Position numbers and translations under genes: made by a program. A stretch of 63,693 bases of DNA, filler included, from Stramenopiles sp. TOSAG23-3 (taxonomy: Eukaryota): assembly GCA_900128585.1 (NCBI GenBank). It is 9 parts of 9 records of this genome, joined end to end, with 100 filler letters (N's around TTAATTAATTAA, not from the genome) between each part and the next. Parts side by side here need not be neighbours in the genome. Positions count along the whole stretch, not along the records: positions 56,738 to 63,693 come from LT643222.1; 8 more parts are not named here. The stretch is one strand, 5' to 3'. Every line of letters starts with the position of its first letter. Within the stretch, counting starts at the first letter, position 1. This document shows positions 1 to 63,693 of the stretch, in pieces. A model generated the notes under the pieces. That model made no database searches. It saw only the letters and a program-made list of their open reading frames with translations, and was not told where the DNA came from.

Positions 1-337
1 TTTTTCGTATATAGAAATATCAAGAGCGATTTGTGCTTTCGTACGAACTACAACACATACTTTACATAAAGATAATATTTAACTAGTATCAGCAGGGGAT
101 AATAATTTATTATATTATTTAAAAAAAAAAGAACGAAAGAAGAAGCGGGACGATTTTGAAGGGAAACAAACAGCAAAAGACAGATACGTGGATGCGATTT
201 AAGAAATATTTTTGTATTATTCAATTGGATCAACCCATCAATGAACTATAAAAGATAAAGAGAAAGGGTGATTATTGCGTAGGGAACTAACTATATACTG
301 CCTTCTGTGTGTGTGTGGTATACGTGTTTCGCGAAAA

Positions 338-1996
338 ATGGCGGAAGCGGACGGCGTGGTGGGTTCGTTGTCCATAAAAACGTCGGACGTGGCCGTGGGA
401 GGGGGGGCGACATCATTGAATAGAGTACAACGGTTCTGCCTTGCGTTTTCATACTTTGGCCAGATATACGGGGTTGCCCTGTTCTTGCTCCATGCTGTCT
501 TCATTTTCAACATTTACTACGGAGCGTCCGCGTCTGCCCTTGGGGCGGCAGGGATTTTCATGGGCTTCTACAACGCGCTGAACGGCATGCCGATTGCACG
601 GTACGCCGACGCAGGGCACATAAACCGTTACCGCTGCTGCAGGAAGGAAAAGTGCGGGAGGCGGGGACCGTGGATGGCCATCGGGATACCACAGCTCGCC
701 ATCGCGTGCTTTTGCCTCTTTGTTTCGCCGACCACCGACCCGACCGGGCTCGTGCTGTGGTTTTTGTTCCTGTATTTTCTCGTGAGCAACGGCTTCACTG
801 CTGGCTTTCAAAGCACGCTGGGGGTGTTGCAGGAGACCATGTTTACGGACAAAGAGCGGGCGCGGCAGACGATGCTGGCCGTTCCATTCAATATGGTGGC
901 CTACATCCTGGCCGGCCTCGTCGTCCCGGCCGCGCTGTTCACCCAAGTCCCGGATTCTGTGACCAGCTGCTGCGTTCAGCCGTTGTCCAAGTGCGCCAAG
1001 GTCCCCTGCGCGTGCGTGCTGGCCGGGGAGAACAGCACGGTTCGTTTTGACACAGGGTTTGGCCGGAAGTGCACGGAAATGATCGCCACGGCCGCCCTGA
1101 GGGAAACCGCGTGCGGCGAAGCAGCGACATACCAGCCCACGTCCTTTTTGGTCACCGGGGTCGTGTCTTTCGTCTTGATCATGACCGCGCTGGCGGGGCT
1201 GATCCCGGCCCCTCTCGGCACAGTGAAGAACAAGAGCGAGCCCATGTTCTTGATACCGAGCATCGTGTCGGCGTTCAAATCGTCTGCCTTTCGATGGCTG
1301 GCATGGACCAACTTTTGGAACGCATTGTCGCAGCAGTTGATGACAGGATTTACGTCGTACTTTTTTCTGTACAGCCTAGGGGTAGATTTTATCGACATCG
1401 GTGGGGAAATAGCAACTGTGGTGGCAGTAGGAATTTCTTTCTCCATGGCTGTCGTGCCTGCGTGGAATTACATCTTGGGCTTGCGGCAGCCGGAGAACAA
1501 ATCGATGCCAAAATACCACCCCGCAACCGTGGGAATCTTTTGTGCCTTTTTTGATTTTCTCGTATGCACGATTTGCTACACTGTATCGATGACGACGTCG
1601 TCCACCCTTGCGTTCACCGTTGGGGCGTGCGTTTTCGGCGTTTTCAACGGAAGTGGGGACCAGATATTCCATTCGACTATCGGGTGGGTTATGGACGAGG
1701 ATGAGAGGGTTACCGGACTCCGGCGGGAAGGAATGTTTTATGCTTGCATCGGCGCTGTGCAGCACTTGTCCGTCGTTGTCTATTTCATAATGGTCGCAAT
1801 TTTAGGAGCAGTAGGATTTGATGGAAAAACATGCCCCCAAGACCAGCCCCCAAGCGTCAGCTCGTTGGTATTCACCTACATAATCCTGTCTAGAGCGTTC
1901 AAGTTGGTATCTGGGCTGGGCTACTACATGTTTCCGATCAGGGAGAAAGTTTTGGAAGACTTGCTAGAGTTTAAAGCAGCGCAAGTTCCAAAATAA
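338..1996 (+). CDS. MFS_2/GPH (MelB/MFSD2-like) transporter with a Cys-rich luminal loop
   Basis: ORF 275-1996; first ATG at 338. About 12 hydrophobic helices, GRRGPW loop motif and DEDERVTGLRREGMFY motif typical of the GPH family. Confidence 0.75.
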   Translation: MAEADGVVGSLSIKTSDVAVGGGATSLNRVQRFCLAFSYFGQIYGVALFLLHAVFIFNIYYGASASALGAAGIFMGFYNALNGMPIARYADAGHINRYRCCRKEKCGRRGPWMAIGIPQLAIACFCLFVSPTTDPTGLVLWFLFLYFLVSNGFTAGFQSTLGVLQETMFTDKERARQTMLAVPFNMVAYILAGLVVPAALFTQVPDSVTSCCVQPLSKCAKVPCACVLAGENSTVRFDTGFGRKCTEMIATAALRETACGEAATYQPTSFLVTGVVSFVLIMTALAGLIPAPLGTVKNKSEPMFLIPSIVSAFKSSAFRWLAWTNFWNALSQQLMTGFTSYFFLYSLGVDFIDIGGEIATVVAVGISFSMAVVPAWNYILGLRQPENKSMPKYHPATVGIFCAFFDFLVCTICYTVSMTTSSTLAFTVGACVFGVFNGSGDQIFHSTIGWVMDEDERVTGLRREGMFYACIGAVQHLSVVVYFIMVAILGAVGFDGKTCPQDQPPSVSSLVFTYIILSRAFKLVSGLGYYMFPIREKVLEDLLEFKAAQVPK

Positions 1997-2318
1997 AGAG
2001 ATGTGTACATGCAGGGTTGTAAAACGTAAGGGAAAATCTAGATCAGCTCATACGATTGAGCCGTCGTTTAAAAGTTACGAACAGGAAATAGAACACCCTT
2101 TTAAGAATTAGGAAAACCACACAAGGAATGATTCATCTACTAGTGAGATATCGGATGAGGAAGTTGATTATGGGTGTTTTGACATCGACGCAGTTCCATA
2201 CACTGATTCGGATCATGCATGGAGTACACATGAAAATGATAGTCAAGACTAAGTGACAAGGGTATATATTGATTACTAAAATCACAACACAGCAGAGATC
2301 AGTTCGCAGTACATTGTT

Positions 2319-2548
2319 TTTAATTACTTTTAAATAACAGCCAATTTCTTGTTTTTAAGAAATTAAGAAATCATACCATAAAAAAAAAACTAATGATAAA
2401 AACAAGAAAATTGGCTGTTATTTAATGATATAGTATGTTTTAAGACTCTCAAGATTATCCCAATTGTAGAACTGATCTAATTTTGCAACTGCTAAAATTC
2501 ATATCACTTAAAAACAAGAAAATTGGCTGTTATTTAAAAGTAATTAAA
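2319..2548. repeat. ~41-bp inverted repeat pair (2319-2359 / 2507-2548) with an internal partial copy (2398-2425); MITE-like
   Basis: tttaattacttttaaataacagccaatttcttgtttttaag versus cttaaaaacaagaaaattggctgttatttaaaagtaattaaa, differing by one indel. A related copy lies at 32833-32860. Confidence 0.75.
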
Positions 2549-2776
2549 TTTAGCTTCCTCATATCACTTACAGTCGGTCGGTACCTGGTACCTCCTTTGT
2601 CGTTCCTACGATATCGTATCATTCGACCCTGTTCCCAATCATAATCTTCAAAACTTCGTACCATCTCGTCTGGTTGTGTTCCATAATTGACTTGTTTGAA
2701 TCAGGTTAAGTTAACCCTATTTATTTTATAAAAACAATTCTTAACACACCACAACATTGCTCCCCCCACAACTCCC

Positions 2777-5700
2777 TCAGTTCATGCTGAACTTCATGAT
2801 CAGTTGTTGGCAGTCCGGAATCGTTTGCATAGCCTGCCACATTTCATTAAAATCCAAAGATCCGTTTCGGTCGGTATCCCCGGCCTGGAAAATGCGCTGG
2901 GCCATGGTTTGGGCCTCTTGCTGCGAGCAATTTTGGATAAGCTGTATCATGGTCATGACCTCGTTGGGGTCCAGCGTATTGTTCTCGTCGAAATCGAACG
3001 CGGCGAACATCACCTTCATTTTGTCATGGGGCGACGGGTACATCAACGCCCAGGCAACAGCAAGCTCTTTTATGTCTACGGAGCCCCCGTTGTCCGCATC
3101 AATCGCCTCAAACAGTTGGTTCCCAAAGCGGGGATTTCTGCCTAGCGGAGTCGCCCTCAAAATTTCAATGAACTCTTGGCGCCCAATCCCACGGTGGCCG
3201 TTACGGACCGCGGCACGCTTGAAGGATTCCCACAGCTGGTTGACCACCCTGCTGTCGTTCCGCCGCCGCAGCTGCTTCATCGTAGAGTTCAGGGACGCAC
3301 CAACGCCTCCACCACCGTAGGCATCGAACCCCCCGCCGCCGTACCCCCCTCCCCCGCCACGGCCGTACCCACCGCCCCGGCCGCCGCGCTCCGAAAGCAC
3401 CATCGCTTTCAGTTGAATCGGCTGCCGGGACGACAGGGCCCCGTTTATCGCACTTTGAAGCTCCGTCTGGCTCGCCAGTTCTACCCACACAGGGGGGGCG
3501 CGCGTCATGTCACGCACTTGGATCTGCTTTATCCCGCCCCCGCTTCTGGAGTTCACGTTCAAGTGGTTTCGGATTTGCAGCACTTGAAAGTTGGAGGGTA
3601 TCGGGGTTATGGGCTGCGGTCTTTCTTCCCGCCCGTCGATCTCCCACACCACGGTCACCGGTATTTGCATCTGCAGCATTCCCATCTGGCCGCCCACGCC
3701 CATGCCCATGCCCATCCCGAGGAGGTCTTGCTCCATCATCCCCCCCTGCCCCCTCTGCTCGGTAGCAGTTAGCATCCGGTTCAGCATCCGCAGCATCGGG
3801 TCGAGCCGTTCGACGAGCTCTTGGGACATCTGGTTCCCTTGGTTGGCGCGGGCACGGTGCATCTCCGACAGAAGCTGCATCAGCTTCCTGCAGTTCCCTT
3901 CCACACTGTGCTCCACCCCCGTCGCGCCCTGCGCGATTGCCCACCGCTCCTGCGAATGGTTGCGTATCTCCCGGACGATGATGTCCAGCAGGGACCCGAG
4001 CATCTGAATGTGCTGTACGTTAAACTTGTCGGCGAACATGTTCAAGTTTTTCTCGCTGTCCCCGCCCTGCCCGATGACGACCAGCGTCTGGAGGGCGTGC
4101 TTGACAAGCGAGAAATTGTACGTCACGCCGGAGTGCTTCAGCGCCTTTGCCGCCGCGGAGTCTTGCGTTTGGAACTTGGACAGGCAGGAAAACAGTGCGT
4201 CGATGGCGCCGAAGTCCACGATGGCCGACAGCTGCTGCTTGTTCGCGCTCTTGCACAGCCGGAACAATATCTTCGACGCCCGCGACTGCAGGTTGACCTC
4301 CGTTTGGACCATGCTGAGCACCAGCCGGACCATGCCTTTGGTCCGCAGTATCTGCCGCTTCAGGCCCGTGTCGCACATTTTCGTCAAGAGCTCCGCGGCC
4401 GCCTTCTTCAACGAAACGTGGGCCCTCGACTCGAGCATCATCTTGACGATGTCGGCCAGGCGAGAGTTCTTGAAAGCGTACGTCTGCAGAAAGTCCACGA
4501 CGTTTTCGTTCACCACCAGGACCGATTCCAGGCACATGATTGCGGACAGGACGCAACGCATCAGGTCGCTCCGCTCGCTCAGGCCCTGCTCGCCGGCATC
4601 TTTGCCCTGGTCTTCCATCCCAATCAAGGTGTGCGCGCAGATGCCCATGTACTGTATCGCGCGGGACACCAGGACCTTGACCCGTTCGTTGTTCACGTGC
4701 TCCCAGAGCCCTGGGTACAGCGCCGTTGTTCCGACGAAGCAGCAGGTGACGGCCTGGGTGATGCAGCTGTTCAGTGATTCCCGGGTGACGGTCCTCGGGA
4801 TGGGCTTGCAAATGATGGCGGGCAGGTGGTTGTTGCGGCCTTGGGGGTCGCACGTTTGGATGACCTGGATGAAGCGCTGCCACACGCCCGCCTCGAAGAG
4901 CCGTTTGAAGGGCCCGCCCCCCAGCTCCCATACTCGCTCCGCATGGGTGTGCCCGCACAGGATCGACATGGTCCACGTCAGGCTGGCGGAAACGACGGGG
5001 TGCATGCCCCCCTTGGACCGGCCGCCAAAGTCCTGCCGAGGGTTCAGCGAGTCGATGATCAGCTTCAGCACCCCGAGGTCGACCAAGCTCGACCTGGCCT
5101 CCTCGTCGTGCGCGGCGAAGGCCCCCAACACCTGGACGCACTTCTGAACGACGAGGACGCCCTTGTGGACCTGGTCGCTCCAAAAGTACTGGGCGCAGAT
5201 CGCCGCGGTCGTCTGCAGGAGGACCATGACGATCTGGAGCGTGTTCATGTTGGTCCCCACAACGACAGCCCGAAGGGCGTCTTTCTTCGCGGTCATCTGG
5301 TCTGCGTGCCACTTGTTGTTGGGCGGGGTATGCGCCACCCGGGGCCCCGGCAGGTAGAGGAACAAAAAGTCCAGGGCCATGGCCTGGATCTGCCAGATCA
5401 GGTTGGGGTTCTCGCTGTCCACGGCGTTCATGGTCAGCACGTGCTGCGTCAAGTTCTGGCACACGTTTCCCACTTGGACCCGGTTAAAGAGCTCAAAGAT
5501 AACCTCGCAGACGTCGTACCGGTCGGACGGGGCCGGGAACACGTCGAGGATCGCCATGATAGAGGACAGGTACTGGACGGCCTGGACCTTGAGCTCGAAG
5601 TGGCCCTGCTGGAGCTCCTGGACCTTCCGGTCCAAGTTGCCGTTCTGGATCTCGCCCATCACTTGCTGGATAAACTCGATGCGCATCTCCGCCGATGCCC

Positions 5701-6301
5701 CTTTCGGCTCCCGCCCCATCAGCCAAAAACTATCCATACTCTCCTCTATGCTTGACGTGTGCGAGTCTTCCATCCGCTTGTACTTTTCCTTGACACGGTT
5801 CAGCTTCGTCCCCCAATCGACCTGCTCGTACTGGTTGAAAAATGCGGCAATGTCTTCGAGGATCTCCTCCCTCGTGCGCGCCAGGTTCTGGAAGTCCCCA
5901 AGCTCGGAGGAGCTCCCGCTGCGTGGCCGGCCGGCCGTTGCCTGGGCGCCCGCGCCACCGCTGCTCCCGGAGCGTTTTTTGTGGATGCCTTTGGAGCTCG
6001 CTGTCCAGCGGGTCAGGGCGTTAATGAACTCCTCGAGGGAAATGCTATCGTTCTTGTCCCCGTCGATGAGCTCTTGGACCAACCCCACTTCTGCGCGGCT
6101 GACGCTCTGGTTGTTTCGAAGTTTCTGCATCAACTGCTGCAGCTCGTCCATCGTTATGGTGCCACTCCCGTCTGTGTCGACGATGGAAAACGTCCGTTTG
6201 AACTCTTCCAGCTCTTCCGTGGTCACCGTCCCCGCCAGGGCCCGCGCCTCGGCCTCTAGCTCCGCTGAGTTTTGCCTGGAAATCATACCGGACCCCAACA
6301 T
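2777..6301 (-). CDS. Multi-EF-hand protein with a central ARM/HEAT-like helical region
   Basis: N-terminal EF hands (DTDGSGTITMDE, DGDKNDSISLEE), C-terminal EF hands (DADNGGSVDIKE, DFDENNTLDPNE, DTDRNGSLDFNE), ARM-like helices (AIVDFGAIDALFSCL) and a Gly-rich linker. Likely ATG at 6301. Confidence 0.75.
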   Translation of the reverse strand: MLGSGMISRQNSAELEAEARALAGTVTTEELEEFKRTFSIVDTDGSGTITMDELQQLMQKLRNNQSVSRAEVGLVQELIDGDKNDSISLEEFINALTRWTASSKGIHKKRSGSSGGAGAQATAGRPRSGSSSELGDFQNLARTREEILEDIAAFFNQYEQVDWGTKLNRVKEKYKRMEDSHTSSIEESMDSFWLMGREPKGASAEMRIEFIQQVMGEIQNGNLDRKVQELQQGHFELKVQAVQYLSSIMAILDVFPAPSDRYDVCEVIFELFNRVQVGNVCQNLTQHVLTMNAVDSENPNLIWQIQAMALDFLFLYLPGPRVAHTPPNNKWHADQMTAKKDALRAVVVGTNMNTLQIVMVLLQTTAAICAQYFWSDQVHKGVLVVQKCVQVLGAFAAHDEEARSSLVDLGVLKLIIDSLNPRQDFGGRSKGGMHPVVSASLTWTMSILCGHTHAERVWELGGGPFKRLFEAGVWQRFIQVIQTCDPQGRNNHLPAIICKPIPRTVTRESLNSCITQAVTCCFVGTTALYPGLWEHVNNERVKVLVSRAIQYMGICAHTLIGMEDQGKDAGEQGLSERSDLMRCVLSAIMCLESVLVVNENVVDFLQTYAFKNSRLADIVKMMLESRAHVSLKKAAAELLTKMCDTGLKRQILRTKGMVRLVLSMVQTEVNLQSRASKILFRLCKSANKQQLSAIVDFGAIDALFSCLSKFQTQDSAAAKALKHSGVTYNFSLVKHALQTLVVIGQGGDSEKNLNMFADKFNVQHIQMLGSLLDIIVREIRNHSQERWAIAQGATGVEHSVEGNCRKLMQLLSEMHRARANQGNQMSQELVERLDPMLRMLNRMLTATEQRGQGGMMEQDLLGMGMGMGVGGQMGMLQMQIPVTVVWEIDGREERPQPITPIPSNFQVLQIRNHLNVNSRSGGGIKQIQVRDMTRAPPVWVELASQTELQSAINGALSSRQPIQLKAMVLSERGGRGGGYGRGGGGGYGGGGFDAYGGGGVGASLNSTMKQLRRRNDSRVVNQLWESFKRAAVRNGHRGIGRQEFIEILRATPLGRNPRFGNQLFEAIDADNGGSVDIKELAVAWALMYPSPHDKMKVMFAAFDFDENNTLDPNEVMTMIQLIQNCSQQEAQTMAQRIFQAGDTDRNGSLDFNEMWQAMQTIPDCQQLIMKFSMN

Positions 6302-7018
6302 TATTATTATTGTATGACGGTCAAGTGGAAACACTTTCAAATGGTTCTCTTCGTTAAAAGGATGGTTCACTTGGGGAGTGTGCTTGTCATTATTTAAAAG
6401 GTAAATAAATCACACCTACTGTCTTGCCTCTATAAATTGATTATATGATAGATACGACAACAAGAATTATGAAAGAAAAGATAGAAGAAGAAGAAAAAAA
6501 AGAAGAAAGAAGAAGGGGAAGAAGGATCGATAATAATAATAATACAATAAATAAAATATCTTCTTTTTTTTTCAAACACACAAGAAGAAGAAGAAGAGGT
6601 GGCTGAGAGAGAAGAGAAGCCATCTATATTTAAGGAAATGTGTTTATAGAGATAACTATGTAAGACCATTTTGAATAGATAAAGCCATTGTAGATATAAG
6701 AATTTAGATGATTTATTAGAAATGATATTTAAGAATAAAGAAATAGAATTAAAAAAAGTGATAAAATATACCTCTTTTATATATACATAGCATTTGTTAT
6801 TATTATAAGATACATACCCTTAATTTTAGATGGCTTCTCTTCTCCAGCTCTCCTCTCTTTTTTCAAAGTTTTACAGTACACCGTACAGAACTAGTTAGTA
6901 GTAAACAGAAACAAAATCTTCTTTCTTTTTTTTTTTAAATAGGAGGACAATGGAGTTAGTTGTTCTAATTTATCAGATAGGGATATATGATAATTAGAGT
7001 ACGACTCGTTATAGAAAA

Positions 7019-7118
7019 NNNNNNNNNNNNNNNNNNNNNNNNNNNNNNNNNNNNNNNNNNNNTTAATTAATTAANNNNNNNNNNNNNNNNNNNNNNNNNN
7101 NNNNNNNNNNNNNNNNNN
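7019..7118. other. Artificial contig-joining spacer (N44-TTAATTAATTAA-N44); also at 14122-14221, 21222-21321, 28321-28420, 35413-35512, 42499-42598, 49579-49678, 56638-56737
   Basis: Identical 100-nt linker with six-frame stop codons; the contigs between linkers decrease steadily in length. Confidence 0.98.
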
Positions 7119-7120
7119 CG

Positions 7121-8905
7121 TTGCTTTCCTCCGTTTCCTTTGGATTTTCTGTGTCTCTGGCCATCATCTTTCTGGTCACCCGTCTAATGGACATGGTCAT
7201 CGTTTTCTTTTGGGAAGCTGGGTGGATGGTTCGAATTCACTTGAAGGACGGAAAGGGGATTGTGGAAGTGGTCATGGACAAAAATAATGGCGAAGAGCAA
7301 GCCAACCGGCTTCGCAGAGGACTATACAGAGCAAAAAAAAAAGCTACATTCGGTGTATCGATCACGAATGAAAACGAAATTGATACATTTTTGTACCCTG
7401 AAACAAGATACACCAAAATTGGTTGTTTTGATATGGTAGTGAATTCGATACAAGTTGGTAAATACCATCTTCAAATGAAAAAGCAATCACGGAGCTATTT
7501 TGAATGCAACGATGTCTTTTTGACAACTTTGGCCCAGTTTAGTTTCAACGCACCAGCAACGTTCCCATGGTGGTATGTCTGCAGTAGGTGGGTGCCGCCA
7601 TGGGGGTGTTTTGGGTGCCACCGGCACCCGCTAGGGCATGACAAACGATTGCCTCAATACGCGTATTGCCTGTCACTCGGCTACCTCAGCTTTGGCTGGT
7701 GTTACGACGGTTACTGGATACTCAGGGATATGACGCGTATCGCGAAGGGGCCCTCTATTGAGTTGTTTTATGGACATGGTGGGTCCTTTCAAACGGGGAT
7801 TGAAAGCAAAGAAATGGCAGACAATCTTATTGGTTATATTAAGAAACAGGCAAGTAAATATTTTGATAAATACGATGCACCAGCAATGCCTGAAAAAATG
7901 ATGAAGCGCGAGATTCCACACAGGGCGAGTATTTGTGATTGGCTGTGCAGTCCTAAGCAGGTGGAACACCACTCATCAACGTTTGGGCGCGACCAAATAC
8001 TTCTAACAGATTCATTGGAAACAAAGCAAGTACCGTGTATTCCTCCCAGTACATGTTTTCCATTGTGCTGGATTCCAAGTCTTTGTTGTCCTACTTGTGC
8101 TAGTTGCCTATATGTAACTGAAAAGAGGTCATCGACCAATGTCATCTATGCAAAAAATGTGCGAACTTATGAGACACAACAGGACTCGTTTTCTGCTAAT
8201 TGTATTTGTTGTCAATCCAACCGACACTTTATTTATTTTCCAGAGACAGGGATTTATTCTCAAATGACGACAAGGGAAGACGTTGCCGAAGCAGCAATTT
8301 TGATGCACAACAACACTTCCCTTTCTTTTGCAGAACTTGGCAGTGTCAAAGAAGAAGGAGATGCTTCTGTTGACGATTGTCTATACAACCCGCATGAACC
8401 AGAAGCCTTGCCACAAGAAGTAGAACTAAAAGTGATGGATCACTCACGTTCCACGATTGAGGAAGTCAACAAGCCCACTCAAGAAACTTCAGTAGAAGAA
8501 ACTGCAACTGCTGTTGAAGAATTCAATGATGTAAGTCTAGAAGAAGCATTAAACGATACAAGTGAATCTCTACAACAAAAGATAGAAGAAATTGTATTGG
8601 AAAGAGCAAAAACAGAATATTCTGCCAATCTTGACTTGAAAAATATAGTTCATTTTAATGACAACTCATCAAATATTAGAGATAGACTAATGAAGGGAAC
8701 AAAACCAAACATTCAATATCTAAAAAACTTTGTAGATGGAAATACTGAACAGACTGTAAGACTTTCATATAGAACAAATGAGAAGAACATTAAAGTCTCG
8801 GAATTAAATCCTGATATTGAAAGTTTAAAAGCATATTTGTCTGACACTAAAAACATAAGAGAGGTTAAGTGCATGGCCGAGGAAGGCGAAAAGCTTGTAA
8901 CTTAG
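7121..8905 (+). CDS. Hypothetical Cys-rich membrane-associated protein with acidic C-terminal region, 5'-partial
   Basis: 594-codon ORF starting at the contig edge; hydrophobic and Cys/Trp-rich segments; no family recognised. Confidence 0.55.
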   Translation: MLSSVSFGFSVSLAIIFLVTRLMDMVIVFFWEAGWMVRIHLKDGKGIVEVVMDKNNGEEQANRLRRGLYRAKKKATFGVSITNENEIDTFLYPETRYTKIGCFDMVVNSIQVGKYHLQMKKQSRSYFECNDVFLTTLAQFSFNAPATFPWWYVCSRWVPPWGCFGCHRHPLGHDKRLPQYAYCLSLGYLSFGWCYDGYWILRDMTRIAKGPSIELFYGHGGSFQTGIESKEMADNLIGYIKKQASKYFDKYDAPAMPEKMMKREIPHRASICDWLCSPKQVEHHSSTFGRDQILLTDSLETKQVPCIPPSTCFPLCWIPSLCCPTCASCLYVTEKRSSTNVIYAKNVRTYETQQDSFSANCICCQSNRHFIYFPETGIYSQMTTREDVAEAAILMHNNTSLSFAELGSVKEEGDASVDDCLYNPHEPEALPQEVELKVMDHSRSTIEEVNKPTQETSVEETATAVEEFNDVSLEEALNDTSESLQQKIEEIVLERAKTEYSANLDLKNIVHFNDNSSNIRDRLMKGTKPNIQYLKNFVDGNTEQTVRLSYRTNEKNIKVSELNPDIESLKAYLSDTKNIREVKCMAEEGEKLVT

Positions 8906-9360
8906 AGAATGTTTTGGAGGTCGGCTCCGAGGTTGGCCCCTTCCCGAGCATGCTGTGGCAACAATGCAGTACAAGGCAGCAAGGAAGGGAATCAGCGGCG
9001 CCGGCTGCTGCGGTTTCGTGGCGGCGGCGGGTCGTAGATTCGAAGTACGTAAGTTAATATTAAATATGATTATTTTAATATTTGAATTTTTATTTTAAAA
9101 ACATCTCACCATTTGAGCGATGGGTGCTTAACTTTCAAAAAGTTTGACATTTCTCTCCGGGTGTATTTTCTTTTTTAATTGTGTTCGGATCACATCCAGA
9201 AGCTGTGCGCACTTGCTTTGCACTTGTAAAAGTGGCAAGTATATTTACGACACACGTTCAATCCGGATGGACATGGAAAACACCAAGCATTAATTATGCG
9301 GTCTTTGCTTCAATGCTTGGTGATCATTGTAATATTTTCTACGATACCTCGTCGGTTACT

Positions 9361-12300
9361 CTAGTAGTAAGTGTTTTCTTTCAGCCATCTTCCAATTCTC
9401 TTCTTCGTTGCTTCTTCTGGAAGATCGTCATCCTCTGAGTATCGCATGAATTTCTTTCTGGTTTCATCATATAGGAAAATGAAAATGCAGAAAGGCATAC
9501 CAGGCATCCAGTGAGTCAAACGAAGTGGGCGAGTGTTTAGTGCCGCCCCCAGAGGAGTACAGTAGCACATAAGGCAGCCCAAAATGGTCTCGAAAAGCAA
9601 GCCAAAATTCATGAGCGCGTTGACCATTCCTTGGTCGGCAAGGGACAGCCATCGAGTTTTACAGATCATCAGATCAGCCCATTGGACAACAATAATAGTC
9701 GTAAACCCAGAAGTCTGGGCGAATTTGAGCGCTTCCGATTGAATCATTCTGTTTGCCACATTGGTTCGCACTTCGTTCTCGGTGTTTTTCCAGGTGTACA
9801 TTGTATCGGCCACGCAACCTGCGCCATCACCTGTTACGGTCATCTTTGTTATGCAGTCACCATTTGAGATAGTTATGGCTCCTGTTGTGTCCCCTGAGAA
9901 GCACGTGCAAGTCGTTGGGTTTCCTACACTACCAGTTGGCATCGTAAGAGCAGTGGTTGAATGAGAATCTTTTCCCAAGTTCTTCTGCAATGGAACATTA
10001 AACAGCCAGTTGTCTTTGGAATCGTACGCTGATGCAGTTCGTACTGCCCAGCTTGTAGTTGCAGAACCAACTTTTGACCATGGCAGAATTACGCGATACC
10101 CCATTGCTTGAGCGGAATAATATTGGTCTGCTGACCCGCGACCCATTCCTGGAACCGACGACACACCCGAGATTTCATCTTTGGGGTTCCACGCTTGCCA
10201 TTTGGATAGGTAGAATGCTGACATTCGCCCCTGGAATGGCATGTAGTTGATGTAGCCGTTCTTTCTCAGATGCAGAATGTGGTTCATTGCAACCGTTGGG
10301 CGGCCCGCAGTGTTGTCAACAAGTGTTGCTTTATCCGCTATGACTGAACTTACGTTTTTCCAATTCGTCGCTGTCGTTGGATCGTAATATTTTTGGTCTG
10401 TTTGCACTTCGCCTTCATTTGAGTTTGCAACTTTGGCAGGATGAATGCAGTCCACTACCGTGCCTTTTTTTGCACCTTCAGCATCATCAGTGCGCCAATC
10501 CCAAAATTTGTAACCCTGTGAATTCACGTAGTTGATCAAATTTAATGTATCTTTTTTGGTCCCATCGACATCGGTGGTCGTTTTGTCCGCAGGGTTAATA
10601 GGAAGAAAATTGTCGTCACTGCCAACGTAAGCTTTGCCTTTCTCGTTTCGGAAAACTCCATGCTGTACTTTACAAAACAACTGTTGCTTTCCCCAGTTAT
10701 CATCGGCGCCGAGACCAGGAAGAACATGTGGCATGTATCCATAGTCAGACAAAACTACTAGGTAAGAGTAAAACCCTGCCATTGCTTGAATAATGCCAAC
10801 TTGCAAATATGCGAAGCAAATCAATTTCCGGGTAACCAGACGGTCGACGTTTTGGTCTCTGGGCTTCCGTTTCATGATGTCTGCCTCTGCCGTTTCCCAG
10901 GCCATGGATATGGCCGGGACCATATCAGTGCCAAGATCGATGCACAAAATAAGAACCGTGGAAAGGGGCAAGGGAATGTCAACAGTGATGAAACTTAAAA
11001 ATGGAGCGATTTCGGGAATATTTGAGGACAAGGTGTACGCGATGGATTTCTTTAGGTTGTCAAAAATCAGACGACCTTCTTCGACGCCCTTGACGATGCT
11101 GGCAAAGTTATCATCCAAAAGGATCATATCAGCCGCTTCCTTTGAAACTTCGGTTCCCATGATGCCCATGGCAATACCGATATCCGCTTTTGACAAAGCC
11201 GGGGCGTCGTTAACTCCATCCCCTGTGACTGCCACTACTTCACCTCGCATCTGAAAATTTTTCACGATTAACAGTTTTTGTTGAGGGGAAGTGCGAGCGA
11301 ACACAATTTGTTCGTGCTGAAGAAAATCGTCCCATGTTTCTTTCGGGTCAGTGTTGCTGAATTTATGCCCCGGAATAACGATAGCTGGCGCCAACGCCGG
11401 GTTTTGTAGGTCGGTCATGCCCTTGAAGGTTTCTGCGCCGTGCGATTCCTTGTTCAAAATCTTTCGGTCCGAAGCAGTGGCTCCAAGCCCGGTGATAATG
11501 TTGACTTTCTTGGCAATTGCTTCCGCTGTCTTTGGGTGATCCCCGGTTACCATTACGACTTTGATGCCTGCACTCTTGCATTGAACAACGGCGGCGGGAA
11601 CGGCTTCCCGAGGGGGGTCGATGAGCGCGGTGAATCCAAGAAAAACCAATTTTTCGGTGGACTTTCTGTGGCCTTCCCACAATGCCTTTTCCTCGGCCGT
11701 TTCAGCATTTTTCAACCCATCCGCAACCGATTTTTCGGTTTTGCCTTCGTCGTTTCCTAGAGGGAAGTTCGGAGGATCAGTTTGAAAATCGGTCCATACT
11801 TCGGGGCCACCCTCAATTTCTTTTTCGCAGCATGCCAGAACACGCCTTCCCTTTTGCGCCAACACTTCGTTCAACTGCTCATAGCGGCGCTTTAATGCAG
11901 GGGTCATTGGCACAATCTTTCCGTAGTGATACGCGTGCGAGCAGCGATTCAACACAACGTCCGAACCGCCTTTCATGAGCAACAGCGGTTTTTTGTCTTT
12001 TGAGTTCGCTTGCATGTGCACAGAAACTTGGTATTTGTTTCTGCTGTTAAATTGAATTTCCCAGGCTTTGCTTTCGCCCGCCTCTTCGCACCTGACCATT
12101 TGGTAAGCCCTTCGATAATTCTCGATTCCTGCACCTGAATTTTCATACTGAACAGCATCTTCGGTTCGCACCTGGTTGAGTGGGCCGTTGGCTTTCGCGT
12201 CCCATTCTCCTCGCAATTTGGTCATTCTTTCAAGCTCCGCTTCATCCGCTGCCAAGGATGCTTTTGCAGCTTCGATACCTTCGCTTCCAGCATCACTTAT

Positions 12301-14057
12301 TTTAGCTTTTCCCTTCTCAATTTCTGTTGTTAAATAGGATGTAATTGCAGCAGCATCATCGTCACAGAACAGATCCTTATCTTGCACCCACTTCGTCATG
12401 GCTTCTTCGGTTGCGTTGACTTTAGTAATATTCCACTGCGTGACTGGGTAGATATACATTTGCTCCCCCGTTTTCGGGTTTAGGCCTTGCGGCAACTTGG
12501 CGCGAAAAGGCAGTGGTGCGCCCTCTTTCACGTTTCCTTTTCCCAGAACTTTTTCGTATTTCAACCTTTGAGTTTTGTTACCCACGAGGTTTTCCATCTT
12601 CAGCTTTTTGGAGTCAGAAATAAAGTTCGTCTTGTTGCAAACAGAGCAAACACGGACGATGCGATTCATGGAGTCCGGGGAAAAAGTCACACTGACTTTA
12701 TCGCCCACTGCGGGGTCTGCAGGCACCTCTTTGATGCCGAGGGCCTCTTTTTCCCATTCTTCGCACATCTGTTTGCCGTTAACCTGAATCATGGACCTGG
12801 GGATCCATCCCATAGTTTCTTCCACCATACCAGCATCAAAACCATCATCAAACTTGATCTTGAAGCACGTGCCTTTTTTGTCTGGGTCCTTTTCACGCTT
12901 CTCGACTGCTTCAACGACTCCGGTTTTGGTGCCGGTAGTCTTAAAGTCGATGCGGGCAAAATCGTTTGTATTCCCGACACTGCCATATTTGTACTCAAAT
13001 ATCATACCGTTGCACGCAATATTTTGGACTGTCATTTCATTTTTTGTCAGAGTTCCAGTCTTGTCAGAGCAAATGCAAGAAGTAGAGCCCAACGTTTCGA
13101 CTGCCTCCAGGTTCTTCACCAAAACCATTTTCGTGGCCATTCGCTGCGCTGTAAGAGACAAGCACACGGTTACAGTAGCAAGAAGCCCTTCCGGGACATT
13201 TGCAACGATAATACCGATCATGAAAACAAACTGGGTGGTCCAGTCCACGCTTCCGCTTGAAGCATTCTGTTTGAAGCACCCCAGAGTAAAAAAGGTTATT
13301 CCGAGGAACATGGCGACACCGGACACAAGGAATATAAAATGCTTAATTTCCTTCGAAATTGGGGTCTCGACGTGCTCAGTGCTTACTGCCAACTCCTGCA
13401 CTCTTCCCATGACGGTTTGGGGACCAGTTTGGAACACAATACCAGTGCAAGACCCAGAGGGCATGGTGGTACCGAAGAAAGCCAAATTCTTGGTTTCTTT
13501 CCAGTCATCATGCGACTTCATGGTGCTGCGCTTCAGTGGGTCGGCTTCCCCGGTAAGAGAGGCGTTGTCGACCGTACAGTCACTGGAACATTCGATAACT
13601 CGTATGTCGGCAGGGAGCTTGTTGCCTGTATTAACGAGCAATATGTCGCCAGGGACCAACTTGGTTGCATCAATTTCGACAATTTGTCCGCCGTTTCGTC
13701 TGACGTTACACTTTGCCGGCGCCATGTTTGCGAAGGATTTCATCATGTCACTACTCTTCTTTTCTTGAAAATATTCGAAAATTCCAGTAGCGATAACCAC
13801 GAATACCAGTACGCATCCCAGAGCCAAATTTTCTCGGTCGGCCTTCAGGCTGTAGGAGATGAAGCACAAAATGCCACCAAACCATAGTAGCATGTTGAAG
13901 AGCCCTCCGAAGATTGATTTTAGCAACTTAACTATCCAATGGTCCTCCTTTGGCGGGTTGAGCTTGTTTTCTCCGTACTCCTCCAAGAGTGCCGTCACCT
14001 GCTTGTCAGTCAAACCAGCATCAGGTTGAACATCAAGCTTTGTGCACAATTCGTCAA
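9361..14057 (-). CDS. P-type IIC Na+(/K+)-ATPase alpha subunit, 5'-partial
   Basis: VANVPEGLLATVT, CSDKTGTLT, MVTGDHP, TGDGVNDAPAL, DLGTDMVPAIS and C-terminal ENTYY motifs. The ORF's extreme N-terminus comes from an inverted duplication. Confidence 0.95.
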
Positions 14058-14121
14058 GGGATGCGTACTGGTATTCGTGGTTATCGCTACTGGAATTTTC
14101 GAATATTTTCAAGAAAAGAAG
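13756..14121. repeat. Perfect 64-bp inverted duplication (13756-13819 / 14058-14121) at the contig end; likely chimera
   Basis: 14058-14121 is the exact reverse complement of 13756-13819 and encodes GCVLVFVVIATGIFEYFQEKK on the + strand. Confidence 0.9.
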
Positions 14122-14547
14122 NNNNNNNNNNNNNNNNNNNNNNNNNNNNNNNNNNNNNNNNNNNNTTAATTAATTAANNNNNNNNNNNNNNNNNNNNNNN
14201 NNNNNNNNNNNNNNNNNNNNNCTGTTCGTGCTACAAATATTCTTCTTTTCTCTTCTTCCATGATGAAAATTAAAATAAAATAATATGAGAAGAAGAAGAA
14301 AGAAGAAAGAAGAAGAAAGAAGAAGAGGAAAAAATATTATAAGAAGAAAGGAAGTTATCTAATAGGTTGTGTTCTTTCCATTTTAATTTTCATCATGGAA
14401 GAAGAGAAAAGAAGAATATTTGTAGCACGAACAGCATTTAATCACCGTCCAAAATTTGTTCCATTTCGTTTCGTACAATCAAGAAAAAGAAGAGAGAACC
14501 TCCGAAACGTTTCAGCTAGCCAATATAACCAGCGCCAAGACAAGGTC

Positions 14548-16932
14548 ATGAGCTCGCCGTGGAGACAGTACCAAAGCCCTTCTGGCAAATCTTACTTTCA
14601 CAATAAGCGGACGAATGAGACGACCTGGGAAAGACCGGATTCGTATGAAGAGCCGGCGGCCTCTAGCGGGCCAAAAGTTTTTATCCAAGTAGAGAACGCT
14701 CAAGGAAAAACGTATTATTACAATCAGGCTGACGAAAGCGAAGTTGTGTGGGTTTTGCCAAAAGGCGCAAGGGCCAAAACCCGCCGCCAAAGTGCCCTAG
14801 AGGTGCTTGCCCAAGGTAATAGCAAAGGGAGAACGGCCGCCGTACAAGAACTCTCGCAGTACGGATCCCCGGGTGCCCCACAGGCCGCAGCCTCGCCCCT
14901 AAAGCCGCCCTCAGCGTTGCCGCCGGGGTGGCAAGAGGTAACGGACCCCAACACGCAAAAAGTGTACTATTGGAACAAGAACACCAATGAGACCAGCTGG
15001 ACCGTTCCAAAGTCTGGTGGTGGGACGACACGGCTCACGTTGACGAAGAAGAAGAAGAAACGTGAAAACGTTGTGGGTGAATCAGTCGGTGATGAGGAGT
15101 ACGTCCATAGAAGCCATGAAAAGTCCGCGGAGGCATCTCGCCTGATCAAGCAAGCATTGCAGGAGAATTTCGTTTTCTCAAAATACCCAGAGGCGACGCT
15201 GAGACAATTTATTGACGTAATGGCCCCAATGAAAGTCAGCGCAGGCAAAAACATCATCACGCAAGGTGAAAAGGGGGATGATTTTTATGTCATAGAGCGC
15301 GGTACGTGTGAGATTTACGTTGATAACGTAAAAGTGGCTTCGTACAAAGCAGGCAACTCCTTCGGGGAGCTTGCGATGTACTATAAGTCCGCCCGTGCAG
15401 CTACGATCAAAGCGAGAACGAACTGCTCTTTGTTTACTATTGATGGCAAGACCTTTCGGCAAGTGTCAGCGGCGTCGATGTTTGAAAACGTCGATATTGC
15501 CACGGACAACCTGATGAAGATTGAATGGTTGAACCCTCTGGGGGAAGAACTCATTTCGAAGGTTGCTGGCGCGTGCGCGTTGGAAACTGTGAAGGCGGGA
15601 AAGACCATCATTAGAAAAAATGAAAAGGGTGACAAATTTTACATAATCAAGAAGGGGGCGGTCAAATGCTTCGTGTCTGAAACTGACGAACCACTCCAGC
15701 TAAGCGATGGCCAGTACTTTGGGGAATTGGCCCTTTTGAAGGACCAGCCCCGTGCAGCCACCGTGGAAGCAGTTGTCGAGACGCAACTGCTGACATTGAA
15801 CCGAGACCCGTTCCACTATTTGCTAGGCCCAATCCACGAACAGCTGAATGTTAACTATGACTCCCACAAAGTTATCGAGCGGTCGGCTATCGCAGCCCCA
15901 TCGAGGGCGACGTCAAGGAGGGCCACCGTTGACATCAAACTGAACCTGAACAATATTCAGCGTGAAGAATTGCAAATGAAGAAAGTTTTGGGCGAGGGAA
16001 CGTTCGGCCGCGTCGAACTATGTTACCACCAGCGTACGAAGACGTCGTGGGCTCTGAAAACGCAGCAAAAGACACAAATTGCAGAAGCAAAACAGCAGAA
16101 GGCTTGTATGCTAGAGAAAAAAGTAATGGCTTGCTTGAGACACCCATTCATTTTGTTGTTGGAAGCGACTTACCAAACAAAGGACCTGCTCTTCATGCTG
16201 CTAGAGTGCGTTCCAGGTGGAGAGCTATTCCAACTCCTTGCACAGCGCCCGGCGGGTTGTGTTCCCTCGGACCATGCTAAGTTTTACGGAGGCTGTGTCA
16301 TTGACGCCTTCTCCTACATGCACGAGCAAAAGGTCGTTTACAGAGACTTGAAACCGGAAAACTTGCTTATTGATCGTCGCGGCTACATCAAAGTTATTGA
16401 CTTTGGGTTTGGGAAATTCCTGGACAAAGCACCGTACCGTACGATGACCTTTTGTGGTACCCCAGAATACTTTGCTCCTGAAATTATGATGGGGAAAGGT
16501 TACGACTACAGTGTCGACGTCTGGGGGGTTGGTATCTTGATCTACGAAATGATTTACGGGTATACACCGTTTGCGGATCACCAGGATGGAAATCCGCACA
16601 AAACCATGCAATATATTATGAAGAACAAAGTCAGTTACCCAACAGATGGTAACCCCGACAGAGTTGCGAAGAAGTTAATTGATATGCTGCTGCAGAAGAA
16701 CTCCACAAGGCGATTAGGCTGCGGATCCGGAGGAACAAGAGAGGTGAAGAAGCACGAATGGTTTACTAGCTCTAACTTCAACTGGGACGCATTAGAGTCC
16801 ACAAAGATGCAAGCGCCGTGGGTCCCACCATTGAGTGGTGACCACGATGTAGTGGAGCCCATGGAGCAGTACAGCTCACAATATCGTGTGCGTCCGTACC
16901 GGGGGGACCAGAAATGGTGCGCCGAGTGGTAG
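14548..16932 (+). CDS. Cyclic-nucleotide-dependent protein kinase (WW x3, cNMP-binding x2, AGC kinase)
   Basis: WW motifs (PWRQY...YFHN...TTWERP; LPPGWQEV...YYWN...TSWTVP), FGELA..RAAT twice, GEGTFG, YRDLKPEN, DFG, CGTPEY. Likely ATG at 14548. Confidence 0.9.
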   Translation: MSSPWRQYQSPSGKSYFHNKRTNETTWERPDSYEEPAASSGPKVFIQVENAQGKTYYYNQADESEVVWVLPKGARAKTRRQSALEVLAQGNSKGRTAAVQELSQYGSPGAPQAAASPLKPPSALPPGWQEVTDPNTQKVYYWNKNTNETSWTVPKSGGGTTRLTLTKKKKKRENVVGESVGDEEYVHRSHEKSAEASRLIKQALQENFVFSKYPEATLRQFIDVMAPMKVSAGKNIITQGEKGDDFYVIERGTCEIYVDNVKVASYKAGNSFGELAMYYKSARAATIKARTNCSLFTIDGKTFRQVSAASMFENVDIATDNLMKIEWLNPLGEELISKVAGACALETVKAGKTIIRKNEKGDKFYIIKKGAVKCFVSETDEPLQLSDGQYFGELALLKDQPRAATVEAVVETQLLTLNRDPFHYLLGPIHEQLNVNYDSHKVIERSAIAAPSRATSRRATVDIKLNLNNIQREELQMKKVLGEGTFGRVELCYHQRTKTSWALKTQQKTQIAEAKQQKACMLEKKVMACLRHPFILLLEATYQTKDLLFMLLECVPGGELFQLLAQRPAGCVPSDHAKFYGGCVIDAFSYMHEQKVVYRDLKPENLLIDRRGYIKVIDFGFGKFLDKAPYRTMTFCGTPEYFAPEIMMGKGYDYSVDVWGVGILIYEMIYGYTPFADHQDGNPHKTMQYIMKNKVSYPTDGNPDRVAKKLIDMLLQKNSTRRLGCGSGGTREVKKHEWFTSSNFNWDALESTKMQAPWVPPLSGDHDVVEPMEQYSSQYRVRPYRGDQKWCAEW

Positions 16933-17554
16933 TTCAAGTTTACTGCGAGTCGTAAATGCAGACGCATTCGTCTAGTGTGCGTAACAAGTGAAACGCACAA
17001 AGGAAATGATATGGCCGCCCGCATTTAAATACATTATTTTTAATTATTTTCTTCTAACATATAATAAGAACTTACTAAAAAAATTAGTTTGTCGAATAAC
17101 ACGCCACCAAAAAACATCACGCCGTTCTCTTCTTCCTTTCTATCTTCTTCCTATCAAATACTCAAGGAAATATCTTTCCGCTACTCTACTATCCTCCATC
17201 CTCACAAAACTGCCCTCATTTTTATATGTGTGTTGTGTCCCCCCCTGTAGTTCCTCCTTCTTCTCAGCGCACCTCTACACAGCATTCCGGTATCCTCCAA
17301 GCAGATACAACGATAACAGACCGGTGACTTCTTCCTCTTCTCTCTCTCCTCTTCTTCTTCTTCTAAAATTAACAATAATAATTTATAATATACAAATCGA
17401 AACAGAAAATATAATTATAGATAATAATAAGAGTGTGTGTGAGTCTCATCAATGCAGTTACAAATTTTGATTTCTTTAAACCATGCCACGGGTGTATGTT
17501 AAAGCATCCAGCACGCATTGAAAGGTCCCCGAAATTGACACGTTGCATTGACCA

Positions 17555-18355
17555 ATGGCTGACCAACCACCCCAAGTGGCGACACACGAACCACCACCTA
17601 TGTTCCACGCACCGCCGCCTATGTCGGGGAGACAGCAATACATGCCCCCACAACCGCCTACAGTACCGGCAAAGAAAAGGCTAATGTCGCGGGAACCTGC
17701 GGCGCGGGAAACCCCCACTCAAACTTGCTATGTAAACCATATAAATGAGAAATTCAAACCGCTTCAACTGAAATCAATGTTACGCGACTCTTTTTGTAAA
17801 TTTGGAGAGATCTTGGACGTTTCGGTAAAAAAGTCGCTGAAGACTAGAGGGCAAGGCTGGGTCACATTCTCTACAGTGGACGCTGCAACCAAAGCCTTGG
17901 AAGCTTTAGATCAAACTTATTTTCTAGGAAAATCAGAAAGCGACGAACGACCAGTGCAAGTAAACTTTTCTAGAAACAAAGCGCACGCGGTGGCCAAACT
18001 GGACGGGACGTTTACGCCGAGAAACACTGGAAACTCTAGCGACAAGAAACGCAAACGTGACGTGGCGGGTGAAGATAGCTCCGTTAAACCGGCAGCCGGT
18101 CGTCGTATCAAGAGGGCTCCGAGAGAAAAACTTCCTGCGCATAGTATCTTGCTTTTGAAAAATATCGAAAACGATGTAACCCAAGAGGCGTTAGAGTCTA
18201 TGTTCTCCTCTCAAGACGGGTATAAAAAAATCCGGTACATTCAAATGCGGCATGTGGCCTTTATCGATTTTGTTGACATTGCTTCGGCTGTTGGTGCTTT
18301 AAAGGAAGTCGATAAAAGTAGGCCTCATTTTGACATTAATTTTGCAAAACAGTAA
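17555..18355 (+). CDS. SNRPB2: U1A/U2B'' snRNP protein (two RRMs)
   Basis: PTQTCYVNHINEK, KTRGQGWVTF, VAKLDGTF and a C-terminal RRM ending INFAK. U1A and U2B'' cannot be distinguished by eye. Confidence 0.8.
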   Translation: MADQPPQVATHEPPPMFHAPPPMSGRQQYMPPQPPTVPAKKRLMSREPAARETPTQTCYVNHINEKFKPLQLKSMLRDSFCKFGEILDVSVKKSLKTRGQGWVTFSTVDAATKALEALDQTYFLGKSESDERPVQVNFSRNKAHAVAKLDGTFTPRNTGNSSDKKRKRDVAGEDSSVKPAAGRRIKRAPREKLPAHSILLLKNIENDVTQEALESMFSSQDGYKKIRYIQMRHVAFIDFVDIASAVGALKEVDKSRPHFDINFAKQ

Positions 18356-18939
18356 TTTACAAAAAAGAAAACGAGTAAAGCTGTACGAAAAAAATCTTAC
18401 GATATTGTTTTTGACTCTTTTAAAAAGTCAGGGGCCCATTAGTATGAGGTATGAATAAAATGAAAGTAATACTTATGATATGATATGAAAAAAAAAAACA
18501 AATTATATGATATGATATTAAAAGTTTTTAGAAACAAAATTTGTTTTATTAAATTTATGCATTTTAGGATTTTATCACCACACTTAATATGGAGATTATG
18601 AATTAAAACACAGTAAACTTATTTTGGCCTCTTCTTTTACTTTATACCTCGTGAGTGGTTTAGAAAAAAACGATATCATATGTAAAATATGAGATATTGA
18701 TATCATATCATATGTTTTTTTTAAAATAAATTTTAAGATAACACTTTTAGATTAAACTGAATTAAAAATAACAAGATATCATATGATAGAAAAAAATTAA
18801 CCTGAAATGGTTTAACATTGAATTACCCTAAAGTGGTTTAACATCAAATTGAAACGTTTACTTTTATAATTTTTAGATAAACTGAATTCGGGTTTTTTTT
18901 TTAAATGATAATATTGTGTTTATTCAGTTGAAAAAACTG

Positions 18940-20658
18940 TCAGCTTTCTATGCCTGTTTGTTTGTCTGAAAGTGCATTTCTTCCCGTGAAACGCTTTCCA
19001 ATCGAATAAGGGTTTCCGTCCGCGTCGAGAATAATGACGTCACCTCTTGTTTCTTCAAGCGGTTCTCTGTCTTGTTGACTATCCGCGCCATGTGGTGCCG
19101 GAACTACCACGTTCCCCATCACCGCATTTATTACATCTAAATCTTGTTGGATAATGTTGAATTTTCTTGCTCGAAATGTGAACAAGACCCCGCAAATAAA
19201 GAGAAACTCCAGGCTGTCGCCGATAGCCCCAATTACCCAGGGAAAGTATATGTCCCCTGTGCGCCCAAGGACAGTTATCCTTACAAACCAAGCAATGACT
19301 GTCAAAACAAGCCATCCCAAAAATGCAAATCTGAAATATACAAACATTTGCAGTTTATAGTATGTCGCTGTGCCCTCGGTTTGCATGCCAACTTCCTCCA
19401 TGTGGCAGAGGGTGTTGTGCAGTCTCCTACTCCATTGCAGAGACGAACTCCAAACTGTAAGCAGTATGAAAAAGTATGCTCCGCCATTTGCAAACAGCGA
19501 AAAGACAATGACGATTTGGTCAACATCCTCCTCCCGCGGGTCAAGCACTGGAAACTGGGAATCGTAGAACAGTTGGTACACCAACTTTGCACTGAAAAAC
19601 ACAGCCACGGGCAAATATGTACGAACCACATCTAACCTGTGGAATTTTCTCACCGTGATCATCCAGCCTTTTGCTACGCGAATCAAAATTTCATACAAAG
19701 CACATTCGCACAAAATGGATAAAATTACATTAAGCAGGGGTGACGTGCTTTTTCCCTGGTTTGTGGAAACGTAATAGTCCCAGTTCAACGTGGAAGAAAA
19801 TATTTTTAAAACGAGGCAAAGGGTAAGATGCCATTGCAACAAAATACCATTTTTAAAACGATGGATGGCGGTGTTGAGAATCCATGCAACAACTACAATA
19901 CTCCAGGTAATCGTCCAAAACATGTATATAGTGATGAAGGGACGTTCTGTAGTCGACAGAAAGCCAAAGGGGTTTTTCATTGTGTATTTAATGTGGGTGC
20001 TTATAGTCGTGTCTGTGTAGGGCGGGTATTCTGTGCAATTCGCAGGTTCCGTTAAAAAGGATGAGCACGATCGTGGGTAACAACGGCCAACCCCTTTGAG
20101 CTCGCAATTCGTAACCAAACCAACGTACACCCCGGGCACTACAATTTTTGCTGAAAAGGTAGTACTTGCTGAATAGGGTGCTAGCGAGTTGTACACCAAT
20201 GGGACGCTCAAGCACTGCTGCTCATCAAAGGTGTGGTAGAATCGGCTCAAGCACAGCGAAGCGGATCTCTCTTTTCTTTGTTCCCTGAGAATTTCTACGA
20301 CCGCAGTATCGTATCTGCTGTAGTCACAGACGTACAGGTACATTAGCGTGCGTTCGATCTCAACCTGCTCGGTCGTCAAAAAAACGCTGGGATCCGCAGC
20401 TTCATTTTGAAGACTTGTTAAGATGCTAACGTCCAGTGTTCCATCCTTTGCGAAGCCAAACCCAAATAAGACTGGTGTATCGGCATTCGTGAATACCCGT
20501 TTCTTCTCCCTTCTAAACTCTTTGCCAGAGTCAATCTCCCCGCCCCCCTTTACACCAACCAGTTGAACAAGGTCATTTGAATCGTATTGATCCCCAAACA
20601 CAACCACCGCAGGGACAATGTTGACCAAGAAAAGTAGGAAAATGCGGAACAGGTCCAT
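18940..20658 (-). CDS. Signal peptide + luminal domain + 7TM protein (GPR107/TMEM87-like)
   Basis: Signal peptide, YTMKNPFGFLS..ERP motif before TM1, AKGWMIT motif, seven hydrophobic segments. Confidence 0.6.
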   Translation of the reverse strand: MDLFRIFLLFLVNIVPAVVVFGDQYDSNDLVQLVGVKGGGEIDSGKEFRREKKRVFTNADTPVLFGFGFAKDGTLDVSILTSLQNEAADPSVFLTTEQVEIERTLMYLYVCDYSRYDTAVVEILREQRKERSASLCLSRFYHTFDEQQCLSVPLVYNSLAPYSASTTFSAKIVVPGVYVGLVTNCELKGVGRCYPRSCSSFLTEPANCTEYPPYTDTTISTHIKYTMKNPFGFLSTTERPFITIYMFWTITWSIVVVAWILNTAIHRFKNGILLQWHLTLCLVLKIFSSTLNWDYYVSTNQGKSTSPLLNVILSILCECALYEILIRVAKGWMITVRKFHRLDVVRTYLPVAVFFSAKLVYQLFYDSQFPVLDPREEDVDQIVIVFSLFANGGAYFFILLTVWSSSLQWSRRLHNTLCHMEEVGMQTEGTATYYKLQMFVYFRFAFLGWLVLTVIAWFVRITVLGRTGDIYFPWVIGAIGDSLEFLFICGVLFTFRARKFNIIQQDLDVINAVMGNVVVPAPHGADSQQDREPLEETRGDVIILDADGNPYSIGKRFTGRNALSDKQTGIES

Positions 20659-21504
20659 ACCTTTAAATTCTTTGATTTCCTCTAGTCATATAGGACACAA
20701 AGCAATGGGGACTGTGTTTCTTCGCCTCTTTCTTGATTGTAATCGTTTCTTTCCATTCATACAATTTACCATTTTTAGTTCACAAATGATTTCAATGATG
20801 TTTTTTGATTTTGGGATATAAAATGCTTCATCACTCTCATCATGAATGTGGTGAGTGAGTGATTTTATACAATTTAAACATTCGTTCCTGCTTGCTGTTC
20901 TGCTGTTGTTATTAAAAAAGAAGTAGTTGAATAGTATTAATACATTAATACATGACACTTTATTGTTCCTCCTATTTGATTATAACATACAAATAGCGGT
21001 CTTTCTTCCTAGACTAATTACTGTACTACTTGTAATCTTGAAATCCTTCCGTCTTCCGTCCTTTCTTCCTTTCTTCTTTCTTCTTTCTCAAAAACACAAC
21101 ACAACAACAAGGCAACTACTAAATAAATAACAAAAAAAAGGGAAAAAAAAAATGAAAGAAGAAGATAGAAACAGAAGAAGAGCAGCTTGATCTTCTTTAA
21201 TTATATTAACATTACACAGCANNNNNNNNNNNNNNNNNNNNNNNNNNNNNNNNNNNNNNNNNNNNTTAATTAATTAANNNNNNNNNNNNNNNNNNNNNNN
21301 NNNNNNNNNNNNNNNNNNNNNATTTTTTTATTCTTCGTCTCTCTCGCTGTTCTTCTTCTTTCTTCTTCTTCGGAATTTTATTATTATTAAAAAATAATAA
21401 CGACATTTTTTCCATATTTTTTATTTGTTGTGAACAAATATGTGTATTAATCCAATTGACTATTGGAGTTGTAACAATCCACAAGCGATGCTGGGCTGGA
21501 AGAA

Positions 21505-22689
21505 ATGTTAACAAATGTCCACGAATGCGTCGAGAAAATGGTGAAACTGGCAGAAGAGGTGGAGATCGTCCACGCAGATGGGTTGAAAACTTCCCAAGTG
21601 TGGTGGCAAACCCATCACACCGTAAATGCTTTGGTCTGGGAAATCTTTACGTTCAAGGTAACCCAAGAAGAAGGGGAGATGGACCTTATCGATTTACGAA
21701 AAGCTCGGCAGCTTCAGCTGTACACCAAGATCAGCGATTTCGCGCGCTTTAAGAGTGTTGTGCTGCGCGGGTGTGGGAAGAGCGCCGTCATCCCTCTCGA
21801 CAAAGAGCTTCAGAACGAAGTGTTGGTGATTGAAAAGATGCTGCTCGACAATTTTGGCGATTTAAAGCGAATCTTTGAGCATTATGCTGCGGGGGCTGAC
21901 GGTGGCCATAGCGAACGAATGAGTCTGAACGAATTTTGGGATTTAGTCAAAGATTGTGCGTTCACAAAATCGCAAGGAACGGACCATAGTGCCATAAAGA
22001 AGGAATTGTTCAACACGATGTATTTGAAAGCAAGCGATCACAAAGCAAAGTCGAACGTAAGCGTCGATGAGATCGAGATCTTGCCGGACGCTTTTGTTGA
22101 GACCCTCTTGGAAATTTCCTTCCGCAAGTTTCGGAAAGAGCAATCGTTGTCAAAGAGGTTCTCAACTCTGCTTTCTCGATACCTTTTGCCGAAAGCGTGC
22201 AGGACCAATACAGAGAGCTTTCGTGCGGAAATCAGTCAAGACGACATCCAAGCTGTATTCAAGAAGCATTCCAGTCACCTTCGGAAAGTTTTCTCGTACT
22301 ACGCTGCACAGACGGCAAAAGCTGAGAAAAAGGCTGGCAACAAAACGATAGGCGAGGAGGCAGGGATGAATTTAGACGCATGGATTCGTTTGCTCCGGGA
22401 CACCAAGGTGCTTACCCGGCCGGGCGATATGAGGCACGATTTCCCCGACGAGTCGGCTAGAAAAGTTTTTGTCAACGTTCAAATGGGGGGCGATGATGAT
22501 GCCGAAGCCAGCAGCAGTGGTAGTGCCGACGACAGCATGATCTTTTTGGAGTTTTTGGAAGCGGTTGCCGCGACGGCATGCTTTAAAATTGTCAACCCGT
22601 ACACACCCTTGGCCACGAGGTTGGAGACTTTCTTGAAAGAGTTGTTCCTGGACCCCGCCCTAAAAGTCATTAAACAGAGAAAGAAATAA
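21505..22689 (+). CDS. Hypothetical protein with degenerate EF-hand-like repeats
   Basis: 394-aa ORF with repeated LKRIFEHYA / LRKVFSYYA, MSLNEFWDLVKD and MIFLEFLEAVA elements. Confidence 0.6.
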   Translation: MLTNVHECVEKMVKLAEEVEIVHADGLKTSQVWWQTHHTVNALVWEIFTFKVTQEEGEMDLIDLRKARQLQLYTKISDFARFKSVVLRGCGKSAVIPLDKELQNEVLVIEKMLLDNFGDLKRIFEHYAAGADGGHSERMSLNEFWDLVKDCAFTKSQGTDHSAIKKELFNTMYLKASDHKAKSNVSVDEIEILPDAFVETLLEISFRKFRKEQSLSKRFSTLLSRYLLPKACRTNTESFRAEISQDDIQAVFKKHSSHLRKVFSYYAAQTAKAEKKAGNKTIGEEAGMNLDAWIRLLRDTKVLTRPGDMRHDFPDESARKVFVNVQMGGDDDAEASSSGSADDSMIFLEFLEAVAATACFKIVNPYTPLATRLETFLKELFLDPALKVIKQRKK

Positions 22690-23533
22690 ACAAAATAGAA
22701 AGAAAAATCTAATTCAGTTTATCTAAACAAAAGAGAGAGAAAAAATAAGTGAGTTAGTTTGTATTCTTCGTTGGTTTTTATAGTGTCCATTTACAATGTC
22801 GCATCGGTGTATTATTGCATTTTTTTATTTAACTTAAGATATAAAATTGTAATACCTGAAATAACATGAATAATTAAAATCTCGAAGGTTGTGTTTTTTC
22901 AATTATTTTTACTCTCCTCAAATGGTGCGTGTTGTTGTTTTTTTCGGAAACATCTTGGCTTCCTTGTATAAATACATACGTACTGTACGAGTATTAGAAT
23001 ACTACGAGTACTACGTAGACTATTAGCACTGGAAACAAATTATTGTATTATTGTACATTATTATTGCTTCGTGTCAATTCCCACAGAAGAGCTTGCCTAT
23101 TTCCCTAGTAATAAAATATTACCATGCCCTGAGCCCTGACATTGTTTTTATTTCTTCTTCCTTTTGTTCTGTCAAGTCGTCCTCTGATCCTCTGCTGATG
23201 AGAAGTGAGAAGAAAAGCTCGTCTTCAATGATATTGTACATTATGTATGTGGATGCTGCTAGCTGCACATTTTAAAAGTTGTACGCAGCAGCATGCAGCG
23301 CAGCATCATATCGGCTGCTGCCGGCTGCTGACGAATATAATAATAAAGAAGATCTTTACTTCTTTCAATTTGATTGATTCAAGTAATCTCTATAAGACAC
23401 ACTTGCTTGTTACCCAAATTATGTGCGCTACATTGACAGACGGTTTTATTTTGAAGTTGGTTACAAGGGATTAAAACGATAAACCATCAGATATTGAAAT
23501 TAAAGTTTTGACAAAGTAAAAAAACGAACTATT

Positions 23534-24436
23534 ATGAGCGACGGACTCCGCCAACGCAGGCCTTACAGCAGTGGCCAAACTAGCACCAGTAACTCGGACA
23601 ACAATGAAGCGGCAAGCAAGGTTGGAAAATTAATACCTCGGTCGAAGACCTTGATCGTGACGACGGCATTGTTCTTGATCGGAATATACATTGGTGGGTG
23701 GGCGCAAGCCCCCGCCAAAGTCTCATCGAAGATGGAGCTCAAGTACAACGACAAGTTAATGAAAGCTGATATGGTTGACGGTTTGCACACGGCACGGGGA
23801 GAGGTTCGGCAGGCCCACCAAGACGTCTACAACGCGAAAGACTGGTTTTGGAGATTCAATTCGGAAAAAAGGGCGAGAGTAGAACGCATGAATTCGCGTT
23901 TGTCGACTGCCTTGTCAAAGTTGAAGCCGCTGGAAGAGAAGCGCCACCAAATTATTTTGGCCGCAAAACACGAAGTGGGCGTATGGTCTCACTACGGGGT
24001 GGACGAAACTCGCGAGGCTTTCTGGCAAACGTTTCAAGACGGGAAAGACTTTGCAAAGCGCATGACCTTTTGGGACGTTATGTTTTCTGTAGGACGACGC
24101 GACGAAAATGGTGCTGCTCTCTTGGCACGTTGGGTGTTGCGAATTTTAAGCAATTACACCATGGGTATGATCTACACCCTTGTTGCATTTATGTGGCGGT
24201 TGTGGGGAATTGTCGCCTCGTACACCCCAAACTTTGCGAGTGGCTTGTTCTTTTATTTCTTGTCTGTCTTTGCTGCACTCAGTGTTATCGGGGCATTCCT
24301 GCTCCTGCTCTACACGACATGTATCGGCGGTATCTACATGTTGGTGAAGAACAGTGGGGCCAGGGTCCATCGTCGTGGGGTCCAACCAAATCGCAACATA
24401 GGTTACCAGCAACAGCAGTACTACGATGCCGACTAG
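23534..24436 (+). CDS. Hypothetical membrane protein (coiled-coil + 3-4 TM)
   Basis: ATG-started 300-aa ORF with coding-like composition, flanked by AT-rich DNA. Confidence 0.65.
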   Translation: MSDGLRQRRPYSSGQTSTSNSDNNEAASKVGKLIPRSKTLIVTTALFLIGIYIGGWAQAPAKVSSKMELKYNDKLMKADMVDGLHTARGEVRQAHQDVYNAKDWFWRFNSEKRARVERMNSRLSTALSKLKPLEEKRHQIILAAKHEVGVWSHYGVDETREAFWQTFQDGKDFAKRMTFWDVMFSVGRRDENGAALLARWVLRILSNYTMGMIYTLVAFMWRLWGIVASYTPNFASGLFFYFLSVFAALSVIGAFLLLLYTTCIGGIYMLVKNSGARVHRRGVQPNRNIGYQQQQYYDAD

Positions 24437-24633
24437 TTGCTGCGCGCAAAAGAAGAAGAGAGATAGAGAAACAAAGTATCTTAAGCTTAACACCGGACTG
24501 AGCGGAGAGACGGTTGTGGAAAATAAAAGTTGTGACGGAACGTAGCATCAAAATTTTAATTTTCTAACCTCGTGTTTATTGCCGTTAAAGAATTAAGAGC
24601 ACTACTACAGATATTTGTGTTACACACATCTCT

Positions 24634-26082
24634 TTATTTTTTTAACCCCCTTCCTTCTAATTTGAACGATGTCCTACAACCGCCCATTGCCGTTTTTCGG
24701 CTGCACGACTTTATGTACAACTTGGGGTAGGTTGTGTCTACTTTAATCCGAGTTGCATTTTCAACCGTTCGTTTCAACCAACAATCCCCACCGTCCAGCA
24801 GTACGAACCCCATGCAGTCAGGCAGGTCGCTGCAAATGTTTTCCACCTGCACAACAGATTTACCAACCAATTGCATGATATCGTTCCCTTTTATGTCTAT
24901 CCCAATGAATGCTTCGTATGACGCGTTGAAGGAAACCTGTGGTGCAAAAAACCTTCGAGATGGCTGGGCGTCGCTAACGCAATTTTGTATTATGTTGAAT
25001 ACCTTTCGAATAGAGATCTTGTCATTCGCAACAAATGGGGGTCTATTGTTAAGGTCTATCAATTCTTTGGGGAAATCGTTTCCACCGTATACTGGTTTTC
25101 TGGCAATAGTCACTTCGCCGCCTAACACTTCGTGTTTGTTTAATTCTGCTATCAAAGAGTCCCGCTTTTCCTTTGTGTCCGCGTTGGTGTATCCTATGTG
25201 CACTGCTACTGCATTTAAAGCCTCCAGGCGCTCCTTCGGAAGTGGCCCGTGCTGCTGAAGTCGAAAAAGAACCATATCCCATGCCCAATTGTCAGTGAAG
25301 CAAAAGTGTTCGTAATTAAGAACCAGGGATACCCACTCCGCTTTGGAAATGCAGATGGGCGTGTACATCCCCCCGCTCGTTGCCAAAATACCCCAATGGA
25401 TGTTCTTAACAGCAACTTTTCGTGCTTCGCGGAGCCACTTGAAAAAATCTCTGTGGGGGTACATATCATCTTCAAAATAACAAATTTGTTCGGGGTGCTT
25501 TTCCCGCCAGGCGTGATTCATCAGCCACCACCAGAAGCTACGCAATCGACCAAAACGAAAATTAGTGTCGTATTTCCACCTGTCGTGCCCAGGCCGAGTA
25601 TGGAAGGAGACAGGCACACCAACATCTGCTTTTCGCGCCACCTCCTCTATATCCTCTAAAGCATCAAAATCTTTGTAAAACACGATCTCATCGGGCTTTT
25701 CCGATAGATTAGCAAACCCGGCAAGGGTGTACTTCAAAATTGCTTTCCGCCTCTGTATAGCCATAACGACAATAGTTCCTGAGTTGGTAGTGGGAGGTGT
25801 CTTACCAACGGTCCTGGCAGGAGCGGTAGGCGTGTTGCCCGAGGTCGTCGTAGCAGCACTCGGTGCAGGCCGCAATGCTTTGGAAAAATGTTTTGGCCCA
25901 ATTGGCTCAATGTTCATGCGCCTTGCTCGTCCCAAGCGTTTTTGTTCCGACCGCAACGAATTAATCTCTTCATGGCTAGTTATGTATAACCCCAAAGGGC
26001 AAAGAGAAGCCACAAAGAAGCCACAAATATTAATACCAGCCCGAACAGCACTCTGCCCCATCCCATTTCCCAAAAAATGCAC
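24634..26082 (-). CDS. MGAT2-like GT-A glycosyltransferase with C-terminal PAN/apple-like Cys domain
   Basis: Type II TM anchor; SFWWWLMNHAW, YFEDD (DxD-like) and FCFTDNWAWD resemble MGAT2 HHWWWK/EED/FCTYDDYNWD; C-terminal C..LPDCMGF..CWLK. Confidence 0.65.
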   Translation of the reverse strand: MHFLGNGMGQSAVRAGINICGFFVASLCPLGLYITSHEEINSLRSEQKRLGRARRMNIEPIGPKHFSKALRPAPSAATTTSGNTPTAPARTVGKTPPTTNSGTIVVMAIQRRKAILKYTLAGFANLSEKPDEIVFYKDFDALEDIEEVARKADVGVPVSFHTRPGHDRWKYDTNFRFGRLRSFWWWLMNHAWREKHPEQICYFEDDMYPHRDFFKWLREARKVAVKNIHWGILATSGGMYTPICISKAEWVSLVLNYEHFCFTDNWAWDMVLFRLQQHGPLPKERLEALNAVAVHIGYTNADTKEKRDSLIAELNKHEVLGGEVTIARKPVYGGNDFPKELIDLNNRPPFVANDKISIRKVFNIIQNCVSDAQPSRRFFAPQVSFNASYEAFIGIDIKGNDIMQLVGKSVVQVENICSDLPDCMGFVLLDGGDCWLKRTVENATRIKVDTTYPKLYIKSCSRKTAMGGCRTSFKLEGRGLKK

Positions 26083-26928
26083 AAGTTGCGACCTACTTGC
26101 TCTGTTTCAGTGCGACAGTAATCGCAAATGCAATTGAATCAACTGGAAATGAAAAGAAATCTAAATAGCGAGCGGGGTTGAAATGGAACGGGATATTCCG
26201 AGACCTCCCCTAGGCTTTATTGATGTATAATGGTACAAAATAATTTTTGAATTTGAAATCCTCGCGCTCAATAAAAAACTGCTGCTTCGTATTGTAAATT
26301 GGTAATATAATAATAGGCAGCAGCAGCAGCAAAAAAAAAAAAGAAACACAGTTTTTTCCAGCAGAGGAATACAGAGTAAGTTCGAGTAGTATGTAGACTA
26401 CGTATAGCTAATTATACGAAGTAATAAAAAGCGATTTTGTAAAATAAAAAACAGTAGTATTTTAATAGTCTAGTATTTTTTGCAAATAATAAAAAAGAAG
26501 AAATCCATCTTCTTTCTGTCTCTACTCGTAGACTATTATCATCCTATTCCTATTATTCAAAAAGCTGTGAAGAAGGAGGACGGCCAACAACCAGAACAGA
26601 TCCACCAACAGAACCGACCGCCACAGGAATTTTAGTCAGTCACCACCACCAACAAAAAATATAATAATAATAATAAATAATAATATCTTTTTTTTTTTTT
26701 ATTATTTATTATTAGACTAATATATTTTATAAAACATTATACTACTATACTATTATTACTACTATAAAAAATATATTCAATTATCATCTCTTCTTACACT
26801 AAACTTCAACTACAAATGAAATGTCGGCAACCGGCATTGATAAGTTGGAAAATTCCTACATTTTAACGCCTTCAAACTTCCTTTATTGTTAAGATTAATA
26901 CCTACAGGATCAACAGATGCTATAGATA

Positions 26929-27840
26929 ATGCCTTTAGAAAAGCTGCCACAGTTATTGGCACGGTTGTACCTTCGCAAAATCCAACATCTCCCGGACAGT
27001 TTTACCCTCCGCTCTCACGGGTGGAGCGCTGTTGCCAATGCTCAATCAATCACACACTTTCCTGCTGCTATTAGAAACAGCGATGTGCTCTCCGACAGAT
27101 CATTGCATATGTCTAGGTTATTCCCTTTTTTGCCAGTTTCAGAGGATAGTTTGAAGATGTATGACGATGTTAATGACAAAACATTTCTGAAGTCCGTCGT
27201 GAGGTTGTGTTTCGAGCAAGCAGACCCTGTTCAGACAGAATTGTTTTCGGGACCAGGGATAATAGAACAGCAGAGGCAGCTGCAGGCACGGTCCAGCCGA
27301 GTTGTATCGAAAGAAGGCGTTCTGTTAGATATCGAGACAGAGTTCTTGCAGACGGCTAGTAGCAGGGGGCACCATTTCAAGTACAGGGTGAGCGTTCAAA
27401 ATCAATCAAAAAAATCTGTTCAAGTAGTTTCAAGGCACTGGAGGTTTATATCAGACCGAGACGATGACCTACAAGTAATTGGGGATGGAATATTGGGGAA
27501 AATGCCAATTTTAGCCCCTGGGGACACCATAGTATACTCAAGTTTTTCTGGACCGTTAAAAAGTGATTTTGCAAACATGTCCGGAAGCTTACTGATGCGT
27601 TTCTGTGAAATAAACGATCTCCCAAACCTGGACTTGGGATGTGGGTTTTCAGCGATCCAGCTCGAGGAAGGCCAGCCCTTTTTTAATTTTTTGAGTGATG
27701 GGTCTTACAAAACAAAGTCTGATGTAGAAAACAACCACAACCTTTACAACCACACAGCATTTTCTGCGAGCGATGATTATTTTTCCGTCGACGTCGCCAA
27801 AACTTTGATGATTTCACCAGACTACGAAGGCGAGGATTGA
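26929..27840 (+). CDS. ApaG-domain protein
   Basis: FKYRVSVQN, VQVVSRHWRF, GDGILGKMPILAPG (ApaG GxGxxG motif), MSGS. Confidence 0.85.
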   Translation: MPLEKLPQLLARLYLRKIQHLPDSFTLRSHGWSAVANAQSITHFPAAIRNSDVLSDRSLHMSRLFPFLPVSEDSLKMYDDVNDKTFLKSVVRLCFEQADPVQTELFSGPGIIEQQRQLQARSSRVVSKEGVLLDIETEFLQTASSRGHHFKYRVSVQNQSKKSVQVVSRHWRFISDRDDDLQVIGDGILGKMPILAPGDTIVYSSFSGPLKSDFANMSGSLLMRFCEINDLPNLDLGCGFSAIQLEEGQPFFNFLSDGSYKTKSDVENNHNLYNHTAFSASDDYFSVDVAKTLMISPDYEGED

Positions 27841-27877
27841 TGATTGTGGCTACGAAGGCGAGGATTGATGATTGTGG
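27822..27877 (+). repeat. Perfect 28-bp tandem duplication spanning the ApaG stop codon
   Basis: ctacgaaggcgaggattgatgattgtgg x2. Confidence 0.9.
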
Positions 27878-28420
27878 AATATCTTTCACAATTTCTGGTG
27901 CAGCAAATACTTACCAACAATATCTTTTAACAGGAGAATTGATAATACGAAGCTACTACTGTATTATTATTTTATTTCATATGATGTAGTACCCTGAACC
28001 CTGAACCCTATTATTTTATAAATAGTGCCCTTCTTCTTTTTTTGTTCTTCCCCTTTTCATAGTCCTAATTATTAATTATTATAATAGGACTACGTAGGTC
28101 TTATTACATTATAGGGTTATTAATTATAACTAGTCTAGTCGTCTACGTAGTATTCCTCCTCTTTTCTCTCTCGCCTCTCGTTCGCTCCTCTCCTCCCTCT
28201 TTTCATCTTTCATCTTTTTTCATCATCGCGAGCGTTTTTCCTACAGTAGAAACAGTTGTTTACGAGCAGATGAATTTTTTTATTTTTTTTTTATTTTTTA
28301 TTTTTTGATTATTTTTTGATNNNNNNNNNNNNNNNNNNNNNNNNNNNNNNNNNNNNNNNNNNNNTTAATTAATTAANNNNNNNNNNNNNNNNNNNNNNNN
28401 NNNNNNNNNNNNNNNNNNNN

Positions 28421-28522
28421 AATTTGCACAATAACAACATTGGTGCTGAAGGGGCAAAATATGTTGCAGAGGCGTTGAAAGTGAATACTTCGTTGACAGC
28501 AGAGATTAATTTTTGTGATTAA
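28421..28522 (+). CDS. 3' end of an RNI-like (NLRC3-type) leucine-rich-repeat protein, partial
   Basis: Manual translation NLHNNNIGAEGAKYVAEALKVNTSLT from the contig edge; not in the ORF track. Confidence 0.7.
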   Translation, partial: NLHNNNIGAEGAKYVAEALKVNTSLTAEINFCD

Positions 28523-28886
28523 CCGTCGAATAATTTTTTTATGAGTACGAAAAGTAAATACTTTCGTATTCATTTTAGCAAACAACTTTTTGATAGTTTG
28601 AACGGACGATGAATACCAGAAAGTCTTATTCTGGGACAAGGAGGAGTTTGGGTTCTACCTTGAACGGTTTTACCTTCTTTTTTCTTTTCTTTTTTGAGAG
28701 TCTTTAAAACATACTATAATATAATTTGTTTTTTTCATATCATAAGATAAGAATTATCTTAACATATGTTAAATAACAGCATGTAAACTTTATTTATTTT
28801 TTAAAACTTAATGCAATTGCAAATACTCAACCGCTTACAAAGAACGTTTGGCATAACTTGAACCGTGCATATCCTGGAAGTCCATT

Positions 28887-29489
28887 TTACTCGTCGTCAT
28901 CCAACTGCCCGCAGTCTGAGATGACAACGGGTGCAGACGTGGCGCCGGCAGGGGAGGAGCCGTAGGACTCTATCTCGGACACCACGTCCATCCCATCGAC
29001 CACTTCCCCAAAGACCACATGCTTATTGTCCAACCACGATGTCACAACGGTGGTGATAAAAAATTGACTTCCGTTTGTATCTTTTCCGGCGTTGGCCATG
29101 GACAAGAGTCCAGGTTTGCTGTGTGTTTTCTTAAAATTTTCGTCCTCGAACTTTTCTCCGTAAATCGATTCGCCCCCAGTGCCGTTGTGAGCCGTAAAGT
29201 CTCCCCCTTGACACATAAAGTCCGGGATCACACGGTGGAAGGAGCTCCCTTTGTAGTGAAGTGGAAAGCCCTTGCTTCCGACTCCCATTTCACCCGTGCA
29301 CAAAGCGCGAAAGTTTTCTGCCGTTTTAGGGACGACATCGTCGTAGAGTTTAAAAGTAATCCGCCCAACGTGCTTGCCACCAACGTCCATGTCGAAGAAT
29401 ACTTTTGTCATCGCGGCCCGCGACGCATGAAAGTTGCGAACGGCAACCGTTCGATTTGCGGCTGACTTTGCTAGTACGGATAGAAACAT
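28887..29489 (-). CDS. Cyclophilin-type peptidyl-prolyl isomerase, probably mitochondrial
   Basis: [47 protein letters not shown]; Arg/Ala-rich presequence ending RNFHAS. Confidence 0.95.
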
Positions 29490-30618
29490 CGTTTATGAAA
29501 AAAATTGATTGAAGGGCGGTCGTTGGTAGATGTGTCTTGCTTTTCTACTTTGCTTTCAGTGCGCCTAATTGTTCTACACTGATTGTATTTAATGTCTTTC
29601 TACTATCATTATGAGTGTGTTGTGTAAACAGGCGGACGGGTGGAGAATGGAGAAGAAGACAGAATAATATAAGAAGAAAGAAGAGGAAGACATCGATCGG
29701 AGGAAGAAGAAAGAAGAGAAAAAAGAAGAAGAAGAAAAAAAAGAAGAAGAAAGAAGAAAGAAGAAAAGAAGAAGGAAAAAAAAGAAGAAAAAAAAAGAAG
29801 AAAAAAAAAGAAGAACGAAGAAGAAGAAGAGAAGTGGATGGTGAGTGATGATGAAGCGCTTAATTCATTAGTCTAATTAATTATTCTAGCCATAATAGTT
29901 AATAATAATACCAAACAACAAACCATTCATTCATCCTCCATTTCTTTTTTTTGTTTTTGCCTTTTTGTTCTTTTAGGGTTTTTTTATTTCTGTGTGGTTG
30001 GTGTGTGGTTCTTCTTTTTTATAATGCTGCTGGTATTATTATATACAAAATACTACTACGGAATAATAAAGGTGTAGAAAATGATGATGATGGATTTTAA
30101 GTTATTTTATTAGACTAATTAGATGATAGTATGTCGTACGCCGTACGCCGTACGCCTCGCCTCGTACAGTAAACACTAATATTTCATAAATAAAAAAGTA
30201 AAACGATTTCTTCTATAAATAAAAAACAAATATTATTATATGAACGAACGTCAGATAAAAACTAATATCCCATTCTTAATAGAGTTATTATTATTATAGT
30301 TAAAATGATGTACATAATAAAATAATAATAATATATTAAAAAAAAAATTTAGACACTGTATATATTTTATCGTTATTATTTGTGTGATAAGATGTTGTTA
30401 TCTAATATCATATATTTTGGAATGTACTACCATACTATTATATTTAGAGATTTAATATAGAAAATAAGTGAATGAATGCATGATTGGAACAACGAAGAAT
30501 TTTGGTTTGATCCGATGCCCGTTTTGTATGGGAAAAGAGAGGCCAAAACGTTTGAGAACAAAAATAGTGCACCCTTTGAAAGCAGATTCGTAGTTGGTAC
30601 TTTGCCGGCACGGAATCT

Positions 30619-31566
30619 ATGGCGCAAAGTTCAGGGGTTGCCAACGATCCTAGTGCTTCCGGTGAGTCGGTTGGGTACCTACGATACGGGGATGTCATTG
30701 CGTTGTATACGTTGGCCACGCCATCTGGGTACGGGCGTGGGTTTTGCCAAGGGGACGGGATCATCGACGATGCGCTACGAATACACGTCTCCGACTCCAA
30801 TCACCAGACTGGCTACCCGTTCGATATGCGAAAATGTTTGTTTCGAGTCGTGCCAATGTGCCAGTACGCAGCTCAAGAAGAGTACAAAAACAAGATCAAC
30901 CAACTCGACGAAGAGGGCAGAGACAAGACGGAAAAACATATACAAGAGTACATGGGTGTATTGAACGAAAGTTCTGAGAAAGAGATTGAAATGAACAAGC
31001 TGTCGATGGAACGACGAATTAATGAAGGGGAAACCGTGCGTTATGGCTCGGCCATTCAACTCGTCCACATTGCTACCAAAAAATATATCCGGTTCGACAG
31101 CAATAAATTGGCCTACCACGAAAAAGATGCATTGCATGCGGAGCTCTCGGAACACGAATCGCAGCATAACTGGATGACTATAGCCCCTAGATATAGCATT
31201 CGAAGCGTTGGGGACGACGTGCAAATTCGGGACGAGATTGTCTTGTCCTGTACCACGAAACCAGATCACTTTTTGCACATGGCGGAGTCTAAATCCCCGC
31301 ATCTCGAGCCATATTTTCCACACGATGGAAAATTGCACGAGTGTAACTTTTCTCACGAATCCATGGGGTGGGTCGTTCATCGTTTTCGTCTGAGCGCCTT
31401 TTCGCGTGATGGTCCGTTTGCCAATGCCTCGAAAACAAAGATGGTAGAAGCGGCCACACTTGTGAACCTGTTTCACGCAGAAACGCAATCGTACATGAAC
31501 TGCAGCTTAAATGGGATGAAGATTACGTCCAAAAAGGATGCGGCAGACTCTTCATTTCACTTTTAA
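30619..31566 (+). CDS. ITPR: IP3-receptor-like N-terminal (suppressor/MIR) fragment
   Basis: YLRYGDVIALY, CLFRVVPMCQYAAQ, VRYGSAIQLVH, IAPRYSIRSVGDDV, VNLFHAE. Confidence 0.8.
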   Translation: MAQSSGVANDPSASGESVGYLRYGDVIALYTLATPSGYGRGFCQGDGIIDDALRIHVSDSNHQTGYPFDMRKCLFRVVPMCQYAAQEEYKNKINQLDEEGRDKTEKHIQEYMGVLNESSEKEIEMNKLSMERRINEGETVRYGSAIQLVHIATKKYIRFDSNKLAYHEKDALHAELSEHESQHNWMTIAPRYSIRSVGDDVQIRDEIVLSCTTKPDHFLHMAESKSPHLEPYFPHDGKLHECNFSHESMGWVVHRFRLSAFSRDGPFANASKTKMVEAATLVNLFHAETQSYMNCSLNGMKITSKKDAADSSFHF

Positions 31567-32783
31567 TCAACATTCTTGCGATTGCTAATTTTGATCACGA
31601 CGAGATCACCGGCGAAGTCAAAATGCACCCGATGGACTTTCTCGGATACCTGTCAACTCCGGTTGACACTCGGAGGCTAACGGAGTACTTGTTGGTCGGC
31701 CAAGGTACTTCAAGCTCATACATCCTCTTGTCTTACTGTGTGCTCGAGATGCCTGTAATTTTCAAAAACAGCAAGCGCGCCCTCAGGAAAAAGAACGCAA
31801 ACCCTATCGCGCTACTGTACAAGCCAGTGTTGGCCACCCTTGGCGACCCTATGTTCATGTATTACGTCTTTTACGTAACGTTTGCAGTGATTGCGTGGAT
31901 TGACCCAAATGATCCCCGGGTTGGAGCTCTAATAGAACCTGGAAAGAAACATTTAGGTATGGGCCCCCTTTTCAGCACATTTCACCTCATGAGCATCTTG
32001 ATCCGAAACGAAACTGCCAGAAACATCGTAAACGCTGTCATTTACCCCTTTCGGCAACTGCGGGTTGCGGCAACTGTTGGCATATACTTGTTGTACATAT
32101 TTTCAATGTTCAACTTTTACTTTTATGCGGGTGACATGCCTAACAACGAGTGCGATTCTTTGCTAACTTGTTTTGTGTTTACGATAAACATGGGAGTAAG
32201 AAGCGGTGGTGGCATTGGGGACGTTCTGGCCGAACCATCGCTAGATGACGCAGATATAAAAACTGCAGGAGCAGAGGGGCTCTGGTACAAGCGTGCAGGA
32301 TATGACATGATTTTTTTTCTTGTTGTCATCATTATTCTCTTAAACATAATCTTTGGTATAATTATCGATACGTTCAGCGATCTTCGTTCACAAAAAGAGG
32401 CAAAAGAAGATTGCAAGCAGAATATGTGTTTTATTTGTGGCGTTGACCGAAACCGACTTGATCAAGAAGGCTCTGGGTTCAACGAGCACGTCGAGCGAGA
32501 GCACAATAAGTGGCACTACTTGTTTTACCTGATACACTGCCAGTTGACCAAAGAAACCGAACCGGATGATATGAACACCTTTGAACTGTACGTGCTGCAC
32601 TGTTATGAGAGCGATGACATTCGTTGGATTCCGTTAGGTACCGCTATGTGCTTGAAAGGGTCAGAAGAGGGAAGCGATGGGGAACTGTCCGTTGAGTCGC
32701 GCTTAAAAATAGTTCAACACGAAGTTGCTCAATTACGGTTAACCATGGAAAAGTTGTTACAGAAGAACAGCATTCCTCCCTAA
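31548..32783 (+). CDS. ITPR: IP3-receptor-like C-terminal channel fragment (different frame from the N-terminal fragment)
   Basis: Frame is open upstream of the ATG at 31623 through TM1-like LFISLLINILAIANF; GVRSGGGIGD selectivity filter, IIFGIIIDTFSDLR, CFICG...H...EHN zinc site. Confidence 0.85.
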   Translation, partial: LFISLLINILAIANFDHDEITGEVKMHPMDFLGYLSTPVDTRRLTEYLLVGQGTSSSYILLSYCVLEMPVIFKNSKRALRKKNANPIALLYKPVLATLGDPMFMYYVFYVTFAVIAWIDPNDPRVGALIEPGKKHLGMGPLFSTFHLMSILIRNETARNIVNAVIYPFRQLRVAATVGIYLLYIFSMFNFYFYAGDMPNNECDSLLTCFVFTINMGVRSGGGIGDVLAEPSLDDADIKTAGAEGLWYKRAGYDMIFFLVVIIILLNIIFGIIIDTFSDLRSQKEAKEDCKQNMCFICGVDRNRLDQEGSGFNEHVEREHNKWHYLFYLIHCQLTKETEPDDMNTFELYVLHCYESDDIRWIPLGTAMCLKGSEEGSDGELSVESRLKIVQHEVAQLRLTMEKLLQKNSIPP

Positions 32784-33207
32784 AATGTGGCGGGTGTTGT
32801 TTTCGTCTAGTAGTTACTAATTTAAATAAATATAAAAACAAAAAATTGGCTGTTATTTAAGATAATTTAATATATTTTATATTATATCAACAGATGATAT
32901 AGTACGCGTAGTCGAACCCAAGCTCACCACCGATATAAAATTCTTATGATATAATAATATAATACTACTACAGTAATAATACCAGGTACCTGGTACCAAG
33001 GAAAAATAATAATAATCATTCATCAGGTGTGGAGGATGAATTGGAAATTTCAGACGAAAGGGTGTCATATAACACGTTGCACCCGATATTGTTTTTTATC
33101 TTGTAGGAATTCCAAACGGGAGTAAAACAATAGGATACCAAGAAGAAGTTTCTATCTACTCTATTTTAGGTACTGCATATTGTCTGAAACACCGCCACAA
33201 AAAGACA

Positions 33208-33663
33208 ATGGTTTCCAGTTCTGTATGCTTTGCTTTTCCGAAGTATTTCTTTTACTTGGAAGCGTGCGTTAATTTTTTCTCTGGTATCGTTATGATCATA
33301 TTTCCTGCCATGGTGCTTCCAGGACTGCTTGGGATAGACGGCGACAACATACCAGACAGCACCTTGGAAATGACGAGATGGTTCGGTGTGATGGTGTTTG
33401 GATTTGGTTCTATACTGCTCGGCCGAACGCTGCTGAAAGGCCCAGCCGCATGGGAAACTCTCACGAAACTCCTTTTTCAATGCTTTCTTGTCTCCGATTT
33501 TGCATTTTGTTTCGCGGCTATAAGCTGGTCGCACAGAAAAAATGTGTGGACCATGGATGCGTGCTTTAATATAACGTTCTCTTCTGTGTTGTTGCTCTTC
33601 CGCGTCGTTGGACTGTCTTTTCCTGAAAAATGTGGTTTCAAGAATAGCATCAAGGAGAATTAA
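33208..33663 (+). CDS. Small 4-TM hypothetical membrane protein
   Basis: 151-aa ATG-started hydrophobic ORF (EACVNF..G, TRWFGVMVFGFG, LVSDF). Confidence 0.6.
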   Translation: MVSSSVCFAFPKYFFYLEACVNFFSGIVMIIFPAMVLPGLLGIDGDNIPDSTLEMTRWFGVMVFGFGSILLGRTLLKGPAAWETLTKLLFQCFLVSDFAFCFAAISWSHRKNVWTMDACFNITFSSVLLLFRVVGLSFPEKCGFKNSIKEN

Positions 33664-33808
33664 AAGCGCTTTCGCTCTCTACACGAACGAAGGAGGTAAA
33701 GTGAAATTGTACTTTTCGGTAGAAAATACGTAAATACGTGCCCATTTTTGAAAAATCTTACGAAGTACTCAAATATACCTAAATAGTCTGCCGCGCTTCA
33801 GCGCCAAT

Positions 33809-35287
33809 TTACATAGCAAACCAGGGATGTTGGAGTGCCCCCACAGCGTCAATCCTATCACTATCATCGAACTCCAACAGTTGGCGTAACAAATCTTGCG
33901 CTGCGCCACTCAATCGCGCTATACGACAATGCCTAAAATTTATAGGAGGACATTTAAAGAAATCCACGTACGCTTCGGCGTCGAAAGGAGGTTCCATTGT
34001 AAACAAGACGTACATGATGATCCCAACACTCCACATGTCTGCAGCGAGCGTGTATGACCCTACTGCAGCCTTGGTGTTGGAGCGCTGCAGTACTTGCGGG
34101 GCAATATACATTGGCGTTCCGACAACCGTTTTCAATTTTTGGACAGTTGCTTGCTTGGCAACTCCCCAGTCCGCAATTTTGCATGACGTTGGGTTATCTT
34201 TGAAAAGCAAAATGTTCTCCGGCTTCAAATCCCTGTGAGCAAAGCCTTTGGCGTGAGCGTATTGCAGCGGCTCTAGAATGTTCTTCATCAGGACCTTTCC
34301 ATCAGCCTCACAATATGGCCCAGCCCCCGCGATGTCCTTCGTACCAACCATGTAATTAAACAGGTCTCCTCCGTCGACATAGTCCATCACTATTCGAAAT
34401 AATTGTTTCCCGGGGTAAATGTCTACCAAACTGACAATGCCTTTGTGTTCGCCTAAGAGCTTCATAGCGTCGGCCTCTTTCATAAATTTCTCAGTCGTGT
34501 CTTCTGACCCAGCGGCGAAATTCTGCTTGTTCATAAACATTGCTTTCACCGCGTACGTAATTCCCGTTCGCCTGTCCACGCATTTGTTCACACTGCCGAA
34601 ATTGCCTTCCCCCAACGGCTCTCGCATTTCATACTTTTTGTCAAAGTCGTCCTTTGAGGTCGGTCGCTTGTGCCCCCCGACGCCAGCGTGGTCGGGCGGA
34701 TTGACAACCCCTTGACTAGACGTGACATTTGGATCAACACCACGGCGCCTTGAGAAATCTGGCAAGCTGATGGTAAGCGAAAAATTGGGCATTTCCTGGC
34801 CCGACGAAGGCGTTCGAGCCACTGGCCGGGATCGACCGTTCGTGCATAACGACACCACGTCGTTGGCGTTCAGCCGCCGGGGTCGGTTTTTTGCCAGTCT
34901 GGTACCATTCACGAACGTGCCATTTGAGGACGTGTCTAATATATATACAGCCTTCTGATTTGGGTCGAAAAATAGCTTGCAGTGATCCCCACTTACGTGT
35001 TTGCTCCGTACTTGGAAATCGCACGTCCCCCTCCTCCCAAACGTGTACTCGAGCTGGTCGGGACCTAATTTTTGCACGGTCCAGAGGAACCCTACCATAC
35101 TGTGCAACTTTCCCCAGAACAAAGAGGGATCATCCCCAGCATCTTCGTCCTCCTCGTACTGCTGTGTAGTCTCGCAAAGCGTCTGGGTTGCCGTCTGGGA
35201 AGACACCGAAGACAGCTGCGACGCGTCCGTTGGGTCGGCGACCCCACCGTTCCCTTGCGACGGAAATAAATCGACAAACGACGTCAT
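33809..35287 (-). CDS. CHEK2: CHK2/Cds1-like checkpoint kinase (SQ/TQ cluster, FHA, kinase)
   Basis: SQ/TQ-rich N-terminus; FHA motifs FGR, VSGDH, SSNGTFVNG; GEGNFG, HRDLKPEN. Likely ATG at 35287. Confidence 0.85.
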   Translation of the reverse strand: MTSFVDLFPSQGNGGVADPTDASQLSSVSSQTATQTLCETTQQYEEDEDAGDDPSLFWGKLHSMVGFLWTVQKLGPDQLEYTFGRRGTCDFQVRSKHVSGDHCKLFFDPNQKAVYILDTSSNGTFVNGTRLAKNRPRRLNANDVVSLCTNGRSRPVARTPSSGQEMPNFSLTISLPDFSRRRGVDPNVTSSQGVVNPPDHAGVGGHKRPTSKDDFDKKYEMREPLGEGNFGSVNKCVDRRTGITYAVKAMFMNKQNFAAGSEDTTEKFMKEADAMKLLGEHKGIVSLVDIYPGKQLFRIVMDYVDGGDLFNYMVGTKDIAGAGPYCEADGKVLMKNILEPLQYAHAKGFAHRDLKPENILLFKDNPTSCKIADWGVAKQATVQKLKTVVGTPMYIAPQVLQRSNTKAAVGSYTLAADMWSVGIIMYVLFTMEPPFDAEAYVDFFKCPPINFRHCRIARLSGAAQDLLRQLLEFDDSDRIDAVGALQHPWFAM

Positions 35288-36087
35288 CGAAAAGAGCTGT
35301 TGTTGAGGTGCCAAATACAAAAAAAAAATATAAATGTACCACGCGCCGAAAAAAAAGCGTACAAAATGGTGCACCTGTAGCTCTTAATATCTTCCTTGTC
35401 GAACCATTCGACNNNNNNNNNNNNNNNNNNNNNNNNNNNNNNNNNNNNNNNNNNNNTTAATTAATTAANNNNNNNNNNNNNNNNNNNNNNNNNNNNNNNN
35501 NNNNNNNNNNNNTCGACGAACGATCGAAAAAAACGTTGAAGTAGAAGTGTAGTAGTAGTAGTATGATTATTATTGATGAGATGAAAATAAAAAAAAATTA
35601 TTATTTTATATTATTATTATTATTATAGAGACTTACTTACTTTTCATAATGGTACAGTATGTAAATTTTAAAAAAAAAAATCATCATTCACGCACTGCTT
35701 GTTATATTAATAATTATTATATAGAAATAGCATTGAAATACAGATTCAGCGCATTTCTTTCTTATTGTTGCTGCGGTTACCAGTATAGTAGTACGGTAGT
35801 AGTGCGTCCGTGCGTGATGATGAATGAGCGAGAGTAGTGGGGTTCTGAGGTGGAGTGATGATGACGATGCGAAGTAACCGACAGAAGAAACTGAAAAAGA
35901 AGACATCCTAATTATTACGATAGTCACAATGTTGTCTCTGACCTTTTAAATTCAAAGATTTTTGTACGTATTTTGTGAAGTGCCCTTGCCGTTTATTCGT
36001 CAACAAACTACTCTAATAATCAATACCTAAAACATACGTAGAACTTTGATAAAATCATGAAAGTCCTTGCTGCCCTCAAGGTCGCTA

Positions 36088-36294
36088 GGAGATTTCGGGT
36101 ACAGAAATGGCGGTTACATCGCTGGAGGCAGTAAGGACGGAGCTGACGGCAACATCATATAACCTAATAGTGACATCTAGAAGGGCAGATGGGCTGAAAT
36201 GAATGGACCCATGGAGCCACACCACTATGGTGTAATGAAGTTTGCCAACGGCGATGTTGGTTCGCTTGTATCAGGCTGTGGCAACAAATGTTAA
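36088..36294 (+). pseudogene. Degenerate MORN-repeat fragment with two in-frame stops
   Basis: Manual translation GDFGYRNGGYIAGGSKDGADGNII*PNSDI*KGRWAEMNGPMEPHHYGVMKFANGDV. Confidence 0.5.
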
Positions 36295-37101
36295 GTAGGA
36301 ACTGCTAATTATATTCGTCGTTAAAAGGTCGTAAATAATGCTTTTTCTCTCTCAAGGGCGTTCACAAAAGCGAAAAGATAAAAGAAAAATTACACAGTAG
36401 AAGAAAAGAAGAAAACCTGTGAGAGAGATGAACACTATAATAACATTTTTCTTTGGCGTATCATTTTAAGATTTCGTACTTCTATCTTAATATTATTTTA
36501 TTACCAGGTAAGGTAGTACCATTGGAATTAACTTGATGATGATGAGGATTAAGTTTTTATTAATACTGTGTGTATATTGTAGCATGAAATTCGATCAACC
36601 GACCAGCAAAGCACATTGCGACTTCTCCGTTGTTTCGCTGTGCTTGCTGCTCTGTCCTGCTGCCCCCATCATCCATCAACAAAATCACCACTTTTTTTTT
36701 CTTCTTTATTTGCACTTTTTTTCATTTATTATTTGTTATTGTTGTTGCTGTTCATTTATGTTTTAATGTTATATATATATATATATAATGTTGTAAGTAT
36801 ATTTGATGAAGCCGCATGCGCCGGCAGAAGAAGAAAAAAGAAGAAAAGAAGAAGAAGAAAAGAAGAAGAAGAAGAAGAAAAAAAAAGAAAAAAGAAAAAA
36901 GAAGAAGAGAAAAGAAAGGAGGAAGATAGGAGAAAGATAAACAGCAGCCGCGAGGGGTAATGCGGGTGTAAGTGGGTACTATTCACGTACAGAGCGCACT
37001 GGAAAAGAGTGTAGCGGGAGACAGTTATCCAAGGAGCATTCAGTATACACCTCTCGAATAACAAACGAAAAAAAGAGTGGCCAACGCGCTTCCGAAGAAA
37101 A

Positions 37102-38355
37102 ATGGTAGAGGGTCATGGTGTGAAAAGGGTGTGCGAACGGCACAAGAAAGTCCTGCTGAACAAAATGTTCAAGTGTGATTCGCCGAACGGCAGGTTCAAA
37201 GAAGGCGCAAAGTTGATCAACAACAAATTGCTGTACCGAATCGAGAGCGTCGGAAAAAACTTGTTTTACTTCTTTCTGGGCAATTCAGACCAGAAAAAAG
37301 ATTCAACCGTTGTCCACGTTCATTTTGGAATGTCGGGAAGATTTTTCAATTCGGGCCTTGGCAACCTGCCAGAACCCACCCCAACGACTCGCCTGAGGAT
37401 GATCAACAAGGAGGCCAACGTGGGCGCACTGCTGAGCGCGATGACGTGCAATTACGGGAATCTTTCCCTGTACGCAGAAAAGAGGGCAAAGCTTGGGGCA
37501 GACCCGCTGCGCGAGGATGCGGACAAGAAGGTCTTTTTCGGGTGCACCATACACGGCACGAAAGCGCAGCGGCGGGCATTTATCGGCGATGTGTTGATGG
37601 ACCAGTCAAAGATCGCAGGGGTTGGAAACATTTACCGCGCAGAAATTTGCTACAAAGCTCGCATCCACCCGCTTGCGAGGGTGAACTGTCTGGCAGAGAG
37701 TGACATGGATAGGGTATGGTTTCACTCGGTGGACTTGCTCCAGCGCGGCTACTCCGATGGGAGCATCCTTACCATCGACGAGGAAGACAAACGAAAGCCC
37801 TCCTTCGATGGGAGGCGACGGTACATTTACAACCAGCGAAAATGCCTCTGTGGGGCTCCCATCCGTGCCTTCACACAGAAAGCGCGCAATTGTTACGTGT
37901 GCAGTGCCTGTCAAGTCCTACCAAAGACGGACCTGGACCTTCCGAACACCCCGACGCGGCCAGTGAAACTCTTTCGGTCCCACTGTGCGCCGGACGCCGT
38001 CAAACTTAGCCAGCCAGAGAAGCTATCCGTGAAAGAGATAAAAGCTATCCTTTCGGAGTTCGGCGTTTCAACGAAAGGGAAGAAAGCAGACCTGGTGGCA
38101 CGCCTGCATCACACGACGAACATGTCCATTCCCGTGGGGGTGAACCACTTAAAAATGGCATCCGCGCAGGAAGCACTGAAAGAAAAACTAATGGCGGACG
38201 AAAAGCGAAACGTTGAGCACGTTGCGCTCGCAGATGAGGAAAGCGTTCGATTGTTGGGAAACAGTAACAACAAACGTGGTCGTCGACGGAAGAACGATTC
38301 GTCTTCTCGTGGTAACAATAAAACAAGCAAGAAGAAACGAAGAAAGAACGTATGA
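37102..38355 (+). CDS. Fpg/Nei-family DNA glycosylase/AP lyase with C-terminal SAP domain
   Basis: MVEGH start, GKNLF, HFGMSG, H2TH LMDQSKIAGVGNIYRAE, zinc finger CLCG..CSACQ, SAP LSVKEIKAIL..GVSTKGKKADLVARL. Confidence 0.9.
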   Translation: MVEGHGVKRVCERHKKVLLNKMFKCDSPNGRFKEGAKLINNKLLYRIESVGKNLFYFFLGNSDQKKDSTVVHVHFGMSGRFFNSGLGNLPEPTPTTRLRMINKEANVGALLSAMTCNYGNLSLYAEKRAKLGADPLREDADKKVFFGCTIHGTKAQRRAFIGDVLMDQSKIAGVGNIYRAEICYKARIHPLARVNCLAESDMDRVWFHSVDLLQRGYSDGSILTIDEEDKRKPSFDGRRRYIYNQRKCLCGAPIRAFTQKARNCYVCSACQVLPKTDLDLPNTPTRPVKLFRSHCAPDAVKLSQPEKLSVKEIKAILSEFGVSTKGKKADLVARLHHTTNMSIPVGVNHLKMASAQEALKEKLMADEKRNVEHVALADEESVRLLGNSNNKRGRRRKNDSSSRGNNKTSKKKRRKNV

Positions 38356-39233
38356 AGAACGAAAGCTTAATAACCTTCACCGTGTCGCGCGCTATATTTT
38401 ATACTGATGACAGCTCTTCTTTTACTAAAATTTCTTCTTCTTAAAATATTATTTTAATAACAAGAACGAAGATAAAAAATAATAAAATTAAAATAATTAA
38501 TAAAAAAAATAATTATTAAAAAAATTATTATTATTTTTCCTCTTCTTCTTCTCTTCTTCTCCTTCTTCTTTTTCTCTCTTTTATGTTTTGTTGATAGGAT
38601 AAATATACCTTACAATTTACATTATTTCTTGTTCTTCGATGTTCTTTTTTTGTTTTTATCTATAATTAAGGATATCTGTGTTTATAGGAGTAATTAAGGG
38701 AGACCCTTTGGAATAATAAATCAAGTGTAGATATAAGGATTTGAATGAAATCATTTCTCAATATTAATTATAACTAAATAGAATTAAAAAGTGATAAAAT
38801 ATTACTCTAGTTACATACACATAGCATATATATTATTTATAAATATATTTCCTTAATTTTAGGTGGATTATTTTGGTCCTAAACTTTTTAGGAAGAACGA
38901 AGAAAGAAGAAGAAAGAAGAAGAAGAAGAAGAAGAAGAAGAAGAAGAAGAAAGAAGAAGAACAAGAAGAACAAGAAGAAGAAGAAAGAAGAGCTGCTTCT
39001 TTCTTCTTCTTTTCTTCTTCTTCTTCTTCTTCTAGCATTTTCTTACATGTATATGTGAACGATGCTCCAATGTGTCGGAAAGAATGTGAGATAACAACAA
39101 TTCAAGAGTAGCGTGTTTGACGTCATATTTACACCAAAAGTCAAGTCGCACAACAAATCAAAGGACGGAACGCATTGGATACATCATCGAAACGCATTGG
39201 ATACACCATCAACCACTTCAGTAATAGATAACC

Positions 39234-40271
39234 ATGACATCAAAAACAGGCTCGACCAAGATACGGTACCAGTCGACTCTGAACCCGCCGACGTTTGCGC
39301 AGGCAACCGGGGGCGCTATTGTGATGACTGGGGGGCTTCTCTACTTGTGGAAAACGTACACCAGTGCGGAGGCGTGCATTGTGGACCCGGTGGAGTGCCT
39401 GTCGGATCTGTCGGGGGCAGACCCGTGGGGGCGCCAAGTCGTGCTTACCGTACTCATGTGCCTTTCCCTGTGGCTCGTGTCGGTGCTGAACAAATCCGAG
39501 CACGGTGGCAGTGACCCGTCGATTGTCGACCGGTTGTGGTCGATCTGTCCCGTGGTGTACACGTGGCACTTTGCCCTGTCAAACGAGAATTACAAGACAA
39601 ACCCTCGGCTGGCGGCCATGGTGGTATGCGTGAGCGCGTGGGGATTGCGACTGACGTACAACTTTTACATCAAAGGCGGGTTTTCGGGCGGGGAAGACTA
39701 CCGTTGGGAAATGATCCGGAAGTGGTTCCCCGGGTGGCAGTGGGAAGTGTTCAACTTTGTTTTCATTTGCATTTACCAGCAATTGCTAATCCTGGGTTTC
39801 AGCGCCCCGGCCGTCGCGGCGATGAACTCCAGCGCCCCTTGGGGGATGACGGACACGGCTGCGATGGCCCTGTTCCTGGCGCTGCTGTGCGGCGAGGCCA
39901 CCGCGGACGCCCAAATGTTTGCCTTTCAAACGGAGAAATACCGACGGATCAACAACAACGAGCCATTGAAGGAGTACTCGAAAGGGTTCATCGACACGGG
40001 CCTGTGGGCGTACTCTCGCCACCCGAACTACTTTTGCGAGGTGAGCATGTGGTGGTCGATCTACCTCTTTAGCGTCGGTGCGACAGGATCTGCGCTGAAC
40101 TGGTCCATCCTTGGGGTGGTGTTCCTTACCATGCTGTTCCTCGTCCCCGAGACCGGGTCCTTGGACTGCGGGGAGTACCTGTCGAGCGGAAAGTACAAGC
40201 AGTACGCGGATTACCAGAAGCGCGTGTCCAAGTTCATCCCATGGTTCCCGAGCAAGGCGTCCTCGGACTGA
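39234..40271 (+). CDS. DUF1295 / steroid 5-alpha-reductase-like membrane protein
   Basis: SIVDRLWS, WGLRLTYNF, GEDYRW, GLWAYSRHPNYFCE, YADYQKRVSKFIPW. Confidence 0.9.
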   Translation: MTSKTGSTKIRYQSTLNPPTFAQATGGAIVMTGGLLYLWKTYTSAEACIVDPVECLSDLSGADPWGRQVVLTVLMCLSLWLVSVLNKSEHGGSDPSIVDRLWSICPVVYTWHFALSNENYKTNPRLAAMVVCVSAWGLRLTYNFYIKGGFSGGEDYRWEMIRKWFPGWQWEVFNFVFICIYQQLLILGFSAPAVAAMNSSAPWGMTDTAAMALFLALLCGEATADAQMFAFQTEKYRRINNNEPLKEYSKGFIDTGLWAYSRHPNYFCEVSMWWSIYLFSVGATGSALNWSILGVVFLTMLFLVPETGSLDCGEYLSSGKYKQYADYQKRVSKFIPWFPSKASSD

Positions 40272-40594
40272 GCGGGTTGGCGCGCAAGAGTCTATTTCAT
40301 GATTTTAATTAATCATCGAAATGGAGATGTTTTGATTTTCTTTAAATAACTTACCACACACGAAGACACCGTCGCGTGGTCCGGCACCACCGGTTCGTTT
40401 TCAAAACCCAATCTCACCTCGGAAGAGCGTCTGGATGGACTCTTAACCTTACGGTACCGCAAAGGAAGGCGAGGTGTGAACGTGCGTACTGTAAACCCGT
40501 GGGTCTTTGGCCTCCCTACGTCTTGCACACTTTTTATTTTAATTAAAAAGAGATATATATTGTATGTAATGTATAACCTTTCGGTAAACGCCGT

Positions 40595-41824
40595 TTACAG
40601 TCGGGTCGCGCCCATCCCCGTCGCGCCGGTGCCGCCACTAGCCCCCGTTTTCGCGCTCGCCCCTGTCGCTCCGGTTGCCCCGGTGGGGTCGAAGTCCTCC
40701 ATGTCGGCTTGAGCGGGAAGTTGCATTTCCCCTAATTTCTGTGTCGTGTGAGACCTAATCTTTTCCGCCGACACGAGCACGCGCCTAATCGCGTCCACGC
40801 GCTGCTGCACGATGTCTACCAGAGCGTTGACTTTTTCCAGGGACTTGTAACTCCCGGCGCTCCGCACGCTGTACTGTGACTCCGTGTTCTTGCAGTACTC
40901 CCTGGAGCCCGCCAGGCTCGTGGTCGCCCGGCGAAAGCTGTTCTTTGCGCGGTTCAATAAAAAGCGCTCTTTGGACATCTCCGTGGTCAGGTTCGCGATC
41001 TTCACCTCGGCAGCGTCCATGCGGGATTGGATCTTCAGCAGCTTGTGCCGGGTGCGGTTTAACTTTAGGGACACGGTCTTGACCTTGGACTGCTGGTAAT
41101 CGATGTCCCGCAAGGCCCCTTTGCGCTTGTGGTCTAACGTCTTCATGCTATTCTCGTGCAACTCTTCCAGGTGGGTGGTCATCTTGTCGACCATGTCGGT
41201 CAGTTCCGAGGCCCAACCGACGCGCGCCCCTTCCCCGACCTCTAATAACGAGGAACCCGCCGAGCCCAGCTTTGCGACCTCATCGAAGGTTCCCTTGAGC
41301 ATCGCGTACAGCTCCTTGCTTTTATTTACGGCCTGCCCCAGGTTCTGCTCCTCTGGCAGGAAGCGCCGGTCGATGTCCGACAGGCGGGCCTTCGAGGCCC
41401 GGATGCGCTTGGCGCTCTCCGGGAGCGCCTCGGATAAACCGTTCACCCGCTTCTCGATCTTTTGGATCTTATCAAGGTCGCCGCCGGCCTCCTTCTTGGA
41501 CGCGTTCAGCGCGCGGCCGTGGGTGGACAGCGCGCCCTCCAGGCGGGCCTCCCCCTCGGCGGCCTCGACGAGGTTCGAGTTCAGGCGCCCTTGCTGTTCT
41601 TGGCAGGACAACCGGATCTCGTTCTGGTGGGTCTTGTCGTTGTTCAGGTCCGTGTGGAGGTTGTGCGAAACCTTCATGAGCCGTTCCAAAATCTGATCGG
41701 CAGGGGCACCCGTCTGCATCTTCGCAGACACTTCCAGCAAACTAGGGATCCGCACGTCCGCGGACTGCGCGCATACCGCAAAAGCCGCCGCCACCACAAG
41801 CAACCAACTAAGTCGATAAGCCAT
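40595..41824 (-). CDS. Secreted coiled-coil protein with GAT-repeat tail (trichocyst-matrix-like layout)
   Basis: Signal peptide, SLLEV motif twice, two long coiled-coils, TGATGATGA tail. Confidence 0.65.
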   Translation of the reverse strand: MAYRLSWLLVVAAAFAVCAQSADVRIPSLLEVSAKMQTGAPADQILERLMKVSHNLHTDLNNDKTHQNEIRLSCQEQQGRLNSNLVEAAEGEARLEGALSTHGRALNASKKEAGGDLDKIQKIEKRVNGLSEALPESAKRIRASKARLSDIDRRFLPEEQNLGQAVNKSKELYAMLKGTFDEVAKLGSAGSSLLEVGEGARVGWASELTDMVDKMTTHLEELHENSMKTLDHKRKGALRDIDYQQSKVKTVSLKLNRTRHKLLKIQSRMDAAEVKIANLTTEMSKERFLLNRAKNSFRRATTSLAGSREYCKNTESQYSVRSAGSYKSLEKVNALVDIVQQRVDAIRRVLVSAEKIRSHTTQKLGEMQLPAQADMEDFDPTGATGATGASAKTGASGGTGATGMGATRL

Positions 41825-42446
41825 TATAAGAACAACCTATGGAACGAAAGGAAGAGAGAGAGACAGAGAGAAAAATACGAACAAACAGCAAAGATTCGTT
41901 CACACGCACAATTCTTCCACTTCTAAAAAACCAAACGAAGTGCCCCTTTCAAGTTAAGAAATAAAAGAAACCGTATCCTTCCAATACCATTCCATTCCTT
42001 GCAAAGAAATAATGCAAGAATTAACGAAAGAAAATCCCAATTTTTAATTTTCTCCGAATCCCAGTTCAAATAAGGTAAATGTTATTTGTAAGGAAACGAA
42101 TCTATGATTAAACCAAACGGTTAAACCATTGAAGAATTAATTCCAATTCTATATAACAAATGTTTTTAAATCCTTACATTCTACAATACAAGAAAGAAAG
42201 GAAAAGTACACGGTCTATGCTATTGCTATGTATTTGCAATCCCCCCCTTTTTTCGGACAAAAAAAATGAAATGATTTGTCTAGAATACAAAAATTCATAC
42301 TTATATATTTGTATTCAATAGGGTTCAAAGTTTCCTTCCTCATTTCCTTCTTTCTTCTTGTGTCCTTTGACTATTATTAGTTTACTATAATATTGTATTT
42401 ATGTATGGTAATTTGAACGCCTATTAAATAATAAGATCATCAAAAA

Positions 42447-42498
42447 GGAAGGAAGGAAGGAAGGAAGGAAGGAAGGAAGGAAGGAAGGAAGGAAGGAA
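42447..42498. repeat. (GGAA)n microsatellite at contig end
   Basis: About 13 perfect GGAA units. Confidence 0.9.
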
Positions 42499-43061
42499 NN
42501 NNNNNNNNNNNNNNNNNNNNNNNNNNNNNNNNNNNNNNNNNNTTAATTAATTAANNNNNNNNNNNNNNNNNNNNNNNNNNNNNNNNNNNNNNNNNNNNGA
42601 AGAAGAAGAAGAAGAAAGAAGAAAGAAGAAGAAGAAAGAAGAAAGAAGAAAGAAGAAAGAAGAAAGAAGAAAGAAGATAATAAAAGAGAAGAAGATATTG
42701 GATTATAAAAAAAGAGAAGAAGATAATAAAAAAGAGAAGAAGAAGAAGAAGAAGAAGAAGAAGAAGAAGAAGAAGAAGAAGAATAGTAGGAGAAGAAGAA
42801 GAAGAAAAAAAGGAAGAAAATAAATTATATTATTATTATTATATTTCACATTGGGCAAAGGCACGGGGGGGGTATACGGGATGGTATTATAATACGGTAT
42901 ATGAGGTACGGGAACAAGAAATATATACAAGTGCAACGTGAGAAGGTGAGTGGGTGAGAATGAAAGCTATACTGTGGATCGTGTGTCGGATGTAAGCACA
43001 TTCCCTTTCCCTTTTTATCCCTTCGACGGCATTAAAAGTACTTCCTTTGGCTCCGTTCGGC

Positions 43062-45991
43062 ATGGTTCACACCGACGTGTTCCGTGGGGTGGGCAAGAAC
43101 ACAGAGGAACCTGCCCCACCCCCCGTTCCGTTGCGGTTTGCAAAATATGTTGTCGACGCCCCTTGGATGACGCTAGGCCTGGTGGTGTTAGTGCCGGTAC
43201 TCCTGTCTGCAATCAGCATGCCATCGTTCAAATTGAATGACCTTGACGGGTGGGACGTGCGAAATTCCGAAAGCAGCATGGCGTTGGACGCTTGGGACGA
43301 AGCGACGGAAGACCTTTCCACGACGCCCGGGAACCACGTCGTGGCGAACGCGACCATGGGTACTGCAGGCACTGTCGGTGGAACGAGGAGGACCAAGGGG
43401 CCGACGCTGAAAATTTACTTCGAAGACACGTCTGGCAACGGCAACATGCTTCGGCCGGACGGCCTGTCGTTTATGAAGTGGGTCCAAGACAAAGTCGGAA
43501 AGTCCCCTCTTTGGACCGAGCACTGCCAACTGCTCCCCGGTAGCGACGTTTGCAAGAGCCCGTGGAGTGTGGTGACCGTCGCGGAGACGGACATGCCCGC
43601 GTTCTATTCAGACTGCGCCTTGCCGACGGGGGGGGGGCTGGTCGGGTGGTAAATGTACCCTTTCGGCGACGTCGTTGCGCCGCTTCGTTGATTTGCTGCA
43701 CAAGGAGCAGAACGATTGGTTCGTGGAGAACGCCTTCGCTGCGTCGAACCGCTCGAAATACGTGCGCGCAGAATGGAATTTTGGCCTGCCCGTCTCGGGG
43801 TACGACACGCCGACCGAAAAGTTGCAGAAACAGAACAGTGTGGTGAAATCGCACATCATCGACCTGAAAGAATGGGTTGAGAAAGAGGTTAAGTCGGGCG
43901 GAGGCGCAGGGAACGATGGGGTATCGCTGCTGTACGATTTCTCGGGCCTCGGCGGCTACTCCGCGATGAAGCAATTAGCTGCCGACGGCAGTTGGGCCGG
44001 AGGGAGTATTCTGTTTGTTCTGATGGTGATGACGATCCACACGCGCTCTGTTGCAATCGCGTGCTGTGGTATGCTTCAAATACTAATGTCGTTTCCGGTC
44101 ACGTATTTTTTCTACCGCATCGTGCTGAGTATCGAGCACTTCGGGACGCTGCAAGTGCTGGCAGTGTACGTCATTCTTGGGATTGGGGCCGACGACATTT
44201 TCGTCCTGTACGACGCGTTCATGCAAGCCCCGAGCGAAGGGGGAGTGGACGGGTTCACGCTCGCCCACCGCATTTCATGGGCGATGCGACGGGCCGTTAG
44301 TGCGATGAGTGCAACGAGCATAACTACATTTTTCGCGTTTGTAGTCACAGCTGTCAGCCCTGTCATTAACATCCGTTGCTTCGGCATGTTTGCCGGTCTG
44401 ATGGTGATATTCAATTTTCTACTGAGCATCACGGTAACCCCGTGCTTGATCATTTTGGTGCACACCGGCAGGATCAAGGGTTGTGGAAAGTGCAACTCGA
44501 AAGTCCAAGGCATAGCTCCGAAAAAACCCGGGAGCGCGCCGGTGGATTACAAACTTCCCGTGAATGAAGAAGAGTTGGACTTTAAACTTCCTGTGGGCGA
44601 GGCGTCTGCGAACCACGCAGATTCGGAGATTGAAAAGGGTGACCGGCAGGTCCAAGACGCGCTTCTGCGCGGTACAGAACTGTTCTGCCAGAAAACGTAC
44701 GGCCCTCTCCTCTTACGGGCCCGGTGGCTTGTTTTGGCTGGGGTGATTTTGTTGGCCAGCGTGCTGCTTTCCTTCGCAGTTAGGCTGAAGCCGTCCGACG
44801 AGCAGATTGGGAACATTTGGCCCGACGACCACCCGGTGAAGAAGGTGTACTCTCTTGCAGGCGACGAGTTTTTGAAAGGAGAAGGCCGGTATCTTCGAAT
44901 CAGGTCCCTCTTCGGTTTGCAACGTCCTGGGATCGACCGTGCGGGACTATCGCCGTTTGATCCGACACAGTTGGGAACGGTCATTTGGGACAAAGCGTTC
45001 GATTTACGGGATCCAGCCGCGCAGCTGAGTTTCCAGGAAACCTGCCGCGAGGCGAGGTCACTCTCCTTCGTCCGCCGCGTCGACTGTCTCGTGGACGACC
45101 TGGCGACGTTCCGACAAATGAACGGCCAGGCGCCTGCGCTGCCGGTCCCACACGAGTTTTTTTACGGGAATCTCTCGGCCATGCTGAGTTCTCCGTTGGG
45201 GGGCCGTTCCCGAGGAAACAAGATGGCCATGTTCGACGACCGTGGCGTGTTAAAGGTTGCGGGGTTCATGTTCATCCTCGACCACCCGTGGACGTGGCCG
45301 GTGAGTGACAAAGAAAGAGAGCGCGACGCCATCGAAAAGTTTTTTGTTGGATCGCAACAAAAACGCGCCGACCACCTTGGGAAGTGCCATTCAAGCGTCG
45401 TCGTCCCATGTGTGGATGGACTGTCAGATTATCATCACGCAAGCAGCGGTGGTGGGTCTCGTTATCGCCTTCCCAATCGCTTTCGTTTGCGTTCTGTGGG
45501 CCACGAAATCCGTTGTAACTACCTGCGCGGCCATATTCTCGATAATGTGTTCCGTCAGTTGTGTGATCGGGACCATGGTGGCGGCTGGGATGGAGCTTGG
45601 ATTTATGGAATCAATTTGCGTGACCGTGATCGTAGGGTTGGCGGTTGATTACGTTGTGCACTACGCAATCGCTTACACGCAAGTGTACGATTTTCAGAAC
45701 GCGGAAAACTTGCCTGCCCAAAAGATAGTCAACAATGCAGTTATTGGGTGCCTTACAGAATTGGGCGTGTCCGTCCTGGGCGGCTCCAGCAGCACGTTTG
45801 GATCGAGCCTCTTTTTGATGTTTTGCGTCATCAAGTATTTGCAATTGTTCGGGTATTTTCTAGCAATGGTGATAGGGTACAGCTTGATCACGTCGAGCGT
45901 TCTGTTCCCGGTCATCCTTTCCTTTGTTGGCAACTTGGATCGTGAAAGGAAATGCTTGAAAAAGTGTTTTCAAAGAAAACCCAAAAGTTAA
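43062..45991 (+). CDS. Dispatched/Patched-family sterol-sensing-domain (RND) protein, two frameshifts
   Basis: LGIGADDIFV and VGLAVDYVVHY TM4/TM10 motifs, ATSITTFFAF. Three ORFs join into one by removing one G at 43628-43637 and one T at 45340-45345. Confidence 0.85.
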
Positions 45992-47647
45992 ACAGCAAAG
46001 GCCCTGTCGTAAACTGTTCGGGACGAATGTTGTTTGTGTGTCGTGTATACAATTTTTTAAAGAGTAAGGAGTTTAAAATATTTCCTCTTGAACGTTGTCT
46101 TAGTAAATTGAAGACTCTCTCTATATTTCTGTACAAAAATTTATGAAATCCTCTCGTACCAAATAATATATATTTTGTTTTTTTAACATTTGTTGAGAAC
46201 ACGAAAAATATCCAAGTTTTGATGCTGGCATTTTTTATTAATATATACTGATTTTCATACATTCTGATTTCCGCGTTTAACATACACACAGCATAGAAAA
46301 CGGAAAGAGACGAAAAATTGCGGATGCAAGTATCTTTGGCGCGGAATTGAAAAAGTGCAGACGACTTTGTAGTAACTATTTGAGACGAGGAGATCTTTAT
46401 AAGAAAAGTATATTTTGTCTCATTTCAAACCGCCAAATGCCATTTAAGATACGTATAATGACGCCCGCACGACCCATATTTCTAAAACAAACGAAGGAAC
46501 GAGCGTTTGTTCGGCTGGCGTTCGGTCCAAATCGTCCATTTCCCAAAAAATTGTCCCTTGGAACCGCATTTCCAAGTCAATTGAAGGCAAACAATTTATA
46601 AACGTTCGTTGGCGGTCGAACATGGCGACCGCAACATTGGCCTGATCTAAACTTATGCAATTAGGCGTCCTCCTTTCTTTCATTTGTCATTTAATGCCCA
46701 AGCGCTTCCATACTTTGAAATTCGAGTTGGATTTTTTTTCGCGCCAAGGACACTGAACACTTTGTTAAACAGGTGTTTACTATCGCATTTTACTTAAAAA
46801 AAAACAACGACGGTCGTGTTTCATCATTTTTTTAGAAAGTGGGAATTTTGTTGTAAGTCAAGTCTTGAAAAATGTTTCCTTCGTTTTTAGCAAAAAAAAA
46901 TGTAAAATTATTGAAAGATAGATGCTGTGTATATTTTGTGAAAATAAACAAAAAAGAAACAAAAAAAATGCAAAGGAAGAAGTGTTGTTGGTGGTCCACT
47001 TCTTTTTTTATTGAAATGCTGTGTATATGTATTAAATATTTTTATAAAAAAAATTAAAAAAAAAGAGAAGAAAATGAAGAAAGAACGAAAAAAACAAAAA
47101 CAAAAAAATGGCAAAAAAAAAAAAGAAGCATTTCTCAGTTCTTCTTCTTCCTCCATTTTTTCTTCTTCTATTAATATTAATATTTCTTCTTCTTCTTTTT
47201 TTCTTCTTCTTTTTTTCTTCTTCTTTATTTCTTCTACTTTTTTTCATTATTTTCTCCTCCTCCTCCGGTCGGTCGGTCTGAGATATTTTATCTTTTAACA
47301 TTATTAACATAGACACATCATCATAAAAATTAAAAAAACAACATTATTATTTTAATATTATTAATATAAACACATCATCATAACAATTAATTTTTATTCT
47401 TCTTCTTCTCTTCTTTCTTCTCTTCTTTTCTCTTCTTCTCTCTTCTTTTCTCTTCTTCCAATTATTTAAAAAAAATTTATGGCCGCCGTTGGTTTGCGAT
47501 TCTGATTGTCATATTATCTTGTTAAAAATTATACTACTTTTTTCTTGGGAAATTTAACATTGAATAATCGTACATAGGAAAGAAGAAAACAAAGGAAACA
47601 TTGTTTCACAACCAACACAGTTTTTACTCTGTTCAACAACCGACTGG

Positions 47648-49549
47648 ATGGTTTCAAAACGAAGTAAAAGCAAGCGAAAAGGCCGCCGGTCTGCCGCCCC
47701 CGCCGGCAAAGCGGACAACGCCCCCGGGAACACCGCTTCTTCCCCCTCGATGGAGGCGCTTATGAAAGCCGTCCATCCCCCTTACACGCGGTTCCCAGGG
47801 CCGAGTGACTCTGTTTTAGTGAAGACGGACCTGTTTTTCACCACGCTTGCCTGTCGCGCTCCGCTGTTTGAACCGTTGCAGTGCGTCGTGTTCATGGTTG
47901 GCCACCTGTTCGGGTGCCCGACGCTCGCCGTGCTGGCCCTCCCGGGCTTCTTTCTGACCGGCCGCCCGGGGGACGAGTGGCAGGGGCAGGCCGTCCAAGG
48001 GTACAGAATATTCTGCGCCGCCGTTGCGATTGTATCCCTTCTGCTCGTTTACACGAGCCGAATAGAGTACGAGGACTTGTTCAAGGGCAAACTGGTATTC
48101 TCCGGGGCGGCCGTCTCCCTGGGCGCACTCTTCTGCATCGATCGGCGGGCCTTCAGCGCGTCGTGCGTCTTTTACGTGTGCTGGGGCTTTTTGACCCTCT
48201 TTGCGTGGGTCCTGAAAGGGTACTTTTTGAGAAAGCGGCCCGCCGCGTCGATGACGCCGGCGAAGCTTGCGCAGTACCCTCGCTACGCGCGCAAAGGCAT
48301 ATGGAGGAAAACAATCGACAAGAACCGCACGGGCAAGAACGCCGCGCACTCCTTCCCGAGCTTCGACTCGGCGACGGCCGGGCTGGTCCTGGGAATGCTC
48401 CTGACCATGGAGGAGCACGGGCAAGCCAGCGCCCTCCTTCGCAGCGCCTCGTCGCTGGCTGACTTCTGCAGCAGCGCCCCTACGGTCGCAATTTCGGCGA
48501 GCCTGATGCTGGTCGCCATGTACGGCCGGGTGTACGCCTTTGCCCACCACGTGGTCGACGTCCTGGTCGGGGCCGGCCTGGGCGTGGTGCTCCCGTTCGT
48601 CGTGGCGCGGTTCACAGGCACCCATGGCGGGGGCGGGTGGCACCTCGTCTGGGCGTTCGTCACGCTGTTCGGGGTCGCAATTTTCTTCTTCGTCCCAGGG
48701 GCGGGAATTTTTCTGTCGTTGGCCATGGCGGTCGGAACGGGCTTTCTGTCCCCGAGTGTGTCCTGGGTCGTCGTCGCCCTGTACGGCGGGCTGCTCTGGC
48801 TGATCAGCACGGTCTACCATGCCCAGTCGAAACGGGTAAAGCCTTGGGTGGTGGCCCGGGTAAAGGAGTACTTCGACACCGTGAAAGACCCGGAAGATTT
48901 TCCGGACCACCTCAAGCGCCTCCTTGCGGATAAACGAAAAGAGTTCTTGGACGAGTGCGCCGAGCCCGGGAGCGTGTTCCCTGGAAACCTGTACATTGCG
49001 AGCAAGTTCCTCAAGGACACGCACTTCGTGATGGACTGGGAAACGCTCCAGAGGACGTTCCTGAAGCGGCTGGACCACTTTGTCGAATGGACCGGAACGG
49101 ACCCGGCCAACATCGACATCATCGTCGGCATATACAGCGGGGGGGCGTTCTTTGCCCCCCTGCTCGCGGAAGAGCTTGGCCGGCCGTACTGCTTCATCAA
49201 GGCGAGCCGGTACAAGCAGCTGAAGCTGAGCTTTTTCGAGTTTGGCAAAACGGCACTCATGCGTGCCATCGGCATGCACGACAAGGCGTACAAGCTGGGC
49301 AAGTTGCCCGAAAAGTCCCAGTTCAAGAACAAGAACGTACTGCTCGTCGACGACGCGTGCGTTTCTGGCGGAACCTTCCGAGCCGTCGCACGGTTCTGCA
49401 AAGATGCGGGGGCAAACGAAGTTCGCGGCCTAGCCTTTGCCGGCAGCAAGTCGAACGCGTCCCACATATGGGACCCCACCATGACGAAAAAGCCGACCGA
49501 GCAAAAGGGAATTCACATGCCCGCGTTCTCGCCCTGGGGAAGCTTTTAG
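47648..49549 (+). CDS. PAP2-type membrane phosphatase-like domain fused to a type I phosphoribosyltransferase domain
   Basis: KGYFLRKRP, SFPSFDS and GRVYAFAHHVVD (PAP2 C1-C3); IIVGIYSGG and VLLVDDACVSGGT (PRPP-binding loop). Confidence 0.8.
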   Translation: MVSKRSKSKRKGRRSAAPAGKADNAPGNTASSPSMEALMKAVHPPYTRFPGPSDSVLVKTDLFFTTLACRAPLFEPLQCVVFMVGHLFGCPTLAVLALPGFFLTGRPGDEWQGQAVQGYRIFCAAVAIVSLLLVYTSRIEYEDLFKGKLVFSGAAVSLGALFCIDRRAFSASCVFYVCWGFLTLFAWVLKGYFLRKRPAASMTPAKLAQYPRYARKGIWRKTIDKNRTGKNAAHSFPSFDSATAGLVLGMLLTMEEHGQASALLRSASSLADFCSSAPTVAISASLMLVAMYGRVYAFAHHVVDVLVGAGLGVVLPFVVARFTGTHGGGGWHLVWAFVTLFGVAIFFFVPGAGIFLSLAMAVGTGFLSPSVSWVVVALYGGLLWLISTVYHAQSKRVKPWVVARVKEYFDTVKDPEDFPDHLKRLLADKRKEFLDECAEPGSVFPGNLYIASKFLKDTHFVMDWETLQRTFLKRLDHFVEWTGTDPANIDIIVGIYSGGAFFAPLLAEELGRPYCFIKASRYKQLKLSFFEFGKTALMRAIGMHDKAYKLGKLPEKSQFKNKNVLLVDDACVSGGTFRAVARFCKDAGANEVRGLAFAGSKSNASHIWDPTMTKKPTEQKGIHMPAFSPWGSF

Positions 49550-49702
49550 GAGAATAGCCTGGGAAAGGGGGAATGTGTNNNNNNNNNNNNNNNNNNNNNN
49601 NNNNNNNNNNNNNNNNNNNNNNTTAATTAATTAANNNNNNNNNNNNNNNNNNNNNNNNNNNNNNNNNNNNNNNNNNNNTTTTTTTTACAAAATGTTCTTC
49701 TT

Positions 49703-49844
49703 ATACAGATTACAGATATAGACAAACAGACAGTAAACTTGAATCATTCTCGAATTTTTCATACAGATAGCAGATAGACAAACAGACAGTATAAACTTGG
49801 ATCATTCTCGAATTTTAGTAAACTTGGAGCATTCTCTAATTTTT
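49703..49844. repeat. Degenerate ~57-bp tandem repeat (2 copies plus a partial)
   Basis: atacagat...agacaaacagacagt(a)aaacttg(a/g)atcattctcgaatttt repeated. Confidence 0.7.
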
Positions 49845-50874
49845 GAATTCCGTTCTTCGATCGTTGATTGACTCGAAATAAAGAAGAAGGTTGTACGGAG
49901 TAGATTCAATGTTTAAAATATACTAAATGTACCTGTTTGATACGATTATATAAGAATACATTCTAACGAATTTGCTATGTTTTGTGGTTATAATATAGAA
50001 GTATCTACAAGGGAATACTTGAAAATACAGAGGACACATCAAGAAGAAGAAGAAGAAAAGCATAGAAAAAAATATAAGAACAAAAAGAAAACTTCATTTC
50101 TCTGAGTTTCTGAGGAGTTTATCTCTCTAATAAATGATAAAGTACATGAGTTTGTAATGATAAATGAAATGAATTGTGATCCAACAATCGAATCAATAAT
50201 AAGAAGAAAAAAACTTTGCTGTAGAAACAAATCCTAGAATTATATTTATATTTTTTAACTTTTAACACACTATAAAATGAAGATCTTTGATTAAAAACAG
50301 CTATGGTGGTATGGGATATTATCACATGTTTGTCCCAGATCTTAAAGGCACACAATACCAGAGTCATTCCCACCCAGCGGTGAAGGATTTATTGTTGGGA
50401 TAAAAGAACATAAATCCAATCGTCCGTACAAATTGATCGATCATTTTTTGATCCACTGAGGACGTGTCGTAAATTGAAAGTACTGAAATAAATAAATTTT
50501 AATAAATATTACATACTATATTAATTAGTTTTTTTTTTAATATACAATGAGATCCATGAAAACAAATACCTGTGATTAGGAGACGTGCGGCACTTTAGAA
50601 ATTGATTATAATCCACTAATCCAGCTTCTTCCTGTTCACCAAGATACCAAGTCATAGGCAGACAGAAAGACAGACAGTCGTCCATTCTATTCCTACAGAT
50701 CTACACCTACAGATCTACAGTCGTCTAACAGAAATCCGAAGAACTGATTTGCCACATCAGCTACCTGCGCTTGCGCGTACAGTCCAGCTACTCGTTCTTG
50801 GTACACTGTCGCCTCCGACGGCATCGTGATCGAGAACCTGCCTCTAAAGTACAGCTGCACGAAGCCTTACACAC

Positions 50875-51993
50875 TTATATATCTGGCATCCCGCATGCTG
50901 TCGGACTTTGTGGATAAGGAGGCGGCTCGGCACACATTCTTGTATACCCTACAAAGCCATCGTGGGCCCCGAAATAATAGTCAAAGGTGACAGTCAGTTT
51001 GATCGCCACAGTCTTTGGTAGACCAGTTTTCACGTCGTAGGTATGCAATGTGGCCGGCACGTCTGCATCCCCCGCATTTAATCGCTCTGACAAATCGTCG
51101 TTGCGACCATCGATGGTAAGAAATGTCGCCCACGTGCTTCGCAATGGGACTGGCGTCGAACCCTGCCCTGAAATGTTCAACGTCGCCTTTAAGATGTGCG
51201 CAAACCCCGAGGACCCGCTTGTTGCGAGGTAATGAGATAAGATGGCTTTCCCGTCATCTCCGCCGTAGTGTGCTAAATATGTAAGCGTTGCAGGCTTGGG
51301 CTCAACGTCAAGCTTTCGCGAGTACAACACTCGCTCCACATGAACCGTTGTCTCTTCGCTTCGGATCGTAGTCAGATTCCAACCATGGGAGGACCCATCG
51401 TCGATGGTTTTGCCAAACGTATCAATATGGTACATTGGTGACATGGACCATGTTTTGACCCTGCCCTGTGCCATTGCCGGCAAAGCTCCTGCGGGGAGCG
51501 TCTGTCGAAGAACGACTTTGGACGACGTTCCCGCCTCGACCGACTCAAAGTGAGCGGAGCACAATGCACGTCGAGATTCCTCTTCCTTTAATGTTACCAA
51601 TAATTTTACGTCAAATGCATGGGGGCAAAAGAATGTAGCGCCATGCGAGAGAAAAAAATTAGCGCCTGAGGCCACGCAGGCGCTCTTCGTGTCAACAAGG
51701 GGAAGAAGGATATGCGCGTGGTGGGCAGGTCCAAAGTTACATGCATCTTTCGTCTCTTCAAAAGCATCACATTTTTGCGCAATTTTGTTCACTGTTGTGT
51801 GTTCACTGCATATTCTTATGCCATTTATGTTAAGCACGATGGCACAAATAAATAGAATGTTAAAAGCGGAGGACGCGATTAAACATTTCGACGGGCAGTA
51901 CGACCGCAGTGGTTTTGAAGGGCCAGACGCAACGTTGAAAGAAGCTGCACGGGCTTCTTCCGATTCGCTCTCCAAAAGGCTGCGCTCGTCCAT
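50875..51993 (-). CDS. Hypothetical type II membrane protein
   Basis: ATG-started 372-aa ORF with a single N-terminal TM helix and a His-containing ectodomain; no family recognised. Confidence 0.6.
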   Translation of the reverse strand: MDERSLLESESEEARAASFNVASGPSKPLRSYCPSKCLIASSAFNILFICAIVLNINGIRICSEHTTVNKIAQKCDAFEETKDACNFGPAHHAHILLPLVDTKSACVASGANFFLSHGATFFCPHAFDVKLLVTLKEEESRRALCSAHFESVEAGTSSKVVLRQTLPAGALPAMAQGRVKTWSMSPMYHIDTFGKTIDDGSSHGWNLTTIRSEETTVHVERVLYSRKLDVEPKPATLTYLAHYGGDDGKAILSHYLATSGSSGFAHILKATLNISGQGSTPVPLRSTWATFLTIDGRNDDLSERLNAGDADVPATLHTYDVKTGLPKTVAIKLTVTFDYYFGAHDGFVGYTRMCAEPPPYPQSPTACGMPDI

Positions 51994-52755
51994 TGGCTCG
52001 AATCAAACACACACAACTGTGTTTTCAATCCCTGAAAAACAAGAAACAACGGAGAGGTCATACCATCATCATCAAACAAAGACAAAGACAAACACTCTTA
52101 TAAGAACAAACAGACGAGCAGACGAGTTACGAGTATTTTATCGCGATCAAAAAATGTGATCACTTTTTTTTCTTTTTTCTTTTTTTTTCTTCTTTAAATT
52201 ATAGATAGCATTTACAATATACTAATTATACCTTTTCGTACAAATATTATATTGTAAATCAATAAAACGATTACCTATCTATTTGTAGTTAACTATTAAG
52301 TATATATTAATGTATACTTTAAAAGAAGGAGAGATTTGATCTAAATTTTAAAATTTTAAAATTAAAAAGTGGAGGGAGGATATCCATCCATCATCTTTGT
52401 TCTATTTAAATAGGAATAAAAGAATAAAATAAGTATAGTTTATTTGTATACTAAATATGAGATAGAAATAGAAACGAAGAAGAAGGAAGGAAAGAAAGGA
52501 AAGGAAAGTATGAGGAATTTGGAAAAGGAATTTGGATTTGGAGTTGGATTCAAATGAACATTCCACTATCATTCCATTGTCATTCCAATGAAATTTAATG
52601 TAAGGAAATTGAGACAGGTACGTAAGTGTGTGTGAGTTTGTAAGAGAGAGAAAGAGAGAGAACGAGAGATTTTATATTTCTTCCCTTTCTTTTAAAAGTT
52701 AGTTCGTACTGATTGTTGTGTTGTAACGAAATTATCATCAACCAATCCCATCAAA

Positions 52756-55700
52756 ATGAGACGAGCGTATGAACAGCGGCGGGTGTCCCTGTCCCTTTTG
52801 TTCCTTATCCTAGTGATTGGTTCGGAATGCATTGCGCTGTCGAGCGCGACGTCCGTGCACAAGACGGGGGCGAAACTTTTTAAGAAAGCGGCGGCGACGG
52901 CGACCGCGAAGGCGAGGGTCCACCTGTCCCGTGGGCACCACGAGGAGAAGGAGGCCGCGAGGCGCGACGACAAGGACGACAAGGACGACAAGGACGACTC
53001 CGATGCGAAAGGCAACTTTCTGCCGAACTACTTGAAAAAGATCAACTGCGACAAGAGCCGCGTTCGCGAGCTGTTCTTTGTGGCCCACAAGAAGGGGATC
53101 AAGCTATCGAAGAACGAAGTCTTGGCGCAGTTCAAGGCCTGCATCAAGGAAAACGCCAAGAAGAAGGTCGTCAACGTGGGTGACAAGAGCACCGCGACGC
53201 AGAACGCGGACCCCACGAAAGAGGAAGAGGACGACTCGCTCATTCGTGAATTTGGGGACAAGTTCCAAACGTGGGACAGCAACAAATGGGTCGAGAAGGA
53301 AGGAAAGTACGCCCGCATCAGCAACAAGACGCTGGAGAAAGGGTACGGAAACTCCCTCGTCTTCGATGGCGACGACAACGGCCGATCGCTGAAAAGCGGC
53401 GGGGTCCGCAAGCTGACCTCCAGGCCGTTCAACATGAAATACGGCGGCGCCATTCGTTTCTCCATCAAAATGGGGTCCGAGAACGGCACCGAATGGTGCA
53501 AGCGTGACGTCAAACGGTTGCAGAAAATGGAGGAAGCGAAGAAGCGCGAGGAGGCCGCCAAGGCCAAGGCCCGCGAGGAGGCGGAGAAGAAAAACCTTCG
53601 CAAAATGATGGAGGCGAAGAAGAAAATGTCCTGCGAGAGTGGCCGCCAGTGCAGCGGGCACGGCGTCGGGATCTACAACGCGACGTGCGATGAGGACTGG
53701 AACTGCAAGGAGCGGACCTGCACCTGCGACTGCAACCCAGGGTACATCGGGGACAAGTGCGAGCAAGCGTACAAGAACTCCCAGTGCCAGAGCGTCGGGG
53801 ACCCGCACCCCCTGACCCTGGACGGGCTCCGTTACAACATCTACGACGCCGGGGAGTTTGTCATGTTCAAGCACCCCAAGGTGCCCGTAGAAATCCACAT
53901 GCTGACGCGCATGGCACACCCGAGAATCGCCGCGACGGCGGCGGTCGCCATGAAGAACCTGAAAACGAACACCGTGTTTACCTTTGAGCAGCCGCACTGC
54001 GGCAACGGCTGGACGCCCCAGTTCCGCGTCGAAAAGGAAGGGAAATGCGTCGACGGCGCTCAGTACGGGCAAAAGTTCGAGCTGGACGGCCTTCGGTACG
54101 ACGGCGGAAAAACCATCCACGGCCCCCTGCACATCAACATCCATGTTGGTGGCTGGTGGCGCTACGGGTGGGCCCAGGGCAGCAAGTGCAGCGGCGCGTC
54201 GTGGCTGAATGCGTACTTCAACGTCCGGGCCCCCCGCGACGGAAAGTCCACTGGGCTCTGCGGCGCGTTCGGAAAGGGCTCTGCGGCGGACGACCGCGAA
54301 CTCGTGCACACGGCGGGCCACCGCCACCACCACCAAATTTCGCGCCACACCCGCGACAAGAACAGCGTCCAGGCCAAAGACTCGTTCTTCAAGTGCGGAT
54401 TCTACAACCCAGGGTTTCGCTACTCGCCATACTTCAAATCGCTGAAGGCCGGGCAGACCTCCCGGGCGGCGATGAAAGCGGCGGCCATGGTCGACGCAGA
54501 GGCAAAGCTAATGCGCGAGCTGGCCGTGGACAAAGCCATCAACGAAGCGAATGACAAAGCGGACGAGAAAAACGAGACGAAGGAGGACGGCGAGAAGTTG
54601 ACCAAGGAGCAGGCGCTGGAAAAGTGCAAGCAGAAGGAAGACATCTCGACGCAGGAGGCGTTGGCCAACTGCGTCAACGACATGATGCTCACGGCGGACC
54701 CGAAGGTCGAGAAGGTCGCCGCGGCCGAGTCCAAAGAGGAGGAAGAAGCGAGCGCGGAGGAAATTGCCGAAAACGAGAAGATGGAGGAGCTGGAAATGGT
54801 CGCCGAGGCTAAGCTGAAGGTGGCCGGGCCGCTGGACCCCGTGCTCCAGTGGTGCGCCGGCAACTGCACCATGGACAAGAGCTGGAAGCAGCTAAAGGCG
54901 TACCCGGAGAAAGTGTACGGCAACTTCCTGTCGAAAGACTTTCGTGAAATGACTGCCCGAATCCCGGACGAGGCCAAGGTCCCCAACCTGCAAATTCGAT
55001 TTTACCAGAAAGACCACGGGTGCCATTGCTGCAACGAGTTCTACGTCGACGACCTTATGGTCGACGGTGGGGGCATGGGCATTAGCATCGTCGCCGACAA
55101 GCGGTTCACCCTGTACGCCGATGGCCACAAAGTCGGTTCCGGCGACTGGTGGGAGCCTGCAAAAGACACCTACCGCTATCGCGCCCGTAAGGACACCAAA
55201 GTTTTTGCGATCGAAGTGAACGGTGGGGAAGATGCCCGCATGGGCGTCATCGCGTCCTTCGGGAAGCACTTGGTCACCTCCTCCGCGTGGAAGTGCACGG
55301 TGGACAAAGTTCCCAACTGGAACCACCCAAAGTTCGACGACGGCGAGTGGCCATCGGCAGTCGAAGAGGGACAGAACGGTATCTTGCCATGGGGCGAGCG
55401 TCCTGGAATCGCCAAGAAAGCTTTCTGGATATTTACCCACGACACCTACAAAATGAAGAGCCAGACCGCGTACTGCCGCGTGAACGTGAAGGCCGCCAGC
55501 CACAGCTCCCACAGCGTGCACCCGGAGGCGACCCGCTGGAGCTGCAAGAGCCAGAAGAACCGCCAGACCCCGAATAGTTTACAGTTGAACGGTGACATGA
55601 TGACCGCTGTCGAGGTGCGAAGCGGCAAAGAGAAGAACGAACATTTCAGCCCAGGAGAATCCTTCACGACCAAGGCAGACGGGAGCGACCAGAGCCGCAT

Positions 55701-56157
55701 CTTGGTCAAGATCAACACCAAACAATTCTTGGACAAGACCGAGGAAGGCGCCATGGTCAAACGTGCAGTCCTCAGGCTCATGACTTTGGACAACACCGAC
55801 GATGAGCTCACCATTTGCCGCCTTATTCGCGAATGGAGCGCGGCAGATGTCACATGGGTCACGCAGCCAGCGTACGACGGGCCAAAAGAAAAATGCATGG
55901 TCGTCAAGGCCAACAAGAAGAACATGTGGTCGGACATCGACATCTCCGACTGGATGCGCGTGTGGATGTCCGAGCCGAAGAAAAACTACGGCATGGTCAT
56001 CGTGCCAAGCGGAAAGGATGCGGCGACGTTCGTATCCCACCTAGACCCGGACGCGAACCAGCGCCCACGTTTGTCTTTGAGTTGCCATGGGGACCGCGCC
56101 GATGCCAACTTGGTGTTCAAGTCCACTAAAGTAGAGTTGAAAAAGAAACAAAAGTAA
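52756..56157 (+). CDS. Secreted mosaic protein: Reelin-like repeat / coiled-coil / EGF / VWD / lectin-like / DNRLRE-like
   Basis: Signal peptide; CSGHG...CDCNPGYIGDKCE (EGF); CQSVGDPHPLTLDG..Y and GLCG (VWD); SLVFDG..RKLTS and QIRFYQ..FYVDDLMV (Reelin-like); VTWVTQP..IDISDW..NYG..RPRL (DNRLRE-like). Confidence 0.75.
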   Translation: MRRAYEQRRVSLSLLFLILVIGSECIALSSATSVHKTGAKLFKKAAATATAKARVHLSRGHHEEKEAARRDDKDDKDDKDDSDAKGNFLPNYLKKINCDKSRVRELFFVAHKKGIKLSKNEVLAQFKACIKENAKKKVVNVGDKSTATQNADPTKEEEDDSLIREFGDKFQTWDSNKWVEKEGKYARISNKTLEKGYGNSLVFDGDDNGRSLKSGGVRKLTSRPFNMKYGGAIRFSIKMGSENGTEWCKRDVKRLQKMEEAKKREEAAKAKAREEAEKKNLRKMMEAKKKMSCESGRQCSGHGVGIYNATCDEDWNCKERTCTCDCNPGYIGDKCEQAYKNSQCQSVGDPHPLTLDGLRYNIYDAGEFVMFKHPKVPVEIHMLTRMAHPRIAATAAVAMKNLKTNTVFTFEQPHCGNGWTPQFRVEKEGKCVDGAQYGQKFELDGLRYDGGKTIHGPLHINIHVGGWWRYGWAQGSKCSGASWLNAYFNVRAPRDGKSTGLCGAFGKGSAADDRELVHTAGHRHHHQISRHTRDKNSVQAKDSFFKCGFYNPGFRYSPYFKSLKAGQTSRAAMKAAAMVDAEAKLMRELAVDKAINEANDKADEKNETKEDGEKLTKEQALEKCKQKEDISTQEALANCVNDMMLTADPKVEKVAAAESKEEEEASAEEIAENEKMEELEMVAEAKLKVAGPLDPVLQWCAGNCTMDKSWKQLKAYPEKVYGNFLSKDFREMTARIPDEAKVPNLQIRFYQKDHGCHCCNEFYVDDLMVDGGGMGISIVADKRFTLYADGHKVGSGDWWEPAKDTYRYRARKDTKVFAIEVNGGEDARMGVIASFGKHLVTSSAWKCTVDKVPNWNHPKFDDGEWPSAVEEGQNGILPWGERPGIAKKAFWIFTHDTYKMKSQTAYCRVNVKAASHSSHSVHPEATRWSCKSQKNRQTPNSLQLNGDMMTAVEVRSGKEKNEHFSPGESFTTKADGSDQSRILVKINTKQFLDKTEEGAMVKRAVLRLMTLDNTDDELTICRLIREWSAADVTWVTQPAYDGPKEKCMVVKANKKNMWSDIDISDWMRVWMSEPKKNYGMVIVPSGKDAATFVSHLDPDANQRPRLSLSCHGDRADANLVFKSTKVELKKKQK

Positions 56158-56737
56158 AAAGTAATAAACGGTTAATTAAAACTTTTGCATATTTTATATC
56201 AATATATGTTAGTTAAATATATTAACTTGATGTAAATACTATATATGATATGTTAATTTGTTTTTTTTTAACTTGATGTTAACGTAAACATTTTATCACA
56301 AAGAAGTTAATTTCAATAATTACACGTAAACATATTATACTTTACACAGCAGGCGGCGTACGTAGGAATCACCGATAATAATTATAATTATATATTTAAT
56401 ATGTTCCTTGTCCACTCTTCGAATCAGTTCACAGTTTTTATGCTTGCTAGACGCTTCAAATGAATTGGAATTTTCTCGAAAAAATCACCGCATCTCATTG
56501 CAAGCATAGTTGATAACAAACCAAACCGTGCTACACCATGGCGTGTTTATGGTTATTGGTCTTCATCGTGGTCAGTGCCAATGCAAGCGAGAGTGCGTCG
56601 CGGCCAACCAATCAAAACGTTCCCAAGTGCCTGAGGGNNNNNNNNNNNNNNNNNNNNNNNNNNNNNNNNNNNNNNNNNNNNTTAATTAATTAANNNNNNN
56701 NNNNNNNNNNNNNNNNNNNNNNNNNNNNNNNNNNNNN

Positions 56738-56834
56738 AGCAAAATTGACGATATTGCAATGTGTATTGATTGTTCGAACGTGTCTAACAATATAGTTTGT
56801 CGTGAACGAGGCCAATAAGTTACGACGGCGTAAT
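56738..56834 (+). repeat. Left inverted repeat arm (79 bp perfect to 56816; 97 bp with 3 mismatches)
   Basis: agcaaaattgacgatattgcaat...cgtgaacgaggccaat equals the reverse complement of 63615-63693. Confidence 0.95.
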
Positions 56835-56874
56835 ATAGTTTGTCGTGAACGAGGCCAATAAGTTACGACGGCGT
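56789..56874 (+). repeat. Perfect 43-bp tandem duplication at the inner edge of the left arm
   Basis: aatatagtttgtcgtgaacgaggccaataagttacgacggcgt x2 (56789-56831, 56832-56874). Confidence 0.95.
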
Positions 56875-56940
56875 TCGGCGATATACCTTGGAAGCCCCAT
56901 TGAGCTCTCCACACGCCGAACCGTCCAAAGCTACGGGACA

Positions 56941-59900
56941 ATGGAGCTCGCGGACTATACGTATACATACTTGGAGCAAAGATATGGTGTTGTGATAGCG
57001 TCTAAAATTGAACTATATGTAATCAAAAGCATCAAAGTTCACAGGTTAGTAGATAAAAAGCTAAAATGTAGTTACTGCGCTCATGAAGCCCCATGGGCCC
57101 AAGGCGTCATGCAACGACATGAATCTACGTGTTTGCACAACCCATACAGGAAAATAACAGTCGAAGAAGCATTAATTTGCTTTGTTGAAGAGTATAAGAA
57201 AGTATTCAATGCACCATTAACGATTGAAGAAGTAAAGAAAAAAGCTGATGTTCGATTAGACGCATTTCAAAGATATGTTAACAAAGGTTTACACAAACAC
57301 AATCCATACTTGAAACAAATTGTGTCAATGGTTCGGAAAAACATAGAAGAAAAGGAAGCCTCGCGGCGTCGTGCAAAGAAACATTACCAACAGAAGAAGA
57401 AAGGAGGAAATGGCACTGCAAAATCAGGGAAAATCCCGTTTCAGAATTTCAGGCCAGAAGATACAGCTTCATCTAATATTAAAGGGTTTGTACAAGCGTT
57501 TAAGTGGATAAACAAAAGGGTTGGGAGAAAAAAACAAAGATTTTTGTCGCCCCAAGCAAAACGAAAAAGCAAGGTTTATATTAAACAACAAGCAGCTGCC
57601 AAAAAGGCCGACACATTTGGGTTGCAGCGCCGTTTCTTTTTTTTCTTGAAGAACTATTGTGAACGCAAGAAAATTAACGAAGAATATCTGAATGCTTTAG
57701 AAGCAAAAGCAAATGAACGGTTGATGGCTACAAATCATTCTGTGCCAGGATGGCGACCAGAATGGTCAGATTTAAGCCACAATGCAGATGATGGACATAG
57801 TGGAACACCATCTAATCGTTCGCTTGTAAAAGTGTTGGGGGCCATTGAATATTGTATTCATCTAAGCGGCCTGCCTCAGAATATATTCGCTGCCGTTGAG
57901 CCAGGCAATGGTGTCCTCGACTTCGCAAGAGCAATACACATAGTACTACCAGGTATGCCTATTTTTGGATATGACTGTAAAAACTACTATGCGGGCGTCT
58001 TTTCAGATCTAAATGCAGTAGGCAATGCCATACGACAATTGAAAATTAGAATATCCGCTTATACAAACATTTCCATGAAAGACATCGGAACTTTTGAATA
58101 TACTTATGGCACTATTATTACAGAGCCGGGCACCTTTTCGCGTATCCTTAAGGAAATGGGGGCATCCAGGGAAATTTATCGAAGCAAACATATGATCGTA
58201 TTTTGTTTCTGGGAAGGATGGGGGGACAACGATAAAATTGTTCTATTGAAGGTAATTCGAATGTCAAATGTCAAAATATTTCTCTCCGGAGACCGTGAAG
58301 CGAAATTTTCTAGAGAAAAGAAGCTTGAAATTTTGAACGCCAGATATAAATCTTGGGGATCAAAATTTGTTGTTTTCAAGGAAATGAAGATTAAGCTAGC
58401 CGGAGGTGGTGATTCTATTGACGGAGTTATCTTCATTCGTCGATCACTGCTAAAAACTAGCATTGGAAATTATGCATTAAAACAGGCTATTTGCCCGCCC
58501 CGCCCACCTGCTGACGTGAGTAAATCAAGATGGCTTCAATTATGGCGCCCCTGGAAAAGTAAAGTAAATACAATTGCATTAGAAGCTATGCAATATTACA
58601 TCGTTAATCATGATTGGTTAAGCAGCAATGTACCGACGAGATGGCATGTCATGGCATACACCCATGGCATGAGTAAAGAGTCACTAATTGCGCTAGTCAC
58701 GAAGGCTATAAAGATTTATATGAATAGTAGTATGTTTGTCTCCGGTGGTTATAGAGCGCAACAAATGGTGCTACGATCACAACTTCAAAACTTTTCCGGT
58801 GAACAAAAAAGCGAATTCTTTTGTGATCGGGCTCAATCAAGGATGTTGCTGATCGATGAGAATGATATATGTGATGAGTTTATCTCAAAAATTGAGCTCG
58901 TTGACCAGAATAACCAAAGCAGAGAGGTGATATTAGATCTACTGAATATTTCAACAAGATTTGCGTGTGGCAAATGCGAGTTTACTGGGACGAAAGAAGA
59001 AGTATTTTCGCATTGCGAATTAGCTCCAGACTGTGTGTCTGATTTGGAGGACTTTGTGCCAGTAACTGAAACAATTGACGCCATTGAATTCAATGATGAT
59101 GCTCATCATATTGGAAGAATAAAAGAAATGTTCAAAGACTTTCAGGCCAAGCTTAGTATAGAAGAGCTGAAGGACACTATAGATGAGCGGACAAAAGCAG
59201 ACCTCACGAAAGAACTCATAAGCATTATTGAAGCAAAAATTGAACTTATGAACGAGGAGAATAGAGAGAAGGAGCTTTTAAACCGTTGGCGCGCTCATGT
59301 GACTCTGAAGCAGCAAAACATATTGAGCAAAACGAAAAAGCAGTTGATCCATTGGCACTTTGTTAATAATTCATGGTATGTGCCAATTGGGGACCACACC
59401 TATGAAATTAAAATAGCTCAATTGTCTACATCAACCGATCCAGAGACAGCACGACAGATGTTATTGTCGTCAGGGATAAAGGAATGGGTGACTCAGCTTC
59501 CAGATATTGGAGTTGACAATGCATACGTAAGAGATATTGAAGCAGTGATTAAATATCGCATCAAGATGGTCACACATCATTTTATGAGAAAAAAACGATA
59601 TAAACATGGTGGCAGTTTGTATATTTCTTTGCATGTAGATGGCGCCCCAAGGACGAAACGAGGTTCTCAGCGAGACCAGCTTATTGTTCTCCTGCGAGTC
59701 TTGAATGAAAACCTTACTGCAACTCAATCAATGATGATCCCAATTGTAATTGCAAATGTCGCAGAGGGATCTGAAGAAGCAAGAACATTGTGTGAATTAG
59801 TAGGCAAAGCAATGATAAGGTTCCAAAAAAATGTGGCAAAAAACAAACTTGAAACAATACAAGAAGACGGTCAAGCGGCGTTTCATACAGATGTGCAATA

Positions 59901-61563
59901 TGTTCCAGCATGTGATTTAAAAGCGCTGAATAGTATCTTTGGGTTTGTCGACCATAAGTCGCCCCACTGTTACCCCTCTGCTGTTTTTCTCAGCAAAGAA
60001 AACTCTGGTTATGGCTCTATTGGTCGAAATAGTACCACGCCCATGACAGACTTTCGCACTCGCCAATTAGATATTACTGAGTTTAAAAGAGAGTTTTTTG
60101 CTCGCGCAAAAACAGTGGAGAATCATGAAAAGTCCCGTTTGCAAAATGACCAAAATAAAACAACTGTTGGAAAGCGCCGTAGAAGAAGCAAAGTCAGGGT
60201 AACACAGGTTAGGCCTCTTTATGAAAAAGATATGCCAAAGCCTGTCGTGATGACAGCGGAAATATTAGGTTTTTTGAGAGAAGAAGTTGCAAAAATACCA
60301 ACTGACGAGCGTAGAAAGTTTGCAAAAATCATGGGGATAGGATTATACGATCCATATCCTTTATTTGGCAATGTATTGTGGACGATGATTTCATTGTGTG
60401 CCCTTCACTACAAAACAAATAAAGTTTTGCAGTTATTACAACTTTGCTCTTTAGCTTTAGCGCGATATGATGAAGCAAGGGGACATAAAATATCAGATAG
60501 AAACGAAATAGGAAAATCATTAAAGGCTTTTTTTTGTGGCTTAAAGGGTAACATCTTCAGCAGCAAACTGTTAATATATGCTGACAAGTCAGAACAAATG
60601 TTTCTAAAAACTGCAACAAGAGCAAACTTTGCCGTCTACAGCTCACAGAGACAGTCGTTGGAATCACTGTTGGATAAAGATGACCAAAATCGTCATCGAA
60701 GGCTCATTGGAGATCAAGCAAATATTGTATTGCGGAACATGGAGGAAATATTGAAACTTCTGCAAGTGGGGCGCAAGCAGCATAAAGGTTCATGTGAACG
60801 AGAGTCTGAGGAAGGATTAGTTGTTATCATTTCAGCAATTTACTGCTTAGGGCAATATGTAAAAGATTGCACATATTATATGTCATTATCTAGCCATCCT
60901 GAGAATGAAGCACCTTCTGACACACAGAAACGACTCAATGGCATTGCTAAGAGATACCGGAGGGTGGCGACAAAACTAGAATTTCTTCAAACGTATGTCT
61001 TCCCTGATCTTTTCAAACCTTACGATAACGTTGCGACAAATGTTGGTCCAGATATTATGGATAATTTAATCAAGCATGGATTTCTAATGGGAGAAATAGG
61101 GCTCCTTGAAGTAATGGAATCTTATCACCAGTATGTAAAACAATTACCTGTTTTTCGAATTTTGAAAGCAGGAAAATCAAATTCTAGTGCTTGTGTTGCA
61201 AAACTTTTGAAAATACTTCTCACCCACATCTACGGGGAAACCATAGACCCGCTGCCTTTGAAGAACACAAGGAAACCATACATTCATCACACGAATTTGA
61301 AAACGACGAGAAAATCAAAAGAAAGTTATATCAAAGTGGTACATGAATATGACGGAATTGGGTGTGTTTGTGGGCGTAGCGCAACTTTTAGTGACTGTCA
61401 ATACTGCAATTATGGCCAAATTGAGAAGCTGGATAAGTTGTGTGAAGACAGCTGTGATTACCTACTAGAAGGGAAAGGTGATTTGGACCAGATACTGAAA
61501 GACAAAGAAAAATTAGTAAAGAATGTCTGGATGAAGGGAAATGGAGTTAATGTAAACAAATAG
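56941..61563 (+). CDS. Zn-finger + DOT1-like methyltransferase-like + RAG1/Transib-like DDE transposase fusion protein
   Basis: First ATG at 56941. CSYC..H..C and CGKC..H..C fingers; VEPGNG..IFGYD..VFCFWEG; LHVDG (D at 59638), CDLKAL..IFG (D at 59914), CALH, LIGDQA, EVMESYH (E at 61117); C-terminal CVCG..CQYC. Confidence 0.65.
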   Translation: MELADYTYTYLEQRYGVVIASKIELYVIKSIKVHRLVDKKLKCSYCAHEAPWAQGVMQRHESTCLHNPYRKITVEEALICFVEEYKKVFNAPLTIEEVKKKADVRLDAFQRYVNKGLHKHNPYLKQIVSMVRKNIEEKEASRRRAKKHYQQKKKGGNGTAKSGKIPFQNFRPEDTASSNIKGFVQAFKWINKRVGRKKQRFLSPQAKRKSKVYIKQQAAAKKADTFGLQRRFFFFLKNYCERKKINEEYLNALEAKANERLMATNHSVPGWRPEWSDLSHNADDGHSGTPSNRSLVKVLGAIEYCIHLSGLPQNIFAAVEPGNGVLDFARAIHIVLPGMPIFGYDCKNYYAGVFSDLNAVGNAIRQLKIRISAYTNISMKDIGTFEYTYGTIITEPGTFSRILKEMGASREIYRSKHMIVFCFWEGWGDNDKIVLLKVIRMSNVKIFLSGDREAKFSREKKLEILNARYKSWGSKFVVFKEMKIKLAGGGDSIDGVIFIRRSLLKTSIGNYALKQAICPPRPPADVSKSRWLQLWRPWKSKVNTIALEAMQYYIVNHDWLSSNVPTRWHVMAYTHGMSKESLIALVTKAIKIYMNSSMFVSGGYRAQQMVLRSQLQNFSGEQKSEFFCDRAQSRMLLIDENDICDEFISKIELVDQNNQSREVILDLLNISTRFACGKCEFTGTKEEVFSHCELAPDCVSDLEDFVPVTETIDAIEFNDDAHHIGRIKEMFKDFQAKLSIEELKDTIDERTKADLTKELISIIEAKIELMNEENREKELLNRWRAHVTLKQQNILSKTKKQLIHWHFVNNSWYVPIGDHTYEIKIAQLSTSTDPETARQMLLSSGIKEWVTQLPDIGVDNAYVRDIEAVIKYRIKMVTHHFMRKKRYKHGGSLYISLHVDGAPRTKRGSQRDQLIVLLRVLNENLTATQSMMIPIVIANVAEGSEEARTLCELVGKAMIRFQKNVAKNKLETIQEDGQAAFHTDVQYVPACDLKALNSIFGFVDHKSPHCYPSAVFLSKENSGYGSIGRNSTTPMTDFRTRQLDITEFKREFFARAKTVENHEKSRLQNDQNKTTVGKRRRRSKVRVTQVRPLYEKDMPKPVVMTAEILGFLREEVAKIPTDERRKFAKIMGIGLYDPYPLFGNVLWTMISLCALHYKTNKVLQLLQLCSLALARYDEARGHKISDRNEIGKSLKAFFCGLKGNIFSSKLLIYADKSEQMFLKTATRANFAVYSSQRQSLESLLDKDDQNRHRRLIGDQANIVLRNMEEILKLLQVGRKQHKGSCERESEEGLVVIISAIYCLGQYVKDCTYYMSLSSHPENEAPSDTQKRLNGIAKRYRRVATKLEFLQTYVFPDLFKPYDNVATNVGPDIMDNLIKHGFLMGEIGLLEVMESYHQYVKQLPVFRILKAGKSNSSACVAKLLKILLTHIYGETIDPLPLKNTRKPYIHHTNLKTTRKSKESYIKVVHEYDGIGCVCGRSATFSDCQYCNYGQIEKLDKLCEDSCDYLLEGKGDLDQILKDKEKLVKNVWMKGNGVNVNK

Positions 61564-62032
61564 TATAATACGAAGTATCTTAATATAAAACTTACCTGTC
61601 TTCGACTCGGTCCCGGTGAACTGGCCCCCGACTTCGACTATTCGCAATCGCACTTAGTTAGTTTTTTTTTGTTATTATTCAAAAAATTCAAAATTTATCC
61701 TTAAAAAAGTAAATTAAATTAGCCTCTAATTAATTATGCAGATTCATAATCTGACTTACAGGGTACAGGGTGAAATATAGAAGATAAATAACCAAACGAA
61801 GAAATGTGCTGAAACTATAATGATCAGCCTATAGCATACAGTTAAACCCTACAATCACACCGAATCTCTAATCCCACCCTAATCCCCAACATTTAAGGGA
61901 TTATAAAAAATACTTAGTAAAATTAATTACCATTCATCTCCTGCCTCCCTGGCCCCGGACTTACTACTAAAATTATTTATGATTCCTATTTTTTTATAAA
62001 AGATCTTACAGTATATTTATCCAGTAAAAGTA

Positions 62033-62175
62033 ACAACGGCAGCCCCAACAACGGCACCAACTGCAGCCCCAACAGCCAGCCCTACCGCTGCCCCAACGAC
62101 GGCACCAACCGCAGCCCCAACAGCCGGCCCCACCGCTGCCCCGACGACGGCACCAACCGCAGTGCCAACGGCGGC
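62033..62175. repeat. 12-bp-period GC-rich repeat (PTAA on the + strand, GAAV on the - strand)
   Basis: Reads TTAAPTTAPTAAPTASPTAAPTTAPTAAPTAGPTAAPTTAPTAVPTAA; variation is mostly at wobble positions. Confidence 0.85.
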
Positions 62176-62182
62176 TCTGCCC

Positions 62183-63616
62183 TTATATAAAACTTACCTG
62201 TTGCCAATCACTCAACTCTTTATCTACTTTTAACTTACCATGTGTCTTGCGGTACGACTTAAATTTAACTTCGACTAACATCTCAAGTGAATGTGCCTTC
62301 TCCTTAAGCAGAATTCGTGCATGTGTTAGACGCTTGTAGAAGTTGAGAAAGTTTATTTTGAAAAGATATTCGATTATTGATGATGCAAGAAACTTTACGC
62401 TGATTTTCCTCCAGCATTCCAGCACCTCCAGAGAAATTCGCTGCTCACGTGGAATTTCTCCTCTCAAAATTATCTCTTTCGAACCAACTAAGTCATATAA
62501 ATCATCTTTGCACATATGTCCAACGCTGACTTTGTCCGTCTCAAAATTAATATATGACCCGAAGTTTGTAACACATTTTATTTTCTCTGAAATGGGCTTC
62601 TGAAACATTTCTAGAAACGCGCTCAAAGGTATGCACTCATTTGATTCAAAAGTAATACCCGTCATGCATAGCAGGCTATGAAACGGCTTTGGGTACTCCC
62701 GTAATACTTTTTCAACTTTATGCTCCCTAATGTTCCTATTATTAGGCGTTTGTTTTCCTAAGCACAATGAAAACCATCTGATTAAATCTTCTTCAACAAT
62801 AGATCGTAGTAACTGTACCATTGATGTATTTTCAGTTTTAGCACAAATGCGTTCTTCAAGAATATCAAGTCTTGACGCCGCACTATCAAGTAAGCAATTG
62901 GTGCTGTTGACATCCAGTTGCAGTTGATGCTGGTGTCGTTTGATGTCTTCACCTGATAATGATAGCTTCGCTACCCCTTTGAGCAATGCGTTTAATTTTT
63001 TATTTGTAATCCCGGCCATTTTATTCTGAGCATTTGCAGATTTGTTACGTATTGTCGAATCTATGAGCTGCCTTTGAATTTTGTTGAAAGACACTTCAAA
63101 TTCTTTTAACAACTTATCCTTTGCAACGATTGCCATTTCCTTCTGTGAAACCATTGCTTGGAATTTACTAATTTCTGCTCTCACAAGACTAAGCTCGGCT
63201 TTAAGTCTTTTCGTCTGAAGTTCTTCCTCCTGCTCTCTGTCTTTTTGTCTTTGAAGTTCCCTTAGAATTTTTCTCTGTGCCTCTACAAGACAAGCAGTGC
63301 ACTGGTCTTGGCCTTCCTTTGGCCGGTATACTTTGCCACACTCACATCTAACTGCAACCACCTTGAAGTCAGTTCCAACACGTGGGTTTAGCATCCGCCG
63401 TTCAATTTCATCGAATGCATACTCATTAGGATATACACTAAGATGGAAAAATATCCTTTTGCCCCTCTTTCGCACTAACATTCCATCCCCGGCATATTTC
63501 TTGCTTTGATTCCATTCATAGCAACTGCCAGCACGCCAGGGCTTCCAAGGTATCTCGTCAATGTTCACTCTGGCAGCATATTCTTTGCCGCAAGTGATTA
63601 CCCCGTTGTAACTCAT
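62183..63616 (-). CDS. Transposon-associated hypothetical protein (Zn-ribbon + long coiled-coil), possibly spliced at the 3' end
   Basis: 477-aa ORF; CECG..CTAC; ~150-aa coiled-coil; ATG lies within the right inverted repeat; CAG|GTAAGT donor-like site four codons before the stop. Confidence 0.65.
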   Translation of the reverse strand: MSYNGVITCGKEYAARVNIDEIPWKPWRAGSCYEWNQSKKYAGDGMLVRKRGKRIFFHLSVYPNEYAFDEIERRMLNPRVGTDFKVVAVRCECGKVYRPKEGQDQCTACLVEAQRKILRELQRQKDREQEEELQTKRLKAELSLVRAEISKFQAMVSQKEMAIVAKDKLLKEFEVSFNKIQRQLIDSTIRNKSANAQNKMAGITNKKLNALLKGVAKLSLSGEDIKRHQHQLQLDVNSTNCLLDSAASRLDILEERICAKTENTSMVQLLRSIVEEDLIRWFSLCLGKQTPNNRNIREHKVEKVLREYPKPFHSLLCMTGITFESNECIPLSAFLEMFQKPISEKIKCVTNFGSYINFETDKVSVGHMCKDDLYDLVGSKEIILRGEIPREQRISLEVLECWRKISVKFLASSIIEYLFKINFLNFYKRLTHARILLKEKAHSLEMLVEVKFKSYRKTHGKLKVDKELSDWQQVSFI

Positions 63617-63693
63617 TGGCCTCGTTCACGACAAACTATATTGTTAGACACGTTCGAACAATCAATACACATTGCAATATCGTCAATTTTGCT
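63597..63693 (-). repeat. Right inverted repeat arm
   Basis: Reverse complement matches 56738-56834 with 3 mismatches in the inner 18 bp. Confidence 0.95.

Follow-up and report, generated by a model that had tools for sequence, protein, structure and literature searches.

The long open reading frame ORF1 of Stramenopiles sp. TOSAG23-3 raises the question of whether a transposase can carry a methyltransferase within its own polypeptide and, if so, whether that domain still works as an enzyme. An earlier note on this DNA (63,693 nt in all, the whole of which we call the window) had proposed a DOT1-like class I methyltransferase domain in the segment 57790-58445. The strings quoted for that proposal (SGTPSNRSLVKVLGAI, NIFAAVEPGNGVLDFARAIHIVLPGMPIFGYD, HMIVFCFWEGW and KIKLAGGGDSIDGVIFIR) are all present in the translation of the segment, which is stop-free on the plus strand, encodes 218 aa (ORF1 residues 316-533) and lies inside the domain as we delimit it, 57742-58449. 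The reading frame itself extends uninterrupted over 1572 codons (56845-61563), so that introns are not required, and its homologues at 43-45% identity align over nearly the full length. With residues counted from 56845, its layout is as follows.

56941..61563, plus strand: ORF1, transposase; first ATG at 56941, frame open from 56845
57742..58449, plus strand: methyltransferase-fold domain, residues 300-535 (AlphaFold2 model, Foldseek, VIA and a domain HMM)
58966..59034, plus strand: Cys/His cluster C708-x2-C711...H723...C730, in the linker that joins the two folded domains; invariant in four close homologues
59422..61269, plus strand: predicted RAG1/Transib-fold DDE transposase core, residues 860-1475 (model, Foldseek and VIA)
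61363..61407, plus strand: C-terminal Cys cluster CxC-x8-C-x2-C; invariant in four close homologues and also visible in the more distant P0011 and P0012

Judged by its residues, the Cys/His cluster from C708 to C730 may possibly be a zinc finger.

The ORF1 gene is part of a ~7-kb mobile element with 97-nt terminal inverted repeats, from a marine, intron-poor eukaryote. The window consists of nine pieces joined via N44-TTAATTAATTAA-N44 linkers, the last of which holds the element. Because the piece lengths descend steadily (7018, 7003, 7000, 6999, 6992, 6986, 6980, 6959 and 6956), this ninth piece is probably complete, and an inverted repeat forms both of its ends.

56738..63693, no strand assigned: piece 9 of 9, the whole element as assembled, 6956 bp (from linker positions and N runs)
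56738..56834, plus strand: left terminal inverted repeat arm, 97 nt, 97% complementary to the right arm (pair I1)
63597..63693, minus strand: right terminal inverted repeat arm, 97 nt (pair I1)
56789..56874, plus strand: left-arm 43-nt unit, occurring as two exact copies in tandem (repeat pairs D2 and I3)
62183..63616, minus strand: ORF2, 477 aa, convergent with ORF1 (ORF call)

Weaker inverted similarity carries the left arm on to ~56897 (pairs I3 and I5), and the 43-nt unit occurs once in the right arm, versus twice in the left. Elements of RAG1/Transib type (the CMCT clade) are recognized by 5'-CA..TG-3' termini and target-site duplications of 2-5 bp; piece 9 starts AGCAAAATTG and ends CAATTTTGCT, placing CA and TG 2 nt inward, with no flanks beyond the repeats. 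The second gene, ORF2, whose ATG (63616) falls inside the right repeat arm, encodes a protein with a Cys-rich N-terminus and, after it, a coiled coil. It has one homologue, at 40% identity across 100% of its length; searches of Pfam and the ESM Atlas returned no match and placed it in no known family, and Pfam revealed no kelch or RAG2 signature.

One copy of the element lies within the window. Near-identical DNA contigs, most of them at least 99% alike, occur in marine metagenomes, where 20 of the 21 listed runs, from nine studies, contain part of the stretch; two of the runs probably represent the source sample itself. Two metatranscriptome runs yielded 11 records, ten of them (150-240 nt, at least 99% alike) mapping to portions of ORF1, the spacer and ORF2, and the eleventh a 4585-nt contig that touches just 19-27 nt and was counted as spurious; none of the 11 lies over the methyltransferase segment. 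DNA carry-over is possible in these records, and we therefore make no claim of expression.

Structural modelling assigns the core of ORF1 the RAG1/Transib architecture. The model (pLDDT 78.8, pTM 0.79) drew 47 Foldseek matches at E<=1e-3, every one of them RAG1, BbRAGL or HzTransib, with the next match at E 0.056. By VIA, residues 860-1480 are closest to RAG1 (Z 20.4, 441 aligned, rmsd 3.8), followed by HzTransib (17.8), BbRAGL (17.6), the P element (11.0), ISCth4 (8.2) and Hermes (6.3). The superposition extends over ~620 residues and comprises an RNase H-like core that holds a large helical insertion, the combination by which RAG1/Transib transposases are recognized. Three acidic residues stand out as candidates for catalysis.

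59638..59640, plus strand: D932 (in HVDGAPR), candidate for the first catalytic Asp, located in the core's long first strand; 11/11 rows
59914..59916, plus strand: D1024 (in ACDLKALN), candidate second catalytic Asp; 11/11 rows
61117..61119, plus strand: E1425 (in LLEVMESYH), candidate third catalytic residue; 15/15 rows

On this conservation D932, D1024 and E1425 may form the catalytic triad. D1209, kept in 13/13 rows, is an alternative for the third position, for which we prefer E1425, since it lies at a suitable distance from the C-terminal end of the RAG1 alignment. A further motif described for CMCT transposases is not recovered: only a C1185-x2-H1188 pair is kept family-wide (13/13), and H1037-x4-C1042 is found in close members alone.

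Sequence models gave no hint of this assignment: Pfam transposase models, including RAG1 and Transposase_21, matched neither ORF1 nor any of 12 family members. Sub-threshold Pfam noise consisted of DUF3905 (E 0.16, unrelated) for ORF1 and DUF4218 (E 0.23) for one member. The ORF1 motifs DGAP, D-KA-N and CALHYKT had seemed to us suggestive of KDZ or CACTA elements. That assignment found no support in the models, the fold search returning the RAG1/Transib class instead, and Pfam models for the KDZ transposase or CxC gave no match at E<=10 with P0001 and 12 members; the KDZ context implied by the earlier note is accordingly unsupported. Within the broader clade the placement of the core is less specific: since the fold matches from it are RAG1, RAGL and Transib alone, they leave Transib undistinguished from other CMCT lineages, and a CACTA-type lineage of the same clade is a possible assignment.

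The N-terminal segment, for its part, is predicted to adopt a class I (seven-beta-strand, Rossmann-type) SAM-methyltransferase fold. Although built from just 12 aligned sequences, the AlphaFold2 model of the domain has a mean pLDDT of 80.5 and a pTM of 0.76. Its elements run in the order b1-aA-b2-aB-b3-aC-b4-aD-b5-aE-b6-b7 and close in the b6-b7 hairpin characteristic of class I enzymes: a pre-motif helix (324-341), strand 1 (348-353, FAAVEP), strand 2 (373-377, IFGYD), strand 4 (449-455, HMIVFCF) and the terminal hairpin (508-518/524-532). These agree, beyond what chance would give, with the pre-motif helix, motif I, strand 2 acid, strand 4 and hairpin that had been assigned from sequence. 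Searched against the PDB by Foldseek, the model gave at least 500 matches at E<=1e-3, of which ranks 1-49 are all methyltransferase-fold proteins, with DOT1L appearing early. A second look by VIA returned Z>=8 for 953 of 1000 chains, and a wide VIA comparison (48,161 chains) did so for 407, nearly all of the best 50 being methyltransferases.

Which methyltransferase the domain most resembles is a finer question. The DOT1 enzyme LpDot1 (9ne1) leads both lists, with Z 13.9 (rmsd 3.5, 185 aligned) in the second look, ahead of METT-10 (13.7), T. brucei DOT1A (8fjm/8fjn; 13.4), RsmD (13.3) and human DOT1L (12.9), and with Z 13.8 over 181/203 residues in the wide comparison, ahead of an RsmD-like chain at 12.6; Trm14 (12.5) and TrmN (12.0) lie not far below. 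The longest second-look alignments, of 207-209 residues, are those with DOT1L. Because chains no more than 1 Z apart are treated as tied, this ranking leaves DOT1 unseparated from RNA or small-molecule methyltransferases. The 'DOT1-like' part of the original description thus holds in part: a DOT1 enzyme ranks first in structure, by margins of 0.2 and 1.2 Z (over METT-10 and RsmD no more than 1 Z in one of the two lists), whereas the Pfam DOT1 model matches 0/12 members at E<=10. With the DOT1 family the domain shares the class I fold, an acid ahead of the motif I glycine pair and another closing strand 2; it differs in reading ExGxGVL where DOT1 has DxGxGxG, in its 8-15% sequence identity in the structural alignments and in being embedded in a transposase. 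A conserved W-x3-W / DG-x2-G[ST] stretch upstream is modelled at pLDDT <50, and a DOT1-like lid is therefore not supported by the model.

The residues most relevant to cofactor and substrate cluster on three loops.

57898..57912, plus strand: motif I, E352-P-G354-N-G356, on the loop that follows strand 1 (12-row alignment)
57961..57975, plus strand: strand 2, IFGYD, ending in the acidic D377 (alignment and model; D/E in 11/12 rows)
58207..58221, plus strand: loop following strand 4, F455-W-E457-G-W459, at the position of motif IV (alignment and model)

In motif I the acid is kept in 12/12 rows and each of the first two glycines in 11/12. The third Gly of (D/E)xGxGxG is absent, V, L, N or T occupying that position, which leaves GxGVL instead of GxGxG. 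The position of D377 is one that we take to be the ribose-binding position of class I enzymes. E457 is kept in all 8 rows that cover its loop, whose pattern is F-[WC]-E-[GS]-[WF]. In many class I enzymes an acid after strand 3 contacts adenine; the alignment here has G or N and no acid at that point.

Conventional searches did not detect the domain. Pfam methyltransferase models gave 0 matches at E<=10 for P0001, P0002 and all 12 alignment members, and Pfam searches over ten homologues returned no methyltransferase or transposase family. Among PDB sequences, the single domain found no methyltransferase and the family profile none at E<=10; the ESM Atlas contributed no usable match for the domain.

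The fusion recurs across a very small family. A full phmmer scan of 1.84 billion representative proteins gave 28 matches, family members alone, among them seven distinct full-length proteins of the same architecture from different sources; the domain HMM matches all seven, six of which were used in building it. The domain is alignable in P0011 and P0012 at 21-22% identity. Among four close homologues, pairwise identity is 45-52% in the domain and 48-54% in the core, and the linker and the N-terminus are less alike, at 29-41% and 15-32%, respectively. Because it is present in every full-length family member, down to 21-29% identity, and conserved like the core, the domain is not a recent capture. 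The earlier reading depended on a predicted Rossmann fold and on motifs conserved in homologous elements, and both were found. Word matches in metagenome_contigs and viral_contigs reached 220 and 61 stretches, respectively, none encoding a relative. One member, P0010 (805 aa), is without the domain, aligning from its own residue 99 to ORF1 residue 780; since its gene model is possibly truncated, we do not treat it as an example of a member lacking the domain. In P0003 the gene model is clearly a chimera, carrying a thioredoxin domain upstream.

At the level of closely related copies, ORF1 shows 13 base differences (5 synonymous, 8 non-synonymous), too few for a test of selection. Metagenome copies carry 4 non-synonymous and 3 synonymous changes within the domain, one of which, V452A, affects a position invariant in the four close homologues.

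Taken from the models and alignments, the likeliest reading of the domain is a working SAM-binding N-methyltransferase; we put the probability that the domain is an active enzyme that binds SAM at roughly 0.55. In such an enzyme SAM would be held by E352, G354 and G356 after strand 1 together with D377 at the end of strand 2, and the methyl group would pass to a nitrogen nucleophile gripped by the invariant loop F-W-E457-G-W that follows strand 4. Speculatively, such an enzyme might link transposition to the marking of chromatin or nucleic acid, either at the element itself or at its target; the earlier note's ideas of histone or nucleic-acid methylation, evasion of silencing and choice of target are at this point conjecture.

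The alternatives question either the element or the enzyme. That ORF1 belongs to the host as a domesticated gene, or is a chimera made in assembly, non-mobile and joined by chance to a host methyltransferase fold, would accord with the single copy in the window, with the chimeric gene model of the homologue P0003 and with a piece that stops in its repeats, so that target-site duplications are not visible. We consider it highly improbable, given the 97-nt, 97% inverted repeat at both ends, the recurrence of the architecture in seven distinct full-length proteins, the metagenome contigs that run unbroken through the junctions between domain and flanks (one record spans 56845-58504) and the diverged family fragments, at 37-69% identity, that point to several lineages. 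A more serious contender is a dead methyltransferase fold or ligand sensor, kept as a structural module for dimerisation, synapsis or the binding of ends or nucleosomes, or as a SAM/SAH gate on transposition. The missing third Gly of motif I, the lack of an acid after strand 3 and the failure of methyltransferase HMMs to match any member are what such a module might show, and high conservation is compatible with any essential role, catalytic or other. Position fits too: RAG1 has DNA-binding modules N-terminal to the region around its residue 467, and the domain lies N-terminal to the part of ORF1 that aligns with RAG1 from about that residue. Yet the residues that stay invariant down to 21% identity sit on the loops that follow strands 1, 2 and 4, the cofactor and substrate sites of class I enzymes, and an aromatic-flanked invariant acid after strand 4 (8/8 rows) is hard to reconcile with a pure scaffold. 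We regard loss of activity as a real but minority possibility, and return to a working N-methyltransferase as the preferred reading.

What such an enzyme would act on is more tentative. A nucleic-acid base N-methyltransferase of METTL16, RsmD or Trm14 type, marking element DNA or RNA or target DNA, forms one branch within the probability given above for an active enzyme. METT-10 (13.7), RsmD (13.3), Trm14 (12.5) and TrmN (12.0) are tied with or near the DOT1 entries, and amino-methyltransferases carry a (D/N)PP(Y/F/W) loop, to which F-W-E-G-W is akin in logic, setting an acid or amide beside an aromatic. The PP of that loop is missing here, however; no nucleic-acid-binding appendage was identified, and it is a DOT1 enzyme that tops both VIA lists and DOT1L that gives the longest alignments. 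We think a nucleic-acid substrate unlikely. Activity on a protein lysine in the manner of DOT1, whether of a chromatin protein, a host factor or the transposase itself, is a possibility we hold only tentatively. The fullest scenario, an autonomous and recently active RAG1/Transib-clade transposon lineage of marine protists whose working DOT1-type lysine methyltransferase would mark nucleosomes, host protein or transposase at the donor or target site and so tie cutting and joining to chromatin state, is decidedly doubtful as a whole.

Comparison with characterized systems sharpens what is distinctive here. RAG1/RAG2 loci are a convergent gene pair. With RAG1, Transib and BbRAGL the element shares the modelled core fold; it has conserved candidates for the D, D and E residues, and its convergent second ORF resembles the arrangement of RAG1/RAG2 loci. 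It differs in its added methyltransferase-fold domain and in an ORF2 that has no kelch or RAG2 signature. For the domain itself, the LpDot1 preprint describes 9NE1 as a minimal DOT1 domain that is active and has non-histone proteins as methylation substrates, and states that DxGxGxG is necessary for SAM binding. Methyltransferases have been tied to transposases before: SETMAR (Metnase) is described as a methyltransferase physically joined to a DNA transposase (PMC2847698), and Phytophthora HarbingerS and MuDR transposons as carrying SET-domain genes (PMC12730594). Those systems use the SET fold rather than the class I fold predicted here and belong to other transposase superfamilies, and SETMAR, a primate host gene joined to a mariner transposase, is not ancestral to a transposon family. 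Fungal KDZ, Plavaka, ESTA, EnSpm and Helitron lineages, some of them in the CMCT clade, are reported to carry TET/JBP dioxygenases (PMC12730594). Like the element described here, if its domain is active, they carry the gene for an enzyme that can rewrite epigenetic marks, and some share its broad clade; their dioxygenase lies on a separate gene, whereas the methyltransferase fold here is inside the transposase polypeptide, and the KDZ signature is absent here by Pfam.

Transposons with chromatin or DNA modifiers are thus known already, through SET domains and TET/JBP dioxygenases, and cytosine methyltransferases occur in retrotransposons. What sets the present case apart is a class I methyltransferase fold, as modelled, built into a RAG1-like transposase and retained for as long as the history of the family is known, an arrangement that we did not find in the literature searched. 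A motif-level call made from sequence can evidently hold where Pfam, PDB sequence search and a protein-language atlas give nothing. If the domain is active, one polypeptide and one ~7-kb element would offer a means of studying RAG1-architecture cut-and-paste coupled to chromatin or nucleic-acid methylation. RAG1 has a RING domain and RAG2 a PHD finger; should the DOT1-type reading be true, the element would represent an independent answer to the problem that RAG solves with the RING of RAG1 and the PHD of RAG2. Regardless of the role of the domain, a divergent protist lineage that sequence models had not seen joins the RAG1/Transib structural class, an addition that bears on the spread and age of the RAG1/Transib architecture.

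The methyltransferase domain that the earlier note placed inside the transposase is real, and better than that reader could know: the structural models give a class I methyltransferase fold that belongs, as a fixed module, to a transposase with RAG1/Transib architecture, and the element encoding it, from a marine protist, has long inverted repeats. The region concerned (57790-58445, +) gives a stop-free translation of 218 residues, equivalent to residues 316-533 of the transposase frame ORF1, and contains every motif string that the note had quoted. The window is built from nine contigs, size-sorted from 7018 down to 6956 bp, and adjacent pieces are not genomic neighbours; because the last piece fits this falling order and begins and ends with the 97-base arms of an inverted repeat (97% match), we take it to be one complete contig, essentially a single element.

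Features of the element contig and joins within the window
7063, 14166, 21266, 28365, 35457, 42543, 49623 and 56682: linkers, N44-TTAATTAATTAA-N44
56738-63693: last piece, the element contig, 6956 bp
56789-56874: two exact tandem copies of a 43-nt unit, left repeat arm
56845-61563, +: ORF1, 1572 codons, first ATG at 56941
62021-62175: GC-rich repeat of 12-nt period, about seven overlapping 70-nt copies, in the inter-ORF spacer just past the ORF2 stop
62183-63616, -: ORF2, 477 aa, convergent with ORF1, its ATG within the right inverted repeat
63600-63642: one copy of the 43-nt unit, right repeat arm

Homologue alignments to ORF1 start near the ATG at 56941. ORF2, rich in Cys at its N-terminus and with a long coiled coil, matched no family in Pfam or the ESM Atlas. 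Apart from an exact copy elsewhere, its one homologue is 40% identical over the whole length; the protein may act as an accessory factor. The 43-nt unit may mark subterminal sites where the transposase binds, or may have been duplicated recently. The GC-rich repeat sits within an otherwise AT-rich element. The other pieces of the window hold ordinary eukaryotic genes with long uninterrupted frames, including a cGMP-type kinase with WW domains, a P-type ATPase, an EF-hand protein and a Patched-like protein. On the neighbouring contig, a gene that is likewise long and intron-free (52756-56157, +; GC 0.59 versus 0.38 for the element) encodes a 1133-aa protein that looks secreted, matches CBM96 and the reelin subrepeat, and shows an EGF-like arrangement of Cys.

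Sequence searches returned nothing for the domain: Pfam gave no match at E<=10 for ORF1, the segment or any of 12 family members, the PDB none for the segment or a family profile, and the ESM Atlas none for the segment. We modelled residues 286-585 with AlphaFold2 from an alignment with 11 homologues (mean pLDDT 80.5, pTM 0.76). The model runs helix 324-341, b1 348-353, aA, b2 373-377, aB, b3 417-421, aC, b4 449-455, aD, b5 476-483, aE, b6 508-518, b7 524-532. This order is that of class I methyltransferases and agrees exactly with the assignment made from sequence alone in the earlier note. Foldseek, one of the checks proposed there, found at least 500 PDB matches at E<=1e-3, and all those listed are methyltransferase-fold proteins, the best being RsmG and human DOT1L, tied at 2.2e-6; we regard the modelled fold as established.

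The narrower label was harder to fix. When Foldseek's best 1000 chains were aligned structurally with VIA-align, the top match was a DOT1 enzyme from a bacterium, 9ne1 (Z 13.9, rmsd 3.5, 185 aligned), followed by C. elegans METT-10 (13.7), T. brucei DOT1A (13.4), RsmD (13.3) and DOT1L (12.9), the last giving the longest alignments of that set (207-209 residues). In an independent pass over 48,161 representative chains, 9ne1 again ranked first (Z 13.8, 181/203 of its residues), with the runner-up, an RsmD-like protein, 1.2 lower. The protein of entry 9NE1, LpDot1, is a DOT1 domain in minimal form, with activity on non-histone proteins. 'DOT1-like' thus stands as the best single label for the modelled domain, leading both rankings, though with METT-10 and RsmD close behind and no Pfam match it is not set apart from RNA or small-molecule methyltransferases.

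The transposase core, modelled over residues 860-1480 with 15 homologues (pLDDT 78.8, pTM 0.79), found relatives of one kind: all 47 Foldseek matches at E<=1e-3 are RAG1 core, amphioxus RAGL or Helicoverpa Transib, led by RAG1 6cg0 (3.8e-10), with the next unrelated match at E 0.056. VIA aligned 441 residues to RAG1 residues 467-1007 (Z 20.4, rmsd 3.8), ahead of HzTransib (17.8), BbRAGL (17.6), P element (11.0), ISCth4 (8.2) and Hermes (6.3). Acids are kept across the family at D932, E974 and D1024 (11/11 each), D1209 (13/13), D1394 (15/16) and E1425 (15/15), as are C1185 and H1188 (13/13 each) and H1428 (15/15); judging by where they lie in the model and in the alignment to RAG1, we infer D932, D1024 and E1425 as a candidate catalytic triad, with D1209 an alternative third residue. 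The 'CMCT' clade of a 2025 paper comprises EnSpm/CACTA, Mirage, Chapaev, Transib, Plavaka, ESTA, Lanisha and RAG1. Because canonical CMCT motifs are absent from the ORF1 protein and only RAG1, RAGL and Transib of this clade appear among its fold matches, we place it in the RAG1/Transib structural class, as modelled, without a superfamily assignment. The KDZ context implied earlier drew no support, either from Pfam (ORF1 and 12 family members, E<=10) or from the modelled fold of this core.

Judged by homology searches, the transposase family is very small. A word-indexed search of 5.8 billion clustered proteins gave 3 matches, and full phmmer against 1.84 billion representatives gave 28 at E<=1e-3 (12 at E<=1e-30), many of them fragments; members come from JGI, ENA, Logan and EukProt, on contigs of 4.6-7.9 kb. 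The same fusion recurs among them: a domain HMM detected the methyltransferase fold in all seven distinct full-length proteins, six of which had helped to build it, so that the independent evidence is their alignment. The domain is absent from one 805-aa homologue (P0010), which looks truncated. In another homologue, P0003 (1989 aa), residues 1-720, upstream of the transposase, include a thioredoxin domain (E 7e-28) and part of an Ulp1/C48 protease that scores below threshold (E 6e-4; 20.2 bits, cutoff 20.7). This gene model is probably chimeric, although proteases of the Ulp1 type do travel with some transposons.

Near-identical DNA occurs in marine metagenomes, 20 of the 21 runs listed (9 studies) holding part of the stretch, and two of them are probably the source sample. 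Two runs contain 0.89 and 0.78 of sampled words, with most contigs >=99% alike; in each of this pair, one contig runs 158 or 313 nt beyond an end of the element contig, so true termini or flanks exist. Several contigs in two runs break or diverge at 61724-61803 (loose ends 61724, 61792 and 61803), where summed depth is 5-10 versus ~2.9 elsewhere. The pattern suggests that the spacer either shares a short sequence with loci elsewhere or is structurally variable here.

On the model and its conserved sites, the likeliest function of the domain is to bind SAM and transfer methyl to a nitrogen, whether of a protein lysine or of a nucleic-acid base; the main rival is a dead scaffold or sensor. The loops in which class I enzymes hold SAM and substrate carry the conserved positions: in the 12-row alignment (query and 11 homologues), the acid preceding motif I is present throughout (E in 11, D in 1), the acid closing strand 2 in 11 (the exception a degenerate 175-aa fragment), and the glutamate of the post-strand-4 loop, F-[WC]-E-[GS]-[WF], in all eight rows covering it. 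P0011 and P0012, homologues just 21-22% identical to the query, retain these loop motifs. Motif I is indeed divergent, as first noticed: two glycines are each kept in 11/12 rows, but the third of GxGxG is absent, which counts against activity, as do the G or N following strand 3 and the low confidence (pLDDT <50) of a conserved upstream W-x3-W / DG-x2-G[ST] stretch. Among four close homologues, identity in the domain (45-52%) matches that in the catalytic core (48-54%) and lies clearly above the linker (29-41%) and N-terminus (15-32%). Compared with ORF1 in the window, metagenome copies carry 13 base changes (5 synonymous, 8 non-synonymous), including V452A (58199) and G1164A (60335) at positions invariant among those four, and present-day copies may be drifting.

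Known parallels are SETMAR, oomycete Harbinger and MuDR elements with SET genes, and several fungal transposon lineages with TET/JBP genes, none of which joins this fold to this transposase class; nor did full-text searches of a literature set without most subscription journals and Repbase Reports reveal such a fusion. The finding is of clear interest to specialists in transposons and RAG evolution.
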